From the NCBI GenBank assembly GCA_958009085.1, contig OY253676.1:868001-932000 (forward strand): a stretch of 64,000 bases of DNA, given 5' to 3'. Below are positions 1 through 64,000 of the stretch, in pieces. Source of the stretch: Protoeuglena noctilucae. Taxonomy: Eukaryota. Position numbers and translations under genes: made by a program. Position 1 is the stretch's first letter; each line of letters opens with the position of its first letter. A model generated the notes under the pieces. The model searched no databases and was not told the DNA's origin. It was given only the letters and a program-made list of their open reading frames with translations.

Positions 1-1233
1 GCTCGGGTGCCGCGTGAAGGCGAGCATGATCTCCAGGAACCCCACCCTCTCCGAGGCGTCGAGCGTGTCGAGGTGCGTGGACCCAAACAGCTGCATGCTG
101 TCGCACAGCCGCTTGCCGTAGTCCTCGTTGTCGGCACCGGGCATGAGACTCGCGCGGGCTTCCGCGGAGCCCAGCGCTGCCGCCGCGCACCCCGCCAGCG
201 CCCGCCCCGCCTGGGCCAGCACCGCCCGCCCTGGCTCGCCGTCCTCCTCCCTCACCCGCCGCTGCGTCAGCTGCCGCAGGCACTCGACGGCCGCCAGGCG
301 CGTGTCCGCGGATCCCTGCTGCCCCAGCACCGCGAACGCATCGACCATGCGCCAATGCCCCAGTCGGTCCAGAGGGCACCACTCGCACACCTGCTCCGCA
401 CACCGCAATGCCTCGCAGACCACGCCCTCGTGCTGGGAGTTGCCGGAACGCGTGAACTCGACGAAGTGCGCCTCCATGACTCCCCGAAGCACAGGCAGCA
501 CCGCGTCCAGCGACTCCGTCAGTGCCGCCAGCATCGCCCGGCGCCGGTCTCCCTCCATCACTGCCTGCCCGCCCGCCACCTCCTCCCCCACGTACTGCAG
601 CACAAGCACCGATGCCGCCGCGGGCGCCACGGCCACCGGGCCGGCCGCCAGTGCGGCCTGGATGCGACTGAGCGCGGCGGCCCACAGGCCCGGCCCCGCC
701 TGGCACACGCAGTGGGCCAGCAGCAGCGCCGCCATGCTCCGCGCGCTGAACGTCACGTTGTCGCCGCAGGCGCCGTCGAAGAGCTCCAGCGCGTGGCTCG
801 CCAGCGCTGACTGCGCGTCCAGGCCGAGCTCGCCCCATCGCGACGGCGCGAGGTGCTGCAAGACCTTCAGGCCGAAGTGCTGCGCCTCCGGGGCGGGCGT
901 CCCGGCCAGGCGGGTCGCGAGGCGCCATGCACCGGTCGCATCGCGAGTCTTCTGAGCCTCGAGCAGCTGGGGGCGAGGCCGGGGAGAGGGCGCACTCGCA
1001 CATCAATGGGCGGGCACTTTTCGCGACCAGTGGCAGCGCGCAGGGGGCTCGTGGGATCTGGAGCCGCTCATGCAACGAAGATCGGACACGTAAGGATCGC
1101 GGCAGTGGCTGAAGGGAAGCATGGCTGATTCGCGGCTCGCCTGCGTGGCAGCGACTTGGTCCGCCTGCGTCGCCCCGATGCGGTGCGCCGCCTCGAGGAC
1201 GGCCAGCGCGTGGACCACCTCCTCGTCCGCCAT
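1..1233 (-). CDS. Exportin-5/HASTY-like karyopherin, 5' part (runs off the window)
   Basis: Exon 1233-1141 (MADEEVVHALAVLEAAH...AATQ), a CAG|GCGAGC intron, then an exon from 966 reading LLEAQK...EAQHFGLKVLQHLAPSRW. HFGL..L.H....RW is typical of the importin-beta/Xpo5 N-terminal HEAT region. Confidence 0.65.
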
Positions 1234-1967
1234 CGATCGCTATCGCCTAAACATTCCGGAGCCCGCGCTGCGACAGGCGGCGGGACCTCTCTTGCACCGA
1301 TGCAGCGAACAAGCCGATGACGAGCGCGCGGCGGCTAAAGGCGAATGTGAGGGTCTTTTGCAGACGCATGCCACCGACGAGCTCTTGTCACCAAGCGCTG
1401 CAGCAATCACGATCGTGTGCGGGGCAGGCAGTTTTTGGCACGTCAGAAATGACCCACAAACAAACAACCACAAACAACCACATACGACTGCGGACGGACG
1501 ATCTTAGTCTACACCCGACCCCGCGCTGCGCCCCGTCCGGTCCCCACCAGGCGCGGGTGCGCCTCCGAGCGATGGGCCCCAGCCGTGTCACGGCGGGGAC
1601 CGCTCGTTCGCTGGGGATGCAGCGAGGCGGTACCTGGCCGATGGATCGGATCCAAGCTACCCATCGTGGCCATCGGAGGGCGGATGTGGGGCTGCGTCGG
1701 GCGAGAAGCCCTACCCAGAAACCATCGCTGACGCGGCGCCGGATCCGAGTCTCTGCGACGACCTACGACCTCGCACGCGTTCTGTGCAACAAGCTGCGTG
1801 CGTCGCAAGTCCCATAATTATCGTGGCGCTGCATATCGAACGAGACAGCTTCTTTTATCCTGCGAGGCACTCCAGCGTGTCCTTTTGGCCGGTCCACGTT
1901 CGCCAGCCCGTGTCAGCAGTCGCGCCGCCTTGAGCTTGGTCGCTAAGGAACGTTTCGCAGTGCCACT

Positions 1968-3109
1968 ATGGGAGCTGGGGACCCCGACCAGGTGGTCTTG
2001 CAGCTGGTGACCTCCACCAATCGTCCGTACAACACCCAGCTCCTCGCGGATAACCTCCAAACGCGCGGTATCAAGAAGCCCGCCGTCCAGCGCGCGCTGG
2101 ATGCCCTGGTGGACCAGGGGAAGATCCTGTGCAAGGTGCACAGCACGCGCAGCATGCTCGAGGCACCTGCTCGCCGGGACGGCGTGTAGGCCCTTGAAAC
2201 TCACACATTGTGATCCAGAGACTACCTTGCGTACCACGCAGGAGTGCGGCAAGTCCAAGATTTACTATCCGCCCCAGGACAACCTGCCTGTCCTGTCCGA
2301 GGCCCAGTCCGCCGACCTGAAGGCGAGCGAGGCCGCGCGCGCCCGTCGGTTCGAGAGTCTAGAACACGTTGGAGGTGCTCAGCCCAGGATGGGGCTTCCG
2401 GCTCGCAGGCGAAGCTGTCGGAGGCCAAGACTGCCGTGGCCCTCGGCCAGGAGGAGCTCAAGCGCTTGCAGGCCGAGCTCGCGAGCCTCTCCAGCAGTCT
2501 TTCCGTCGAGGAGCTCAAGAAAGAGGTGGAGCGCCACAAAAAGGAGGTGCGGATCCTGCGCGCGGCATCGTTTGACGGGGTGCAGGGCGCAGCTGCACCG
2601 AGGCTCGTTGTACAGGATACCTACCCTAGAGTGCACACACCGAGCCCACGTCCGTCTCCCGCTCCCTGCGATGTGGCACGCAGGTCGCGGAAATGTCGGC
2701 CAAGCTGAAGGGCCTGCAGACGGGCGTGCGGCTCGTGACGCCCGAGGAGCGTCGCAAGGTGGAGCGGCAGTTCGAGGCAGCGCTCGAGCACTGGCGCAAG
2801 CGGAGGTGAGAATTTGAATCGCAGCAACCTCGGCTGTGAGCCTGCCCGGGGACCCGTAAGGACGCCGGGACGAGGCGCGGTGTTGGTGTGAGCCCATGGA
2901 ATCGGGTGTCCCTACCAAATAGCCTGTCGACGAGCCTGCCTCCCAGGTCCATGTTCCGGGCAGTGTGGGATCCTATCACGGAGAACATGGACAAGAAGGA
3001 GTCTGCGCTGATGGAGGAGGTGGGCATTGAGAATGACGACGCGGCAGGGGTGAGCCTCGCTGACATGGCGCGGTTGGCACCCGGGGGCAACAAGAAGCGC
3101 AAGGCATGA
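1968..3109 (+). CDS. HOP2: Homologous-pairing protein 2 (HOP2/TBPIP/PSMC3IP), 5 exons
   Basis: Winged-helix NRPYNTQLLADNLQ...K|ECGKSKIYYPPQD, a coiled coil, then WRKRRSMFRAVWDPITEN...LMEEVGIE. Exon frames join correctly; intron 2 has a GC donor at 2323. Confidence 0.92.
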
Positions 3110-3439
3110 GGAACAGCAACGATCGGGTTGGTTTCATTCATGTGGCTGTACTTGCAGCCGCACAGCTGCGATGGCACCCCGCCGCATTGCGCAACGCGCA
3201 ACGCCGCCCGCACCCACCGGACCCAGCCTGGCCGTGACAGCGGCATTCTTGCCGCGTCTCAGAGTGGCCCAATGCTGCCCGTTTCCACATTGTTGTACAT
3301 GCATATGTTGTAGACCACCTCGTAACTTTAAACTACCGTTCTGACGCACGACGCGTGTCGGTGCACCCCCATCAGACCGCCTCCACCGCAGTGGCCGCGA
3401 GAGCGAGGGCTACCTGGGTCAACCACATCATCCGGGATC

Positions 3440-6400
3440 TCATATCAATCCCGCCTTGCGCTTGGACCCCATCGGCGCCGCCATGCTCAGCATCCTCTCC
3501 ACGGCCTCGTCATAAGCCCGCCTTCCCTCAAAGGCCTCCCCCTCGGTCCCAACCCCCTCGCCCCCCTCCCACGAACCCTCTGCGTCCGTCCCCTCGCTCC
3601 CCTCCTCGTCCCCGCCCTCCCCGCCCTCTCCGCTCCCTTCGCCAGAATCCTCGAAGTCGTCAGAATCGTACTCGGACCACGCCACCTCCTCGGCGTCGGA
3701 CGATCCGCTCCCCGACTCAGCCCCTGACTCAGCGCCCTCGGCCGGGCCGTCCATCGATGCTGGCAAACTGATCAACCCCTCGCTGCCCTCCGGACCGTCC
3801 AGCCCATCCGCCCCACCGCCCTCGCCCCCACCGCCTTCGCTCCCCGCATCCCTTGCCCCGCCCCCGCCCTCCCCACCACCCCCGCCCGCCACGCCCTCTT
3901 CCCCACGATCCGAACCCCAAACTCCACGCCGTCTCATGTCCCCAAATTGACTAGTAGTACTGTCCAACCCGGGATGAGCGCCCACGCCTGCCTTCATACG
4001 CAGTGCAGCGGGGGACGGTCCCGGCGACCCCACCCCCGGCACCAACGACCCCCCCGTCTCCCCGAGGCACATTTCCGGGGCCACCGCCGAAGCACGAAGC
4101 ACGCTGCGGCCCGTGTCCCGGCCCACCGCGCCACCGCCCGGCGTCTGCACGCGAACCGCATCACCCTCCGCCTCACCCGCAGGGGCGACACTGGGGGGCA
4201 AACCCACCGCAGCGGCGGGCGAACCCGTCACTACCCCAGGTGCCACCGGCTCAGGTTGGCACGGTATGCCCCCGGTTGGGTATGACCCCTCCGTACCCGC
4301 GCCCTTGTCCGGGAGCGGACTGCCAATCACAGCCAGCGCGCCGTCCCCAGCCCCCGCCCGCCCCTCTGTGGCCGCAAACGCCGGCGCTTCTTTGTTTGGG
4401 GAGAACGCCGCGTGTGGCCAGGACCCGGATGCCCACAGGGACGGGCGGATTCTGGCGGGCGATGCCAGAGTGCCCTGTGCCAGTGCGCCTGCCAGAGACG
4501 GGAGATTGACGCGGATGCTCTCCGGGATCGCCGCCACGGTGCGGGGACTGCGGGGGGCCAACGCACGAGGGGTGGGGCGATGGTACAAGATGGCGACACG
4601 ACATGTCGAGGCGGAGCTCAGCAATGCGTGTGGGTTGATAAGAAGACCTCACAAAGCATGTGTGTTCAAGTTGCAGCCGACCAGCCCTCACCTCAGCACG
4701 GCCGACTCCCCCACCAGCTCGTCCTCCCCAGGACCCCCCTCTCCCTGCGGACCCACCCACGCGCCGCCTCCGCCCCCCGACCTTCGCGTTTCTGACATCG
4801 TCCCCGATGACAGAAACACCACATCGTCCCCCTCCAAGTCGCCCAGCCCTCTGGGCCCCTCCCCGCCTGCCCCATCCCCCTGCTCCTCCCTGCTTGGAGC
4901 ATCGCCCCCAGCCACCCCAGCACCACCCTGTGCACCGCTGTGGCCCTCCCCGTCCCAACCCCCACCCGCCCCACCCCTATCGCGATTCACCGCTGCGTCT
5001 GTTGCAGATCCGGCCACCTGCGCAGCCCTCGCCCGCCTCCTCAGCTCCGCCAGCCCAACGTCGGAGTCCGCGCCCGATGAGTCCAGCGACGGAGCCACGT
5101 CGCCTAAAGCATCGCCATCCGCTACCTCAGATGCACCACCCGCCAGGATCGACGCGCTACCTGCCACCTCCGATGCACCACCTATCACCTCCAAGGCACC
5201 GCCCGCGGCATCCAACGCCCCCAGGCTGTCCCCAAGGTCCAAAGAGCCACCGCTATTCATGCTGACCAGGGAGAGGTGACCAGATAAGTCGAGAGGGGAG
5301 GCAGAGGGTGCAGAGGGGCCAGATGCTGCACTACCATCCCTGCCCCTCTCGCCCGCTTGCGCTGCACTGCCATGAGGCAGATGCCCTGTCTTGCGATCTG
5401 CTGAGATCGCCCCAACCCCTCCAGCATCTTCCGCGACGCTGACCTCTGCTGCTCCCTCTCCAACTGCCCCACGTTCCGACCCCGCGCCCGCCAACGTATC
5501 CACCGCCGTCGCCCACGCCTCCTCCCCACCGTCTCTTGCCCTGTCCCTCTCCCTAAGCTCCCCATCACCGTCCCATAGCGCGCCCTGCGCCATCCGCGCC
5601 CTCTCAACTCCTTCATCACCACCCCAGCCCGCACCCCGCACCGCCCCCACCCCACCCACAGCCCCACCCTCCCCATCCGACTCCTCATCAGATGCCGTCG
5701 CCGTCGCACCCAGCGTCGTCACCGTCACCTCCCACATCGCACGCACCAACTCCCATTGGTCCTCCGGCCGCCCACGCGCCACCACCGACCGCAGCTCTGC
5801 AACCGCTCCTTCCTCCCAGGCAGTCATGCCACGCCCGGGCACGATGCCAGCACCGTACCGACTTCTGGGTGTGCCTGTCCCTAAGCACACGCCCGAAGAC
5901 CCCACCGCACGTGGGCTGGCCTCGCCCCTCCCATCCCTCGGCTCCCTCGCACCCCTCCCATTATCTGCCTTGGTCGGGGGCCTCTCAGGCCCCGCACCAC
6001 GCTGTCCTTGCGTGGCAGTCGGGGCAGCCACCTTGGGCTGCACAGGCGATGATGGTGACGCGTCCCCCGCACCCCACGCCCAAGCCCGCACGCCCCCAGC
6101 CTTCCCAGCCCCACCCTCGCTCGCCGCATGCCCCAAAGGCAACGCCACGCTGCCTGACAACACCACGTCACCCTCTTCACTGCCGCCCTCGCCCTCGCCC
6201 TCACCCACACCCCTCCCGCCCCTCTCCCCCAGCCTGGCACCCCCCGTGCTGTCATTGGGGCTCCCCTCACCGAGCCCCGCGCGCTCCTGGATGGGCGGCA
6301 GCGCCGTGCCACCCATGCCGGCGTGGGCGCTCCCGATGCTGTCGTCACGATTATAGTCAATCATGACATCGGCATCGGTCATGTCGGCCATACCAACGCC

Positions 6401-9214
6401 AGCACTGGACTCCCGCACTGTGTTAGGATCGAAAGGCCCGTCGCCTTTGGCCAGAGCCATCGAGTCCCGCGGGGCCAGGCTCTGTGCGGCAGAGCTGGCG
6501 AAGCTGGCGTGCGGGGACAGGAACTGAGCCCAGTCGGAGCGATTGGGCCGAGCGGCAGCGGGGCCAGGGCCATGCTGGGAGGGGTCGTCGGTGTCGTCTG
6601 CGGCCCTGTGCTGCAATGCGCTGTGCGGACGGTCATCCTGCGGGTGAGGGAAGGGTCGACGGGTTCCGAGGCAGGGGTTGTGGTTGCACGGCAGGACTTG
6701 TCATAATGTCAATGACATGGGGCTACGACCGTGAAGCTATCCATGATGACTACTCTCACATACACCGCTAGCGCTACAGCTAACACTACTGGTACCAATG
6801 CCCTGCTCAACTCCCATCCGCACCGTCAGCACAACATCAGCACCGGCCCAACACCTCCATCCCTCACCATAGACCTCGGCAGCCGGTCGAGCGTCGCGAA
6901 CGCCGCCGCCGTCCCCAGCTCCGCGGCCGTGGCACCCAGGCGGTCCTCCAGGATGCTCTGCTGCGCCTTGCGGACCCCTCGCATCTGCGCCTCCGCCAGC
7001 GCCTCCGCCGGGGGCTGCTCCTGAGCCTCTTGCTCCTGGAAAGGAAGGGTCACGACTTGTGATAACGAAGTATACTACTATGCATAGTACTGGTGTAGAG
7101 TTACCTCAGAGTACCTCTATGTATCAACAGCAGCTCCCAGCAGCAACCGCCACGCCCCTCTCCACATGCCACCACCCCCACCTGCTGCCGTATCCGCGCC
7201 ATCTGCCGCCCCCGCTTGGCCTCCATCTCCCTCGCCATCCACCGCCGTTGCGCCAGCTCCCCGCGAAGGTCGAACAATGCCGCCCGTGCCTCCCAAGTCT
7301 TCTTGGCTGTCCGCACGCTCATCGTCGCCACCGTCCCGCGACGCGACCCAGTCGACGCCAGCCGCTTGCCCGTCCGCGCCCCCGCACCGGCACCTGCGCT
7401 CGCGCGCCCTGCATCTGCCTTCCCCGCCCCGCCCGCCCCGCTCTCCGCAACCGACGGCTTCCTAGTCCCACGCCCCACGTCCTTTGTCGCCTCCTCCTCG
7501 TGGCCCAAGTCGATCTGCGCCCGCCGCGCCCGGCCCTCCTCGGCCTTTGCCGCGCTCGACCCCGTCGGCGCCAGGTACGACGTCGCGGGGCGGTCGCCGC
7601 CGCGCGGGGGAGTGCTGGCCGCCCGGCGCGGGGCCCGGCGCTTGCGGGGCCGGGGCGCGGGTGCAGCCACCGCCTCCCCGTCACCCCCTGCTCCCTCGAT
7701 GCGTGAGGGCGGCCGTGGTTGCGCCAGGTACGCCAGCCCCGCCGGTGCGCCACCAGGGAAGACGTGCCGCGCCAGGCCGGCCGCGGCGGAGGGGCTGAGC
7801 GTGGTGAGGTAGGCCTCCATGCACTCGCGCACGTATCGCGCTGACAGCGCCTGCTCGCACGTGGGCCGGGCCGCGGGGTCCGGCTGCAGGAGTAGCATCA
7901 CGAGGCGTCGGAAGGGAGAGCTGTAGTAGGTCGGGAGCGGCTCCCATTCGTTGCGCATCACTTTGACGACCAGTTGGGGCAGGCCCGAGGCGTCAAAGGC
8001 GATGCGGCGGGCCGCCATTTCGTACAAGACGCATCCCTGTGGGAGAGTAGAGGTGGTTATGAGTGTTAGGCAGGGAGAGATGGAGATGGCAGTGGCCCGA
8101 TTGGGGCACAATTAAGGCGCGCTGCTGTCTCTATCTGAGAGCCGAAGCGTCAAGCAAGCAACATGCGGCTGAGTCAGAGCCAGATTGGCCTCACCAGGGA
8201 CCATATGTCGCTGGCGTAGGTGTAAGGCCTCCCGGCCATGACTTCAGGGGACATGTAGTAGGGCGTGCCCATAACTGTGGTGGCCATGTCATGGGAGCTC
8301 TCCAGCTCCCGCCCCACGCCTGCATATAACTCAGTGAGCGAGAGTGGTCGTAAGGGAGTGGCGTAACAGACAGGTTCTACGGGAAGACAGGTGGCATCGG
8401 CCATGGACTGGCAAGGCATGGCTACGCAGTGACAACGTGGCAGTGAGAAGGGCGTGGGCGTTGGTTAGGGTTAGGGCGGCTGACGCACCTAGGTCTCCGA
8501 GCTTGATGGTGCGGCGGGACTTGGTCAGGAAGATGTTGTCGGGCTTCAGGTCCCGGTGCATGATGCGGCGGGAGTGCAGGTGGTGGAGGGCAGCCAGGAT
8601 CTGGCAAAACCACTGCATGATTTGCCACTCCGTGAAAACCTCCACCACCGGCTTGTGGCCCCCGGCCTGCGGGAACTCACGATCGGACGCTCCGCAAAGC
8701 AGGTTTGATGAGCATATGTGCGCAGAAGGAACAGAAACGCGGGGAGGGATGGAACTTGCCTTGGCCTTCAAAAGGCTGGCCAGTGTGCCGCCCTCGCAGT
8801 TGCCCATCACGATGCAGATCACGTTCTCCTTGTCGCGATACCAGCCCTTGAAGCTGACGAGGTTCCGATGGCTCCCGGCCTTGTACAGCAGCGCAATCTC
8901 GTTGTAAACCTGCGAGGGGCGCGAGAAGCGAGGGATGCGTGCGGCTGTCTCATGCATTGCCTCGCATGGAGAGTTCACTGTGAAGCTTTGATCGAAAAGA
9001 GACAGTCGCGACTGCTGCGACAGCCCCGCGCCGCCCCGCTCGGCACCTGGCGGTCCCCTTTGGAGCCCGTGGGGGCTCGGTCGACGCGCTTGATGACCAC
9101 AGACGGGTCCGACGAGCACGAATAGACCGTCGCAAAACTCCCGCTTCCCAGGACCTTGCCCAGCGTGTAGGTGTCCTTCAGCACGCATTGCGCGGCGACT
9201 TCCGCCGGGCGCAT
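3440..9214 (-). CDS. NIMA-related (NEK/CNK-type) Ser/Thr kinase with a very long low-complexity C-terminal tail; 3' end approximate
   Basis: GSGSFATV, VVIKRV, IVMGNCEGGTL, QIMQWFCQI..HRDLKPDNIFL..KLGDLG, GTPYYMSPE, YTYASDIWSLGCVLYEM spread over exons 9214-7180. The tail lies in ORFs 4688-6616 and 3440-4624. Confidence 0.85.
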
Positions 9215-9839
9215 ACGCTTGCGCGCGGGTGCCCGCGCGCCCGCGTCTCCCGACGGGGCCCCTGGACCACCCTGCCCTGCGATGAGATAATTGCAGAGAG
9301 TCAGGAACCGATGCCCTCTTGAAACATCATGCTATGCGCGCGGCGCTGAGCTGGCTCACAGCTGGCTCCGCTTTTGCGGCCTGTTCGGCCATCTGTGAGT
9401 TAAAGCAATGGCAGCCGAGGACCCCCGGTTACGCAGGAGCAAAACGAAGTGTCAGAGGCACATTCGACTCGGGTCGGGCGAGCCAGGCGCGCAGGAACGG
9501 CCCGAGTTCGTATCTGCTCGCTGCCTTCTCAACCGCGTCGCGCGGAGAGGGGGCATACAGTTGGCACTCAATCGACGGCAGGGTACATGCCGACGCGTGA
9601 AGAGCGTGCACGGCAGATCTCTTCTCCATGACAGTGTCATGGAGACGCGTGCTTCGCCCTGCCAGTGGCAGTTGCGTGTCACCGTTGGGGCGTCCCGGCA
9701 GACACTGCCGCAAGCGAGACATCCTCCGCACTTAACAGGGGAGGCTTGCTCTGCTGCTTGCAGGTCAGGCTGCGAACCTGACCAGCATTTCATCGCTCCC
9801 GCACATAAGCAGTATGCCTACCCCCTGACCGCCACTGCC

Positions 9840-10612
9840 CTAGATGCGGCGCTTCTTGGGCGGCCGGCATCCGTTGTGCGGCACCGGCGTCGCGTCCACG
9901 ATCTTGGTCAGGTTCATGCCTGCAGTGACGAGGGCGGAGAGGGCCGCCTCCCGCCCCACCCCGATGCCCTTGATCTTGACCGCCACCGTGTTGATGCCCA
10001 TGTCCCGCGCCTTTTGCACCAGGGCCGCAGCTGCGTCTGCAGCGCCGACCGGGGACTTTCGCCGCGCCTTCTTGTACCCCACCGTCCCTGTGGCAGTGGC
10101 ACCAGGGTGCTGCAGGTCTCACGGGTGCGCCAGCGATGTAAGGAACGCGAGATTCGAACTATCGGCAGGGACAGCGAGGGCGCAGGGACTGAAGAGGCGC
10201 TCCAGACGGCACCAGTGATACCGCAGGCGCCTCACCCGCAGACGTGCCCGCCTTCTTGTCCCCCTTCAAGTCCTGGAGCGCCAGGATGGTGTTATTCTTT
10301 GTCGCTGAGATGTGAATCACCGCCTGGGCGCCCGCGTGGATGGGCGCGGGGGCACCAGCGGGAGCAGACGTCTGCCCCGTCGTGGCCGCGCGCTGCTGCA
10401 CGATGCCTCCCTGCGCCGCGGACAGGTAGGCATGATGAGAATCGGCGTGCGAGAAATCGTTCGGCGACGCGTCAAGGGCGCGCGGGAAAAGGCGTAGGCT
10501 TCCACACCAGCCACGGCCAGCCCGGAGCCCGTCCAGACGTGCTGGCAGCCTCCCCCGCAGCCTCCGCTGCTCGGAGACAGCTCCAAGCAAGCGGGCGTAG
10601 CGTTCGCAGCAT
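9840..10612 (-). CDS. RPS11: Nucleus-encoded organellar (probably mitochondrial) ribosomal protein uS11
   Basis: IHISATKNNTILAL...SAG|TVGYKKARRKS...VKIKGIGVGRE...IVDATPVPHNGCRPPKKRRI*. Arg-rich N-terminal presequence MLRTLRPLAWSCLRAA; 2 introns. Confidence 0.85.
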
Positions 10613-10864
10613 CCTCGGCGCGCCGCTGGACGCCGCAATCACGACGGGAAGAGCAAGAGCAAGCGCAGGAAGCAATGGAGTCGTGTTTTCCAGCCGATGA
10701 GAGCTCACACCACGGCATCCGCGACAAAATGTTGTGGTGGCTGGATGCGATGGCCGACTGGACGAGTGCCGATGGCAAGATCGCTGTGCCGCCGCCAGTC
10801 ACTGGCGCTGCGGCATTCACCTGCAGCCAGCGCTCCCCCCGTGCGTCCATAACGACTGCCGGGG

Positions 10865-11455
10865 ATGTGCGGATGCGTTCTTAATGCTGACTGGGAGATA
10901 ACCGCAACGGGCAAGCCTCTTGTTCTGGTGCGCTCCACAGCGAGGCATTCTGCCGAAGCCGGCGGGGCGGAGGGCGTTGTCTGGGTGGCGGAGTCCGGGC
11001 TCGTGTCATCGCGGTCTGCGATGCCGCGCCAAGTGGCCAAGCTGGGGTGGAATCTGCTCATGAGGCCAAGCACGGTCGTGATGAAGGTGGGCAGGCACGC
11101 GGATGGGATTCCCCATCCGCCTTGGATGGCTTTGTGTACCAGTCATGCGTTGCGGACCCTGCGGAGTCTCGCTGACCCCCTCACGCGCGCCCCGGCCCCG
11201 CAGAATGGTGCGAGCTTCGAGACGTACGTTTGCTTCAACCGCAAAAAGGTCACGTTCATGGAGACGGACGTATACGACCACATGCTGATTCGAGGTGCGA
11301 CGCGCGAGGCACGGGCCGCGCTGCATCGCGCCGAGTGCGGAGCTAATGGGACCGTAGCGCTCGGCCACCACTCTGCGCCCGCAGGGGTGCGCGACACGTC
11401 GCTATCCAGACGAGGTCGCATCGCGAACTTCATGGAAAAGTACAGCGGCAAGTGA
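10865..11455 (+). CDS. Hypothetical protein (two probable in-frame introns, 11087-11203 and 11295-11384)
   Basis: Coding-like segments GWNLLMRPSTVVMK|NGASFETYVCFNRKKVTFMETDVYDHMLIRG|VRDTSLSRRGRIANFMEKYSGK* bounded by GT..CAG. Start uncertain. Confidence 0.5.
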   Translation: MCGCVLNADWEITATGKPLVLVRSTARHSAEAGGAEGVVWVAESGLVSSRSAMPRQVAKLGWNLLMRPSTVVMKVGRHADGIPHPPWMALCTSHALRTLRSLADPLTRAPAPQNGASFETYVCFNRKKVTFMETDVYDHMLIRGATREARAALHRAECGANGTVALGHHSAPAGVRDTSLSRRGRIANFMEKYSGK

Positions 11456-11492
11456 AGGGGCAGCGCGCGTGCTGGCATCCGCTCATTCCACC

Positions 11493-14400
11493 TCATGCAC
11501 CCGCCGTCTGCGCCCCCTTTGTGATGTACCCCGTGAATTGCTCGAGAGGGTGCCGCGACCGGTGCGTGCGCGCCGAGAGCGGGGCAGTCCCGTGCGCAGG
11601 CGAGATGGGCGGGATGTCCTCCACCCTGCGCATGTGCAATTAAACGATTGCCGTCTGCTCAACCCTGTGCTGCACCGCTCAAGCTCAAGCCGTCTCACAA
11701 GCAGCCTTTGCACCTAACCGCATGCCTCTTCCATGTCTCCACGCCACTCACCGGATCTTGTCCGGGATGCCCCACCCCGACGACTGCCTCGCGACCCCAC
11801 CCTTGGGAGGCCGGGCCTTGGCCCCCGCCCCCGCCCGCCGCACCGCCGCCCCCTCAGCAGCGCCGCTCCCGCTCCGGCGCAACGCCGCCCCCGCCGATCC
11901 CGCGCGCCCTGCCGTGTCCCGCCGCTCATTCTTCGCCCCTCTCGCCCCTCCCGCCACCGCACCGCTCTCACGCCCCGACCCCGACCCACCCGCCTCGCCC
12001 TGCCCCGCCTGCCCGGCGCGACTCTCCGCGCCCCGCGCCGCCTGCGGCCGCACTGGGCTCGCAAAGAAGTCCCGGGCCGTGCCGCTCGACGCAGTGCTGG
12101 GCCCCTCCGTGCGTGCAACTGCCACTGCCCCAGAGCCCTCCATGCCACGCGCCCCTGCCGGGTTTGGAGGGAACGTTTCTTCCAGATTCCGCCGCACGGA
12201 CGTCCACTCGTGCGCGGGCGGCGCCACCGATGCCACGGGCCCCGTCGCAGCAGCCGCGTCGGTGCCGTCCGTCAGCGCGAGCGGCTTCGCACCCTCGCCC
12301 TCCCCGCCCCCGTCTCCGCCCACCGCGGCCCCCTCAGCCGCGTCCACCTCCGCTGCCAGGTTCCAGCTCCCGCCACCCCACGCGCCTGCCCCGTCTTCTG
12401 CTCCCCACGCCTCAAGCGTCTTCATTGCCCCCTCGACATCCGGAGCGTCGCCACGGAGCAGACCCAGCGCGGTCTCCCTCGCCGCCTCCGCCGCCACCTG
12501 CCGCCGCAGCGCCGACTGCTGCAGCGCCGCCACGTGGCCCTCCGTGCGCCCTCGCCGCGCGCTCAGCCTCGCCCGCAAGTCGACCACTTGCTCCCGCAGG
12601 GACTCGGCCATCGCGTCGGCCGCCTCCGCCCTCCGCTCCGCCATCTCCAGGCGCTCGCGCAGCGACTGCGGTCGAGCAGGGGGGGCAGCGAGGCGATCGC
12701 TCATGCCAGGGACGCGCAGCACAGGCACACGGGCAAGCTGCCCTGACACGCACACGCACAGCAATGTCGGCCCCTCGGCCTACCCTCACCTCCACCGTGG
12801 CCATGGGCTGGCACGCGGCCTCTAAGGCTGTCAGCGCGCCGCTCAGCGACACCAGCCCCGTCTCTGCGGACGGCCCCGCCTCGGCTCCCAGCAGCCCGTG
12901 GAGCTTCCGCACTGCCCTGGCCGCCGCGTCGCTCTCCCGACGCAGCGCGTCTCGCTCCACCTTCATCTGCACGTGCGAAGCAAAGCATACCTCATACCTG
13001 CGTCCCTCGAGCGAGTGTTTGGTTCTTCAACACACTGCCGCCCATGCAGCCTCGCTCCCGGCACTCGCCTTGGTCATCGCGGCGTTCGCCTCTGCGAGTA
13101 GTCGGTCCTTGGATGCGCTGGTCTCCTGCACGACCGTCAAGCGCTGCTCCACCGCCGCCAGCCGTGCCGCACGCGCACGCGCACGCGACTTGGCCGCCTC
13201 CAGCTGCGGCGAAGGGAGATAATACAAGTCAATGTCCCGATCAACGCAGACCAGCATCGTCACAACCCCACCAGTGTCCCCGAGCGGCGAACTCTGACGC
13301 ACGCAGACGACAGCGCATACCGGCCACCCAACGACCCCAGCAGTGGCAACAAAGCCAAAAGCGACTGCCCATGTTCATCCTCTAATACGCCAAAAGCGAC
13401 TGCCCACGTGCATCCCACAACACATCCCAGCCTCGCTCGCCTGCTCGGTGAGCTCCTGCTCCCTCGCCACCGCCTCTTCGCGCACCATCCGCAGGGCCCC
13501 ACGCATCCGCTCCATCTCTGCCAAAGCACCCTCCACAGCGGCCACCTCAGGCAAAACCGATGCTCCCGCTGACGCCGACGACGCCGGCAGCGTCGTGGCC
13601 GGGTTAGCGCGGCTGGCGGCGGTCAGGGCAACGGCATCCGCGAGGGCATCGCGCGGCCAGGCGGGCGCGGGGTGCGTGAGGGACGCGCGGGGGGTCGAGC
13701 GCATGCGCGGGGCGGAGGAGGAACGTACGCGGGGCGCAGCGGGGGCCGGGCGAGGCGCGGGCTGCTCGGGCACCCTGCGGGAGAGGGGCGGGCGTAACAT
13801 GGGTGAGTTGCATGCGAGTGCAGGTGCTACCTGCGCTCCCTGTCGCGGCGACGGGCGACATGCGAACTGTAATTGTCGCCAAATGCTCTTTCACCTGCGC
13901 TGCATGGGGCGCTCCGTCTCCCGGGCGCGGGCGGTGGCGGGCCGGGCCGTGAGGGGCGGGTCGCCCGCCCCGGGTCTCCACCCCTGGGCACCCTTGGTGG
14001 AAGCCTGGGACGTGAAGGACGTCTTGGCCATCAGACGGACCAGGCGGTCGATGTCCTCCTCTGCGGTGAGGGGCCCAGTGTCATGGAATAACAGACCCTG
14101 ATAGCATCCATAGCATGGCGTGTCGACACAAGGCAAAGCGTTTTGGCGAGGCAAGAACAACAGCCGCTCACGGCAGATGCGCGTCGGGATAGCAGGTGGC
14201 TGACATGAAAGAGCGTTGCTCCATAAACACACACACAGACATATCGCTCACCTGCTGTCTTGGACGCAGGCCTCCTCGCCCCACCCACCGTGCTCCCGCT
14301 GGCCTGCCCTGCGCCCGACACCCCAGCCCGGCTGATCTGCCGCGGCGGCACCCCCCACAGCCGCCCCACTCCAGCCCCGAGCTCCTCTGTTGTCGTGTCT

Positions 14401-16038
14401 TCTCCGCCCCTCGCCTCCCCTGATGAAGACCCACGCCCTCGGTCCCCCGCCTGTCCCGCCTGCTTCCGACGCGCCCCTCCCTCCTCCCGCTCCCGCTCTC
14501 GCTCGCTCGCACCCCGCTGAGCCCGCACCGTCTCCCGGTCGCTCCGGTCAGGCTCCGCGTCTGTCCCGGCACCGCTCGCTCCTCGCGATTGCGACTCCAC
14601 GCGGCCCCTCTCCTCGCCCACGTGCGACGGCGACTCGGCGGGCACGAGGGGCGGCACGTGATCCGCGCCCGGCAGCCCCGCACTGGACTGCCCCGCAGCA
14701 CCGGCAGCTCCGGCGGACCCATGCGTGGTCCCTGGCTTGAGCTGGGCGGCCCGCACGGCTGAGGCCTTGCGGCGGGGTCGTCTCTTGGCCTCCTCTGCGG
14801 CCTGCTCGCCCAAGAGCTCCTCCAGGGTGGTGCGGTGCGCCATGCCACCCCTGGATGCGTGGGACGGGCGCACACGGGGCGTGTCTGTGGGTCGGATGAG
14901 AAGTCAGTCAGTGTCGTGTCGGCAGCATGTACAAGGACGGGCCCGATGCACGGGGACGCACCCGCATTGCCAGGGGCAAGGGACGCGCATTTGCACACAC
15001 AGTCCTCACCTGCAGGCTGGTGGTCACGCGTCGCAGGTTCCCCAGCGGGGCTGCTTTCGTCGGGCCTCGCTGCGTCGATCGGAGAGGGCGGCGCCATGTC
15101 CCGCGCGTCGATCGCGTCCTCGTGCCTCTGCTCGGCTGCAAGTGGCGATGGCGGCGTGGGAGAGCCCACCCCAACCAAGCCCAGAGCGCCCCGGAGGTGG
15201 TGAATCTCCGCCTCCAGCTCCGCGAGCTCCTCTCGATGCTGCATTAACCGAAGATGCGGAGGCGTGGTGTTTCGACGCCGTGGCAACGATGGCGACGACC
15301 GCAGTGGCTGTCCCAGGCCCCACCTGGTGTCCGCTGGCGTGCAAATCATGGATGCTGCGGGTCAGAGGCGTCTTTTCCAGCAGTTGAGAGGAAACGGGGG
15401 GGTCGGAGCCATCCCGGCGAGGAGAGGGCGCCGCTTCGGCCTCGGGGGTGGCCCCCTTGCGATGATTCTCCCCGTCGCCCGCCACGGGTGCGGCACCCGC
15501 AGGCCCCACATGCCCCGGACCATCCTCAGCAAAAGGATCTGCAGTCATAGGCAGTCACCGCGGGTGTTTCGTTGTGCAAGCGGGCTCGGGAAATCAAAGT
15601 GTTGCCCCGTGTTGCTCCCTCACCAGCGGGTGCTCCAGTATCGTCGGCGCTGGGGGCGTCTCCTGCTGTCACGTGTTTCTCAGCGCTGGTGGAGTTGCCT
15701 GCGACGGGCGCCCGGCCCTCCTCCTGGCGCGGAGGGCTGCTCGAGGCGTCCATCGCGTCCCCAGCGCTGGGCGTCGGACCAGCGGGGTCCCCGACGTCCA
15801 TGCCGGCGCTTGGTTCGCCGCTTCTCGCGAATGGAGGAGCTGACGTCGAAGGAGTGCCGTTGGGGAGAACTGGGTCACCCTGCCAGTCTCCGATGCAGTC
15901 GACTGAGTGATTTGCGCGCTTGACGCGCCCATTCGCTCCCCTGAGCTGGTTCCCTTCGCTTACGCACGTGTGTTCCGATCGGTGGCATTCCTTGGCACCC
16001 TCCCCTCCGTGGCCGACGTTCAAAAGACTCCTGCGCAT
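11493..16038 (-). CDS. Large multi-exon coiled-coil / low-complexity protein of unknown function
   Basis: Consistent spliced exons HREELAELEAEIHHLRG, LAEMERMRGALRMVREE, LEAAKSRARARAARLAAVEQRL, MKVERDALRRE, SLRERLEMAERRAE; GC donors at 13440 and 13068. Both ends approximate. Confidence 0.55.
13354..13415 (+). repeat. Intronic direct repeat, 2 x ~27 nt (GCCAAAAGCGACTGCCCAYGTKCATCC), period 35
   Basis: Copies at 13354-13380 and 13389-13415. Confidence 0.8.
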
Positions 16039-16144
16039 CTGTCGGCGAATCCGTCGTCCTCGGGGCGCCTTCTCCAGCTATACTCGCGGAAACAGATAGA
16101 GGATACGGTCAAGCAATCGGTCATTGTCACCATCAGGATTGCGG

Positions 16145-17793
16145 ATGGCGGAGGTGCAGGAGCAGTTCAACCTGCCCAGTGGGCTGGGGCTGGAGCAATA
16201 TGAGACGCTTCGAGCACAGGTATTGGACTCCTGGCCGCGGATGGGTGGCCGTACTCTTCCTTTGCATATGGCCATGCGTCGATCCCGGCGGGCCTGCCGC
16301 TGCCGAGAAAACCACAGCAGTAAAAAGCACCCGCACATTTGCCACCCGCATCCGCCGCCCCAGGTTGCACAGCTCCGTCGCGAGGTCCGCACACCGCCTT
16401 TGGCCGTCAAAAGCAACCCGGCGGAGGCAAAACCGGCGTCTGAGGGCGGTGACGTGGCGTCGCTCAGGTGCTGCCTGCGCTCCACGTGCAAACTCCTCGC
16501 GTGTCGCGCTCATCCGCATCGCAGGGACCCTCACACCCTGCTTGTTGCTCTCCTGTGAACCCAGAGAGCAGCTCCAGGACACCCAGGAGCGGCTCCGGCG
16601 GGCAAACGAGCGTGCGACGCGGGAGCGTGTGGGGGCTGAGAAGCTGAAGAAAGCTCACGCGGCGGAGCTGGCGCGGCTGGAGGAGGAGCGGGCGCAGCTG
16701 CAGAAGCGGATGCAGGAGGAGGCGGAGAGGGTCCGGGGGGAAGCGAACGAGGTAGTGGGGACGCTGCGCTGGCAGATGAGGGAGGCGTTGCAGGCGTGCC
16801 AGCGCGAGCATGAGGAGCGGGAGGAGGAGACGGCAGAGAGGCACGCGGAGGAGGTGAGGAAGCGAGGCGGGGGGGTGCTGGGCGGGTGCCCGGCGAAGGT
16901 GGCTGGGACACGAGATTTCACAGGCGTCGAAATGGATGGCAGCGAAGTGAAGCTGATGCAGCCGTCTGATGGTCCCAATACCGTCTGCTGCAGATCCGCG
17001 AGCTCCAGAGGTCGCACGAGGAGCGCATGGGCGCGTTGGCGCAGCAGCTTGCAGACATGAGGAGGGCGCTGGAGCGGGAGCGAGAGGGCCGGGGCAAGGC
17101 CGAGGCGGTCGGGGAGGAGCTACAAAGCGCCGCGGAGGCCTCCACCAAGGTGACGACGTCGGCCGCGCTCGTGGTGTCGTCACGAGAAAGGGCCGCCCCC
17201 TGAGACCCTGTTGGTGGCGCGTGTCGTGTGCCCTCTGCTTGCACTAGACAGCCGGATTCGGCCCTCGCGCGCAGGCGGCGGAGGAGCTGGCGGAGAGGTG
17301 CCGCAGGCTGGAGCAGGCCTCAAGCCAGCAGCGAGAGGAGCTCGGCGGGCTGCGCCAACGGCTCAAGGATGACAGGTGAGACTGCACTGAGAGTAGATCG
17401 TACCGATGATTCCATCGACTGCCGAGTTGGGGGCGACAGCGGCGCGTGGGGCCTCGCAGGGCGGTGTGGCAGTCGGAGCGAGCGTCCCTGGTCGAGGCGC
17501 ACGAGGCGGAGCTGCAGCGAACCAAGGCGATGCACCGGGACGATCTTCAGAAGGTGCAGGATAGGGTGCGGGAGGTCCTGTCGAAGAAGAACGCGCAAAT
17601 CGAGTCCCTCAAGAGCGAGGTCCACGAGCTGAGGTGCGGGGCCGCTATGCCGGGGACCAGCGATAGAGCAAGACGCAAAGGCTTCGTCGCTTGCGTTGGG
17701 CGAAGCGATAGGCCATCCGAACGCGCGCGCAGGGCACGGATCGCGCGCATGGAGGGCGTGCTGATGCGCCACGCTGAGCTCACGGACGCATGA
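16145..17793 (+). CDS. Coiled-coil protein; C-terminus resembles CEP131/AZI1
   Basis: 7 exons MAEVQEQF...; C-terminal HRDDLQKVQDRVREVLSKKNAQIESLKSEVHELR|ARIARMEGVLMRH recalls the CEP131 terminal helix pattern. TGTAA downstream. Confidence 0.55.
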
Positions 17794-17816
17794 GATGCCC
17801 GCACCCCCGCATGAGG

Positions 17817-17821
17817 TGTAA
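17817..17821 (+). terminator. Chlorophyte-type polyadenylation signal TGTAA
   Basis: Begins 24 nt after the stop at 17793. Confidence 0.5.
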
Positions 17822-18173
17822 GCAAGCCATTGTTTTGGGTCAAACGTGGGCGAATTCGATCCTTCTGAGATTGTGACCTTGAAAAGCCCTCGCCAGTCGC
17901 CGCCAAAAACGATATCAACGGAGTTGGACTTTTCGAGGTTGCGCAGCTAATTGTGTTCCTGGCAGGATGCTCATAGGCAGTGAAAAATAGCTGTCAATTC
18001 GTATCGATCGTAGGACTTGATTGTAGGCGGTGCTGCCGGCCCACCGATGCAGCAGAAGCAGTGATACAAATATTACAACTCGCAGGAGCCGCTGGCTGCA
18101 CCCCTCAGTGATCAGAGCGTTGGGCACCTGTGTGAATGGCCCCCGGGGGCGGGGCTGGTGGTTGTGAGGCAGC

Positions 18174-21100
18174 ATGAGGGCAGCGGGCATCAATTCGGTG
18201 CAGGAGGCACCGGGGGACCCCATAAAGCTGCCGTTTATATCCCCAGCATGCCCTGCCCAGGTACGCGCTTTGGCTCTTATCTTGACCCGTGCAACAGGGG
18301 GGGGTGCCCGCACGAAGCAGCGCTCCCTCTGGCATGGCATGGACTCTGCTAGGCGTGCTGGCCACCCTGGGAGCGCCGGCGCCGGGTTGGGTCGCCCGGA
18401 TGCCGTGTGGGATTTGTTCACGCCCCCCTTGCCCCCAGATCGCCGAGCAGAAGCAGTGGGAGCTGCCGCGCTTTCTAAGAATCGAGAAGGTGGGATCGGG
18501 CATGGCCTCTTCTGTGTACCTGGCCGTGGACGCGTGCACCAGGGCCAAGGTCGCGCTGAAGGTGTACGACAAGCGGCAGCTGACCGAGCCGCTTCTCCGG
18601 GGAGTCATGTCTGAGATCTCCATCCACGGACGCATGGGTGCGGTGCCGCCGCGGATGCGCTCGGCTGGCTGCGCGCTCCGCATGCTGGTGGTGTCCCACG
18701 CGCTCGTTGCGGCTTCGTCGCAGTGCACCCGCACGTGCTGGCCATGTACGCGGCGTTCGAGGACGGGCATTATCTCGCGATCGTGCTGGATTACGCGGGC
18801 GAGGGTGACCTCTACCGCCGCCTTCCGGGCATCCGAAGGGAGGAGCATGCAGTGGCCAAGTACATCATCGCCCCGCTTCTAAGCGCGCTGGCGACCTTGC
18901 ACAACCAACGCATCATCCACAGGTGATGGCGGCAACCCGCTGCCGGGGTCGCCCCCGCTGCGCCTGCGCCGGCAGACGCGGGCACGCGGGGGGCACTCAC
19001 GCGTTCCCCGCCCTTTGACGCCGCAGGGACCTGAAACCGGAGAACATCCTCCTCAAAGCATCTCATATCTACCTCTCTGACTTCGGTTTCAGCATCAACT
19101 GCAAGACGAGCCGCCCAGGTGCGTCACGCGCCGTCCTTGTTTGCTCCGCAACCCTCATGGGGCCAGCAAGGGACTCACTCCTTCCTGCTGCCTCTGCTCT
19201 CAGTCACTCGCCTCGGCACGACGCACTTCATGGCTCCCGAGCTCATTCTGCACGAGCCCGACAAGCCGGACGGGCCGCTGCGAGACAAGGTGCCCCGCCC
19301 CGTGCGGCACGAGTACGGCTGCCAGGTCGACATCTGGGTCGTCGGGGCCATCACCTACGAGACGCTCCTGCACAGGTGGGTAGAATGTGCTGACGTGATG
19401 CTGACCCATGCTTCGACCGGACAACGCATGGAGCATGGCGTGACGCGGTGCGATGGCTGGCGGACCCAGCTGCGATGGGCAGAGCATGGCATGGCGCTGG
19501 CAGGTAGCTGCAATGCGTATACAAGCGTATGCCGTCCCTCTAAACCCCTGCAGGCCTCCGTTCGATGGCCCCAAGGAGCCCGACGTGATCCGTGACATTT
19601 TGCGCAACAAGCCCCACTACCCCTCCACGCTGTCGGAAGAGGCCAGGGTGAGGGGACAGGGACTGTTAGCAAAGCCAAGCCAAGGACTGACTCGCGTGGA
19701 GGCACTGCCGGGTGCCTGCATGTATCGCATGTGCAACCCTGGACCGGGATGGGCGGCGGTAGGGCGGTTGACAGAGCGACCATGTCCACATGTGCTCTCC
19801 TAAAACCGCAGGACTTCTTGCGCAAGTGCCTGACGTACGACGCCCATTCCCGCCCGAACGCGACGGAGCTGTACGAGCACCCCTTCATCTGCAAGAGCAT
19901 GCCCCGTGAGAAGTGGGAGGTGCTGCACCCCAGCAACTTCATGACCATCGAACTCGCCAAGTCCTCCATGCGAGAGGTGAGGCCTTTTTCGACCGGTGTG
20001 ATGAATCGAGGCGCGGGGCACGGCCTTGTGGCTGGTGTGGCGGCTGCAGTGTTGGGTCCTTTCGCTTCGTTCGCTTTGTCCCTGAGCACCACACGCTGCC
20101 TTGGCTGTGCAGTCTCCCTGTAGCTGTGCATATAGCACAACTCACAGCCCTCCTTGCGCACCTGTCTCGCTCTCAGCACGACTTGCTGCCCTCTCCGGAG
20201 CAATGGGAGGGGGTGCCCACGGCCCGAATGGCCCGCCGGGATTCTTTGACTGCCGGGACGGACGCCCCCGAGGCTGCCGAGCCAATCCGGGAGCGGCGCA
20301 AGGCCGTTCACTCGCAGTTCGCGATGCAAGCGCCCTTCAAGGGCATCAGGCGAGTGATGGTGCAGTTCGCCATGCATGAGTGTGGGTGCAGTTCATGGTT
20401 TCGTCATGCAGGCGCTCTTGCAGCGTATGAGGCGAGTGTTACTGCGCAATGCAGAGCCAATCACAGCGTGGGAATGGGAGGGCATTATGCGAGTGCGGCA
20501 GCAGAGATTGCGCATCAGCTGAGTGCAGCCCGTCTGTTGTCTCCCGCAGCCCCAGCGCCACGCGCGTCAAGGACGGCAGCGGGGACAGCGAGGGCGCCTC
20601 GGGGCGGGTCAAGATGGACCGTCGCAACACGGTGGCAGACGTCGATGCTCACGTGAGCGTCCCCAACACCCCGTCCTCCTTCGCCCTCGGACAGGTCCGC
20701 TCCTCGGGGTCACCGTATGGCCAGGTCCGCAAGGTGACTGGTGGGGCGGACTCGAAAAGCGCTACGCGCTGCGAGATGCACCGGGACCGGAACACGCTGC
20801 ATCGGGGTCCCGCCGCGCCAGGGGGCCTTGATCGGTCTAAAATGGCTTTGTCTCTGTGGTCATTGCAACAAAACTCATACATCAACGACAGTCCCGCATC
20901 CATCGCTCTCAGACCCGCGTGTCGGAGGCGCAGAGCGGCACGACCACGAGCGGCGACGCGGCGGGGATCGGTCAGTCCATGATGCGCCTGGCCATCGCCA
21001 ACGCCCAGGTCGCCAGCAGCTCTCAGCAGGCAACCTGACTGACTCTCTTCACAAGGCTCACAGCTAAGATCGCGGATCTACCTCTTGCCACTATCGCCCG

Positions 21101-23165
21101 GGGCCCTCGAGCAGTGGCTTCAGCCGCTTTGGCAGTGCCAGGGCCAGCAACTACCAACGCCAGGGAAGCTTGCATCAGCGGTGTAGAGTACATCACCACC
21201 GCCTAGCCACAAAGAAAAAAGGCGTGAGACATGAAGCCGTCACGCCGCTCAAGGGGGCAACCCCTTGGGAATGGAGCGCCCCGGGGGACGGAGAGAGACA
21301 GCCCAGGAGGGCGGCAACACTCAGAACGAGCGGAGCAACACCCACCGGGGAGGCCCGGCGGGGGAGGAAGGCGCCCCGTGGGGCGGGAGGAGAAAGCCCA
21401 GGAGGGCGGCAGCACCCGAGAAGGGAGGAGCAACACCCACCGGGGGGGCCCGGCGGGGGAAGAGCGGCTGGCAGAGGGGGCGGGGCTGCGTAGTGGGCAA
21501 GCCGGACGAGGCGCTTGCCCCGAAGCAAACCACGGCCGGGCAGGCACGCAAAACGCAGCCACACCAGCGCTACAGGCCGCGGAGACACACAGGCAGGCGG
21601 GAAAGAGGCGGGGCGCGGCGGCGCATCGGGCGCAGCACCACAAGCTGGGCGGGCGCGGCCGGGGCCAGGCAAGGGGCCATGGCGCTCAACGGACACGCGC
21701 GCGGCCGTTTCTAACCTCTGCATGCGGGAGGAAGGGCGCGCGGGGGCGCTGGAGGGGCGGGCGCGCGGGGTCGCGCGCCGAAGATCTCGGCCAGGCCGGG
21801 ACGAAAACTCGACGGAGCGCACGCAGATCGCGGCGCCGCTTCGGGAGACGCTCTTGAATGAAGAGAAGAAGCTCGGGAAGGCGAGGAAGACTGCCCCCCA
21901 CGCCGTATGAGACGCCCGTGGGGGGGGAAGGCCGACCAGGGGTCGGGAGCCGCGCTCGCCACTCAAGGCGCCAACACGCGTTGTTTTTGGACCGGCTCTT
22001 AGCCACCGGGCTGGGGCGGGGCCACGGTGTTTCCAGAGTTCGCCACGGGGAGGCGGCCGGCGGGACACGAGCCCGAGAGACTCCAGCTCTCAGCAGGCAA
22101 CCGGGCCCCATTCAAACTCTGCCTCGGGGTCGGGGAGCGGGCAGCTCCCAGTGCGCGAGCGGCCCTTCACCATCAGCCCCAGTGAGTGGCGATGTGCAGT
22201 GCGCCATGTGCCATGCGTAGGGAGCGTTCCGTGCTGATGTCCTGCCTAAAAAACTGTCGGGGGTCATTAGTTGCTGCAGTTTATGGAACAGGTCAGGTGG
22301 CGCTCCATTACACCGCAACTCCCTCGCCCCCGTCCCCGCAGTCAAGTCCGAGGGAGCACCCACGCCCCCCGCGTCCCCGGGTCTGGCCGGCACGCCGCCT
22401 GCGTCAGCCCAGTCCGGCATCGCCAAATCGGCGTCCGCCACGGTGAGGGTGATGTATTGCCAGTTGTACTGAGTAGTGTAGCATTGGTGACGCGGATCGC
22501 CACGCTTATAGCTCCCCCGCACCCGCTCCCCTCACTCACGCAATCACACTCCCCGTCTCTCCTGTCCCGCAGGTGTCGCGGCAGCTAGACTACCGGGACC
22601 GTGAGAGCAAGCCCTCGCCCTTGCAGAGCGGCACGTCTTCCCCATCCACCTCGGTGCGAATGGGGGCGTCGTCGAGCAAGCAAGACAGCGGGGGGCGGAG
22701 ACGGGATGCTGTCAAGCAGGACAGCGGGGGCAGGGCGCAGGAGGCGTCGAGGTCAGGGGCGGCATCGAAGCCCAACGCAGACTCTGGGACTGCGCACAAG
22801 CGCAGCCCTGCGGGGCAGGCGGAGGAGGTGAGGAGCGGCTTGGCCCATCCATGCACGCGCCGTGTATGGACGGGCTTTTAGTCCGACGCCTGCTTCGAGC
22901 CTCGCTTGACCTGAGCTGTGCATTAACCTGAGTTGTGCACTCCGTCAACGCTCTGCAGTCCACCTCTCTATATACCATGCACTCCAGTATGAGCCACTCA
23001 TACTGTGCAAACGACCTGTCGTGGCGCGTCTCACAACTCCCCAATGCCACGCCTGCGCAGGCGGGCAGCTCCCCGGGGGACGGGCGGAGGGAGGGTCGGC
23101 CCAAGTCGGGATTCAAGCAGATCTTCGGCAAGATGTTCTCGCGGGCCAAGAAGGCGGGCGAATAG
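18174..23165 (+). CDS. Aurora-like (CALK/ALK-type) kinase; C-terminal tail interrupted by an insertion at 21036-22083
   Basis: GSGMASSVY, VALKVY, HPHVLAMYAAFED, IIHR|DLKPENILL..DFGFS, TRLGTTHFMAPE, VDIWVVGAITYE. With the insert removed the frame continues QQATGPHSN... through exons 22103-22181, 22342-22442, 22573-22827 and 23061-23165, ending KQIFGKMFSRAKKAGE*. Confidence 0.85.
21036..22083 (-). mobile_element. 1048-bp non-LTR retrotransposon-like insertion (5'-truncated/non-autonomous) with a 19-bp target-site duplication
   Basis: CAGCTCTCAGCAGGCAACC is identical at 21017-21035 and 22084-22102. The minus-strand end has a short (AGTC)n-like tail. There is a degenerate C-terminal Zn-finger-like peptide (RARPACGAAPD..PPAC). 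No terminal inverted repeats seen. Confidence 0.75.
21273..21463 (+). repeat. Tandem duplication, 2 x ~95 bp, within the inserted element
   Basis: AGCCCAGGAGGGCGGCARCAC...GGAGCAACACCCACCGGGGRGGCCCGGCGGGGGA starts at 21300 and again at 21395. Confidence 0.85.
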
Positions 23166-23512
23166 GGGTTAGACAAGGGAGGATGACAGAATACACGACT
23201 AGGGCTCGGCTAGTGAGGATCGGTGGGCCAGGCACGCGACCAAGGGCCAGCAAACCGTAATCAAGATACATCCATGCATGCCCGTCTATGCCACGCTGGG
23301 CATGTACCGGTAATACACGGACAAGGCGTTGAACTCTCCGTCCGTCTGTCCTGTCTCAGTAACTCTGCATAGGAGTTGCAGTGCAGAGTCTATGCCCTGT
23401 CCAAACTATGGGTCGCCCAGCTTGCTGCTCGACACCCCGTCTCATATGCCCCGTCGCATATTCTACATGGCACATGACCGATCCAGCAATCCATATGCGA
23501 GCACCTGGTCCG

Positions 23513-26500
23513 TCACGGCTCCCCTCGCGCGTCGCGGTCCTGCGGTTGACTGCGCATGGTGGTCGTCTCTAGCACGGGCATCAGAGGCGCCACCTGCCGT
23601 GGCCCCACGGCCTCGCTGCCCCGCCGCGACACGCCCCCGAACTGGCTGTCCCGCCAGCTGGGCCGTTGCCCCAGCAACCACACCCCGCTGCTGCCCCGGC
23701 TGCGCGCACTCGCCACCGCCACGCCACCCTCGCGCCCGGCAGTGCGCTCCCCCGCCTCCCCCGCCCCCTTTTCCACTCCGCCTGACCTCTCCACGTCTGT
23801 CACTCCCTCTTTGCCCTTCCCCTCTGCAAGGCGCGATTTGTGCCGCGCCTCCCCCGCCGCCAGCACCGCCGCCCGCGCCCCCTCACTCAAGCCCACCGCG
23901 CCGCCCACACGGACCCAACGGGGCGCGGACAGCGAGCGCAGGGCTTGCAAGATGCGACCCTCGCAGCCCAGCCCAGCCTCAGCCAGCGACTGCTCTAGCC
24001 CGGCTGCAAACACGGGTGCTGTGGGAAGCGTGACGTCCTCCTCCGCATCTTTTGGCTTTGGCTCTGGGAGGCTCTTCTTCTTGTCTGTAAAAGTATCGCC
24101 CGGCTTCAGCAGGGGCCACCCCCGCACCGCCCGCCCCAGTACCTGGCTGGCCCATCGGTTGGCGTACTTGGCAACGAGCAGGTGGGGGTCGCGGATGACG
24201 CGCCCGGCCCTGGGTGCGCGGCGGTGGGCGAGGCGCCACAGGGCGCAGGCGACGGGGACGGCCAGGGAGTACACCTGGTAGGCCTGGCCTATGACCTGGA
24301 GGTGGCGGGGCGAGGAGAACGTAAGTCTTGCAGCATGCGCATGTGAAGGTTAACTGGAATGATGGCAGGTGAATGATACAGCGTCAGACTGGTAAACAAA
24401 GCGTGTAGAGGCCGGGGCAAGCGACGGGTGGGTTTGCCCCTGCCCCTATCATGTGATGGGGCCATGGCAGCTGCTCACTTGCACTCCGATGGCGAAGATG
24501 GCGGCGGCGAGGATGACCTTGGAGACGGCCTTGGCGAAGAGGAGCCGGGCGCGGTCGGTGCCTGTGCCGCGGACTTCGTGAATCTGGGCGACAAGGACGC
24601 TGACGTACATGACCAGCTCGGCCACGGCGCCCAGCGCGTCGACCAGCTGGTCGGCGGTGGCGTCCAAGGGCGAGTAGGTGAGGTCTAAGGCGAGTCCCAG
24701 GGCCGACATGGCCGTGATGGCGACCGTGGACGCCAGGGGCACCGAGGAGCGGCCCTGGGCAGCCGCTGCACCCATCAGCGCCAGCGCCACCAGCGCGTAC
24801 GCCGACCGGTACGTGGCCGTCACCAGGCCCATGTGCTGGCGGGCCGCCCACGCGCGCTCGCGGCGGCGCTGGCTCCGCCGCCTCGGCTCCAACGGGGCCG
24901 GGAGCGGCACGAGGACACCCCGGGGCGCCGTGGGGTCACTGTCGGTGGCAGCGGTGGCGTTGGTCGCGTTGGTGGTATCGTCGCTGGTCCCTTTGACGCG
25001 GACGACGGCCGGGCCACGCAGGGAGTCGAAGAGGATCCCGCACGAAGAGACGAGGAAGCGGCCGAGGGGCGTGGCGCCGCGCCACTCGCCGGGCGGAGAC
25101 CGGCGGAAGAATCCAAAGCCGGAGAGGAGCGGGACGGGCCAGCGGGCGCGGTGGGCGTGGCCTGGGGCGACCTCGTAGTACAGCACGCGCTCGTGAGGGT
25201 AGGCGAAGAGCTGCGGGGGGTTGAGATGAGGGGGGTTGTGATGGGTGTCGTCTCAACATGCATGCCTGATCCTGTGAGGAGATGAGTGGTGGTTGGAGCC
25301 TACCGTGGTGATGCGTGGGGTGTGGCAAGGCATGCTCGCTGAGCACCTCTCAGAGCACCTCTTGTGCCATGCAAGCACTCGCCTGGAGTGCCGTGACGAG
25401 GGCCAGGCCGAGGAAGAAGACGGGCAAGGCGATGGCGAGCAGGACGAGGGCGGCGATGAGGAGGGCTGCCCAGAGAGGGACGCTGAGGAGGGTCCCGGAG
25501 GCCTGGCAGACGACGGGGAGGACGAGGGCCGCAAGGAAGAGCTCGGGCTTGGGCCAGTTGAGCAGCGCGGGGGGAGTGCGGCGGCGGAAACGGGGGTGCG
25601 GGGGAGGAGCAGCGGCGGTTAGGGGCTTCGACTCGGCGACGGGGGCGTCGATGGTTGCAGGCGCTGGGGCAGGGTCGGTACCACTCTGTGCGGCAAACAG
25701 GGGGCGGGACTCGGGCACTTCCCCGCTGTCGTTCGAGGCTATATGTCGAAGCTTGCCCTGTGCTAAGCTGTCTTTGGCAGCATCGCCGTCTGCAGTGCTG
25801 ATGGCGGGTGCAGGTGGGGCGGCGTGGCTTGGCAAGGAGCCCCATGGGTTGAGCGTCGCCTGCGCAGGCTCAGTGTTCTGTGACGTGGGTTCCTTCGAGG
25901 ACGCATGCGTGGCCATGCTGGTGTGGCGTCGGGAACTGGCGCGTCGGATGGGCTGCTGAAGCCACCCTTTGGCGCGAGCGAAGCGGTGTGCGGGGGTGTC
26001 CCAGCCGACAGCGAGGAAGATCCCCAGGTGGAAAGCGGTGAGGCCGAAGCTGGCGACGATGACCCAGAACACCTGCCGGGCGGCCTGCTGCACGGCCGTC
26101 ACTTGCGCAGAGGACAGGGCGGCTGACGAGGAGCTGGATGAGGACGCGTCGGTCTGCAGGAGCCGCCTGCGAGGGATTGCGGGCCGCGAGCGGAGGGTAA
26201 GGCACACAAACACGAGCAAGCGACAGATGCAAGAGGGGGTGCACATGTGGATTACCTCGCGGCAGGGGTGGCGGTGGAGTTGGTGGTGGCGGTGGAGTTG
26301 GTGGCGGCGGTCGTCCCATAGCCCAGGTGTGAGCTCACGACGGCGTCAGTGGGGGCGGGCCACTGCGCACCACGTGCCATGGGCTCATCGTCGACCCACT
26401 GTCCGTCACGCTCTGAGCTCATTCACGACCATATATCGTGCATGACACGCTGCATCCTTATCTGTAGCTCACCTGCATGTCGAAGACGGACCCGATGGCC

Positions 26501-29500
26501 CCGGTGAAGTCGTTCAATGCCGTGTCCACGAGCGAGGGCAGCAGCGAGTGGACGCCGCCCACCGACTGCATGGTCCTGCAAAGACAGGGAAGCGCTGGTA
26601 TTGATGCATAAGTGGTGCAGAACGAAGGCCGTTCCTCAGCGAAGTAGCTCTTTTACCTCCCACCAAAGCCATGCAAGCCGCCCGACTGCCACCCGTCCTC
26701 ACCCGGCCACGGCCGCCATGCGTGCCCCGGAGATGACCGACGACCCCGCAAAGCTCCCGCCACTCCCGATGCCGCCCACCGCCAGAGCGGTGGCTGCCAC
26801 CGAGGACGCGGCCGCGAGGGTCGGGGCGGCGGCAGCGACAATGACCACGCCGTTGCCGAGGGTCTTCCCGCTGACCGGCGCCGCCTGGCACATCCAGGTG
26901 AGCGTGGCGCTCGCCAGGCACGCGTTGCCGAACGCGTCGCTCAGGCTGCCGGGTGGGACGGTCACTGACACGACTTGGTCCGCCGCGGTCAGGTCTGCCG
27001 TCACGGACAGCGTGAAGGCGAGCCGGGCATCGTCGAAGGCCTCGACGGACACCACGCCTGGACCCGAGACGGATAGGGCCGATGCGACGGCCGCAGCGCC
27101 ACCCACCGCCGCCGCGCTCAGCGTCAGCGTGGCGGTGGCGGTGCTTCCGCAGGGGAACACGCGGGGTCCGGCCGGGGCCAGGGACGGCGTGAGTGGCGCT
27201 GTGACGACGCGGAGAGCCACGGTGGGGCCGAGGGCACCAGGGGACGGGAGGAGGGTGGCAAGAGCAGGGGCGAGGGTGACAGTCACGACGCCGTCGACAT
27301 TGGCCGCGATGCTCAGGCTGAGCGTGACCGTGGCGTCGGTGTAGGCGGTAACCGAGGCGGTGGCGGTCGATGTGGGCGATGCGGTGACGATGGCAGTGCC
27401 TGCTGCTTTGACCTGGGCGAGAGTGGCTTGGGACAGGGGCGTTGCGAAGGTGACTTGCAGGACCAGGCCGGTCGCCAGCACGGACACGGGGCTCCCGGCG
27501 CTGACGGCCAGGCACGGCTCCACGGCTGGGAACTGCCCCGTCAGCGAGGGGCCCAGCGCCTGTGGTGCAAAGAGGGCGAGTGATCAACGGGTGTGTCTGA
27601 ACAGGACACGCTGCCAGGGCCACTGCTGCTCGCCCTGTTCACGCACCTGCCTCAACTCGAGCACGGCCGACCGTCCGCTGAGGGCCGTGGTGGGCCAGGA
27701 GGCGCAGGCGAGGTCAGCACGCGTCGCTGCCCAGGGCGTGTTTGGGTCGGGCGTAGGCGTGGGTGTCGCTGTGGGCGTGGGAGTCGCCGTGGGCGTGGGG
27801 GTTGGTGTTGGGGAGGCTGTTGGCGTGGGAGACGGGGTCGGGGTTGCCTCCACAGTCGGCGTGGGCGAGGGCGAAAGCGTGGGTGTGGGATTTGGCGCTG
27901 TCGTGGGTGCAGGGGTCTGCGTAACTGGGGCGGGAGTCGCGGGCGCCGGTGTCGGTGCCAGCGTCGGCGTGGGAGTGGGCGTGTGTGTGGGTGTTGGTGT
28001 GGGGGTGGGCGTCGAGATGTTAGACGAGTCGTACATAGGGATGGCAGTGAGATTGTTGCCCATATCCGATGTCGACGTCCCACGGTCCCTCGTGTCGCCG
28101 TAGCCGAGCTGCCCACGGTCGTTCGCCCCTGCAGGCAAGGCAAGACCAGGCGTGTGCATGGCAGACCGTTGCCAGGTTATGGTGCATTGTGCATGGCATT
28201 ACACTCCATCACCATGACACGCCACCAGCTGAAATGCCCTTGCCATGGCTCACCCCAGCAGACCGCGTTGGAGTCGCTGAGGACCGCGCACGTCGAGTTG
28301 CCCCCCGCGGCGACGGCCGTCGGCGTTCGCGACCCGAAGTCCACGGCCGGCAGCGCGTCGCCCATCTCCCCGGACTGGGCCCCGCGGTTGGCGCTGTCTC
28401 CCACTCCGAGCTGCCCGTGGCTGTTGTCCCCCCAGCACTTGACGGAAAGATTCGACGAGACGTCCGCGACAAGGGCGCACGTGTGGCTGGCGCCGAGGGC
28501 AAGGGACCGGGCCGTCAGTCCCTTCCCCAGGTCCACCGTCGGGAGGCTGTCGCCCATCGTGCCCGCCGTCCCACCCCGCGCCGTCGTGTCGCCCTGACCC
28601 AGCTGCCCGCTCGCGTTGGTACCTGCGGGGGAGTTGGGCACCTTGCATAACAGACTGGCCCACCCTGTGCCAACCGTGCCATGCCAAAACAGTCGCACCA
28701 TGCCTATCATACGTATCCGTCTCACCCCAGCACTTGACGGAGCTGTCGGACAGGATGGCACACACGTGGGCCTGCCCCGCCGCGACCGCCGTGGCGCTGA
28801 TGCGGGTCCCCAGGGTCACCGCCTGGGGGGTCCAGGTGGTCCCGCCGACAGTCGACGCCTCCGATGCGATGCCCAGCTGCCCCGATCCGTTGGCGCCCCA
28901 GCAGTACACGGCTCCCGCCGAGAGCACGCACGTGAGCCCCTGCCCCAGCGCCACACCGTCCACGGCCCCCGATGCCGCGAACGACGTCGGCATCCTCGCG
29001 CCCATGTCGGACGCCTGCACGCCACGGTCAGTCGTGTCGCCCAGGCCGAGCTGGCCTGAGGCGTTGTACCCCCAGCACACCACGTGAATCTGCTGGTCCG
29101 TCCCTGTGTAGTCCGAACACACGTGGCTGGCCCCGACTGCCACGTCCTTGCCGCTGGCCGGCAGGCTGATGGCGGGCAGGTTGCTACCCATCGTGTTGGC
29201 GGCACCCCCGCGCCCGGCTGCGTCGCCCTGGCCCAACTGTCCATGCGTGTTGGCACCCCAGCAGGCAAGGTTCAGCTCAGTCCCCTGTGCGCACGTCAGG
29301 TCCGTCCCTAGCGCCAGTTGCTGGGGCGAGAGCGACAGGGACACGACGGGGAGGTTAACGCCCATCTGGCTAAGGGCCGTGCCGCGATCGGACGTGTCTC
29401 CGAGTCCTAACTGCGGCAGAGCAACGGAGGACGCTGGTCATCACATATGCAGATTGCAATGCACAGACCAGCCCTCTTATTCACAGCCACCTCAAACCAG

Positions 29501-29828
29501 CCGCCCAGACCTTACCTGTCCGCTATCGTTGGCGCCCCAACATTTGGCTACCGTAGTCACGAGCTGTCCGCCGGTCTCCTGTATCAGAGCGCACGCGTGG
29601 GCAGACCCACTGAATATTTTCGTCACGGTGTCGGCGCTTGCCCTAGGCCATCCACGCCAAAGCGCAAGAATCCCCGCGAGGAGGACGAGACGTGTAACCT
29701 GCAAGGCGCGGTTAACAGGTGCACTCGCGGTGCGGAGGGCAAAGTAGTTGTACGAAGGATGTGCTCGTTCGCGTCGCTGCACGCTGCGCATGACACGCGC
29801 ATTGCAAATTCACCTTCCGATACGTCAT
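23513..29828 (-). CDS. Cell-surface multi-pass membrane protein: signal peptide, RCC1 repeats, Thr-Pro stalk, Ig-like region, multi-TM C-terminal domain
   Basis: [27 protein letters not shown] signal; about 7 CWG.N..GQLG.GD repeats; (TP)n; beta-rich region ending [16 protein letters not shown] segments with [17 protein letters not shown] and [10 protein letters not shown]. Confidence 0.8.
27750..28010 (-). repeat. Hexanucleotide-type repeat encoding a (Thr-Pro)n stalk
   Basis: [25 protein letters not shown]...[14 protein letters not shown]. Confidence 0.85.
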
Positions 29829-30618
29829 TGTGAGGGGGAAGTGGCCCAAGCGTCGCCGGCTAGCACTCCTTGGCGAGCTCATGCATCTCCCCATGTGAAG
29901 CTGCTTCGAGACGCCGCGTGATTGTTTAAAAGCGAGAGGCGTATCAAGGTGAAACGCGAAACAGACACTCGTCAGGAACCCATAGATTTAAGTGACCATC
30001 GCGGCGCGAGGGGACCGGTGAAGGCTGCTATTGCGGTGCTGCTGGCTGCAGCAGTCTCCGAGGAAAACCCGGAGCAAACTAAACCGGAACATGCATTACA
30101 ATTCTCACCCGCAAAATGCGTTGCGGAGGCAGGGGCGCCGTGGGACGGAACGGCAGCAGACTCGCCAGTGCGATGCGTGCCCTGGTGTCAGAAAGAAGCT
30201 AGCAGGAATCGCGCGTGCAGCGCGATGCCCATCACGCCATTCGCGACGAGTACGGTCCACAAAATTGTCCTGGCCCACCCGCGGCCCCCCAGATCCCCGG
30301 AGCCTGCCGCGCCCGGGCTCTCCAGGCCCTCGCCGTCACTGGCCGACCCGTGGCTCGGATCGACGGGGAACGACGACAGCGCGTGGTTGAATCTGCGAAC
30401 AATCGCGGACGTTCGATTGAATGACATCGGCAAAGCACAGCAGTCGTCGACACTCACGTGGCCACACGCCCCCCTGCCCCGCTCACCGGCCGCCCCCAAA
30501 GACCATGCGTGGCTTCGGCGGCAACGCCCCCGGCTCCCTCGCGCTTCCACGGGGAGTCTTGCGCATGTCTGCGGGTGCAGAAACGCCAGATGAACATGCA
30601 CACACGTGCCATCCCACC

Positions 30619-33600
30619 TCAAGGCAGGCCCCGCCGCGACCCACCTGCCGGGTGCATGAGGGACCCCTCCCGGCTGGAGGGCTCTCTACGCGTCAGGAAA
30701 CCCACGGCGGAGAGCGCGGCCGCGATGCCCACCACCGCCTGCGCAGACAGGTACCACATCGGCACAGCCATGACCGCGGCCCCTGACGCCGACTGCCTGG
30801 GCACCCGGGCCAGCAGACCCTCGAGGCGCGCCGCGTCTCTCCCCTGCTGCGCCTGCACCGCCGCCACCGCTGCCCCCGCCACGGCCCCCGGCGCTGCCTC
30901 GGAGGCCCTCCGCAGCGCGGTGAGGTCGCGCACGATCGCGGCACGGTTGCCCGTCCCTGCCTCTAAATCCACCGAGTACCGCAGAAGGTCCTCCATCGCA
31001 GACAGACGCTCCTGCGTTATATGATACATGTCATGAATACCACTTATTATGGTACACGCGACAACAAAACCGCAAAGCTGGGATGGGACTACGAGCAGCA
31101 CTTATGACTGCGTTGCATGGCATCTGCCGCACCAAGCCACGCCTCACCAGCAGCAGCTCCGTGCTGGGTCCCAGCCCCGGCGCCGCCCCCGTCCCGATCG
31201 CCCCCAGCGCCCCGTCCAGCTCCGCGACCACCTCCTCCACCAGCCCCACGGTCAGCGACTGGGCCCACTCCAGCGCGGCCACTTTCCGCAGCAGCCGCTG
31301 CGTTGACGACTCGTCCTCCAGCTCCCGCCCCACCATCTCGCTCGCCTCCCGCACCGCAGCCAGCTTGTCCCACACGCCATGGCCCCAGAACTGAGGGCGC
31401 ATCGCGATGCTCCCCACGTCTCCCACCCCAGGCTCCACCGCGGATGAGACGGGGCCAGATACGGCCCGCGCATCCGGTGCCGGTGCGGGCGCGGAGTTAC
31501 TCCCGGCCCCTGGCTCCCTCGGTCCCCTGCCGCCCTCCGTTCCCGCGTCCCCGCCATTCGGGGCAGGCGATGACTGAGCCCCGCCACCCTTGCCAGCCCC
31601 GCCGTCCTTCTTCCCGCCATCCCCGCCCTCCGGAGAGCCACTCGCACGCCCGTCCGCCCCTTCTTTCCCCCCTTGCGCACCCCGCTCGCCCTCCCCAGCC
31701 CTCGGCTCCGCTTCACCTGCGCCCGTCGCTACGCCCGGCGCCACCCCCCCCGCCCCTCCCGGCGGCACAGAGCCACCCTCCGACCCCCCCGTCCCGACGT
31801 CCCCGCCCGCTGCACACCTCCTCGCATCCTTGCCAGGCTCCTTTCCCTCACCGACCCCCGCGTCCACACTGTCCGTGCCGCACCCTCTGCCTGCCTCGCC
31901 CTGCGAGCCCCCCTGCGCCCCTTGGCAGCCCGCGTCCGCTCTCGTCCCGCCCGCTCCATCCTTTGGCACCCCCGGCCCCTCCCCCGCCCCAGGCTTCTCA
32001 CCATTCCCATGCGCGCCCTCGCCCCCCGCCGCTCCCGTCTGTACACCGCCCGTCGCCGGCGCGACCACAGCTGCGTCCGTTCCCACCGCGCGGCCCCCCG
32101 AGCTCCCACTTCCCGCACCCTCACTCGGCGGTCCATTGCCATTCCCACTGCCCCCACTCGCCCCTCCCTTGCCGTGATCATCGCCCGCCACGCCACCCGA
32201 GCCGCCGACAGCGGCAGCCGGGTCTGCGCTCCCCGACTGCCAATCCCCGTCCTCCGAAGTCCCACCATGACCACGCGTCTCGTCGCCACGCGGCCCATGC
32301 CCGTCTGTGCCCGACGCACCCCCGTTTGCTGCCCCCGTACCCCCTTTTGCACCACCACTTGCACCCCCATTTGCCCCGCCATTCCTACCCCCACTCCCAC
32401 CCCCATTCGCCCCGCCACTCGCACTCGCACTCCCACCCGCGCTGCCACCCCCACTGCTACCCCCACTCGCACCCCCGCTCTCACCCCCATTCCCTCTCCC
32501 CCCATCCTCCGACCCTGCCCGCGATGCTCCTCCGGGACTCGCACCCCCCTCTGCTCCCCGGGATCCCTCAGCAGTGCCGCTGCTCGCCCCAGGCGCCCCA
32601 CCGGCGGTGCCCTTGCCCCCCCCGCCCTGCCGCGACTGCCGCAGCTCCCTCTGCCGCCCCTCCTCCAGAGCTGCCAGGTCCTCACTGCCAACGCCCATCA
32701 CCTTGAGAATCGACAGACAGCAGTTGACCTCAGAACCCCTACGAGTGACGAAGCCAAGAGGGGCTCCGTTGACACAAAGGGTGTGGGCAGTGCTGTGGTG
32801 GGCAGTGCTGTAGGAAGAGCGAAAAGCGACTGCAGGGTGAGGGCAACGAAGCAGCGGGGTAGCTCACCAGTAAGACGTGAAGTGGATGAGTATGTAGCGC
32901 GCGAGCTGGGGACGGTCCAGCACAAACTCCTGGGGTGTCGAATGGACGTTACGTGCCGTGAAGGAGCCCAGCTTGCGCCAGTCTGCGGGGTGTAGGCAGC
33001 GAGGGTAGGGTCAGGTGCGGTAACATGCGCCCAGGACAGCAGAGGTTTCAAGAGCGCAAGTACTGCAAGTGAATGCCATCCTGCGCGCAGCCTGTGCAAC
33101 ACAACGCCCCACCCACCTGCCAAGTTGGGGAGCTCCCCGCTGACGAGGGTCGGCCGAGATTTCTTCGAATAGACTGCGAAGTCCCTGACTCGCGACGAGT
33201 GCATCTCGTAGTCCTCCAAGACCAGAGAGTCCACTGCAGGGGCAGACTATGAGACGCGGGTGTGCCGTGACGTGTAGCCATCGACACACAGTGGCACCGT
33301 GGGGGGCTTGGCGGCCGTGAATGAGGGCAGGAAACGGCAGTTGAGAGCGCAGCAGCAGCACACCCAGCTGCTGCCCTGCATCGCAAAAGGGCTCAGCTCG
33401 CATAAGCCGTGCATGTGACCCCGCCCCGCTCGCGCTCTCACCGAGCACCTCCTGCGGCATCTCCACGACGAGCCAGCGGTCGTTCGGGCACGGAGACAGC
33501 GTGTAGGTCGCGGATGACTCGGTCAACACCTCGCTAGACTTCTTGGCGCCGGGGTTGGCGTGAATGACCTTCGCGCCCATCGACGACGAAGCGTAGTTGA

Positions 33601-34425
33601 GGCGGGGGGCGTCGGGAGGGATCACAGCGCCGGGATGGCCCTGTCCCGCACCCCTGGAACCTCCCTCCGTGCCCGACGGTGGGCCCACGGTCTCGGTCCC
33701 ACTCCCCGGGGGACTCCCATCGCTCCCCGGCCCCGCCGCGCCTAGGCTTCCGCCCGGATCCGCCCTCGCATCCGTCGCGCCGCCTTTATCGCTCGAGCCA
33801 CGCGCGGCATCGGCCCCGTCCGCGGCCGCGTGGCCTCCCCCGGCCCCCTCGGTGTGCGGCTGTTGATCTGCCGCGCCCTCCCGCGGCTCCTCCACACCAC
33901 CGGCCGAGGCGCCACTGAAGATTGGCATATCAGGGCTATCTCCAGCCAATGCGCCATCGTCCGCGTCGGGAGGGGGCGCCTCGCGCGCGGTCCACCCTGC
34001 CGCCACTGGGCACGTGCAAACCTCGCCCTGGATTCGCGCCGAGCCGGGGAGCCAGCGCGCCAGGATGGCAGCCGACGCTGGAAGACCTCTTGATCCAGCC
34101 GACATATGTTCGAGGGGTTCGCCGCGAGCATGTGGCGCCATGGCCCAGACGCAACCATGGAAGCTCTCCTCCCAAACGGCGCACGTGGACGCCGTCATGG
34201 AGCAGTCATGGTTGGCCCCAGTGCAATCTGCGTCGCAGGCGAGGGGGGCGATAGCGCGGCATCGATTGTCCGAGGGCTGGTCTTCCGAGACACAAGTCCA
34301 ATGCGAAGGTCGTCCCTGCCGCACTCACCGCCACCCTGCGCCCCAGTGGGCGTTCCCAGCACCTTTGTCCCGATGAAGACGAACAGAGCTAAACAGATGG
34401 CCACGCTAGGAGGTCGCGCAGGCAT
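30619..34425 (-). CDS. Mid-SUN domain protein (SLP1/SUCO/plant SUN3-5 type)
   Basis: N-terminal hydrophobic segment; NYASSSMGAKVIHANPGAK..YTLSPCPNDRWLVVEM; EMHSSRVRDFAV; WRKLGSFTARN...YW|GSEVNCCLSILKVMG; then a coiled coil and a C-terminal TM helix. Confidence 0.85.
32310..32500 (-). repeat. Degenerate 12-nt repeat encoding GG(A/S)(S/N) Gly-rich linker
   Basis: GGESGGASGGSSGGGSAGGSASASGGANGGGSGGRNGGANGGASGGAKGG. Confidence 0.7.
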
Positions 34426-34569
34426 TCTCCCCCCGAAACCGTGCGCCTCACGGCGGCCGCATGCCGCGCTGGACGCTTCCGTTGTCCACGCGTGTTTGCA
34501 AATTCCCTCTTCATCAACTGCAGCGGGTTCTGCGACTTGCGCGCCTCTATGGAGCTCTGCCCGACTTGA

Positions 34570-36793
34570 CTAAGGCTGACTCGCACCCTGCGCGCGCGCC
34601 ACCGCCCGCTCGAAGGCATCGAACCCCTGATTCACCTCCTCCTCGTTCACCGTCTGCAGGGGAAGGGTAGCCCACTGTCAATCGATCCACAAGCGGGGAC
34701 CAAGTGAAACGACGAATGGATCGCACAACACGTTCTCCCACCCCGCGCGCCCTCTGGATCCCAGCACGCACCAGCGGGGGCAGGAAGCGCACCACCTCCC
34801 GCGCGCCGGCGGTCATGAGCAGCAGCCCCTCCTCCTGCGCAAACTTCGCCACCCGGGACGCCATCCCCTTGTGGCGGGGGTCAAACTCCACCCCCATCAT
34901 GAGCCCCTTGCCCCTGACTTCCAGGACGGCAGATGGCTGCTTCTTGGCCAGGGCGTGGAGGCGCTGCGACAGCTGCGCGCCCCGCTCTGCGAAAACACGC
35001 AAGGGGGCAGGTCGGGTTTGCGTGGCGCATTGGCGCAACCCGAATGGCACTGGGGCGCAACATGCCATTCGGCAAACGCCCACAGAGACGCACCCGCCGC
35101 GTTCCTCAGCACCCCCTCCTCGCGCATGGCGTCGATGGTCGCGCACGCCGCTGCCGCCGCGATCGGGTTGCCACCGTAGGTGCCCCCGAGCGACGCAGGC
35201 GTGCACTTAGAGAAAAGCTCTGGCCTGGCCGCGATCCCTCCCATGGGCATCCCCGACGCAATGCCCTTGGCGAAGACCACCATGTCGGGCCGGGCGCGCC
35301 CCAGCGTCTCGTGCGCCCACCACTGCCCCGTGCGGCCCATCCCCGACTGCACCTCGTCAAAGACGAGCAGGATGGAGTGCCGGTCGCAGATCTCCCGGAG
35401 CCCCTCGAGGAAGCCCTGCGAGCGATGTCAAGAGGGAGATGGGCGAGCGCGGTTTCCAGCGAGAGTGCTGGCGACGCACGCTGGGCCTAAGGCAGTCCGC
35501 GCGTCACAAGTGGTAGTCGTGGCAGTCGCTGGGATACGTATATATCGACAACGCACCTGCGGCGGCACCACGAAGCCCCCCTCGCCAAGGATGGGCTCCA
35601 GGATCATGGCCGCCGTCTCCCCGGGCGCCGTCTGCGTCTTTAACACCCACTCGACCTGCTCCAGCGCCCATTGACCGACCGCCTCGGGGGAGAGGCCCAT
35701 ATGCTTCATGGACGCCCAGTAGGGGAACGGGGCGAAGCGCACCCCGGGCATGAGGGGACTGCGAGGGGGCGGTGCGATGAGCTGTTGGTTGTATACAATG
35801 GCCTGGGTGCAGGCGTGAGCTCACGAGCGCAACCAACGCACCTGAATCCGGCCATGTAGACTGTCTTAGAGGAGGTGAGGGCCATGGCGCCGTACGTGCG
35901 GCCGTGGTAGCTGCCCGTGAAGGCGATGACGTTTGGACGGCCCGTGTACGCCCGGGCCACCTTGACGGCGTTCTCAGCGGCCTCCGACCCCGAGTTGACG
36001 AAGAGGAACGTGTCCAGTCCGTCTGGCATGACCTGCGTGGCAGGGTTGCGGGCGCTTGATGAGGGCGGCAGAAGATCTGAGGGAAAGGCAGGGGGCCGGC
36101 ACGAGAGGACGCTAAGCCAGCCTATGATGCCGCCCTTGCCTTGGCGAGCCGCGTGCACAGCTCGGCGACGGGCAGGGAGACGTCAAACACGTTCTGCTGA
36201 GCGTGGATGACCTTGGCCGCCTGCTGCTGGATGGCCTCGACCACCCGCGGGTGGCAGTGGCCCAGATTAGTGACGCCAATCCCCGTCGTGAAGTCGAGGA
36301 ACTGGGAGGGTTGGGCATCGACGGCGGCGTCGCGGCAAAGGCCAGAGGTCCCACGGGGCGAGCGCAGTGGGCGATGCCAGGGCTTGGCCCCCTCACCTTC
36401 CTGCCAGTGCCTGCCTCGACGATCCAGGAGCCCATCGCATGGTCGGGAACGATGTCCGATACGTGGAAGAGCGCAGACGGCAGGTGCCTGGCGGCAATGG
36501 CGCGCGCCTCCTCCCGCACCGACGCGCTCTGCGGCGCCGAGGCCCCCGACAGCTGCGGTCAATAGAAGTTGGAAACTGCGTCGCATGCATGTCAGGGACA
36601 GGTCAATAACGCGATGGCAGAGCGCTCAGCAGCTCAACAAGCGACCGCGTACTCGGCATGGGCCCTCGCTGTCGACAGCAGCTGAACGACCCTCGGTGCG
36701 GGCTCGTCAGGCACACGACATTAGCGTAAACATTGCGTGAGTCCCACTCACCCAGCGGGAGCCTCGGCGCGCGAGGGCTCTGGTCCACGGCAT
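34570..36793 (-). CDS. Class-III PLP aminotransferase (4-aminobutyrate aminotransferase GabT-like / acetylornithine AT-like), probable mitochondrial presequence
   Basis: FLDFTTGIGVTNLGHCHP, NSGSEAAENAVK, FTGSYHGRT, EPILGEGG, FDEVQSGMGRTG, PDMVVFAKGIASGMP, GGTYGGNP, EVRGKGLM, VRFLPPL. Confidence 0.9.
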
Positions 36794-37167
36794 CTCAGCA
36801 AGGAGGACGCGCGCTCTTGTTCACAACCCCGACGAGTCTATACCGCCCAGTGTTGCTGGCAATTCGGAAAAGCGCTGACTGGATTCGCGTGGCTCGGGCC
36901 TCGACCAGGGGAGCGGGACTGTTCTGCCAGTCCAACATCTGGCAGCCAGCAGCCCTTCTTTGAGACGAACTCGCACCGGACAAAGGGTATGCAGCATTAA
37001 CTGCAGAAGCTGGCTGCTTGCGTCACGCGTTTGGCCGGCCATCCTCCCTGCATTGCGTGCATCCACCTCGATCCGGCAACTCCACCCTCGTTAGCGCGCC
37101 AATCGCATCGCCGGTCCCTCTAACAGTTGCCCCTGCAAGTCGTACTGTAGGCTTGCAAGCAGACAAG

Positions 37168-38293
37168 ATGCTGACGGGCTTCTGTGGAAGGCGAGTCCCG
37201 TGTGGCACAAAGCCGCCGCGGGAGCTGCGGTGCGCGGCCCGCCTCACGCCTCGCCGCGTCATTGGCCCCCGCAGATCTCTTTTGGCCAGCGCGGTGTGCA
37301 CGCGACTTCCGAATCGCGGCGGGCCATGTCCGGCGTCGGGTGCGCCACCCGCACGTCGCGGGGACTTGCTCGTTGTTGCCATGGGGCGCCGGGCCGCTAA
37401 GATTGCGGCGCGCAAGGGGAAAAGTGACGCTCTGAAGGCGAAGCTCTACGGGAAGTTCGGCAAGCGCCTCGCCCAGTGCGTGCGCCAGGGCGGGAACGAC
37501 CCCACCCAGAACCTCGCGTTGGCGGACCTGATTGAGGAAGCCAAGGCTGCCCGCGGTGAGGGAGAAGAGGCACAGCGTGCTGCTCCATAGCTGCGCGGTC
37601 GAGGCTGAGTAAGTCACCTCTTCTGGCCATGCTGCTCCCAGTGCCCAAGGACATCATTGAGCGCAACATCGGCAAGGCATCCGAGGGAGCGGCAGCGGAC
37701 TTCAAGGAGATGGTGTACGAGGCGTACGGTCCCGGCGGCACGGGTTTCCTGGTCGAGTGCCTGACGGACAACGTCAATCGGTCCGCGTCGGACGTCAAGA
37801 GCGCCATCACGAAAGCAGGGGGCAAGTGGGCCGAGGCGGGCAGCGTCATGTTCAACTTCCAAAAGAAGGGTGTCTTGATGATCGGCGCGGAGGTGAGCCG
37901 CTGAGCCCCGTGGCATCTTCAACGGCCGGCGCTGGGCGCAAGGCGACACGAGCCACGGCGGTGTCCATCTTGCAAGCGCAGATAGACGAGGACGAGCTCT
38001 TCGAGAAGGCGCTGGACGCTGGGGCAGAGGATGTGGCGTGGGCCAGCGGGGAGGACAAGGACGCCGGGTACAAGGTCACGTGCGACATGGCGGACTTTGC
38101 GTCGGTGCGGGCGGCGCTGGTGGCCGCGGGGGTCCCTGTCCGCGCCGACGAGTCCGGCCTCATGTTCCTGGCGGCGGCCGAGGTCGAGACGGACGACGAG
38201 GCCTTCACCAAGTGCGAGGCCATGATGGAGCGGCTGCTGGATGTCGACGACGTGGATGCCGTCTACACCAACTGCGCGGGGCTGACGGCCTGA
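37168..38293 (+). CDS. YebC/PmpR/TACO1 family protein with transit peptide
   Basis: MGRRAAKIAARKGKSDA, VPKDIIERN, YEAYGPGG, VECLTDNVNR, DVDDVDAVYTN; 2 introns. Confidence 0.92.
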
Positions 38294-38331
38294 ACGCAAC
38301 AGCACGCAGCGCCTTTGGACCTGCTGCCGCC

Positions 38332-39836
38332 CTAGGCCGCTTTGGAGAAGTCCTCGTACGGCAGCCACACGTCTTGGGCGGCGCCGTCCCCGCCGTGACC
38401 CCCGACCCACACCCGCGCCCGGAACCCCGCAGTGTCAATCTTGTCCAGCACGCCCCGCTCCCCCGCGTGCACCCCTCGCAGCACGACCACCTCGCCGCCC
38501 TCCTTGGGCACCACCGTCTCGAGCTCGCACACGTCCACCTGCAGCACGTCCCCTGAGTCGAGCATCTCAATCTCCCCCACCACGCCCCGCAGCACCTGCC
38601 GCACCGCGCCCTTCTTCTTGTAGTACCCATGGTCCTTCAGCGCCTTGGACAGCACCTTGACCACGATGCCCTCCCGCAGCCACGACGACGGACCCGGCCC
38701 CGCCTCCGCGCCCGAGGGCCTCCCCCGCTCCTCCTGCCGCTGCGCGGTCCGCGCCTTCTTCGCCATCTCCTGTTCCATGATGGCCTCCAGCGCCGGCTTG
38801 CGCTTGGGGCCCTTCTCACCCTCGCGTGGCCCGCCCTCCGTGCCGTCGTCGTCCCCATCCCCAAACGCCGCCAGCTGCGCCGCCTTGGCCGCCGCGACGG
38901 CCCCGACCACGGGCTTCAAGCTCACGCGGATCGGATCCTCCACCGCGTCGAGCTTCAGCTCCGTCCCCTGCGGCCCAGGCCGGGGCGCCTTACGCATGAA
39001 TCAGCTCACCCATGCATGTCCCCCGCCAGTGCAGCGCCCGCGCTCCGTGGCCCACGCCATCCCTTACCTGCACGGGCCCCGCCTCGCCAGCCTCCGCCGC
39101 CTCCGCCCGCGCCCGCTCCACTTGGGCCAGGATCTCCTTCTGCCTACGCAGCTCGTTGGCCTCCTCCGCCGCGGCTCGTTTCGCCAGCTCGCTCTGCTGC
39201 ATGTGTCGGAAGGGATCCTCGACGACCAGCCTGCGTCCAGAGGATGCCGGGGAGTGCGTTGACAATGCAGGTCCCCAAGGCCCCACTTTGAGCGGCCATG
39301 AGACGCGGCTGCGCACCGAATAAACCAGCCCTTGTCCGTCTCCTCGACCTTGCACAGTCCCTCGCGCCCGAGGAACTTGACGAAGTCGGTCAGCGTCAGC
39401 CACTTGGTCGAGTTCATGTGCACGTGGTGGCGGTCCTGGATGACCTCCTGGTAGACCTCGTTCGCGTGCACCCGCGTGTTCGGGTGCGAGCGCCGCATGA
39501 CGTCGAGGAAGTCCTCCTGCGGATGGGCTCGGGGATGGGATGGGAAGGGGACCACGGCGCCCGCCTGAACCCCGCAAAGCACCGGAGCACCTCGCGCAGG
39601 CCCTGGCCGGGCCGTCTCACCAGGAACTGCGCCGAGAAGTCCTCCACGAACTTGTCAGGCGACTGTCCAAACAACATGATCTGCCGCTTGTGCCCCTCCG
39701 AGGTCAGGTGGCACTTGAAGCCGTTGGCGTCGCGGCACTGCTTCTTGCAGAGCTCGCAGTACCATCGGAGCTTCTGCAGCCCCTTCGCCTTGATGGCATT
39801 GGCGATCTGCTTGTGTATCGATTTCTCCTTCCCCAT
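38332..39836 (-). CDS. KIN17: DNA/RNA-binding protein KIN17
   Basis: KAKGLQKLRWYCELCKKQCRDANGFKCH, HVHMNSTKWLTLTDF, C-terminal KOW region WLREGIVVKV...YYKKKG...ETVVP. Confidence 0.95.
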
Positions 39837-40470
39837 CTCCTCGCCTCACAGGGGCCCACGGGCGTAAGCCACGTTTCCAGGAACGCTGGGCCGAGGAGCG
39901 GGTGCTCGTTACGCATAATAATGAACGGAGGCGCCCGGCGTGCCGGATGAAGCGCAGAACCGCCGGCACCTCGTGAAACCGCCATCTCTGGCACGAGCCA
40001 GTCTGTCTGTGCATCTCCCGCGTCGCCGCGGCCCCGCGCCCGGCCTTTTCGACGGTCTGCCCCTTTTCTTGGGTCGCCGGGGTCGTGTTCCGCCGGGAAC
40101 AGCGACGCAGGGGAAGTGACGGCCGGCCAAGAGCCTCACCGCAGGTGCGCGCCCGCGCCGACTCGCAGCGCTGGCCGGGGGCCATGACTGCGCTTCAGGC
40201 GCCCGCATGGCCCTCCCGCTACTCCGCTCGCCCATCTGCGGGGTCGGCCTCCGGGGAGCCCGCCTCGCTGCTGGTCCTCCGGGGGCAGTCGCTGGCCGAC
40301 GGGCATGCATGTCGCAAACGCATGCTGCGGGTATGCTCGCCTGCCCGCGCAGCCCCCCGGCGCCCGGTGGGGTGCGAGGGCGGCCAGGCGGGCTCCCCTC
40401 CCCGCCACGCCGCTCGCGATCGCGACCAACCCGGTGCTCCTTGCCCTTGGTGCAGAGAGGGAGAGCCGCG

Positions 40471-41378
40471 ATGGTCTCGGGCGCGCTGAAGTGGCGGCAG
40501 TACCACATTGTGGGCCGCCACCTGCCCACGGAGAAGAACCCGAACCCGGAGGTCTACCGGATGAAGATTTGGGCGACGGACGACGTCCGTGCTCGGTCCA
40601 GGTTCTGGTGAGGGTGGCCAGCGGCCTCGTCACGCGTGCGGTGGCGTCTCGGGGGCTCGCACGGCGGGCGGGGCTGCGGCTCTCCGCGGCTGCGTCGCCC
40701 ACCGAGGCATGCGCGCCCCCGGTCGCCTCCCTCAGGTACTTCCTGTCCAAGCTGTGCCGGGTGAAGAAGGCGAACGGCCAGGTCATCTCCTGCAACGAGA
40801 TCTCGGAGAAGAACCCGACCACGGTCAAGAACTTCGGCATCTGGGTGCGCTACCAGTCGCGCACGGGGTACCACAACATGTACAAGGAGTTCCGCGACAC
40901 GACCCTCAACGGCGCCGTCGAGCAGCTCTACAACGACATGGCGTCGCGCCACCGCGTGCGGTGAGGGCTGGGGCGGGTGGTGGGACGGTGGGCCCGGGCC
41001 CCTCGGGCTCTGCGAGGGCTGTCCACAGCCTTCTTTGGCGCGCGTGGCGCTGACCTCCCGCGTCCGCCCTCCCCCGCAGTGCCTCCCAGCTGCAGATCAT
41101 CAAGACGGCCCAGGTCCCCGCCGCCAACCGCCACATGGAGAACGTGAAGCGGTTTGTGGAGACCACCGCGTTCCCGCAGATCCGCAAGGTGTGTCCGGGG
41201 TACCGGGAGGGGGGGAGGGCCGAGCAAGGAGGCATGGCTGCCTGCGCGTTGGCCATCGTTGATGGCGACCGTGATGCGACTCTTTCCGCGCTTGCTTTCC
41301 GCGCAGATGAGCCGGCCGTCGTCTAAGACGTACAAGACCGTCTTCAAGGCCCGCCGGCCCAACATCGCGCTCTACTGA
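40471..41378 (+). CDS. RPL18A: 60S ribosomal protein L18a (eL20); probable 5'UTR intron about 40145-40455
   Basis: [62 protein letters not shown]; ends [11 protein letters not shown]. Confidence 0.96.
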
Positions 41379-41793
41379 GGCCTCGGTAGGGGTGCGCGGG
41401 TGGGGTGGCGCGTGCTGTCCCTTGCGGTCCAGCAGCTCGCCGCCGTTCCTTGATAGGGGGGCGCGAGCGAGGATGTGGCAACCAGTTTGATTTCCCTCCG
41501 CACATGGGTGGCTGTCGACGGCTTGATGGCAATGGTCGATGCCCTGGGAGACGGGAGCTCCATGAAGAGAGGATAGGCCAGGGGTCCGGGGAGGCATCGG
41601 TCGCCCCTGGTCGCCCTCTGTCAACTGCCGCACGAACAGGCTGCCAGTGGCTGTGACAGGCTGCGGTCATAGACTGGCCGACGCCAGCTAGGGCTTTCAC
41701 GCGGTGCCCTACCCGCTCGTGGAGTGTGCTAACCGAGCAGCGAGGACGTGGCTTCCACCCTGTGTAGAGGACACAACTGCGACAGGGCGTAGC

Positions 41794-43977
41794 ATGCGTG
41801 CGCCGTCGCGCTCAGGGCGGCCCGCCCTCGCGCTCTGCTGCTGGGTGAGTTTGCTGAGGATTCTGCAGCTGTTCATCGCGCTGCGCGTCTCTTCATCGCT
41901 CCTTATTCAAATTGCTGTCACCCGCACAGGTCCCCAACTTCGCGGAGGCGGCTCGCGAGGGTCCCGCCGCAAAGAGCGACAAAGGGTAAGGGCCCACGCG
42001 GCTGGAGGCGACGCAATTCAGGCGTTGTATGCGCAGCTTTCGTGTATGGCTCACTTTCAAGCAGACGGACGGCGTATATCACGCTAACGCGCGCTCTTTG
42101 GGGAACAAACCCAGTCCCCCTTCGTGGGCCTTTCCCCAGCTTCGCTGACTCCATCGACCCCGGGATCGTTGCTGTCCACGTCCAAGACGACGCAGTCGGG
42201 ACAAGTGACGCACAAGCGTCGGAACGCGCGGGGATCGACGTCGCGGGCGGAGCACGGTTTGGGGACGCTGAGGTTTGGGCTCCGGGCGCCGACGCTGCGC
42301 CAGAGGTGGCGGAAGCACACTCACCAGCGCGGAGGAGCGGCGATGCTGTCCGCGGAGGGGCGCTGCCAGGGACGCCGACGACGGCGGAGGCCGCTGGGCG
42401 GGGAGGCAGCGACGCGGACGCGGTCGGCAGCGTAGCGGGCAGGGGAAGCCACGATTTGGGCATCCGTGCCTGGGGTGCCAATGATGAACCGGAGAGGGGA
42501 GCGGCGCGACCGGCTGTCGGCGGTGGGGACACCCAGGTGGACGACTGGGTCTCTGCCGAGAGCAGCGGAGAGGAGGGACCTGCACTGCACAGCCACCAGC
42601 CTGCACGGGACATGCGCAGTCAAAACGGAGCTGGGGGCCGGTGAGGATGTCCATGGTTTCCTGCTTGCATGCGCCCTGGTTACACGAGACGCCTTGATGA
42701 TTGAGTACCTCATCACGCCGAACATCTCCCACTACACAGGGAGCAAGGCCACACGCCCAACCGCAAGAGGGATCCGCACGCGCCGCACGTCAGCTTGCGC
42801 GACGTTTTGAGGGGGTCCGCTGCGTCTTGTATCAGGTGAGATGCGCAGGGACAGGGATGGCCTGTCCCTGGCATGACCACGACCGCGGGGGCGTGCAACA
42901 CTTGCATGGCTGCCCTCGACCCGCAGCGTCGACATGGCCGCCAGTACCGCTGCCGTGTGCGGGTCGGGAGGTGCGCTGGCCCTGCTGGACCTCGTGGAGG
43001 GGCGGACGGTGCGTCTGATCGAGGGCGCAGTGGCCTCCCGGGGTGACGAGGGGGACCTGGAGGGAGGTGCCGACATCACGGCGTGCTGCATGGCCTGGGA
43101 TGGCACGGCGGTCGTCGCGGGGGACGCGGCAGGGTCGCTGGCGGTGTGGGGGACGCCGGAAGCGGAGGTGTCGTTGCGGTGGGCGGGGCACGCGTCGGCC
43201 GTGACGGGGTGCCGCCTGGCCCAGCGCGCCCCCGTGGTCCTGGCGACGACCAGCGCCGAGGGCGTCGCGATGTGGGACCTGGCCCGCCAGCCGGGGGTGC
43301 CCACGTGGCAGGGGCAACCGGGGGACGCGGCATGGGGCCTCGAGTCCACGTGCTGTGCCGTGAGCCACGACGGCCGTTTATTGGTCACGGGGTCGGACGA
43401 CGGCCGTGTGGTCCTGTGGGACCCGCGGGCGGGGAGCGCGCACGTCGCCTCGCTGGGGCGGCAGGGAAGCGGTCTGAGGGACAGTGCAGGGTGGGGAGGC
43501 AGCCCTGGGGCACGCCTGCGTGCCAGGCGGGGGGTCGCGGGGCGTTGGGAGCTTCTGCGGGACCCGTCCTTGGGGCCCATCAAGGGCGTGGACCTGGCGG
43601 CGGACGCCCCCACTCTCGTGGCCTGTGGGCTACGGGGCGTGTTTGTGTTTGACCTGCGGCAGGGGGGTTTAGCAAGCGCTGCGCACTGGGAGGGGGTGGG
43701 GGAGGAGGTGTCCAAGGTGGCGGCGGGCTGCTGCTGCGCCTCTCCCGCCGGCGACGTCACGGTCGCGGGCGATGGATTCGGCACCGTGGGGCTCTGGCGG
43801 CGGCAGGGAATCCCCCCAGGCAGTGCGGCCGATGTGGTGGGGACGTGGGAGCCCACTGCGCAGTTGCATGTGGGCGAGGGGGACGAGACGGTCGTGGGGT
43901 GCGAGGTGGCCGTCGAGGGGGGCTGGCTGGCAGCGTGCACCTTGACAGGGGACGTGCGCGTGTGGGCGGCCCCCTAG
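41794..43977 (+). CDS. WD40-repeat protein (start approximate)
   Basis: Last exon contains WAGHASAVTGC, VAMWDL, LLVTGSDDGRVVLWDPR, GDVRVW; upstream exons join in frame. Confidence 0.7.
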
Positions 43978-44160
43978 TGGGGCGGCAGCACGTCACGGCA
44001 CTTTGATTGAATGTCCTTCAGCCGAAGGCAAGCACCGCCACCCACAAAGGGCGCCCCGTGCGCCCTGTGAAGGCCGCTGTGTGCCCCCGGGGTTGCACCT
44101 AGCCACGAAGCTGCCCGCGCGGCAGCACTCCCACGTCGCAGCTGAGCCACATCTGCTGCT

Positions 44161-45050
44161 CTATTTCTTGGCAATCTTCTTGTTCGCGATGGTCTTCCTC
44201 TTGCCCTTGCGCGTCCGCGAGTTGGTCTTGGTGCGCTGGCCCCGCACCGGGAGACCCGCCACGTGCCTCCTCCCCCGGTAGCACCCGATCTGCGAGCGCG
44301 GAGGGAATCCCGAGCGCTCGCTCGCGGGCGTTGCCCCTGGCGGCATGCGTACACTGTCACCGTGCCCACCCAGCCCCAGGCCCCGCCCCCACCTCCGTCA
44401 GGCGCTTGATGTTGAGCGTGTTGAACCGGCGAAGATCCCCCTCCGTCATGTACTTGTCCACCTCCGCGCGGATGACGTTCAGGTCGTCCTCCGTCATGCT
44501 GTTGACCCGCGAGTTGGCCTCCATCTTGGTCTCCTGGAGGATCGCGCGGGCCGTCGTGGGCCCGATGCCGTAGATGTACGTCAGCGCCACCTCCAGGCGC
44601 TTCGCGTTGGGGATCTGGGCGACGCGGGGGGGCGGGGCCATCGGATGGCGGCGGCCGATGTGCGGACCGGGGGCAGCTCGCGCCCGCCGGTGAGCGTGGC
44701 CGGCGCAACGCCCCTGGTCACAGCATTTCCGCCCACGCAGTTTAGTGTTCTCGAGGACGGCGACCCCGGAACCCTCGGATTGGGCAGGGACGGAACAGCT
44801 AGCTGCGCAGACCAGCCGTGCCCTCTCACCTCCACGCCCCCGACACGCGCCCGACCGACAACAAGGTCCCCACGCCTCTCCGTGTGCCTCCCCGTCACGA
44901 AGGGAGACCGGAGCAGCGCCACCCGGCCAGAGGCCCCATTTGCGTGCACCACCTGCGAGCGGCAGCCAGGGGGGAGGGGTTCCGCGGGCGGACATCGCAC
45001 CCGCAGCACGCGGAGAAGATACGGGGTGCGGGAGAGCCCACGCCAACCAT
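44161..45050 (-). CDS. RPS13: Nucleus-encoded plastid ribosomal protein uS13 (start uncertain)
   Basis: [68 protein letters not shown]. Confidence 0.9.
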
Positions 45051-45770
45051 CGTCAGCGCGGGCCCGCGCGGCTTCCCAATGGTTGGGCAGCGCGGAGCCG
45101 GCCGGCGAGCCGGGGTCGCTTCGATGCTTTCGCCACGACGCGATGGATAACAAAACATGGATGGGCTCGAAACCGGTGACGGCCGTGCGTCCCGGCGAGC
45201 GCACGGCACGCTTGGCCGGCAGCCCCCGCCCTTTATCCGTCGGCTCGCGCGGAGAGGGCGGGAAGCGCGGCGACAGCGCGAACGAACATGCGGTACGGAA
45301 TGAAAAGCTCGCCGAGCGCGTGCTGGGGGCCCACGGCTGCGACGGCAGGCTTCCCGCAGAGCCAGGACTCACGCTGCAGGCAAGCTGGGGCGCCCTTGTC
45401 CCGGCCCGATGCTACTTTGACTCACCGTCGACGCAGACAGGCTAAGAGAGGAGAAGGCGGCGCACAGGGCGTGCGCCATCGTGCCACCCCTTCCCCGCCG
45501 AGCTCCGCTTAGGAAATCAAACAGGCGGAGAGCGCGCTGACGAATCTAATCGACGCACTCCGGGGCCGGCGCGGCCCAGCGGGCTCAGGACCAGGCTTTC
45601 AAACTCTGACACCCTCGAGTCAGGCAACCCAGGAAGCAACGAGGATGCCCGCGGGGCACCTTGCACTGCACAATCGAATTGCAGGGCCTTGGGGGGCGTC
45701 CGGAGGGGTTTGTGGCGCCCAGGGAGCTGAGCGGGCTCACTTCTAGGACGGCAGTGCGAAGGGGGGTCTG

Positions 45771-48455
45771 ATGGCCGGCTCTGCCGCGTTGCAGGACCTC
45801 GCGAAGGAGCTGGAGGAGCTGCGGGAACGGAGGATCCGGGTGACACCGTCTGCCTCGCTTCTTTCGAGCCTGTGGGCGGGATCCGCCCTTGGAAGCGCGA
45901 TGCCTGGTCCCCCGTGGCATCGCCCGCGTGCGGAGGGCTGAGGTGCGCGCTGTGGCACAAGATGGTCTCCCCCTAACTCTCTGCAGGAAGCGGAGGCGCA
46001 TCGGCATCGCCGCGCGCAGCGGCTTGGCATCCCCCTTCGGGATGCTCATGGTGGCCAGCCAGGCGGGCGGAAGCAGCCGGCGGCCATGGAGGAGCCGGTG
46101 CCTGTTTTCGCGTCTCACGCGAGCACTTGGAGGGATGACCCGACCTCGGGCGAGGCCCCAGGGCCTGAGCAGGACGAAGTGCGCCGGCCGCGCGTTGCGT
46201 CCGCCGTCGTGGTGCCACACGAGGACCGGGAGATAGGGAGAAAGAGGGGCCGCGAGCAGGCAACGACGCTGCGTGGGGGCGCATCGCCTGCATAGGGCCA
46301 GCGCTGCTTTGCTGGGACCGTCCATGTTACGACGCCGTGGCCCTCCCCCGCACTTGCTGCAGGCGCCTGCCCAGCCCCCCGCGAGTGAGCAGGACAAGAA
46401 GCGAGCGCGGCGTCTGCTGGGCGGTCTCCTCGTCGGGTCGCTGCAGCAGGCACAGCGCCGGGCAACGGAGGAGCAGCAGAGCGAGGTGGCACAGCGGCGC
46501 CGAGAGATCCTGAAGAAGGTTGACGAGAAGGCGGAGGAGGACGCCAAGAAGGTGATGAGGCCTGGCGTGACGCACGGTGGCATCTTCATGTTGCACGAGG
46601 CTGTCCCCAGTGTCGCCGGGCCCGCTGCAGTCACCGCGCCTGCCCCTCAGCAAAGCCGGGCGACGCCGCACTCCTCCCCTTTCCTGGCTCGCAGGCAGCC
46701 GTCGCGTACCGCGAGCGCGTCCGGCAGCAGAGCGCGGCTGCCCGCCGCGAGCGTGCGGAGAACCTCGCCAAGGAGAAGCAGATCGCCGCGGAGATCCGAT
46801 TCGTGAAGCAAGTGGAGCACGAGCGCACCCTGGTCCCCTTCCTGCGCACCCGCTGCAGCCGGCCCGCGCCCGTCTTCTGGCTGCCCAAGCGGACGGGCGA
46901 CGCCGCGCGCGACGCGTGGATCGACGCCCTGCTGGCGGCACGGCAGGTGGGTTGAGCAGGCACCTTTGCGTCTCGCGTCGGCGGCGCGGGCTGTGCTGCG
47001 CAGGCGCATCTGCACGCAAGGATCCCTCCCCGAATGCCCGGTGCCTGCAGGAGGAGTTTGCGGTGTGGGAGCGGGAGGGCCGCGATCGCCTGGAGACGAC
47101 CAAGGTGCGGATCAGGGATCGCGTGATGGGTGCCATGGCTAAGCACGGGGCTGACGACGAGGCCGGGGCTGGCCGGGAGAGGGGAGAGGAGGCAGAGGGG
47201 GGGCCGGTGGACGGTGAGCGTGAGGAGGGGGGTGCGAAGGGGAATGAGGAGGACGACGCCGGGGCGGAGGCGGCGGCGGACGCGGCGGCTGACGAGGCGG
47301 AGGCGGAGATGGCGGAGGAGGCGCGGCGGGAGGGGGCGGCAAGGGGCGGGGGAGAGGGGGCGGAGATTGAGCGTCAGGGCATGGAGGGCGAGCAGGTGGA
47401 CTACGGGGACGACGCGATGGAGTACGGGGAGCCCGGGCGGGATGCGCCGGGGGAGGGTGGCGGCGAGGGGTGGGCGGGGCAGGCAACACGGGGAGGGGTG
47501 ACGGAGGTGACCGGGGCGGGGGCTGGGATGTCGGGGGCTGGCATGTTGGGGCCCGTTGCGGCCCCTCGGTGGGTCTCTCACTGGGCATCCGTGTCAATTT
47601 GAAGATTGCATTCGCGTGTTGTTTTCTTGCCCAGGAGGACCGCCTTGCGATGGAGGAGATGGAGCGGGCGGCGGAGGAGGCCCGGAGGAAGAAGCGGGAC
47701 AGGTTCGCGCGGGCGCACCCGTCGGAGCGACTCATGGAGGGGCGGGGGGCAGGGTTGATGGAGGGGCGGATGGGAGGACCTACGGAGGGGCGGGGAGCAG
47801 CGCTTCCCAACACCTCCCGAGCCGGTGAGTGTCGAGCGTTTGCGACCCATGTGCAGTCCTGGCCGTGCCTGGTTGGGCGATGCAATTGGTGCGGTCAAGG
47901 GAGACGAGTGAGCATGCAAATGCGCTGCTTACGCAGGGGAGCCGGCCTGGGATCATGCGAGTGGGAGTTGGCGAGGGGCAGGAGGGAGGCAGGCACGGGG
48001 TGGTGGGGAGTGGGACGGCGGAATGGAGACGGGGTCCTGGGAGGAGGGCATGCGCAGAGAGGGTGGGAGACGCGGGGGCGAGGGCGCCTCGGTGCGGGAG
48101 GAGGGGCGGCGCGACGGCGCAAGGGCCGGCAACGGCCGGGCCGACAGTCCGGGGCGCGCGGGTCGTAGCGGCGACTGGCGGGACCGCAGCCGGGGAGAGA
48201 GGAGGAGCACAGACGGTGGCACGAGGGCGGGGAGGGACATCCGCGAGGTTGCTGAGGAGGGGGAGGTGGTGGCGCCGGACGTGGACGCCGAGGTGCGTGC
48301 CGAGTGTGCTTAGGGCATCTCTCTGTGGAGTCGCCTTAGAGCGACCGTGCACAGGGGTGCGAGGAAGGGACGCCTATCTATTTTCGTTGGCGCAGATGGC
48401 GGCGGTTGACAGAGAGCACGTGGAGGACCCACAGGGCGTAGAGGATCTGCTTTGA
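45771..48455 (+). CDS. Pinin/SDK/memA-domain protein
   Basis: DKKRARRLLGGLLVGSLQQA...FLRTRCSRPAPVFWLPKR matches the pinin motif pattern. Acidic and R/D/G-rich tail; probable CAG|GCAACG donor at 46260. Confidence 0.75.
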
Positions 48456-48704
48456 TGACTGGACGGGATGCAAGTGGCTGCATGCGGATTAAACGAGACG
48501 ACTCTGCATCGCGGTTCTTCCTGTGTGCACGCGCTGCTGTCGTCAGTGCCCTATGTCTCGACGCATCGTGTTTCATTGAAGCTTGGGTTTGGAAGGCATG
48601 GTGGAGTGCCTCAATCTAGAGACGAGCAGAAGCTGGAACAAGCACTCTTTGTCTTTGTCATCGTCCAGTCTCCTGGACGTTTGCTTCCGGTCGAGCGGGC
48701 TGTG

Positions 48705-49439
48705 ATGAGGCCTCTCGTGATCCTCGCCCAGCGATTCGCATGTGCGCCGGCCCCTCGCCCGCGTCTTTCGATCGTCCGCCCCCAGGCTCAGCAAAGGCAG
48801 CTGCAGGGGCGGCTCGCCAGGCCTGGCATCTCGCGTGATGTGCAAACCGCCGCTGTCGGCGCGGCGTCCGTGACTGAGGCCGCACAGCTGCAAAAGGTGC
48901 GATACCGATGCGATTTCGGTGCGGTTCCGGTGCCGATCCGCCAAAGAATGTGTTGCTAGGGTGCGATAACTCGACGAGGCGCTTGGCGAACAGCGAGCGA
49001 TGACTTTGCGAGGCGAGCTTGTCCCTCTCCTGCGCTGTAACGCCGCAGGATGGCTGGGAGCTGGTCGATGTGCGAACGGCGCTCGAGTTCCAGGACGGCC
49101 ACCCCGCGGGGGCAGTGAACATCCCTCTCCATCTGGGCAACATCTCGGAGCAGCGAATGGACCAGGACTTTGTGAAAAAGGTCGCGTCGCGCTTCCCCGA
49201 CAAGGTGACTCCTGATGCGGCAGCGCCGCGTTTGACTTCATCCGAGCGTCGGCATGTGCCCATTGCCATCTGCCCACGTGTGGCTCCAGGACGCCAAGTT
49301 ACTCATCAGCTGCCGGTCAGGGGCGCGCTCGGCCATGTCGTGCGGCCTGCTGGAGCAGCATGGCTACAAGAACCTCAAGAACGTGACGGGCGGCTTCAAC
49401 TCGTGGGTCCAGTCCCGACTGCCGACGCAAAAGGTCTAG
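48705..49439 (+). CDS. Single-domain rhodanese/sulfurtransferase with transit peptide
   Basis: LVDVRTALEFQDGHPAGAVNIP, active-site loop CRSGARS, NVTGGFNSW. Confidence 0.9.
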
Positions 49440-49452
49440 GTCGACGCGCACG

Positions 49453-49892
49453 TCATGCGCCTGGGCCGTCGTGGGGCCCTCCTGAACTGCCCTGGCCGCG
49501 CTGCTGAACCCACCAGGGCTGTGGATGAAACAGGCAACGGTCGCGGTGGATAGGCTGCTCACGCTGGACGGCTGTCCAGCTGCACCCCGACATCACCTGC
49601 CCCGTGCTGTCCGGCCCGATGTCCTTTGAACCCGTGTTGTTGTACACGCCTCTTCGATTCGCGCCGGGTGGGAGCGCCTCGCTGCGTACGGTCGGGGCAG
49701 GGCGCGCACTCGTCCAAAGCCACGCTTTGGACAGCTCTGTGGCAATGCGCGACGGCGGTGGACGCACCGGTAGTAGTCGACGCGGTTCCCCGATCTCCTC
49801 AGGAGCAGAGGGTACGCGAAAACGGATCCGACAATGAGTGCACCGCCTACTGCAAACAACGCGACCTCTACCGCGGCCTTCCGCCTGACCAT
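49453..49892 (-). CDS. Small single-TM protein (~90 aa)
   Basis: MVRRKAAVEVALFAVGGALIVGSVFAYPLLL..YYR|EALPPGANRRGVYNNTGSKDIGPD; GT-AG introns join in frame. Confidence 0.65.
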
Positions 49893-50147
49893 GGCCCTGA
49901 GGCGCCTCCGCGTAAGAGGTAGGCGACTCCACGGGGGTTGTCAGATGCAGGGGAGGGAACTGGAACGGGGTTTGCGCTGCTTCAGCGAATGCCAGTCATT
50001 TCTCCCGAGTCAGCGTGTTTTACTGCTCTGCCTCCCGGAGGGGTGCTTTGAGATCTGTCACGCAGAATTTGATGGTCGCTTAGAGCTAGCAGGTGGCTTC
50101 TTGCCGCGTTCCTGCCTGCGGCGACCACAGGGAGGGGATATGGCACC

Positions 50148-52314
50148 ATGGCGGAGAAGATGGGGCCCGGGGAGGAGGCCGTGTGGCAATTCCTTCTCGG
50201 GGCCGTGGCGTTGGGAGTGTCGGTCGCTGTCGGGAGACTCGCTCAGGCGCGTTACGCCCGCCGGGCAGCGCTTCTGGGCTTTCGGAGTGTGCCGCCCTCG
50301 TGGCCCGCCGTTTCGCGAAAGAGAGGCGTTTCATGTACCCGAATGCGTGACGATTTCGGTTTGAATGCCAGCCACTTTCCACGACCGCAGCGGGTCGGAA
50401 TGCCGCTCATCAGCGGTTACCTTTTGGCGGGCATCCTCCTCGGCCCCGACGTGCTGGGCCTGGTGTCGAGGCCGGCCGTCCTGACCCTGCACCCTCTCGA
50501 GTCGGCCTGCCTGGCCGTCATCGCGGTCGCGGCGGGGTCGGAGATGCGGGTGGTGAGGCTGGGCACAGCTCTCCAGAGCAGGGCAGCCCACGCTGTGCCG
50601 CACCCCATCTCGTGCTCATCCTTGCGCGCAGGGAGACCTTAAGCGCTACGGCCGCAACATCTTGGTGCTGGCATTTGCGCTTATGGCGGCCATATGGGCA
50701 GCCGTCTTCGCCACCTGCGTCCTCTTCGCGTCACAGCTCCTGGGGCCGGACAACGTGACCTTCCTCGCACGTGCCCTACGTGACGTTGACCCAGTGGCGG
50801 GAGACCCGGGGCAGCTGGCGGGGGTACCGGATGCTGACCCTGCCACTCCCCAGCCACAGCCGGCAGTGGCGTCGGACGCTGTCCTGTATCCGGTGGCAGC
50901 AGAGGGAGCTGGCGCGAGTCCCACGCCCTTCCCGGGTGTCACTGCGGTGCCCAGCACGCTCCCGGTCGTGGCCTGGGCCTCCCTCTGCGCGACCATCATG
51001 GGCGCCCGCTCGCCCGCCGCTGCCATCGCTGTGGTGAAAGACGAGGGAGCCGCGGGCCCCTTCACCTCCACCATGCTGGCAGTGATCGTGCTCAAGGACG
51101 TTCTGGTCTTCTTAGCGTTCAGTATCAACGTGTCCCTGGTTCGTGCCGCGGACGGCAGCGTGGCGGGGCTCGGGAGCCGCCTGGCCGTGCCGTTTGGGGG
51201 GGTGGGCATGGCCGCGCTGCTGGGCACTGCGGGGGGCGTGTCCCTGGATTATGCGCTGCGGTTTTTGGAGCGCCGGTGGCCCGTGCCGGGGGAGCTTGGG
51301 GAGGCTCAGGGGCCGGGGCGGGGGACGGGCGCGGATGGGTATGACGTCCTTCCTTCGAGCCCGGGGCCGGCGATCACGGCGAGCGGCGTCGAGAGGAGAG
51401 GCGTCAGCGCGCCTACTCCCAGGGCTCGCGGGCGCCAAGAGCGCGCGGACGGGCCCGCCGGCGCCGTGCACCTGGGCTACCTGTTCGGCGTTGAGGCTCC
51501 GTGGCTGGCGCCTCAGCCGGGCCCGAGGGCGGGGGCGCTGGCAGCCAGGGCAGTCGTGGTCGTCGCCATCTCGCTGTCGGTCTGGCACGTGGCGAGGTAA
51601 GGCTGCTGTTTTTGGAAGGTGTCGAGAGCCATGGACGGCCCCTGGGCTCCTGACCCCTCCCCGCCCATCCATACTCGCAGCTTGTGCTGCGAGCCCCTCC
51701 TCGCGTGCGTGGTGGCGGGGACGACGGCCGTGAATGGGACGCGGGAGGTGGCGCGGGGGGGCAGGCGCGCCATGCACCACGGGCTCTCGGCCCTCATGCC
51801 AGGGGTCAACGTGGCCTTCTTCACGCTGGCGGGCGCAACGCTGGAGCTGCGCGCGTTGCGGGGGGGCACCGTCCTGGCGTCTCTTCTCATCTTCGGGGCC
51901 CGCCTTCTCGCCATCGTCGCGACGGCGGTGGCCTCGCCCGTCCTGACCACCCTGCCGCCCCACCACGGCCGCCTGTCGTGGCGCGCGCAGATCACGCAGG
52001 CCGGGGTGGCCCTGGGGTTGGTGCGGACGGCATCGGCGCAGCTCCCGTGGGGCACCGCCCTCTCCTCGTCCCTCGTGCCCGCCGTCCTCGTCAACCTCCT
52101 CATCGGGCCGCCCCTCTTCCGCTCGGCGCTCGCCGCGGCCGGGGAGACGCGCGCGACGCGCCTCCCGACAACCGCGTCTGCGCCGGTGGATGGCGACCGT
52201 GTCGTGCAGCTGGGCGCGGGAGCTCGAACCCCGCAGGCGACGGCGCACCGCTCCATGCCTAGCGACGTGTCGGAGGGGCCCATCGGTGCCGGCCCGGAGT
52301 ACAGGGGGCTCTGA
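50148..52314 (+). CDS. Cation/H+ antiporter (CPA2 / Na+/H+ exchanger family)
   Basis: GRLAQ|RVGMPLISGYLLAGILLGP, AAGSEM, ARSPAAAIAVVKD..GPFTSTML..VLKDV, EPLLACVVAG, FFTLAGA, QAGVALGL; many TM helices. Confidence 0.88.
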
Positions 52315-53159
52315 TTTCGTGCTTTCTACACGTCGTTAGTGGTTTGAACACTGAGTAGTCAAAGGCAGCAAGTAGGACAGGACGGGGGAAGAAGAAGGGG
52401 GCTGCAAATGGGATGTTTGGCCATCTGGCGCTGCAGCACAGCTGGCCGTCTCGGTTTAACAACTCAAACTCAGCCACTCTGGTCCCCAGAGGCGCCCGTG
52501 TATTCCACATCCTGCGGCGTCTACGCCGCGCAAGCCGGGCCGCGCATTGTCCGAGTCACTCGGCCGGCCGTACACACGGGCTTGTCCGGCCTACCTCCCT
52601 GGCCGCACCACTCTCCAGGCCTCACTTTCTATCACCACTTCTGCTTATGGTGAGCTTGGCGTCCGAAGCTCGGGGACTCGTTGAGCCGGCAGCGCGTGGG
52701 ACAGCCCGCCCGCCGTGCGTTGCTTTTGCTTCCTGCCGAGGCCCCAACCCGCTAGATGCATGTGCCCGTGCCAAGCGAATGGTGCTTTGTATCTCGCAAC
52801 AAGTGTGCGATCGCCCGGTAACGCTCCCAAAGTCCCGGGCGACTTTTGACCCTGTGACGCGGCGCAGCCCGGTCTCCGGCCCAGCACTGTCCGTAGTTCG
52901 TACGCGCTTTACTCGCAAGTACACAAGTGCGAGCTTGTGACTGCTGCAAGCCCCCTTCTTCTCTTCGCCCCGCCACCTTTGCGTACCTACCCACGCATGT
53001 GTTAACAAGCCTCCCCGGCAGGCGCGCTCACGTGTCCCTCATCTCATGAAGGGGGTACAGCACGTACATTTAATGGCCGGCGTGGTCATGTGCCCCTCCC
53101 GACGAAACTCTGTGGTTTTTGCAGGCGACGCATTGTTCGTCTCATGGCTCTACGGCGGC

Positions 53160-56016
53160 ATGAGCGGCGACGAGCAGAAGCAGCGGATGCCCTTGCGCCC
53201 GCGTTCGTCTGGAGACGCAGGGTGCGCTCGCTGCACGGCCCTGACTCGCGGAGTGTGGGGAGCATGACCACCATTACTGTGCTTCACTGCTGCTGTGCAT
53301 GCTCCGAGCCGTCCAAGCGCCGAACCGCTCCGCTCATTGCAGCCCCCGTTTATTCCCTCAGACACCTAGAGGATGGCGCCTTTCGCGACCCTGATGACCC
53401 TGCCAAGAGGCCGGCACCTGGCGCACCGGATGTGCTCCCGGATGCGCTCCCGGACGGGTCGGCTGAGGGCGAGGAGCCTTCGCGCTACATCATTTACCGT
53501 GGCAAGCGCTACCGATTAGACGACGGCGACGATGCTCGCAGTGGCGGGTGAGCGCTGCTGCCGTCCTCCCGGGCGAGGCACTGCAATGGGGTTCCTCTGG
53601 TCCTCACTGGGCAGGCACCTCCATCGCTGCTCCGCTCCCTGGCCCCAGCGATGGCGACTGGCGGCCGGTCAAGCCCCGCCCCGAGGCCGTCGTGGTTGGC
53701 GACGAGGGGCCCGAGCCGGCGGCGCCCCGCGACCGCCCGGCCAGCGCTCCCAGCTCTGGGGTGCTGGCCACCCCGTCGACGCGCCACTACGTGCCTCAGG
53801 CGCCGCTCCAGGCAGCGGAGGGCGGGGCCGCAGCGCCGACGAAGAGCAACGAAGCGGGGGGGGCGGAGGTGCCGCAAGCGACCGAGGCAGCGGCGGGGGA
53901 GCACCGCGGTGGCGCCGTGTGGGAGCCCGAGGCTGACGGGCAGGGCAAGGGCGGAGAGGGAGGGGCGGGGCTGTCGAGGTTGGGCGTCCAAGAATCCGAG
54001 CGGGCCGACAGCGGCGACGCACGCGAGGCGTGGGCTGCGGGGGCGGGCCCCAGCCGCGGCACGCTCGTCGCCACGGAGCAGGCGTGGAGAAGCGCGCCCA
54101 ACGACAATGTCTTCCCACCCATATACGTCGCCACGCCAATACGGTGGGCATCTCCACAGCAGTGCATGTGTCCCGGCCCATCCTCTTCCGTCGTTGCCCA
54201 GGCTTAGCCTTGCCTTCCCCGTGCAGTTTCCGCGGGAATGTCCACCCCAGGTTGTGGCCCTCGGGTGGCCCCTCGGCGGGCACAGCCACGGTCTACCCCG
54301 GGCTGCAGCCCCCCCTCGCCCCTCTGGAGGTGCCCCGTGCGCCGTCCATGTCCTTCGCTGCCAACCCCCTCAGCAGCTCGCTGGCGGCGGCACAGGCGAT
54401 CGCAGCTCGGTCCATGGGCCTCTACCTAGGAGGCTACGCCCCGGGTGTTCCCTCGGGCATAACACCGGCCTGGATGGCTCAGCAGGTGCGTGTTGTGCTG
54501 ACCCCAGTCTCGTGTCTCTGTGCAGGTGGCAGTCGGCCATTGCGATGCCGACTTGCCATGCGCTACCCGCAGTGGGCGACGCCGTGGGGATACGCGGGAG
54601 GGGCCGGGGCCACCGCCCCGGCGCACTTTGCGCGCTCGTCGGCGTGGGAGTCGAACGCGGGGTGAGTGGCGCTTTCCTTCCTCGTCAGAGACAGACGCGG
54701 GGATGCATTGGCTGGTATGGATCATGTAGTGCATGGCCTACCGGTCTTGTGGTCTTTGGGTGATACCGGAGGAATGACGCATGGCTCGCCTGGCCGGTGC
54801 GTGCGCAGGCGTGGCCCCACGGCGCTTGGTCCCTGGCCGGGGCTGGCGGCCCAGCCCGAGGGCTGGGTGACGGCCCAGGAGGGGCTGGACGAGGGGCTGT
54901 CGCAGAACGTGACGGCGTCTCCACTGCAGCCCGCAAGCCCGGCCCCTGCATCCGCGCAAGGGCCCACCTCCGGGGCCATGCGCGCCCACGGCTTCACGCA
55001 TGCCCTGGCCCTGGGATTGAATGTCCAGGTGACACTCCATCGCGAGACGGTGCCTCCCCGTTGGCGCGGCGAGGGGCGGGGCCAAAGCCGCAACGCTGGA
55101 CCGACATGGCCGCTGTTCTCGCTCGCAGAGTCTGAAGTCCCGCATTTCGGCCGTGCGTGCCACGGTGACATCCCCGCGCCACCCCCTCGGCCCCTACTGG
55201 ACCGAGATGTGTCCCATCTTCCCCGCCAACGCGCCCCCGGGGTCCCAGAAGATGGCCAAGCGCAACTGCGCCATTCTGCTGGCCGACTCGGGCCTCACCG
55301 CCGCAGGTGCGTGGCCCACGCCGCACCGGGTGCTTGCGGCCCGCGTCGCTCCGAGCCCTGCATCTGGCGCCGAGCTGCCCCGGCTCCCCGTCCCTCCGCA
55401 GGCATCCGCCAGCGCTACAACCACATCATCGAGGAACTGCTGCCCGACGAGCTCCAGCAGGCCGGGGTGACCCTGCAGACGGACCGGGGCCTTCTGGTGC
55501 GCGCCGTTATGATGTGGACCGTGGGGCGGCTGTCTACGGAGGAGCTCGTGGACCTCGGCCTGGCGGACCTCGTGAGGTGCGGGCGGCCTCGGGCCTCGCG
55601 GCGTGGCGCGTTCTCGGCTATGAGGCGTCGCCTGGCGTCCGACCCGCGTGACCCCCTGGCCGTGCCCGCAGGCTCATGCGCATGCCCGAGCTGGCCCTGG
55701 ACGACAACAACGTGAACCAGGCCATCGCGCCCCTCTTCCCCCGGGCCCAGGGCGGCACTACCCGTTACACGGCGTCGGATCTGCTGCTCAGGTGCGCGGC
55801 GGCGGGGCGGCCGAGGGGCGGGGGTAGGGCAGTGGGGGTCCGGACGGAGTCATGAGGTCTGCCCTCAGCCACGCTTGCCCCCCACCTGCCCTCCCCTCCA
55901 GGGTCTGCCTCATGAGCGGCCGGTGGTGGCCGGGTCTCGACGTGCCGGCCTCCACGCGAAAGTCCATCGAGGACACGTTCAACCAGGTCACTGGGGACAT
56001 CGTCAAGGGCAAGTAG
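53160..56016 (+). CDS. Hypothetical multi-exon protein: disordered N-half, folded-looking C-terminal domain
   Basis: Spliced exons SRYIIYRGKRYRL, HPLGPYWTEMCPIFP, IRQRYNHIIEELLP..VRAVMMWTVGRL, VCLMSGRWWPGL..DIVKGK*. Confidence 0.55.
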
Positions 56017-56889
56017 GCCCGATGCGTGCCGATGCGTGCCTAGGGGAATTTCCCGCAGTGGTCCGTGGGAGGAGCGACCTTCCGTATCCTCGGACCCCCC
56101 TGCCTGCCGCCGCACATTCGAGTTGCCGGCGCGCGGGCTGCAAGAACGTACCCACTGGTCAGCTCTGCGACACCTCGCCGCCTCCCATTGCTTTGCTGTC
56201 AGCGGCATGACAGGCCCTTTTCCGCTGTTCTCCTGTCCTCCCCTCCCTTCCCCCTCCCATTGTGACGTTTCTCGCTTTGTGGTCTAGGTTTAGGAGCTGC
56301 CGTCTTCCCTGCTCGCGTGCTCCCCATATGCGCCTGCGTGCTTGTGCGAACAATATACGCGATCCTGTTGCCCCCGCGTGCCTTCAATCGCCTTCTACAC
56401 CGCCCCTGCAACGGTGCCCGTGGGGCTACCCGCTGGCGTGTCCCTGTCATCGGTGTCGCCTGCTCCCCGCAACTTGCGGGGTTACCCTATGCCCGCCCCG
56501 CTCGCGCCAAGAGCGAGGCCCGCGCCCAGAGGCGACCAGAAGTGCGCGTGCGCGTCGAATTGTCTGTTGCGCAGGGCGTCAGGGCTGCCTCCGCCTGGAA
56601 TCCGTCCGTACAGGCCAGGTGAGCCGCACCGCGCCGGGAGCCGGCCTAGCTGCACTCGCGTGGGCACGCTTGGCAACTTCTGTCCTAACCATGTTCGAAT
56701 CCGAGGCCGTGGTCCCAACGGCTCTCTGGTTTTCGAGGAACTGGACCCTCCGATGTAAGTGCGAATCCAGGCCTCCGGGGCCGATACGGACTTGCGTGGC
56801 TGTCCACCGCGTTCGAGATTAAATCCAATCGCCGACCGCATGCCCCCTCCGCCGCTTCAGCGCCCGCAACGCCCCGCCCGCAGGGAAAC

Positions 56890-58117
56890 ATGGCCGCCTC
56901 CGTGACGTGCGCCCCGCCGGCGCTGCCGCTGAAGCTCAAGTGCGCAGGAGTGTCCTCCAGGAGGTGCGCGAGCCGCGCCGCGACTGCACAGTGAAAGCGG
57001 CGGCTGAATTGCTGTAACGTGGCGATGCGGCTCCCCGTGCCCGGGGCCGACGTCCCCGCGTTGCGGCGTGCTCTCCCCTCGACGCTTTCCGCCCTCATCG
57101 ACCCTTGCAGGCCCCTGCTGCGCTGCGGATCCGTCGAGTCGGAAGCGGCGCACCGCGCGCTGTCGCCTGTCAAGGAAGACGTTCGGGCCGTCCCCCGCCC
57201 GTCCGCCGCGGAGCTCAAGCGTGCTCGGAGTCTCGACGCTACTTTCTCGGACAGCGAGCGCATGCTGTCCATGCAGGATATCGACGCCGGAGCCGACGGC
57301 ATGTTCGCCGCCGGGCGAGGCAGCCCCGCGGCCGACCCGCGGGAGTACCGCCCGCGCCAGACGGAGAGCCCCTTCAGGTGGGGAGCTTTGTTGCCGCTGC
57401 GGTTAGCCTCGCGATAGCGCCGCCCCGACAGGCCGGTCATGCCCGCCCGCCTGTCCCTCATCCCGCAGGCCCCCCGCGACGGTGATGGGACCCAGGTGCA
57501 CGTGGCCGCGCGACGCGTACCCCCCCACGGTGGCTGAGGAGGCCGAGCAGCGGGCCCCGGGGCCTCGCTGCGAGTGGCCGCAGTCGCCCAAGGCACGGAT
57601 GGTGGCGGGCGCGAGGGCGGCTGGGCCAGCAGAGGCGGAGCAGGCCCAGGCGACGGCAGCCATCGGCCGCGTGTGGAAGTACGACGGCGGCGCGGCGCAG
57701 GAGGCGCCGGCGGCGTCGGCGAGCGGGCGCGTGGGGCGCGTGTGGAAGTACGACGCCCCGGCGGACCAGGACGCCACCGCGGGTCCGCGCTGCAAGTGGC
57801 CCCGGGACGCCCGGCCTCTGGAGAGCGCGACGGAGTCGGCGGACGCGCCCCTGTCGGCGGACGCGCCCCGGTGCCTGTGGCCCCGCACCAAGGTGTTTGG
57901 GGCGGAGGGCGTCCCTGACGCGGAGCCCTCCCCCGCCAGCGCGGCGGGCGTCGCGGCGGGGGTGGTCTTCGCATCTCGCCTGGGCGCGGCGGCGGGCGCG
58001 AGCCCGGCGGCCGTGTCGGATCTGACGCGCGAGCTCTTGGCCTCGGCTGTGGTGGTCGCGATGGGCGCGCGGAGCCACTGGCCGCGCCGTACCCGCACGG
58101 CCCGGGCCGCGTCGTGA
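56890..58117 (+). CDS. Putative plastid-targeted disordered protein with repeated GPRCxWPR and GRVWKYD motifs
   Basis: MAASVTCAPPALPLKLKCAGVSSRR|PLLRC transit-like start; 2 phase-2 GT-AG introns join in frame; motif repeats lie in the last exon. Confidence 0.7.
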
Positions 58118-58338
58118 GCCGTCAAGCGGCGGTTGCACCAACCTTTGCGTCCCTTTTCTGCATCGCTGCGCTGTGTTGCCTCAGCATGAGGCAGTCCTGT
58201 TAAATTGTTACGGCTATTGCCCCTGCCAGTATGATGGATGTCGATGATATCATCACATACATGACAAGGAACGTGTGCTCCGGCGCGCCGGCATGAATCG
58301 AGGGTTCGCCGCGCAAAGCGGAGCGACACACGGGCGGA

Positions 58339-59244
58339 TTAATTCAGTGCAGTCACTGCTGCCACCGCAGCTCCCGCCGAACGGCCCTTCTGCCGGCTCG
58401 CCTGCGTCACCCGCTTCAGCACCACCGTGAGCTTGTAGCTGGCCCAGATCTTGAAGGGGAACGTGACGGGCTTGATGACTGCCCGGATGCCGATGCTCTC
58501 CGCAAGGGCGACGCTGGCGCGTTGCGGGTCGCCGGGTAAACGCGCCAGCCACTTCGCCGACTGCTGCATCAGGTAAACCACGCGGCGATGTCATGGCTTT
58601 CATGTATGATAACCGCAAGAGGCGCTGGAGCCGTGCGCGAGTTTGCTGTCGCAACAATCGCATGCGTGCGCATACTCGCCTGCTTTGCTTTGGCCGTTGC
58701 GTCGGTGAACGCCCTTGCGACGACATTGTTGCCACCTGATAGCGCCGCACCGAACGTTTTGGACGGCTGCCAGCGGTAGCACAGCGCCCACTGTGCCACA
58801 CAAGGGAGCCGTGCACGTCAAGGCTCCTGGCCACGCCCCATGCCGCGGCGACCCCCCAGGGGACTCCGCAGGGCGCGTGTCCCGGGCTGGCGTGCGTGCT
58901 TTCGCGCCTCACCAGCGTGCCCGCAAGGGCCAGACCCACAACTTCGTGCAGCACAAACGCGGTCGGCACGTCCCGAGCGCTGAGTCCCGCCTCCTCAAAG
59001 ATCTTTCCATACCTGCGCGCGCGGGCAGGAAGGACCCTGGGCAGAGATGGAGTCGCAGAGGCCGTTTATGTAGCCCCCCCTCACCCGGTCGCCCTCACTT
59101 TTTGATCGCTCGTGCCAGCTTGCCCTCCTGCTCCTTTGGCGGGTCGTCAGCAGGGCCCGGCCCGGTCGACTGCGCCCGCCCCCTCTCGCCGGCGCTCCCT
59201 TTGCCCGCCATCAGCCCGTCCAAGCGCAGCTCCTCCTCCTGCAT
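58339..59244 (-). CDS. Small membrane-associated protein, possibly DUF1279/FAM210-like (start uncertain)
   Basis: YGKIFEEAGLSARDVPTAFVLHEVVGLALAGTL|WALCYRWQP...VALAESIGIRAVIKPVTFPFKIWASYKL; GC donor at 58679. Confidence 0.55.
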
Positions 59245-59463
59245 GCACGCAGAGCCTCTGCTGATGCTGGGTGCTGCAGCTACGCGCCGGGGTCGTCGCT
59301 CGACCGGCACCGTCTGTTGCTGCGGACCCCATCGTCATTTGGTGTGGCACGCGCGCGTCGATACCACGCCCTTCGGACGACGGTATGCACGCGCGGGGCA
59401 GCGGCCTTTGGAGGGCGACAAAGCAGCCCAGAAAGCAGCGTGGCTGGCTTCGTGTGGGAGGAC

Positions 59464-60137
59464 ATGGTGACGTTGGAAGCTACACTAGATGACATCACGC
59501 CCGAGGTACTGGCGCATGGTGAGGGTTGCAACTGGCTCATGGCTGAGGGACGTGAGCGGCAAACGGACGGCCAAGAACGGCAGGCACCCGGCCTCCGTCG
59601 CAGCCATGGAAGAGCTGCTCCGGTGCGGGGCGCGGGACGTGGTGGCTGTGCCAGGAACGGGCAAGAAGGGGCGCCCGTGCCACATTCTCAGCGTCCTGTG
59701 CCTGCAAGGTGACATCCAGCCCAATGCCGAGCACGAGCCGTCTAGGGCCAGCGGGGCAGCAATGAAAGCCTCTTTCCGCTCGCGCAGAGGAGGAAGGGCG
59801 CATGATAGAGAAGATATTCCGGGAGACGACAACGCTGGGGGTCCGCGCCATCCCCTGTCGCCGCGCATCCCTGCCGCGCGAAATGCGCCGCTTGCAGGTG
59901 CGCATGGGCAGCGGCGGGGCGGATACCGACCACCAAGTACGCGTCAAAATCGCTCGCCTGGGGGGAGAGGTTGTGAATTGGAAGCTGGAGCACGACGACC
60001 TCGCGGAGATCGCCCGCGTCACCCGGCTGCCGCTCAAGGCCGTCGCGGCGCGCGTCCAGGCAGCAGCATGTCACGCGCTTGGGCTCGGCGTGGAGGACGT
60101 CCGAGATGAGGACGAGACGAGATTGCCCCGCCAGTGA
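59464..60137 (+). CDS. larC: LarC C-terminal (LarC2-like) domain protein, nickel-pincer cofactor nickel-insertion family; the true start may be upstream
   Basis: LEATLDDITPEVLAH|AMEELLRCGARDV..GKKGRPCHILSVLC|..IFRETTTLGVR..R..LPR..VRVKI..VVNWKLEHDDL. Introns 59519-59603 and 59709-59787 are GT-AG and restore the frame. Confidence 0.85.
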
Positions 60138-60255
60138 ACCTTGTGCCAGCTCGCCCAGAACAGGCCCTGCATCGGCGGGCCTCTGCCGACAATCGCTTGA
60201 AATCGGCATCGCTGTGGGATTTCTGCCAAAGACAGCGTGCACTCGGTTTCGGTGT

Positions 60256-60260
60256 TGTAA
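60256..60260 (+). terminator. Polyadenylation signal TGTAA downstream of the LarC-like gene
   Basis: About 120 nt after the stop at 60137. Confidence 0.45.
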
Positions 60261-60643
60261 GGGAGCCAGCCGGGCTAAGCTAGGTCTCCAGGGCCGCGCG
60301 CTTCTTCAGAACCCCATCTGATTATCATCGGGTGCCGTGACGTGCGGGACGACAGGTGGGCCGCGTCTGGGCTCTTCAGCGGGTGCACACGCGCCCCGCG
60401 CTTGCCTGCGCCCTCGGCCCGCGCACTGCATGAGAATATCGTCGCGCGGACCCGCTGGCATTGGGCCCGATGCGGGTGGTGCCCCCAGCGCGCGCGTCCA
60501 CCCCGCACCGCATGCTGGCTCCCGCGCCTATCTCCTCGACGGTCTCGTAAGGCGGCCGCAGCCATCGTCGAGAGGCGTGTTGTCCTGATTGTCGTCCCCG
60601 CCGCGTTGCAGGCTCGCCTCCTTCCTGCGTCATGAGGGCGGGG

Positions 60644-61425
60644 ATGGCCGTCGTCTCCACTTCCGCATCGGGCGCGGTCCCGGCGGCGACCAGCAGGCGG
60701 CATCGGGTCGGGCAGTGTCGCTTATGGTCGTGCGCGGCGCTTTCGCGCCACGTCGAGCCGTGGGGATCTCGCCGGGCTGCGCAGCAGCACCGCGACGGGG
60801 CGAGTGTGTGCGCCACCCCGGTGGGCGTCGCGGACAAGGCCGAGGGCCTGTCGACGGTCGCCGACATCATGACGAGGGGTCCTGGGCTCGTCACCGTGAC
60901 GCCCGACACGCCAGGTGCCGCGCGCAGGGGCCTCAAGCGACCCCTTGGCTGCACAGCACATGGAGGCATCCAAGCCAATTGCGACGGAATGCTTTGGCGC
61001 CCGCAGTGTGGGACGCCCTCGAGCTCCTCAGCAAGCACCGCATCTCGGGGATGCCCGTGCTGGACCCCCGGACGGGGCGCGTGTGCGGCGTGGTGTCGGA
61101 CTTTGACCTCATCGCCATCGACCAGGTCGGCGGCTCGCGGGCCGTGAGCGTCTTCCCGCAGCCTGGGGAGGACTGGGTGGTGTTCCGCGACGTGCAGCGC
61201 CTGGTGGCCAAGACGCGCGCCAAGACGGTGCGCGACGTCATGACGGACGAGCCGTTCGTCGTGACCCCCGACTGCTCCGTCGAGAAGGCCGTGCGCATCC
61301 TGCTGGAGAAGCGACTGCGCCGCCTCCCCGTCGTCGACTCCTTCAAGTCCATGAACCTCGTGGGGATCGTCTCGCGCTCCAATGTGGTGGAGGCCGCCAT
61401 TCGCTCGCTGAGGGGCCCCGAGTGA
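60644..61425 (+). CDS. CBS-pair protein (CBSX1/2-like) with transit peptide
   Basis: TVADIMT..VTVTPDTP|VWDALELLSKHRISGMPV..GVVSDFDL..TVRDVMT..RRLPVVD..LVGIVSRSNVV. Confidence 0.88.
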
Positions 61426-61527
61426 CCCCGGGGCGCACTGGCACGCCTTCGTCTTACGCGTATCTCGTGCATTGCGCGCTTGAAGGTTCGCTACGGTCAC
61501 TTGGCTAAGCACTTGCTCCCGCCCCGC

Positions 61528-63765
61528 TCACACGGGCGCCAACCGCCCCATCTCCTTGCGAATGGCCTCCACCCTCGCCGCGTCCGCCTCGTGCCGCGCC
61601 GCCAGCTCCCTCACAAGCGGGTCCAGCACGCCCTCCTCGCCCCCCACCTCCCCGGGCTCTGGCGGCGCCATGCTCTTGGACGCCGCGCCCCGCGTCCGCC
61701 CCGTGCGCGTGCGTGCCGCCATCTCGCGCACGTACTCCTGCCGCTTCTGCCGCAGAGCCTCCTCCTCCTTCCGCCGCTCCTCCAGGGGGTTGACCAGCAG
61801 CGCCGGGTTGCGCAGGCGGGGCTTGGCGTTGGCCAGCTCCCGCTGCACCTGCGCGAACTCCCGCACGCGGTCCTGCCGCGCCCGCAGCTCCCCCAGGCGC
61901 TCCTCGTCGATGTCCGGGCCCAGCTTGCCTAGCTCCTGCCAGGCGGGGCCCTGCAGCGGCTGCGGGAGGAAGAGACCCCGGGATCGGGTCACACTTCGTG
62001 CCACCGATGGCCCATGCGCACACGACACACGCGCAGTGCCCTCACCGTGGCAGCCATGTCGTACGCCTCCTTGTACTCCCGCAGGTTCTTTGGGCGATAT
62101 CGCTCGCCCCCGGCTCGGCCCCCGCTCCCCTCGTAGTCTCTCCCCTTGTCCTCGGCCCCATTCGCGGGGGGGTATCCCCCACCAGCGTACATCCCGTCGC
62201 CGTACCCGCCTATGTACTGCCCGTAGTGATCGTACCCACCGTGAGGCAGGGGCCCGACGTCCGCCACGCTCGCGGGCTCGTCCCGCCCACCCCCTGCACT
62301 GGCCGCGCGATCCCGGGCGCCCTCCGCCCGCCCCGACCTGCGGCCCTCCCCCCGTCTGTCCCCGGCGACTGCTGCGCCTCCACGGCGCCCCGCACCTTCC
62401 CCCTCGCTGTGATGCCCCGCCTGCGCGCCCGCCGCACGCCCACTGCGCCGCCCGTGCTTCGCCATGCGAGGTTCAGGAGCGGGTGCGCTGGAGGATGGCT
62501 CCGTCCTGCGTGCGGCGCAGACGATGGAGACGCGGTGAGGCTGCCTGGGATGTGAGGGGGGCTGCTGAAGCGGACACCTCCGCCTGCCCCATCAGTGTCT
62601 CACCCCAATCGTGGCGAGAAGAGCGCTGGGTCAGGGACGGGGGCGGGGTATGCCGCCTCGAAGCCGCGATGCAGGGCGTACGGCGCGCTCGGATCAACTC
62701 CTCTCACGGCCAGCGGCGCGCCAAACGAGAACGCGGGCACGGGGGCCTGCATCGGCACCAGGCTGCATGGACGGAGAGCATGTTGCCAGTTTGTCATCAT
62801 GGACGCCATGCGATGCCCTGCACCGACGTGCAGCTCACAGGCGTGTTACGTGCAACTGGAGGGGCCAGCGCTCACCCTGGCGCGGCGTATCCCCCCATCG
62901 ACACCGGTGCTCCCATCGGCCCGTATCCCATGCCAAGCAGCTGCGCGTACCCTGCTGCCGGCGCCACAGTGCCCGGATATGCGGCCGGCGCTGACGCACC
63001 GGGCATGTGCCAGCTTGGACCCATGGCCTCGCTCCCATACGCCATCGGGGCAGCCATGGGGACCTGCAGCAAACGTCTCCGTGCGCAGGGTTCGTCGGTT
63101 CTACAGACGCCTCCCTCCACGCACCAGCGATGCATGGCTGTTGGAGTGGAAAGGAGTAGCACCGCGACCCGATGAGCTCACCTGCGGGGGAGCCATCTGC
63201 CCCAGGAGCGCCTCCGCTGCTTGACTCGCCACCTGCTGCAGGGCACGGTTCACGGCGCGGACATCCGAGTGGAGGGGCACGCTCCCGGGCAGAGGTCGCG
63301 ATGCGCCGTCCTGCGAACGGCACGACTGCGAAAGTAAGAGTCCCCGGCTTCCTCAATAGCACCTGGGGCACTTGATAGGTGCCGCGGGTTCCTCACCTGT
63401 CCCGCTACAGCCTGCCCGCCCCGCGACGACGTCGGGTGCTTGTGGAGCTGGTTGAAGAGTCTCGTGAGAAGGTCCATGGCCGCGTCCCCTTCGGCGGCGA
63501 CGATGTGCGCGACCTCGTCTGCCGAGCACCGCACGCCGACCTTCTTCATTTGCTTCTGCAGCAGCGCCCAGTTGGAGTTCTTGCTGATGCTGGAGGTCCC
63601 ATTCACGTACGAGTGCATGGAGAACTCCTCGGGGAAGTATTTAGAGAGGATCTCGGCCACCAAGAAGCCGTTGCTCAAGTCGCGCTTGGGGACCTTGATG
63701 GAGTACGAGAGGTCGAGGGACAGGAGCCACTTGACCATCTCGCGCGACAGACCCAGGTTCGACAT
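61528..63765 (-). CDS. SPATA4/SPEF1-type calponin-homology protein with a C-terminal JHY-like motif (flagellar)
   Basis: GLSREMVKWLLSLDLSYSIKVPKRDLSNGFLVAEILSKYFP..NSNWALL; P/G/Y/A-rich middle; RYRPKNLREYKE..ELGKLGPDIDEE..RVREFA. Confidence 0.8.
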
Positions 63766-64000
63766 CTCTGCGCAGGATGCGAGGCCGACGTGAAGGGCGC
63801 ACGGCGCGCATCCGCATCAACCGAAACGCAGCGACGCATGCAGCAGGTCCCCTCGCCTGCACAGACTCGGGCCCGGCCCGGCAACGTGCCCTTCGCCAGA
63901 CAGAAGAATCAGCTTGCCACAGACAGCCAGGCAGGCTCGCTGCAGCGGAGGCGCGTCTAGGGTGCGACTTTGCGCGCTTCGACGAACCAACAGTCACGCG

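Follow-up and report, generated by a model that had tools for sequence, protein, structure and literature searches.

A spliced LarC2 gene without LarC1 in a marine eukaryote belongs to a conserved family of lone LarC2 proteins

LarC and its two halves in prokaryotes

Nearly all work on the nickel-pincer cofactor (NPN) and on LarC, the protein that makes it, concerns bacteria and archaea. Bacterial LarC2 is the hexameric core of LarC, with CTP in pockets between subunits. It is thought to CMPylate the precursor P2TMN, after which the separate LarC1 domain inserts nickel (PMC13510736). According to the same paper, the activity of Moorella thermoacetica LarC is strongly lowered if the linker between LarC1 and LarC2 is deleted, shortened, stiffened or replaced, indicating that the tether matters in the fused enzyme. 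For L. plantarum, the paper describes adjacent ORFs, with LarC2 joined to LarC1 by programmed frameshifting. In that species, LarC2 is also translated from a reading frame of its own.

LarC is split in some prokaryotes. Bacillota larC1/larC2 pairs and a Heimdallarchaeota (Asgard) MAG encode LarC2 as a separate polypeptide of 160-200 aa. Of the 11 bacterial loci whose LarC2 ORF is short, five have a LarC1 ORF directly upstream, and the other six are frameshifted or cut by the end of a contig. In the Heimdallarchaeota MAG, LarC2 (169 aa) adjoins LarB on one contig, and an ORF encoding only LarC1 (443 aa) lies on another. Fusions of LarB with LarC2, and of LarC1 with LarB, were found in bacteria. 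The archaeal protein MK0293 of Methanopyrus kandleri (PDB 3C19), which is uncharacterised, is a stand-alone LarC2-like protein of about 180 aa.

Little has been written about eukaryotes. According to PMC11770544, some unicellular eukaryotes have lar genes, and the one eukaryotic enzyme tested is an oomycete gluconate epimerase; the supplement of that paper contains no eukaryote taxa. Cyanobacteria have LarB, LarC and LarE but no LarA, and the use they make of the cofactor is an open question (PMC11796402). Literature searches brought up no algal study of the nickel-pincer cofactor; key LarC papers lay outside the scope of these searches, and earlier mentions may exist. Here, we describe a gene that encodes only LarC2, found in a 64-kb stretch of DNA (the window), and the eukaryotic protein family to which it belongs.

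A spliced and expressed gene

The LarC2 gene runs on the plus strand from an ATG at 59464 (start context GAGGACATGG) to a TGA at 60135-60137. Three exons and two introns yield a spliced frame of 510 nt, encoding 169 aa. The features of the gene and its immediate surroundings are as follows.

59350 to 59463, plus strand: 5' UTR, minimum extent, from RNA contig X1 record 2, which is unbroken from 59350
59385, plus strand: out-of-frame upstream ATG, opening a uORF of 35 codons that extends over the main start to a stop at 59492
59464 to 59518, plus strand: LarC2 exon 1, with the start codon and the LE-x-x-LDD-x-x-PE motif; seen in RNA
59519 to 59603, plus strand: LarC2 intron 1, 85 nt, GT..AG (GTGAGG...CGCAG); joint in X1 RNA
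59604 to 59708, plus strand: LarC2 exon 2, with the GARDV and GKKGRP motifs; matched by PF01969 and the local HMM
59709 to 59787, plus strand: LarC2 intron 2, 79 nt, GT..AG; joint in X2 RNA
59788 to 60137, plus strand: LarC2 exon 3, with FRETTTLGVR, an 8-residue loop insertion, VRVK, KLEHDD, an acidic tail and the TGA
59239 to 59957, minus strand: intron of the minus-strand neighbour, 719 nt, GC-AG; X1 and X4 RNA join 59237 to 59957
59958 to 60154, minus strand: 5' exon of the same neighbour, minimum extent; RNA contigs X1 record 1 and X4 record 9
60256 to 60260, plus strand: TGTAA, 119 nt past the LarC2 stop

RNA evidence came from contigs of four marine metatranscriptome runs of one study (X1-X4), with each LarC2 joint seen in one of the four runs. 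One X1 contig joins 59350-59517 to 59603-59670 across intron 1, and one X2 contig joins 59662-59706 to 59786-60127 across intron 2. A single X3 contig (59765-59964) is unspliced across the border of intron 2 and exon 3. The depth of RNA contigs at the gene is low, at 3-8. DNA runs cover the entire stretch. Thus, both GT-AG introns proposed in an earlier note, made from the sequence alone, are spliced out in marine RNA, and the spliced peptide carries the ordered LarC motifs listed there (LEATLDDITPE, GARDV, GKKGRP, FRETTTLGVR, VRVK and KLEHDD).

The tripeptide WED is conserved immediately 5' of the LarC2 ATG. An upstream coding exon with a transit peptide was considered and rejected: 59281-59399 contains no AG, and the RNA contig is unbroken from 59350.

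A eukaryotic setting and a crowded locus

The LarC2 gene shares its DNA with a gene on the opposite strand. Exons 1 and 2 and the first part of exon 3 lie inside the neighbour's 719-nt GC-AG intron, whose minus-strand context is CAG|GCGAGC ... TGCAG|GAG. The neighbour's 5' exon, with a frame that is open into its next exon, is antisense to LarC2 exon 3. The earlier note had placed the start of a divergent gene about 200 bp upstream; a minus-strand gene does exist, but its 5' exon overlaps the LarC2 gene. The TGTAA taken there for a signal following the gene is likewise present, but RNA contigs covering 60200-60355 and spliced to 60612 place it in the 5' exon of a CBS-domain gene.

LarC is overwhelmingly a prokaryotic protein, and the best prokaryote matches to the window protein are 43-49% identical, so a bacterial larC fragment brought into a eukaryotic assembly by contamination or misassembly has to be considered. 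Several observations speak against it. Both spliceosomal introns are spliced out of the RNA, the genes on either side are of eukaryotic type (pinin, KIN17, RCC1, ribosomal proteins and kinases), the whole stretch is contained in the DNA runs, and no prokaryote is closer than about 50% identity. Moreover, the neighbour is common to the window and an independent related metagenome contig, and L002 carries an intronless LarC2 copy in synteny. The probability of contamination is therefore negligible, in agreement with the earlier note. The LarC2 gene is native to the nucleus of a high-GC marine eukaryote. The host is probably a green alga, given that the named relatives of the protein are from green algae; a neighbouring gene places it no more narrowly than in Eukaryota.

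A LarC2 domain without LarC1

Three sets of profiles identify the protein as LarC2. It spans only positions 243-374 (approximately) of the 375 in PF01969 (Ni_insertion), and has no other Pfam match. Exon 2 matches positions 263-300 of this family (E 5e-8, 32.9 bits) and exon 3 matches positions 296-374 (E about 1.4e-16 to 4.2e-16, 59.5 bits, with a cut-off of 22.1). Against NCBIfam NF052512 (nickel_LarC2; cut-off 50), exon 3 on its own reaches 53 bits. As matches to the domain, the relatives P0009 and P0161 score 123.7 and 115.1 bits. The HMM check suggested in the earlier note thus gave matches above the curated cut-offs of both families. A local LarC2 HMM of 149 positions is matched by the three exons in order, at 2-21 (E 0.15, weak alone), 22-59 (2.2e-7) and 55-142 (3.4e-24).

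The conserved residues of the domain are largely intact. The set comprised DD, G-A-x-D, KK-x-R-P, E-T-T-T-L-G-x-R, R, K and E-x-x-D. Of 27 columns with at least 85% conservation across 79 bacterial LarC2 domains, the window protein retains 25; the bacterial domains themselves retain 23-27 (median 26). Six of the 27 (ETTTLG), however, are conserved by construction, this pattern having been used to fish for the bacterial loci. The window protein departs from the conserved set in having G for M ahead of KKGRP and L for P in the PEYED motif. Comparison with relatives bears out that both deviations, already remarked on from the sequence as GKKGRP and KLEHDD, are real: the glycine is common to P0009, P0038 and some archaeal-type sequences, and the leucine is private to the window protein.

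The protein begins three residues before the first LarC2 motif, and hence lacks LarC1 and does not correspond to complete LarC (TIGR00299, EC 4.99.1.12). Since the RNA contig that includes the start is unbroken and is joined to no upstream exon, the description of the gene as stand-alone holds. An HMM built from 67 LarC1 sequences and two separate clean HMMs for LarB and LarE found none of the three in 1,556 six-frame segments from the window, L001 and L002 (best E 2.2-2.5, with 2.5 for LarC1 in the window). Pfam scans of 450 of the window's 470 ORFs with 90 aa or more detected neither Lar_N nor other lar families. The absence of LarC1, LarB, LarE and LarA from 64 kb says little about the genome of a eukaryote. 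A profile search with a LarB fragment gave no eukaryote-labelled protein among the best 120 of 7976 matches, each of these being unlabelled or bacterial, a result that is uninformative with respect to eukaryotic LarB. The top four matches of that search are tandem misassemblies.

Comparison with the described systems shows the same domain in a different setting. L. plantarum LarC2 (PDB 6BWO, 6BWQ and 6BWR) has the same fold and motif set, and matches the relative P0009 in sequence with an E of 3e-15. By contrast, the window gene has introns, resides in a eukaryotic nucleus, has G for M before KKGRP and an 8-residue loop insertion, and has no LarC1 within 64 kb. The M. thermoacetica enzyme (PDB 12BI and related; EC 4.99.1.12) has a homologous LarC2 core (P0009 versus 12bi, E 1.4e-16), and the chemistry presumed for that half, CTP binding and CMPylation, would be common to the window protein. 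What the window protein lacks is the LarC1 half, with its His-rich nickel site and its acidic pocket containing E104, and the activity-critical linker; without these, it cannot act as a cyclometallase on its own. The separate LarC2 polypeptides of split prokaryotic LarCs resemble it in size, but no lar gene lies near the window gene. MK0293 has the LarC2 fold (P0009 match E 2.4e-13; TM 0.65 and 35% identity to the P0009 model) and, like the window protein, a loop insertion before the V-x-V-K strand.

Predicted fold and assembly of a close relative

Structure was modelled for P0009, the closest relative of the window protein (54.6% identical over 141 aa). The AlphaFold model has a pLDDT of about 97 over residues 45-199, and Foldseek superimposes it on 6bwo_A with a TM of 0.93 and an rmsd of 1.5 A, in line with the LarC2 fold of a ferredoxin-like N-terminal part and a C-terminal protrusion. 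Three copies of residues 45-199 gave a score of 0.73 against 0.00 for the best control, although this may reflect memory of the solved LarC2 hexamer. Among proteins solved as pairs of one chain, 21 of 30 reached this mark, compared with 0 of 23 solved as single chains. The three-copy runs agreed in at least 94% of contacts, with a pLDDT of at least 89. P0009, as a relative of the window protein, is predicted to fold like solved LarC2 and to form a trimer. The N-terminal half of the model also resembles trimeric nucleotide-binding proteins of the PII, SbtB and CutA types (TM approximately 0.5-0.6 over 85-105 columns, 10-18% identity), a likeness of fold that does not amount to membership of those families.

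A conserved eukaryotic family

Beyond what the earlier note described, the window gene belongs to a family of lone LarC2 proteins that is conserved in eukaryotes. A search with a profile built from eukaryote-type sequences gave 1467 proteins at E <= 1e-10. Of the 120 matches listed, the first 20 are all at most 253 aa long; they include two complete MMETSP transcripts, the EukProt entry Chlat1 and a protein of Closterium sp. NIES-68, and a protein of Closterium sp. Yama58-4 stands lower among the 120. We take the EukProt code Chlat1 to denote Chlorokybus. A single-sequence word search with exon 3, which gave eight matches, was superseded by a full HMMER scan and this profile search. The profile search yielded about 13 eukaryote-type relatives, nearly all of them stand-alone and 150-250 aa long, and the relatives with the lone form are only 36-55% identical. 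The lone domain recurs across green algae, including streptophyte algae and marine picoalgae. These results give a conserved lone-LarC2 gene family in green algae, with a window copy that is spliced and expressed.

The named green-algal proteins (Closterium NIES-68 CLOM_g19019, Yama58-4, Chlat1 and MMETSP) are stand-alone, 169-209 aa long and annotated only as hypothetical. Like the window protein, they cover PF01969 from about position 238 to 374 only. They are 36-46% identical to P0009 and fall in a different subclade from the window protein. Several have N-terminal extensions of 52-64 aa that are basic and without counterpart in the window protein; across the family, such extensions range from 52 to 87 aa and are present in some members and absent from others. 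One member, P0144, has the end of LarC1 (HMM positions 220-254, E 9e-9), followed by a His-rich linker and then LarC2. P0144 lies inside the subclade of the window protein (SH-aLRT 91), and its retained LarC1 end indicates that the ancestor of the lineage was a whole LarC.

In a FastTree of 186 rows, the 13 eukaryote-type rows group together as a single clade with a support of 92. For a 93-row set, a tree with 13 such rows held together was 44.6 log-likelihood units better than the free tree (p-AU 0.903), the IQ-TREE trees being quick searches. The eukaryotic sequences stand apart from the cyanobacterial clade in the trees, but a clade of eukaryotes and cyanobacteria was not rejected by the AU test (p 0.425). 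An archaeal affinity of the window's subclade received a FastTree support of 89 for a 14-row set, with only 25 for the direct join and a weak 63 from IQ-TREE. It was not adopted, since keeping all eukaryote-type rows in one group gives the better tree.

Possible functions of the lone domain

The favoured model, with roughly even odds (about 0.5), is a split LarC: the organism would possess an NPN-type pathway, with the other genes elsewhere in the genome. This model and the repurposed domain considered below correspond to the two readings offered in the earlier note. In the favoured model, the algal LarC2 would assemble into trimers or hexamers, bind CTP and, as a free-standing subunit, CMPylate P2TMN or a very close analogue. 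The activated intermediate would then be handed to a separately encoded LarC1-type partner, should one exist. The unlinked LarC1 and LarC2 of the Heimdallarchaeota MAG make action in trans plausible, and by analogy LarC2 may plausibly work in this way with a separate LarC1 in the alga; the bacterial LarB-LarC2 and LarC1-LarB fusions are further precedents. The model also draws on the retained conserved residues, on the family membership, on the LarC1 remnant of P0144, on the predicted fold and assembly of P0009, and on the statement in PMC11770544 about unicellular eukaryotes. If correct, the model would mean that photosynthetic eukaryotes run an organometallic nickel cofactor pathway in which LarC is naturally split, and would bear on the use of the cofactor by cyanobacteria (PMC11796402) and on marine nickel demand. 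Counting against it are the lack of a LarC1, LarB or LarE signal in the DNA searched, the linker dependence of the fused enzyme, the two deviant positions, the low RNA depth, the overlapping uORF and the fact that fold and oligomer were modelled on a relative; the LarB fragment search lends it no support.

A less likely alternative is that the lone domain has been repurposed, LarC1, LarB and LarE having been lost or never present, and that the LarC2 hexamer works without nickel. It could act on some other phosphorylated metabolite or precursor of a cofactor as a CTP-dependent nucleotidyl transferase, or be a PII-like trimeric nucleotide sensor. Such a change of role is consistent with the stand-alone state of nearly all members of the eukaryotic clade, with the lack of lar partners in the window, L001 and L002, and with the linker experiments on the fused enzyme (PMC13510736). 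The variable basic extensions suggest that members reside in different compartments. The resemblance of P0009 to PII-type proteins points the same way, but can be ascribed to a common ferredoxin-like fold at 10-18% identity. Moreover, retention of conserved positions at the level of working bacterial LarCs argues against a new substrate, which should have relaxed or shifted the constraint, and one clade member is still fused to LarC1. The archaeal LarC with unlinked halves, one of them beside LarB, indicates that a lone LarC2 does not imply a new function. A specific version, in which green algae retained nothing of the nickel-pincer machinery but the CTP-binding LarC2 hexamer over hundreds of millions of years and used it without LarC1, as a CMP-transferase for another pyridinium or phosphorylated cofactor precursor or as a PII-like CTP sensor, is unlikely. 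Were repurposing true, the family would be a natural experiment on what LarC2 does alone, and a domain so far known only as one half of a cyclometallase would gain a new function unconnected with nickel insertion.

It is also conceivable, though improbable, that the gene is a decaying remnant, with a complete LarC having lost LarC1 and leaving behind a weakly transcribed, functionless LarC2 ORF. The RNA depth, the uORF across the start, the lack of an N-terminal extension, the position of the gene inside and antisense to another and the two deviating motif positions would all fit decay. They have to be set against a frame that is intact over three exons with canonical splice sites in use, the 25 conserved positions retained, the conservation of the lone form in divergent relatives from streptophyte algae and marine picoalgae and in the intronless syntenic copy on L002, and a GC3 of 0.78, which is typical of coding sequence in the window.

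Gene structure and transcripts

The earlier note had called a gene at 59464-60137 with two GT-AG introns, and this call was borne out by both the sequence and RNA contigs. The spliced LarC2 frame of 510 nt encodes 169 aa; GC content is 66% for the coding sequence (GC3 78%) and 67.7% for the window. The RNA check used contigs of four marine metatranscriptome runs from a single study (X1-X4), aligned over 58900-60500. One X1 contig joined 59517 to 59603 across intron 1, and one X2 contig joined 59706 to 59786 across intron 2, each as an exact match with GT..AG ends, so that each spliced joint was present in one of the four runs. A single X3 contig (59765-59964) was unspliced across the intron 2 acceptor.

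Features of the locus (window coordinates)
59264 to 59470, plus strand: uORF 1 (ATG 59264, stop 59470), 68 codons; overlaps the LarC2 start, outside the RNA-supported 5' region
59385 to 59492, plus strand: uORF 2 (ATG 59385, stop 59492), 35 codons; overlaps the LarC2 start, inside the RNA-supported 5' region
59464, plus strand: start codon ATG, sequence context GAGGACATGG
59519-59603, plus strand: intron 1, 85 nt, GTGAGG...CGCAG; spliced in one X1 contig
59709-59787, plus strand: intron 2, 79 nt, GTGACA...CGCAG; spliced in one X2 contig
60135-60137, plus strand: stop codon TGA, closing the frame opened at ATG 59464
59239-59957, minus strand: GC-AG intron of the divergent neighbour gene, from RNA contigs; encloses LarC2 exons 1-2
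59958 to at least 60154, minus strand: 5' exon of the divergent neighbour, from RNA contigs; antisense to LarC2 exon 3
60200-60355, plus strand: 5' exon of the downstream CBS-domain gene, from RNA contigs (depth 50-67); spliced to 60612
60356-60611, plus strand: intron of the CBS-domain gene, GT..AG; 60612 lies just ahead of the CBS gene ATG

Translation likely starts at ATG 59464, given that the RNA contig over the LarC2 start is unbroken from 59350, that the window sequence has no splice acceptor between 59281 and 59399, and that the in-frame upstream stretch of ~130 open codons lacks an ATG. The codons directly upstream (59449-59463) read F-V-W-E-D; the W-E-D directly before the start is common to P0009, the closest relative of the window protein, and W-E-D or W-E-R is kept in P0009 (L002 1810-1830) and a second relative, P0038. 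Initiation at a non-AUG codon, a start that has moved recently, or coincidence could explain this conservation. Short N-termini, with 3-19 residues ahead of the LE-x-x-LDD motif, are found in the window protein (three residues), two Closterium-type members and the relative P0190; N-termini of 52-87 residues, rich in Arg, Lys, Ser and Ala, are found in Mamiellales-type members, the Chlat1 entry, P0009 and P0038.

Domain identity

Membership of the LarC family was confirmed with three profiles. Exon 3 alone scored 53 bits against NCBIfam NF052512 nickel_LarC2 (cut-off 50) and matched positions 300-374 of 375 in Pfam PF01969 Ni_insertion (E 4.2e-16), the exon 2 frame matched PF01969 positions 263-300 (E 5e-8), and the three exons tiled a local LarC2 HMM of length 149, built from 79 bacterial domains, in order (2-21, 22-59 and 55-142). 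Judged by these matches, the window protein is the C-terminal LarC2 part of LarC only. The AlphaFold model of P0009 has a disordered N-terminus and a pLDDT of ~97 over residues 45-199. It superimposes closely on the solved LarC2 6bwo_A (TM 0.93, rmsd 1.5 A; sequence E 3e-15), and less so on MK0293 (3c19), an archaeal stand-alone protein (TM 0.65; sequence E 2.4e-13). A three-copy prediction for P0009 scored 0.73 versus 0.00 for the best control, with runs sharing at least 94% of contacts at pLDDT of at least 89; that level was attained by 21 of 30 proteins whose solved structure pairs copies of one chain, and by none of 23 whose solved structure is a single chain. This score may be a memory of the solved LarC2 hexamer.

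Genomic setting

Of the window's 470 stop-to-stop ORFs with a length of 90 aa or more, 450 were scanned with Pfam, the other 20 lying beyond 60.9 kb. All matches were to eukaryotic genes: exportin, kinases, ribosomal proteins S11, S13/S18 and L18Ae, RCC1, TACO1, KIN17, a many-exon class-III aminotransferase, pinin, WD40, a Na/H exchanger and the CBS-domain protein. Apart from the LarC2 locus, no lar family was found among these 450 ORFs. The positions of the minus-strand neighbour's GC-AG intron and 5' exon place LarC2 partly nested within, and partly overlapped by, that gene, whose frame is open from ATG 60209 through the splice joint. The TGTAA signal that the earlier note assigned to LarC2 is present at 60256, but it sits within the 5' exon of the CBS gene, since RNA contigs over 60200-60355 splice to 60612.

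P0009 (199 aa; 54.6% identical to the window protein across 141 aa) is encoded on L002, a metagenome contig of 72% GC, by an intronless gene arranged head-to-head with a homologue of the window's minus-strand neighbour. Together with the eukaryotic neighbours in the window, this arrangement demonstrates that the LarC2 gene is native and its position conserved. Downstream of the P0009 gene on L002 (2691-6731) is an ORF of 1347 aa that includes a subtilase domain; nothing comparable was seen next to the window gene.

Eukaryotic relatives and origin

Exon 3 was searched with HMMER against 1.84 billion representatives, which gave 295 proteins at E <= 0.001, none closer than P0009 (51% identity). 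A profile of eukaryote-looking members (A3) yielded 1467 proteins at E <= 1e-10. The best 20 of the 120 matches listed are all 169-253 aa and include two complete MMETSP transcripts, Closterium sp. NIES-68 and the EukProt entry coded Chlat1, which we take to be Chlorokybus; Closterium sp. Yama58-4 stands lower in this list. Named members match PF01969 at about positions 238-374 only, and several family members, from contigs up to 2.36 Mb or Tara data, show in-frame intron read-through. The window gene belongs to a conserved green-algal LarC2 family. No published description of this family was found in the literature searched, whose coverage excluded key older LarC papers; what is new is a eukaryotic, intron-bearing LarC2, unlinked from LarC1, within such a family.

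FastTree (186 rows) grouped the 13 eukaryote-type rows as a single clade free of bacterial rows (support 92). Quick IQ-TREE searches divided eukaryote-type rows into groups of nine and three; AU tests did not reject a single clade (p 0.482). With archaeal sequences included, in a set of 93 rows, uniting 13 such rows gave a tree 44.6 log-likelihood units above the free quick tree (p-AU 0.903). These rows stand apart from cyanobacteria in the trees, although a eukaryote+cyanobacteria clade was not rejected (p 0.425); the window's subclade has a weak affinity to archaeal sequences.

P0144 is a eukaryote-looking 288-aa fragment of a fused LarC from a 999-nt ENA contig, clustering with the window protein, P0009 and P0038 (SH-aLRT 91); no prokaryote genome match exceeded 39% identity. 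It holds the last conserved LarC1 block (positions 220-254 of a local LarC1 HMM, E 9e-9; from position 206 onwards in the Pfam profile), then a ~70-aa low-complexity linker rich in His, Glu and Ala, then LarC2 with a loop insert of 22 residues. The LarC1 end still carried by this member of the window's own group indicates that the lone eukaryotic LarC2 forms descend from whole LarC.

Possible function and split LarC elsewhere

PMC13510736 describes LarC2 as the hexameric core of LarC, with CTP bound at subunit interfaces, and proposes that LarC2 CMPylates P2TMN before LarC1 inserts nickel; linker changes lower LarC activity. The best reading, to which we give about an even chance, is that the algal LarC2 would form a free-standing oligomer that binds CTP and CMPylates, and that a separately encoded LarC1 would work with it in trans within an NPN-type pathway. 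Some unicellular eukaryotes carry lar genes, and in Phytophthora a LarA homologue acts as a gluconate epimerase (PMC11770544); LarB, LarC and LarE are widespread in cyanobacteria, with LarA mostly missing (PMC11796402). A new, nickel-independent role for the lone domain is a weaker candidate. Partner HMMs (from 67 LarC1, 29 LarB and 15 LarE bacterial-locus sequences) found none of these families when run against 1,556 six-frame segments from the window, L001 and L002 (best E 2.2-2.5). The earlier note had offered this same choice between split pathway and new function; its stand-alone, intron-bearing eukaryotic LarC2 holds, which supports its interpretation in part, with the split pathway slightly favoured.

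That the gene is a decaying remnant seems improbable. Of 27 columns with at least 85% conservation across the 79 bacterial domains, 25 are kept in the window protein; the bacterial domains themselves keep 23-27 (median 26), in a sample biased by its collection with the pattern ETTTLG, which fixes six of the 27. The two deviating motifs noticed earlier are real: G for M before KKGRP, also present in P0009, P0038 and five more hit-set sequences (including P0044, P0067, P0082 and P0101), and, in the PEYED motif, L in place of P. In the window protein a loop insertion ahead of V-R-V-K measures 8 residues, against 4 in P0009 and several archaeal LarCs. Contamination, with spliced introns and eukaryotic genes on either side, is extremely unlikely.

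The LarC2-bearing ORF is shorter than 340 aa in 11 of 80 bacterial loci: five with a LarC1 ORF directly upstream, two frameshifted with LarC1 pieces and four truncated where the contig stops. The two halves are truly uncoupled in a Heimdallarchaeota MAG (L172, L174, L176), whose LarC is naturally split and unlinked, with a 169-aa LarC2 directly upstream of LarB on the same contig and a LarC1-only ORF (443 aa, with a ~180-aa insert) on a separate one. LarB+LarC2 is fused in a Margulisiibacteriota MAG (L083, L173), and LarC1+LarB fusions occur in other metagenome proteins; across L083, L173, P0394, P0356 and P0434 these fusions measure 402-403 aa and 508 aa, respectively, each without the other LarC half. 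In P0067 (293 aa), LarC2 (PF01969 245-374) shares a single ORF with the C-terminal portion of an Ala_racemase_N (YggS-like) domain, which could be a genuine fusion or an error of gene calling.
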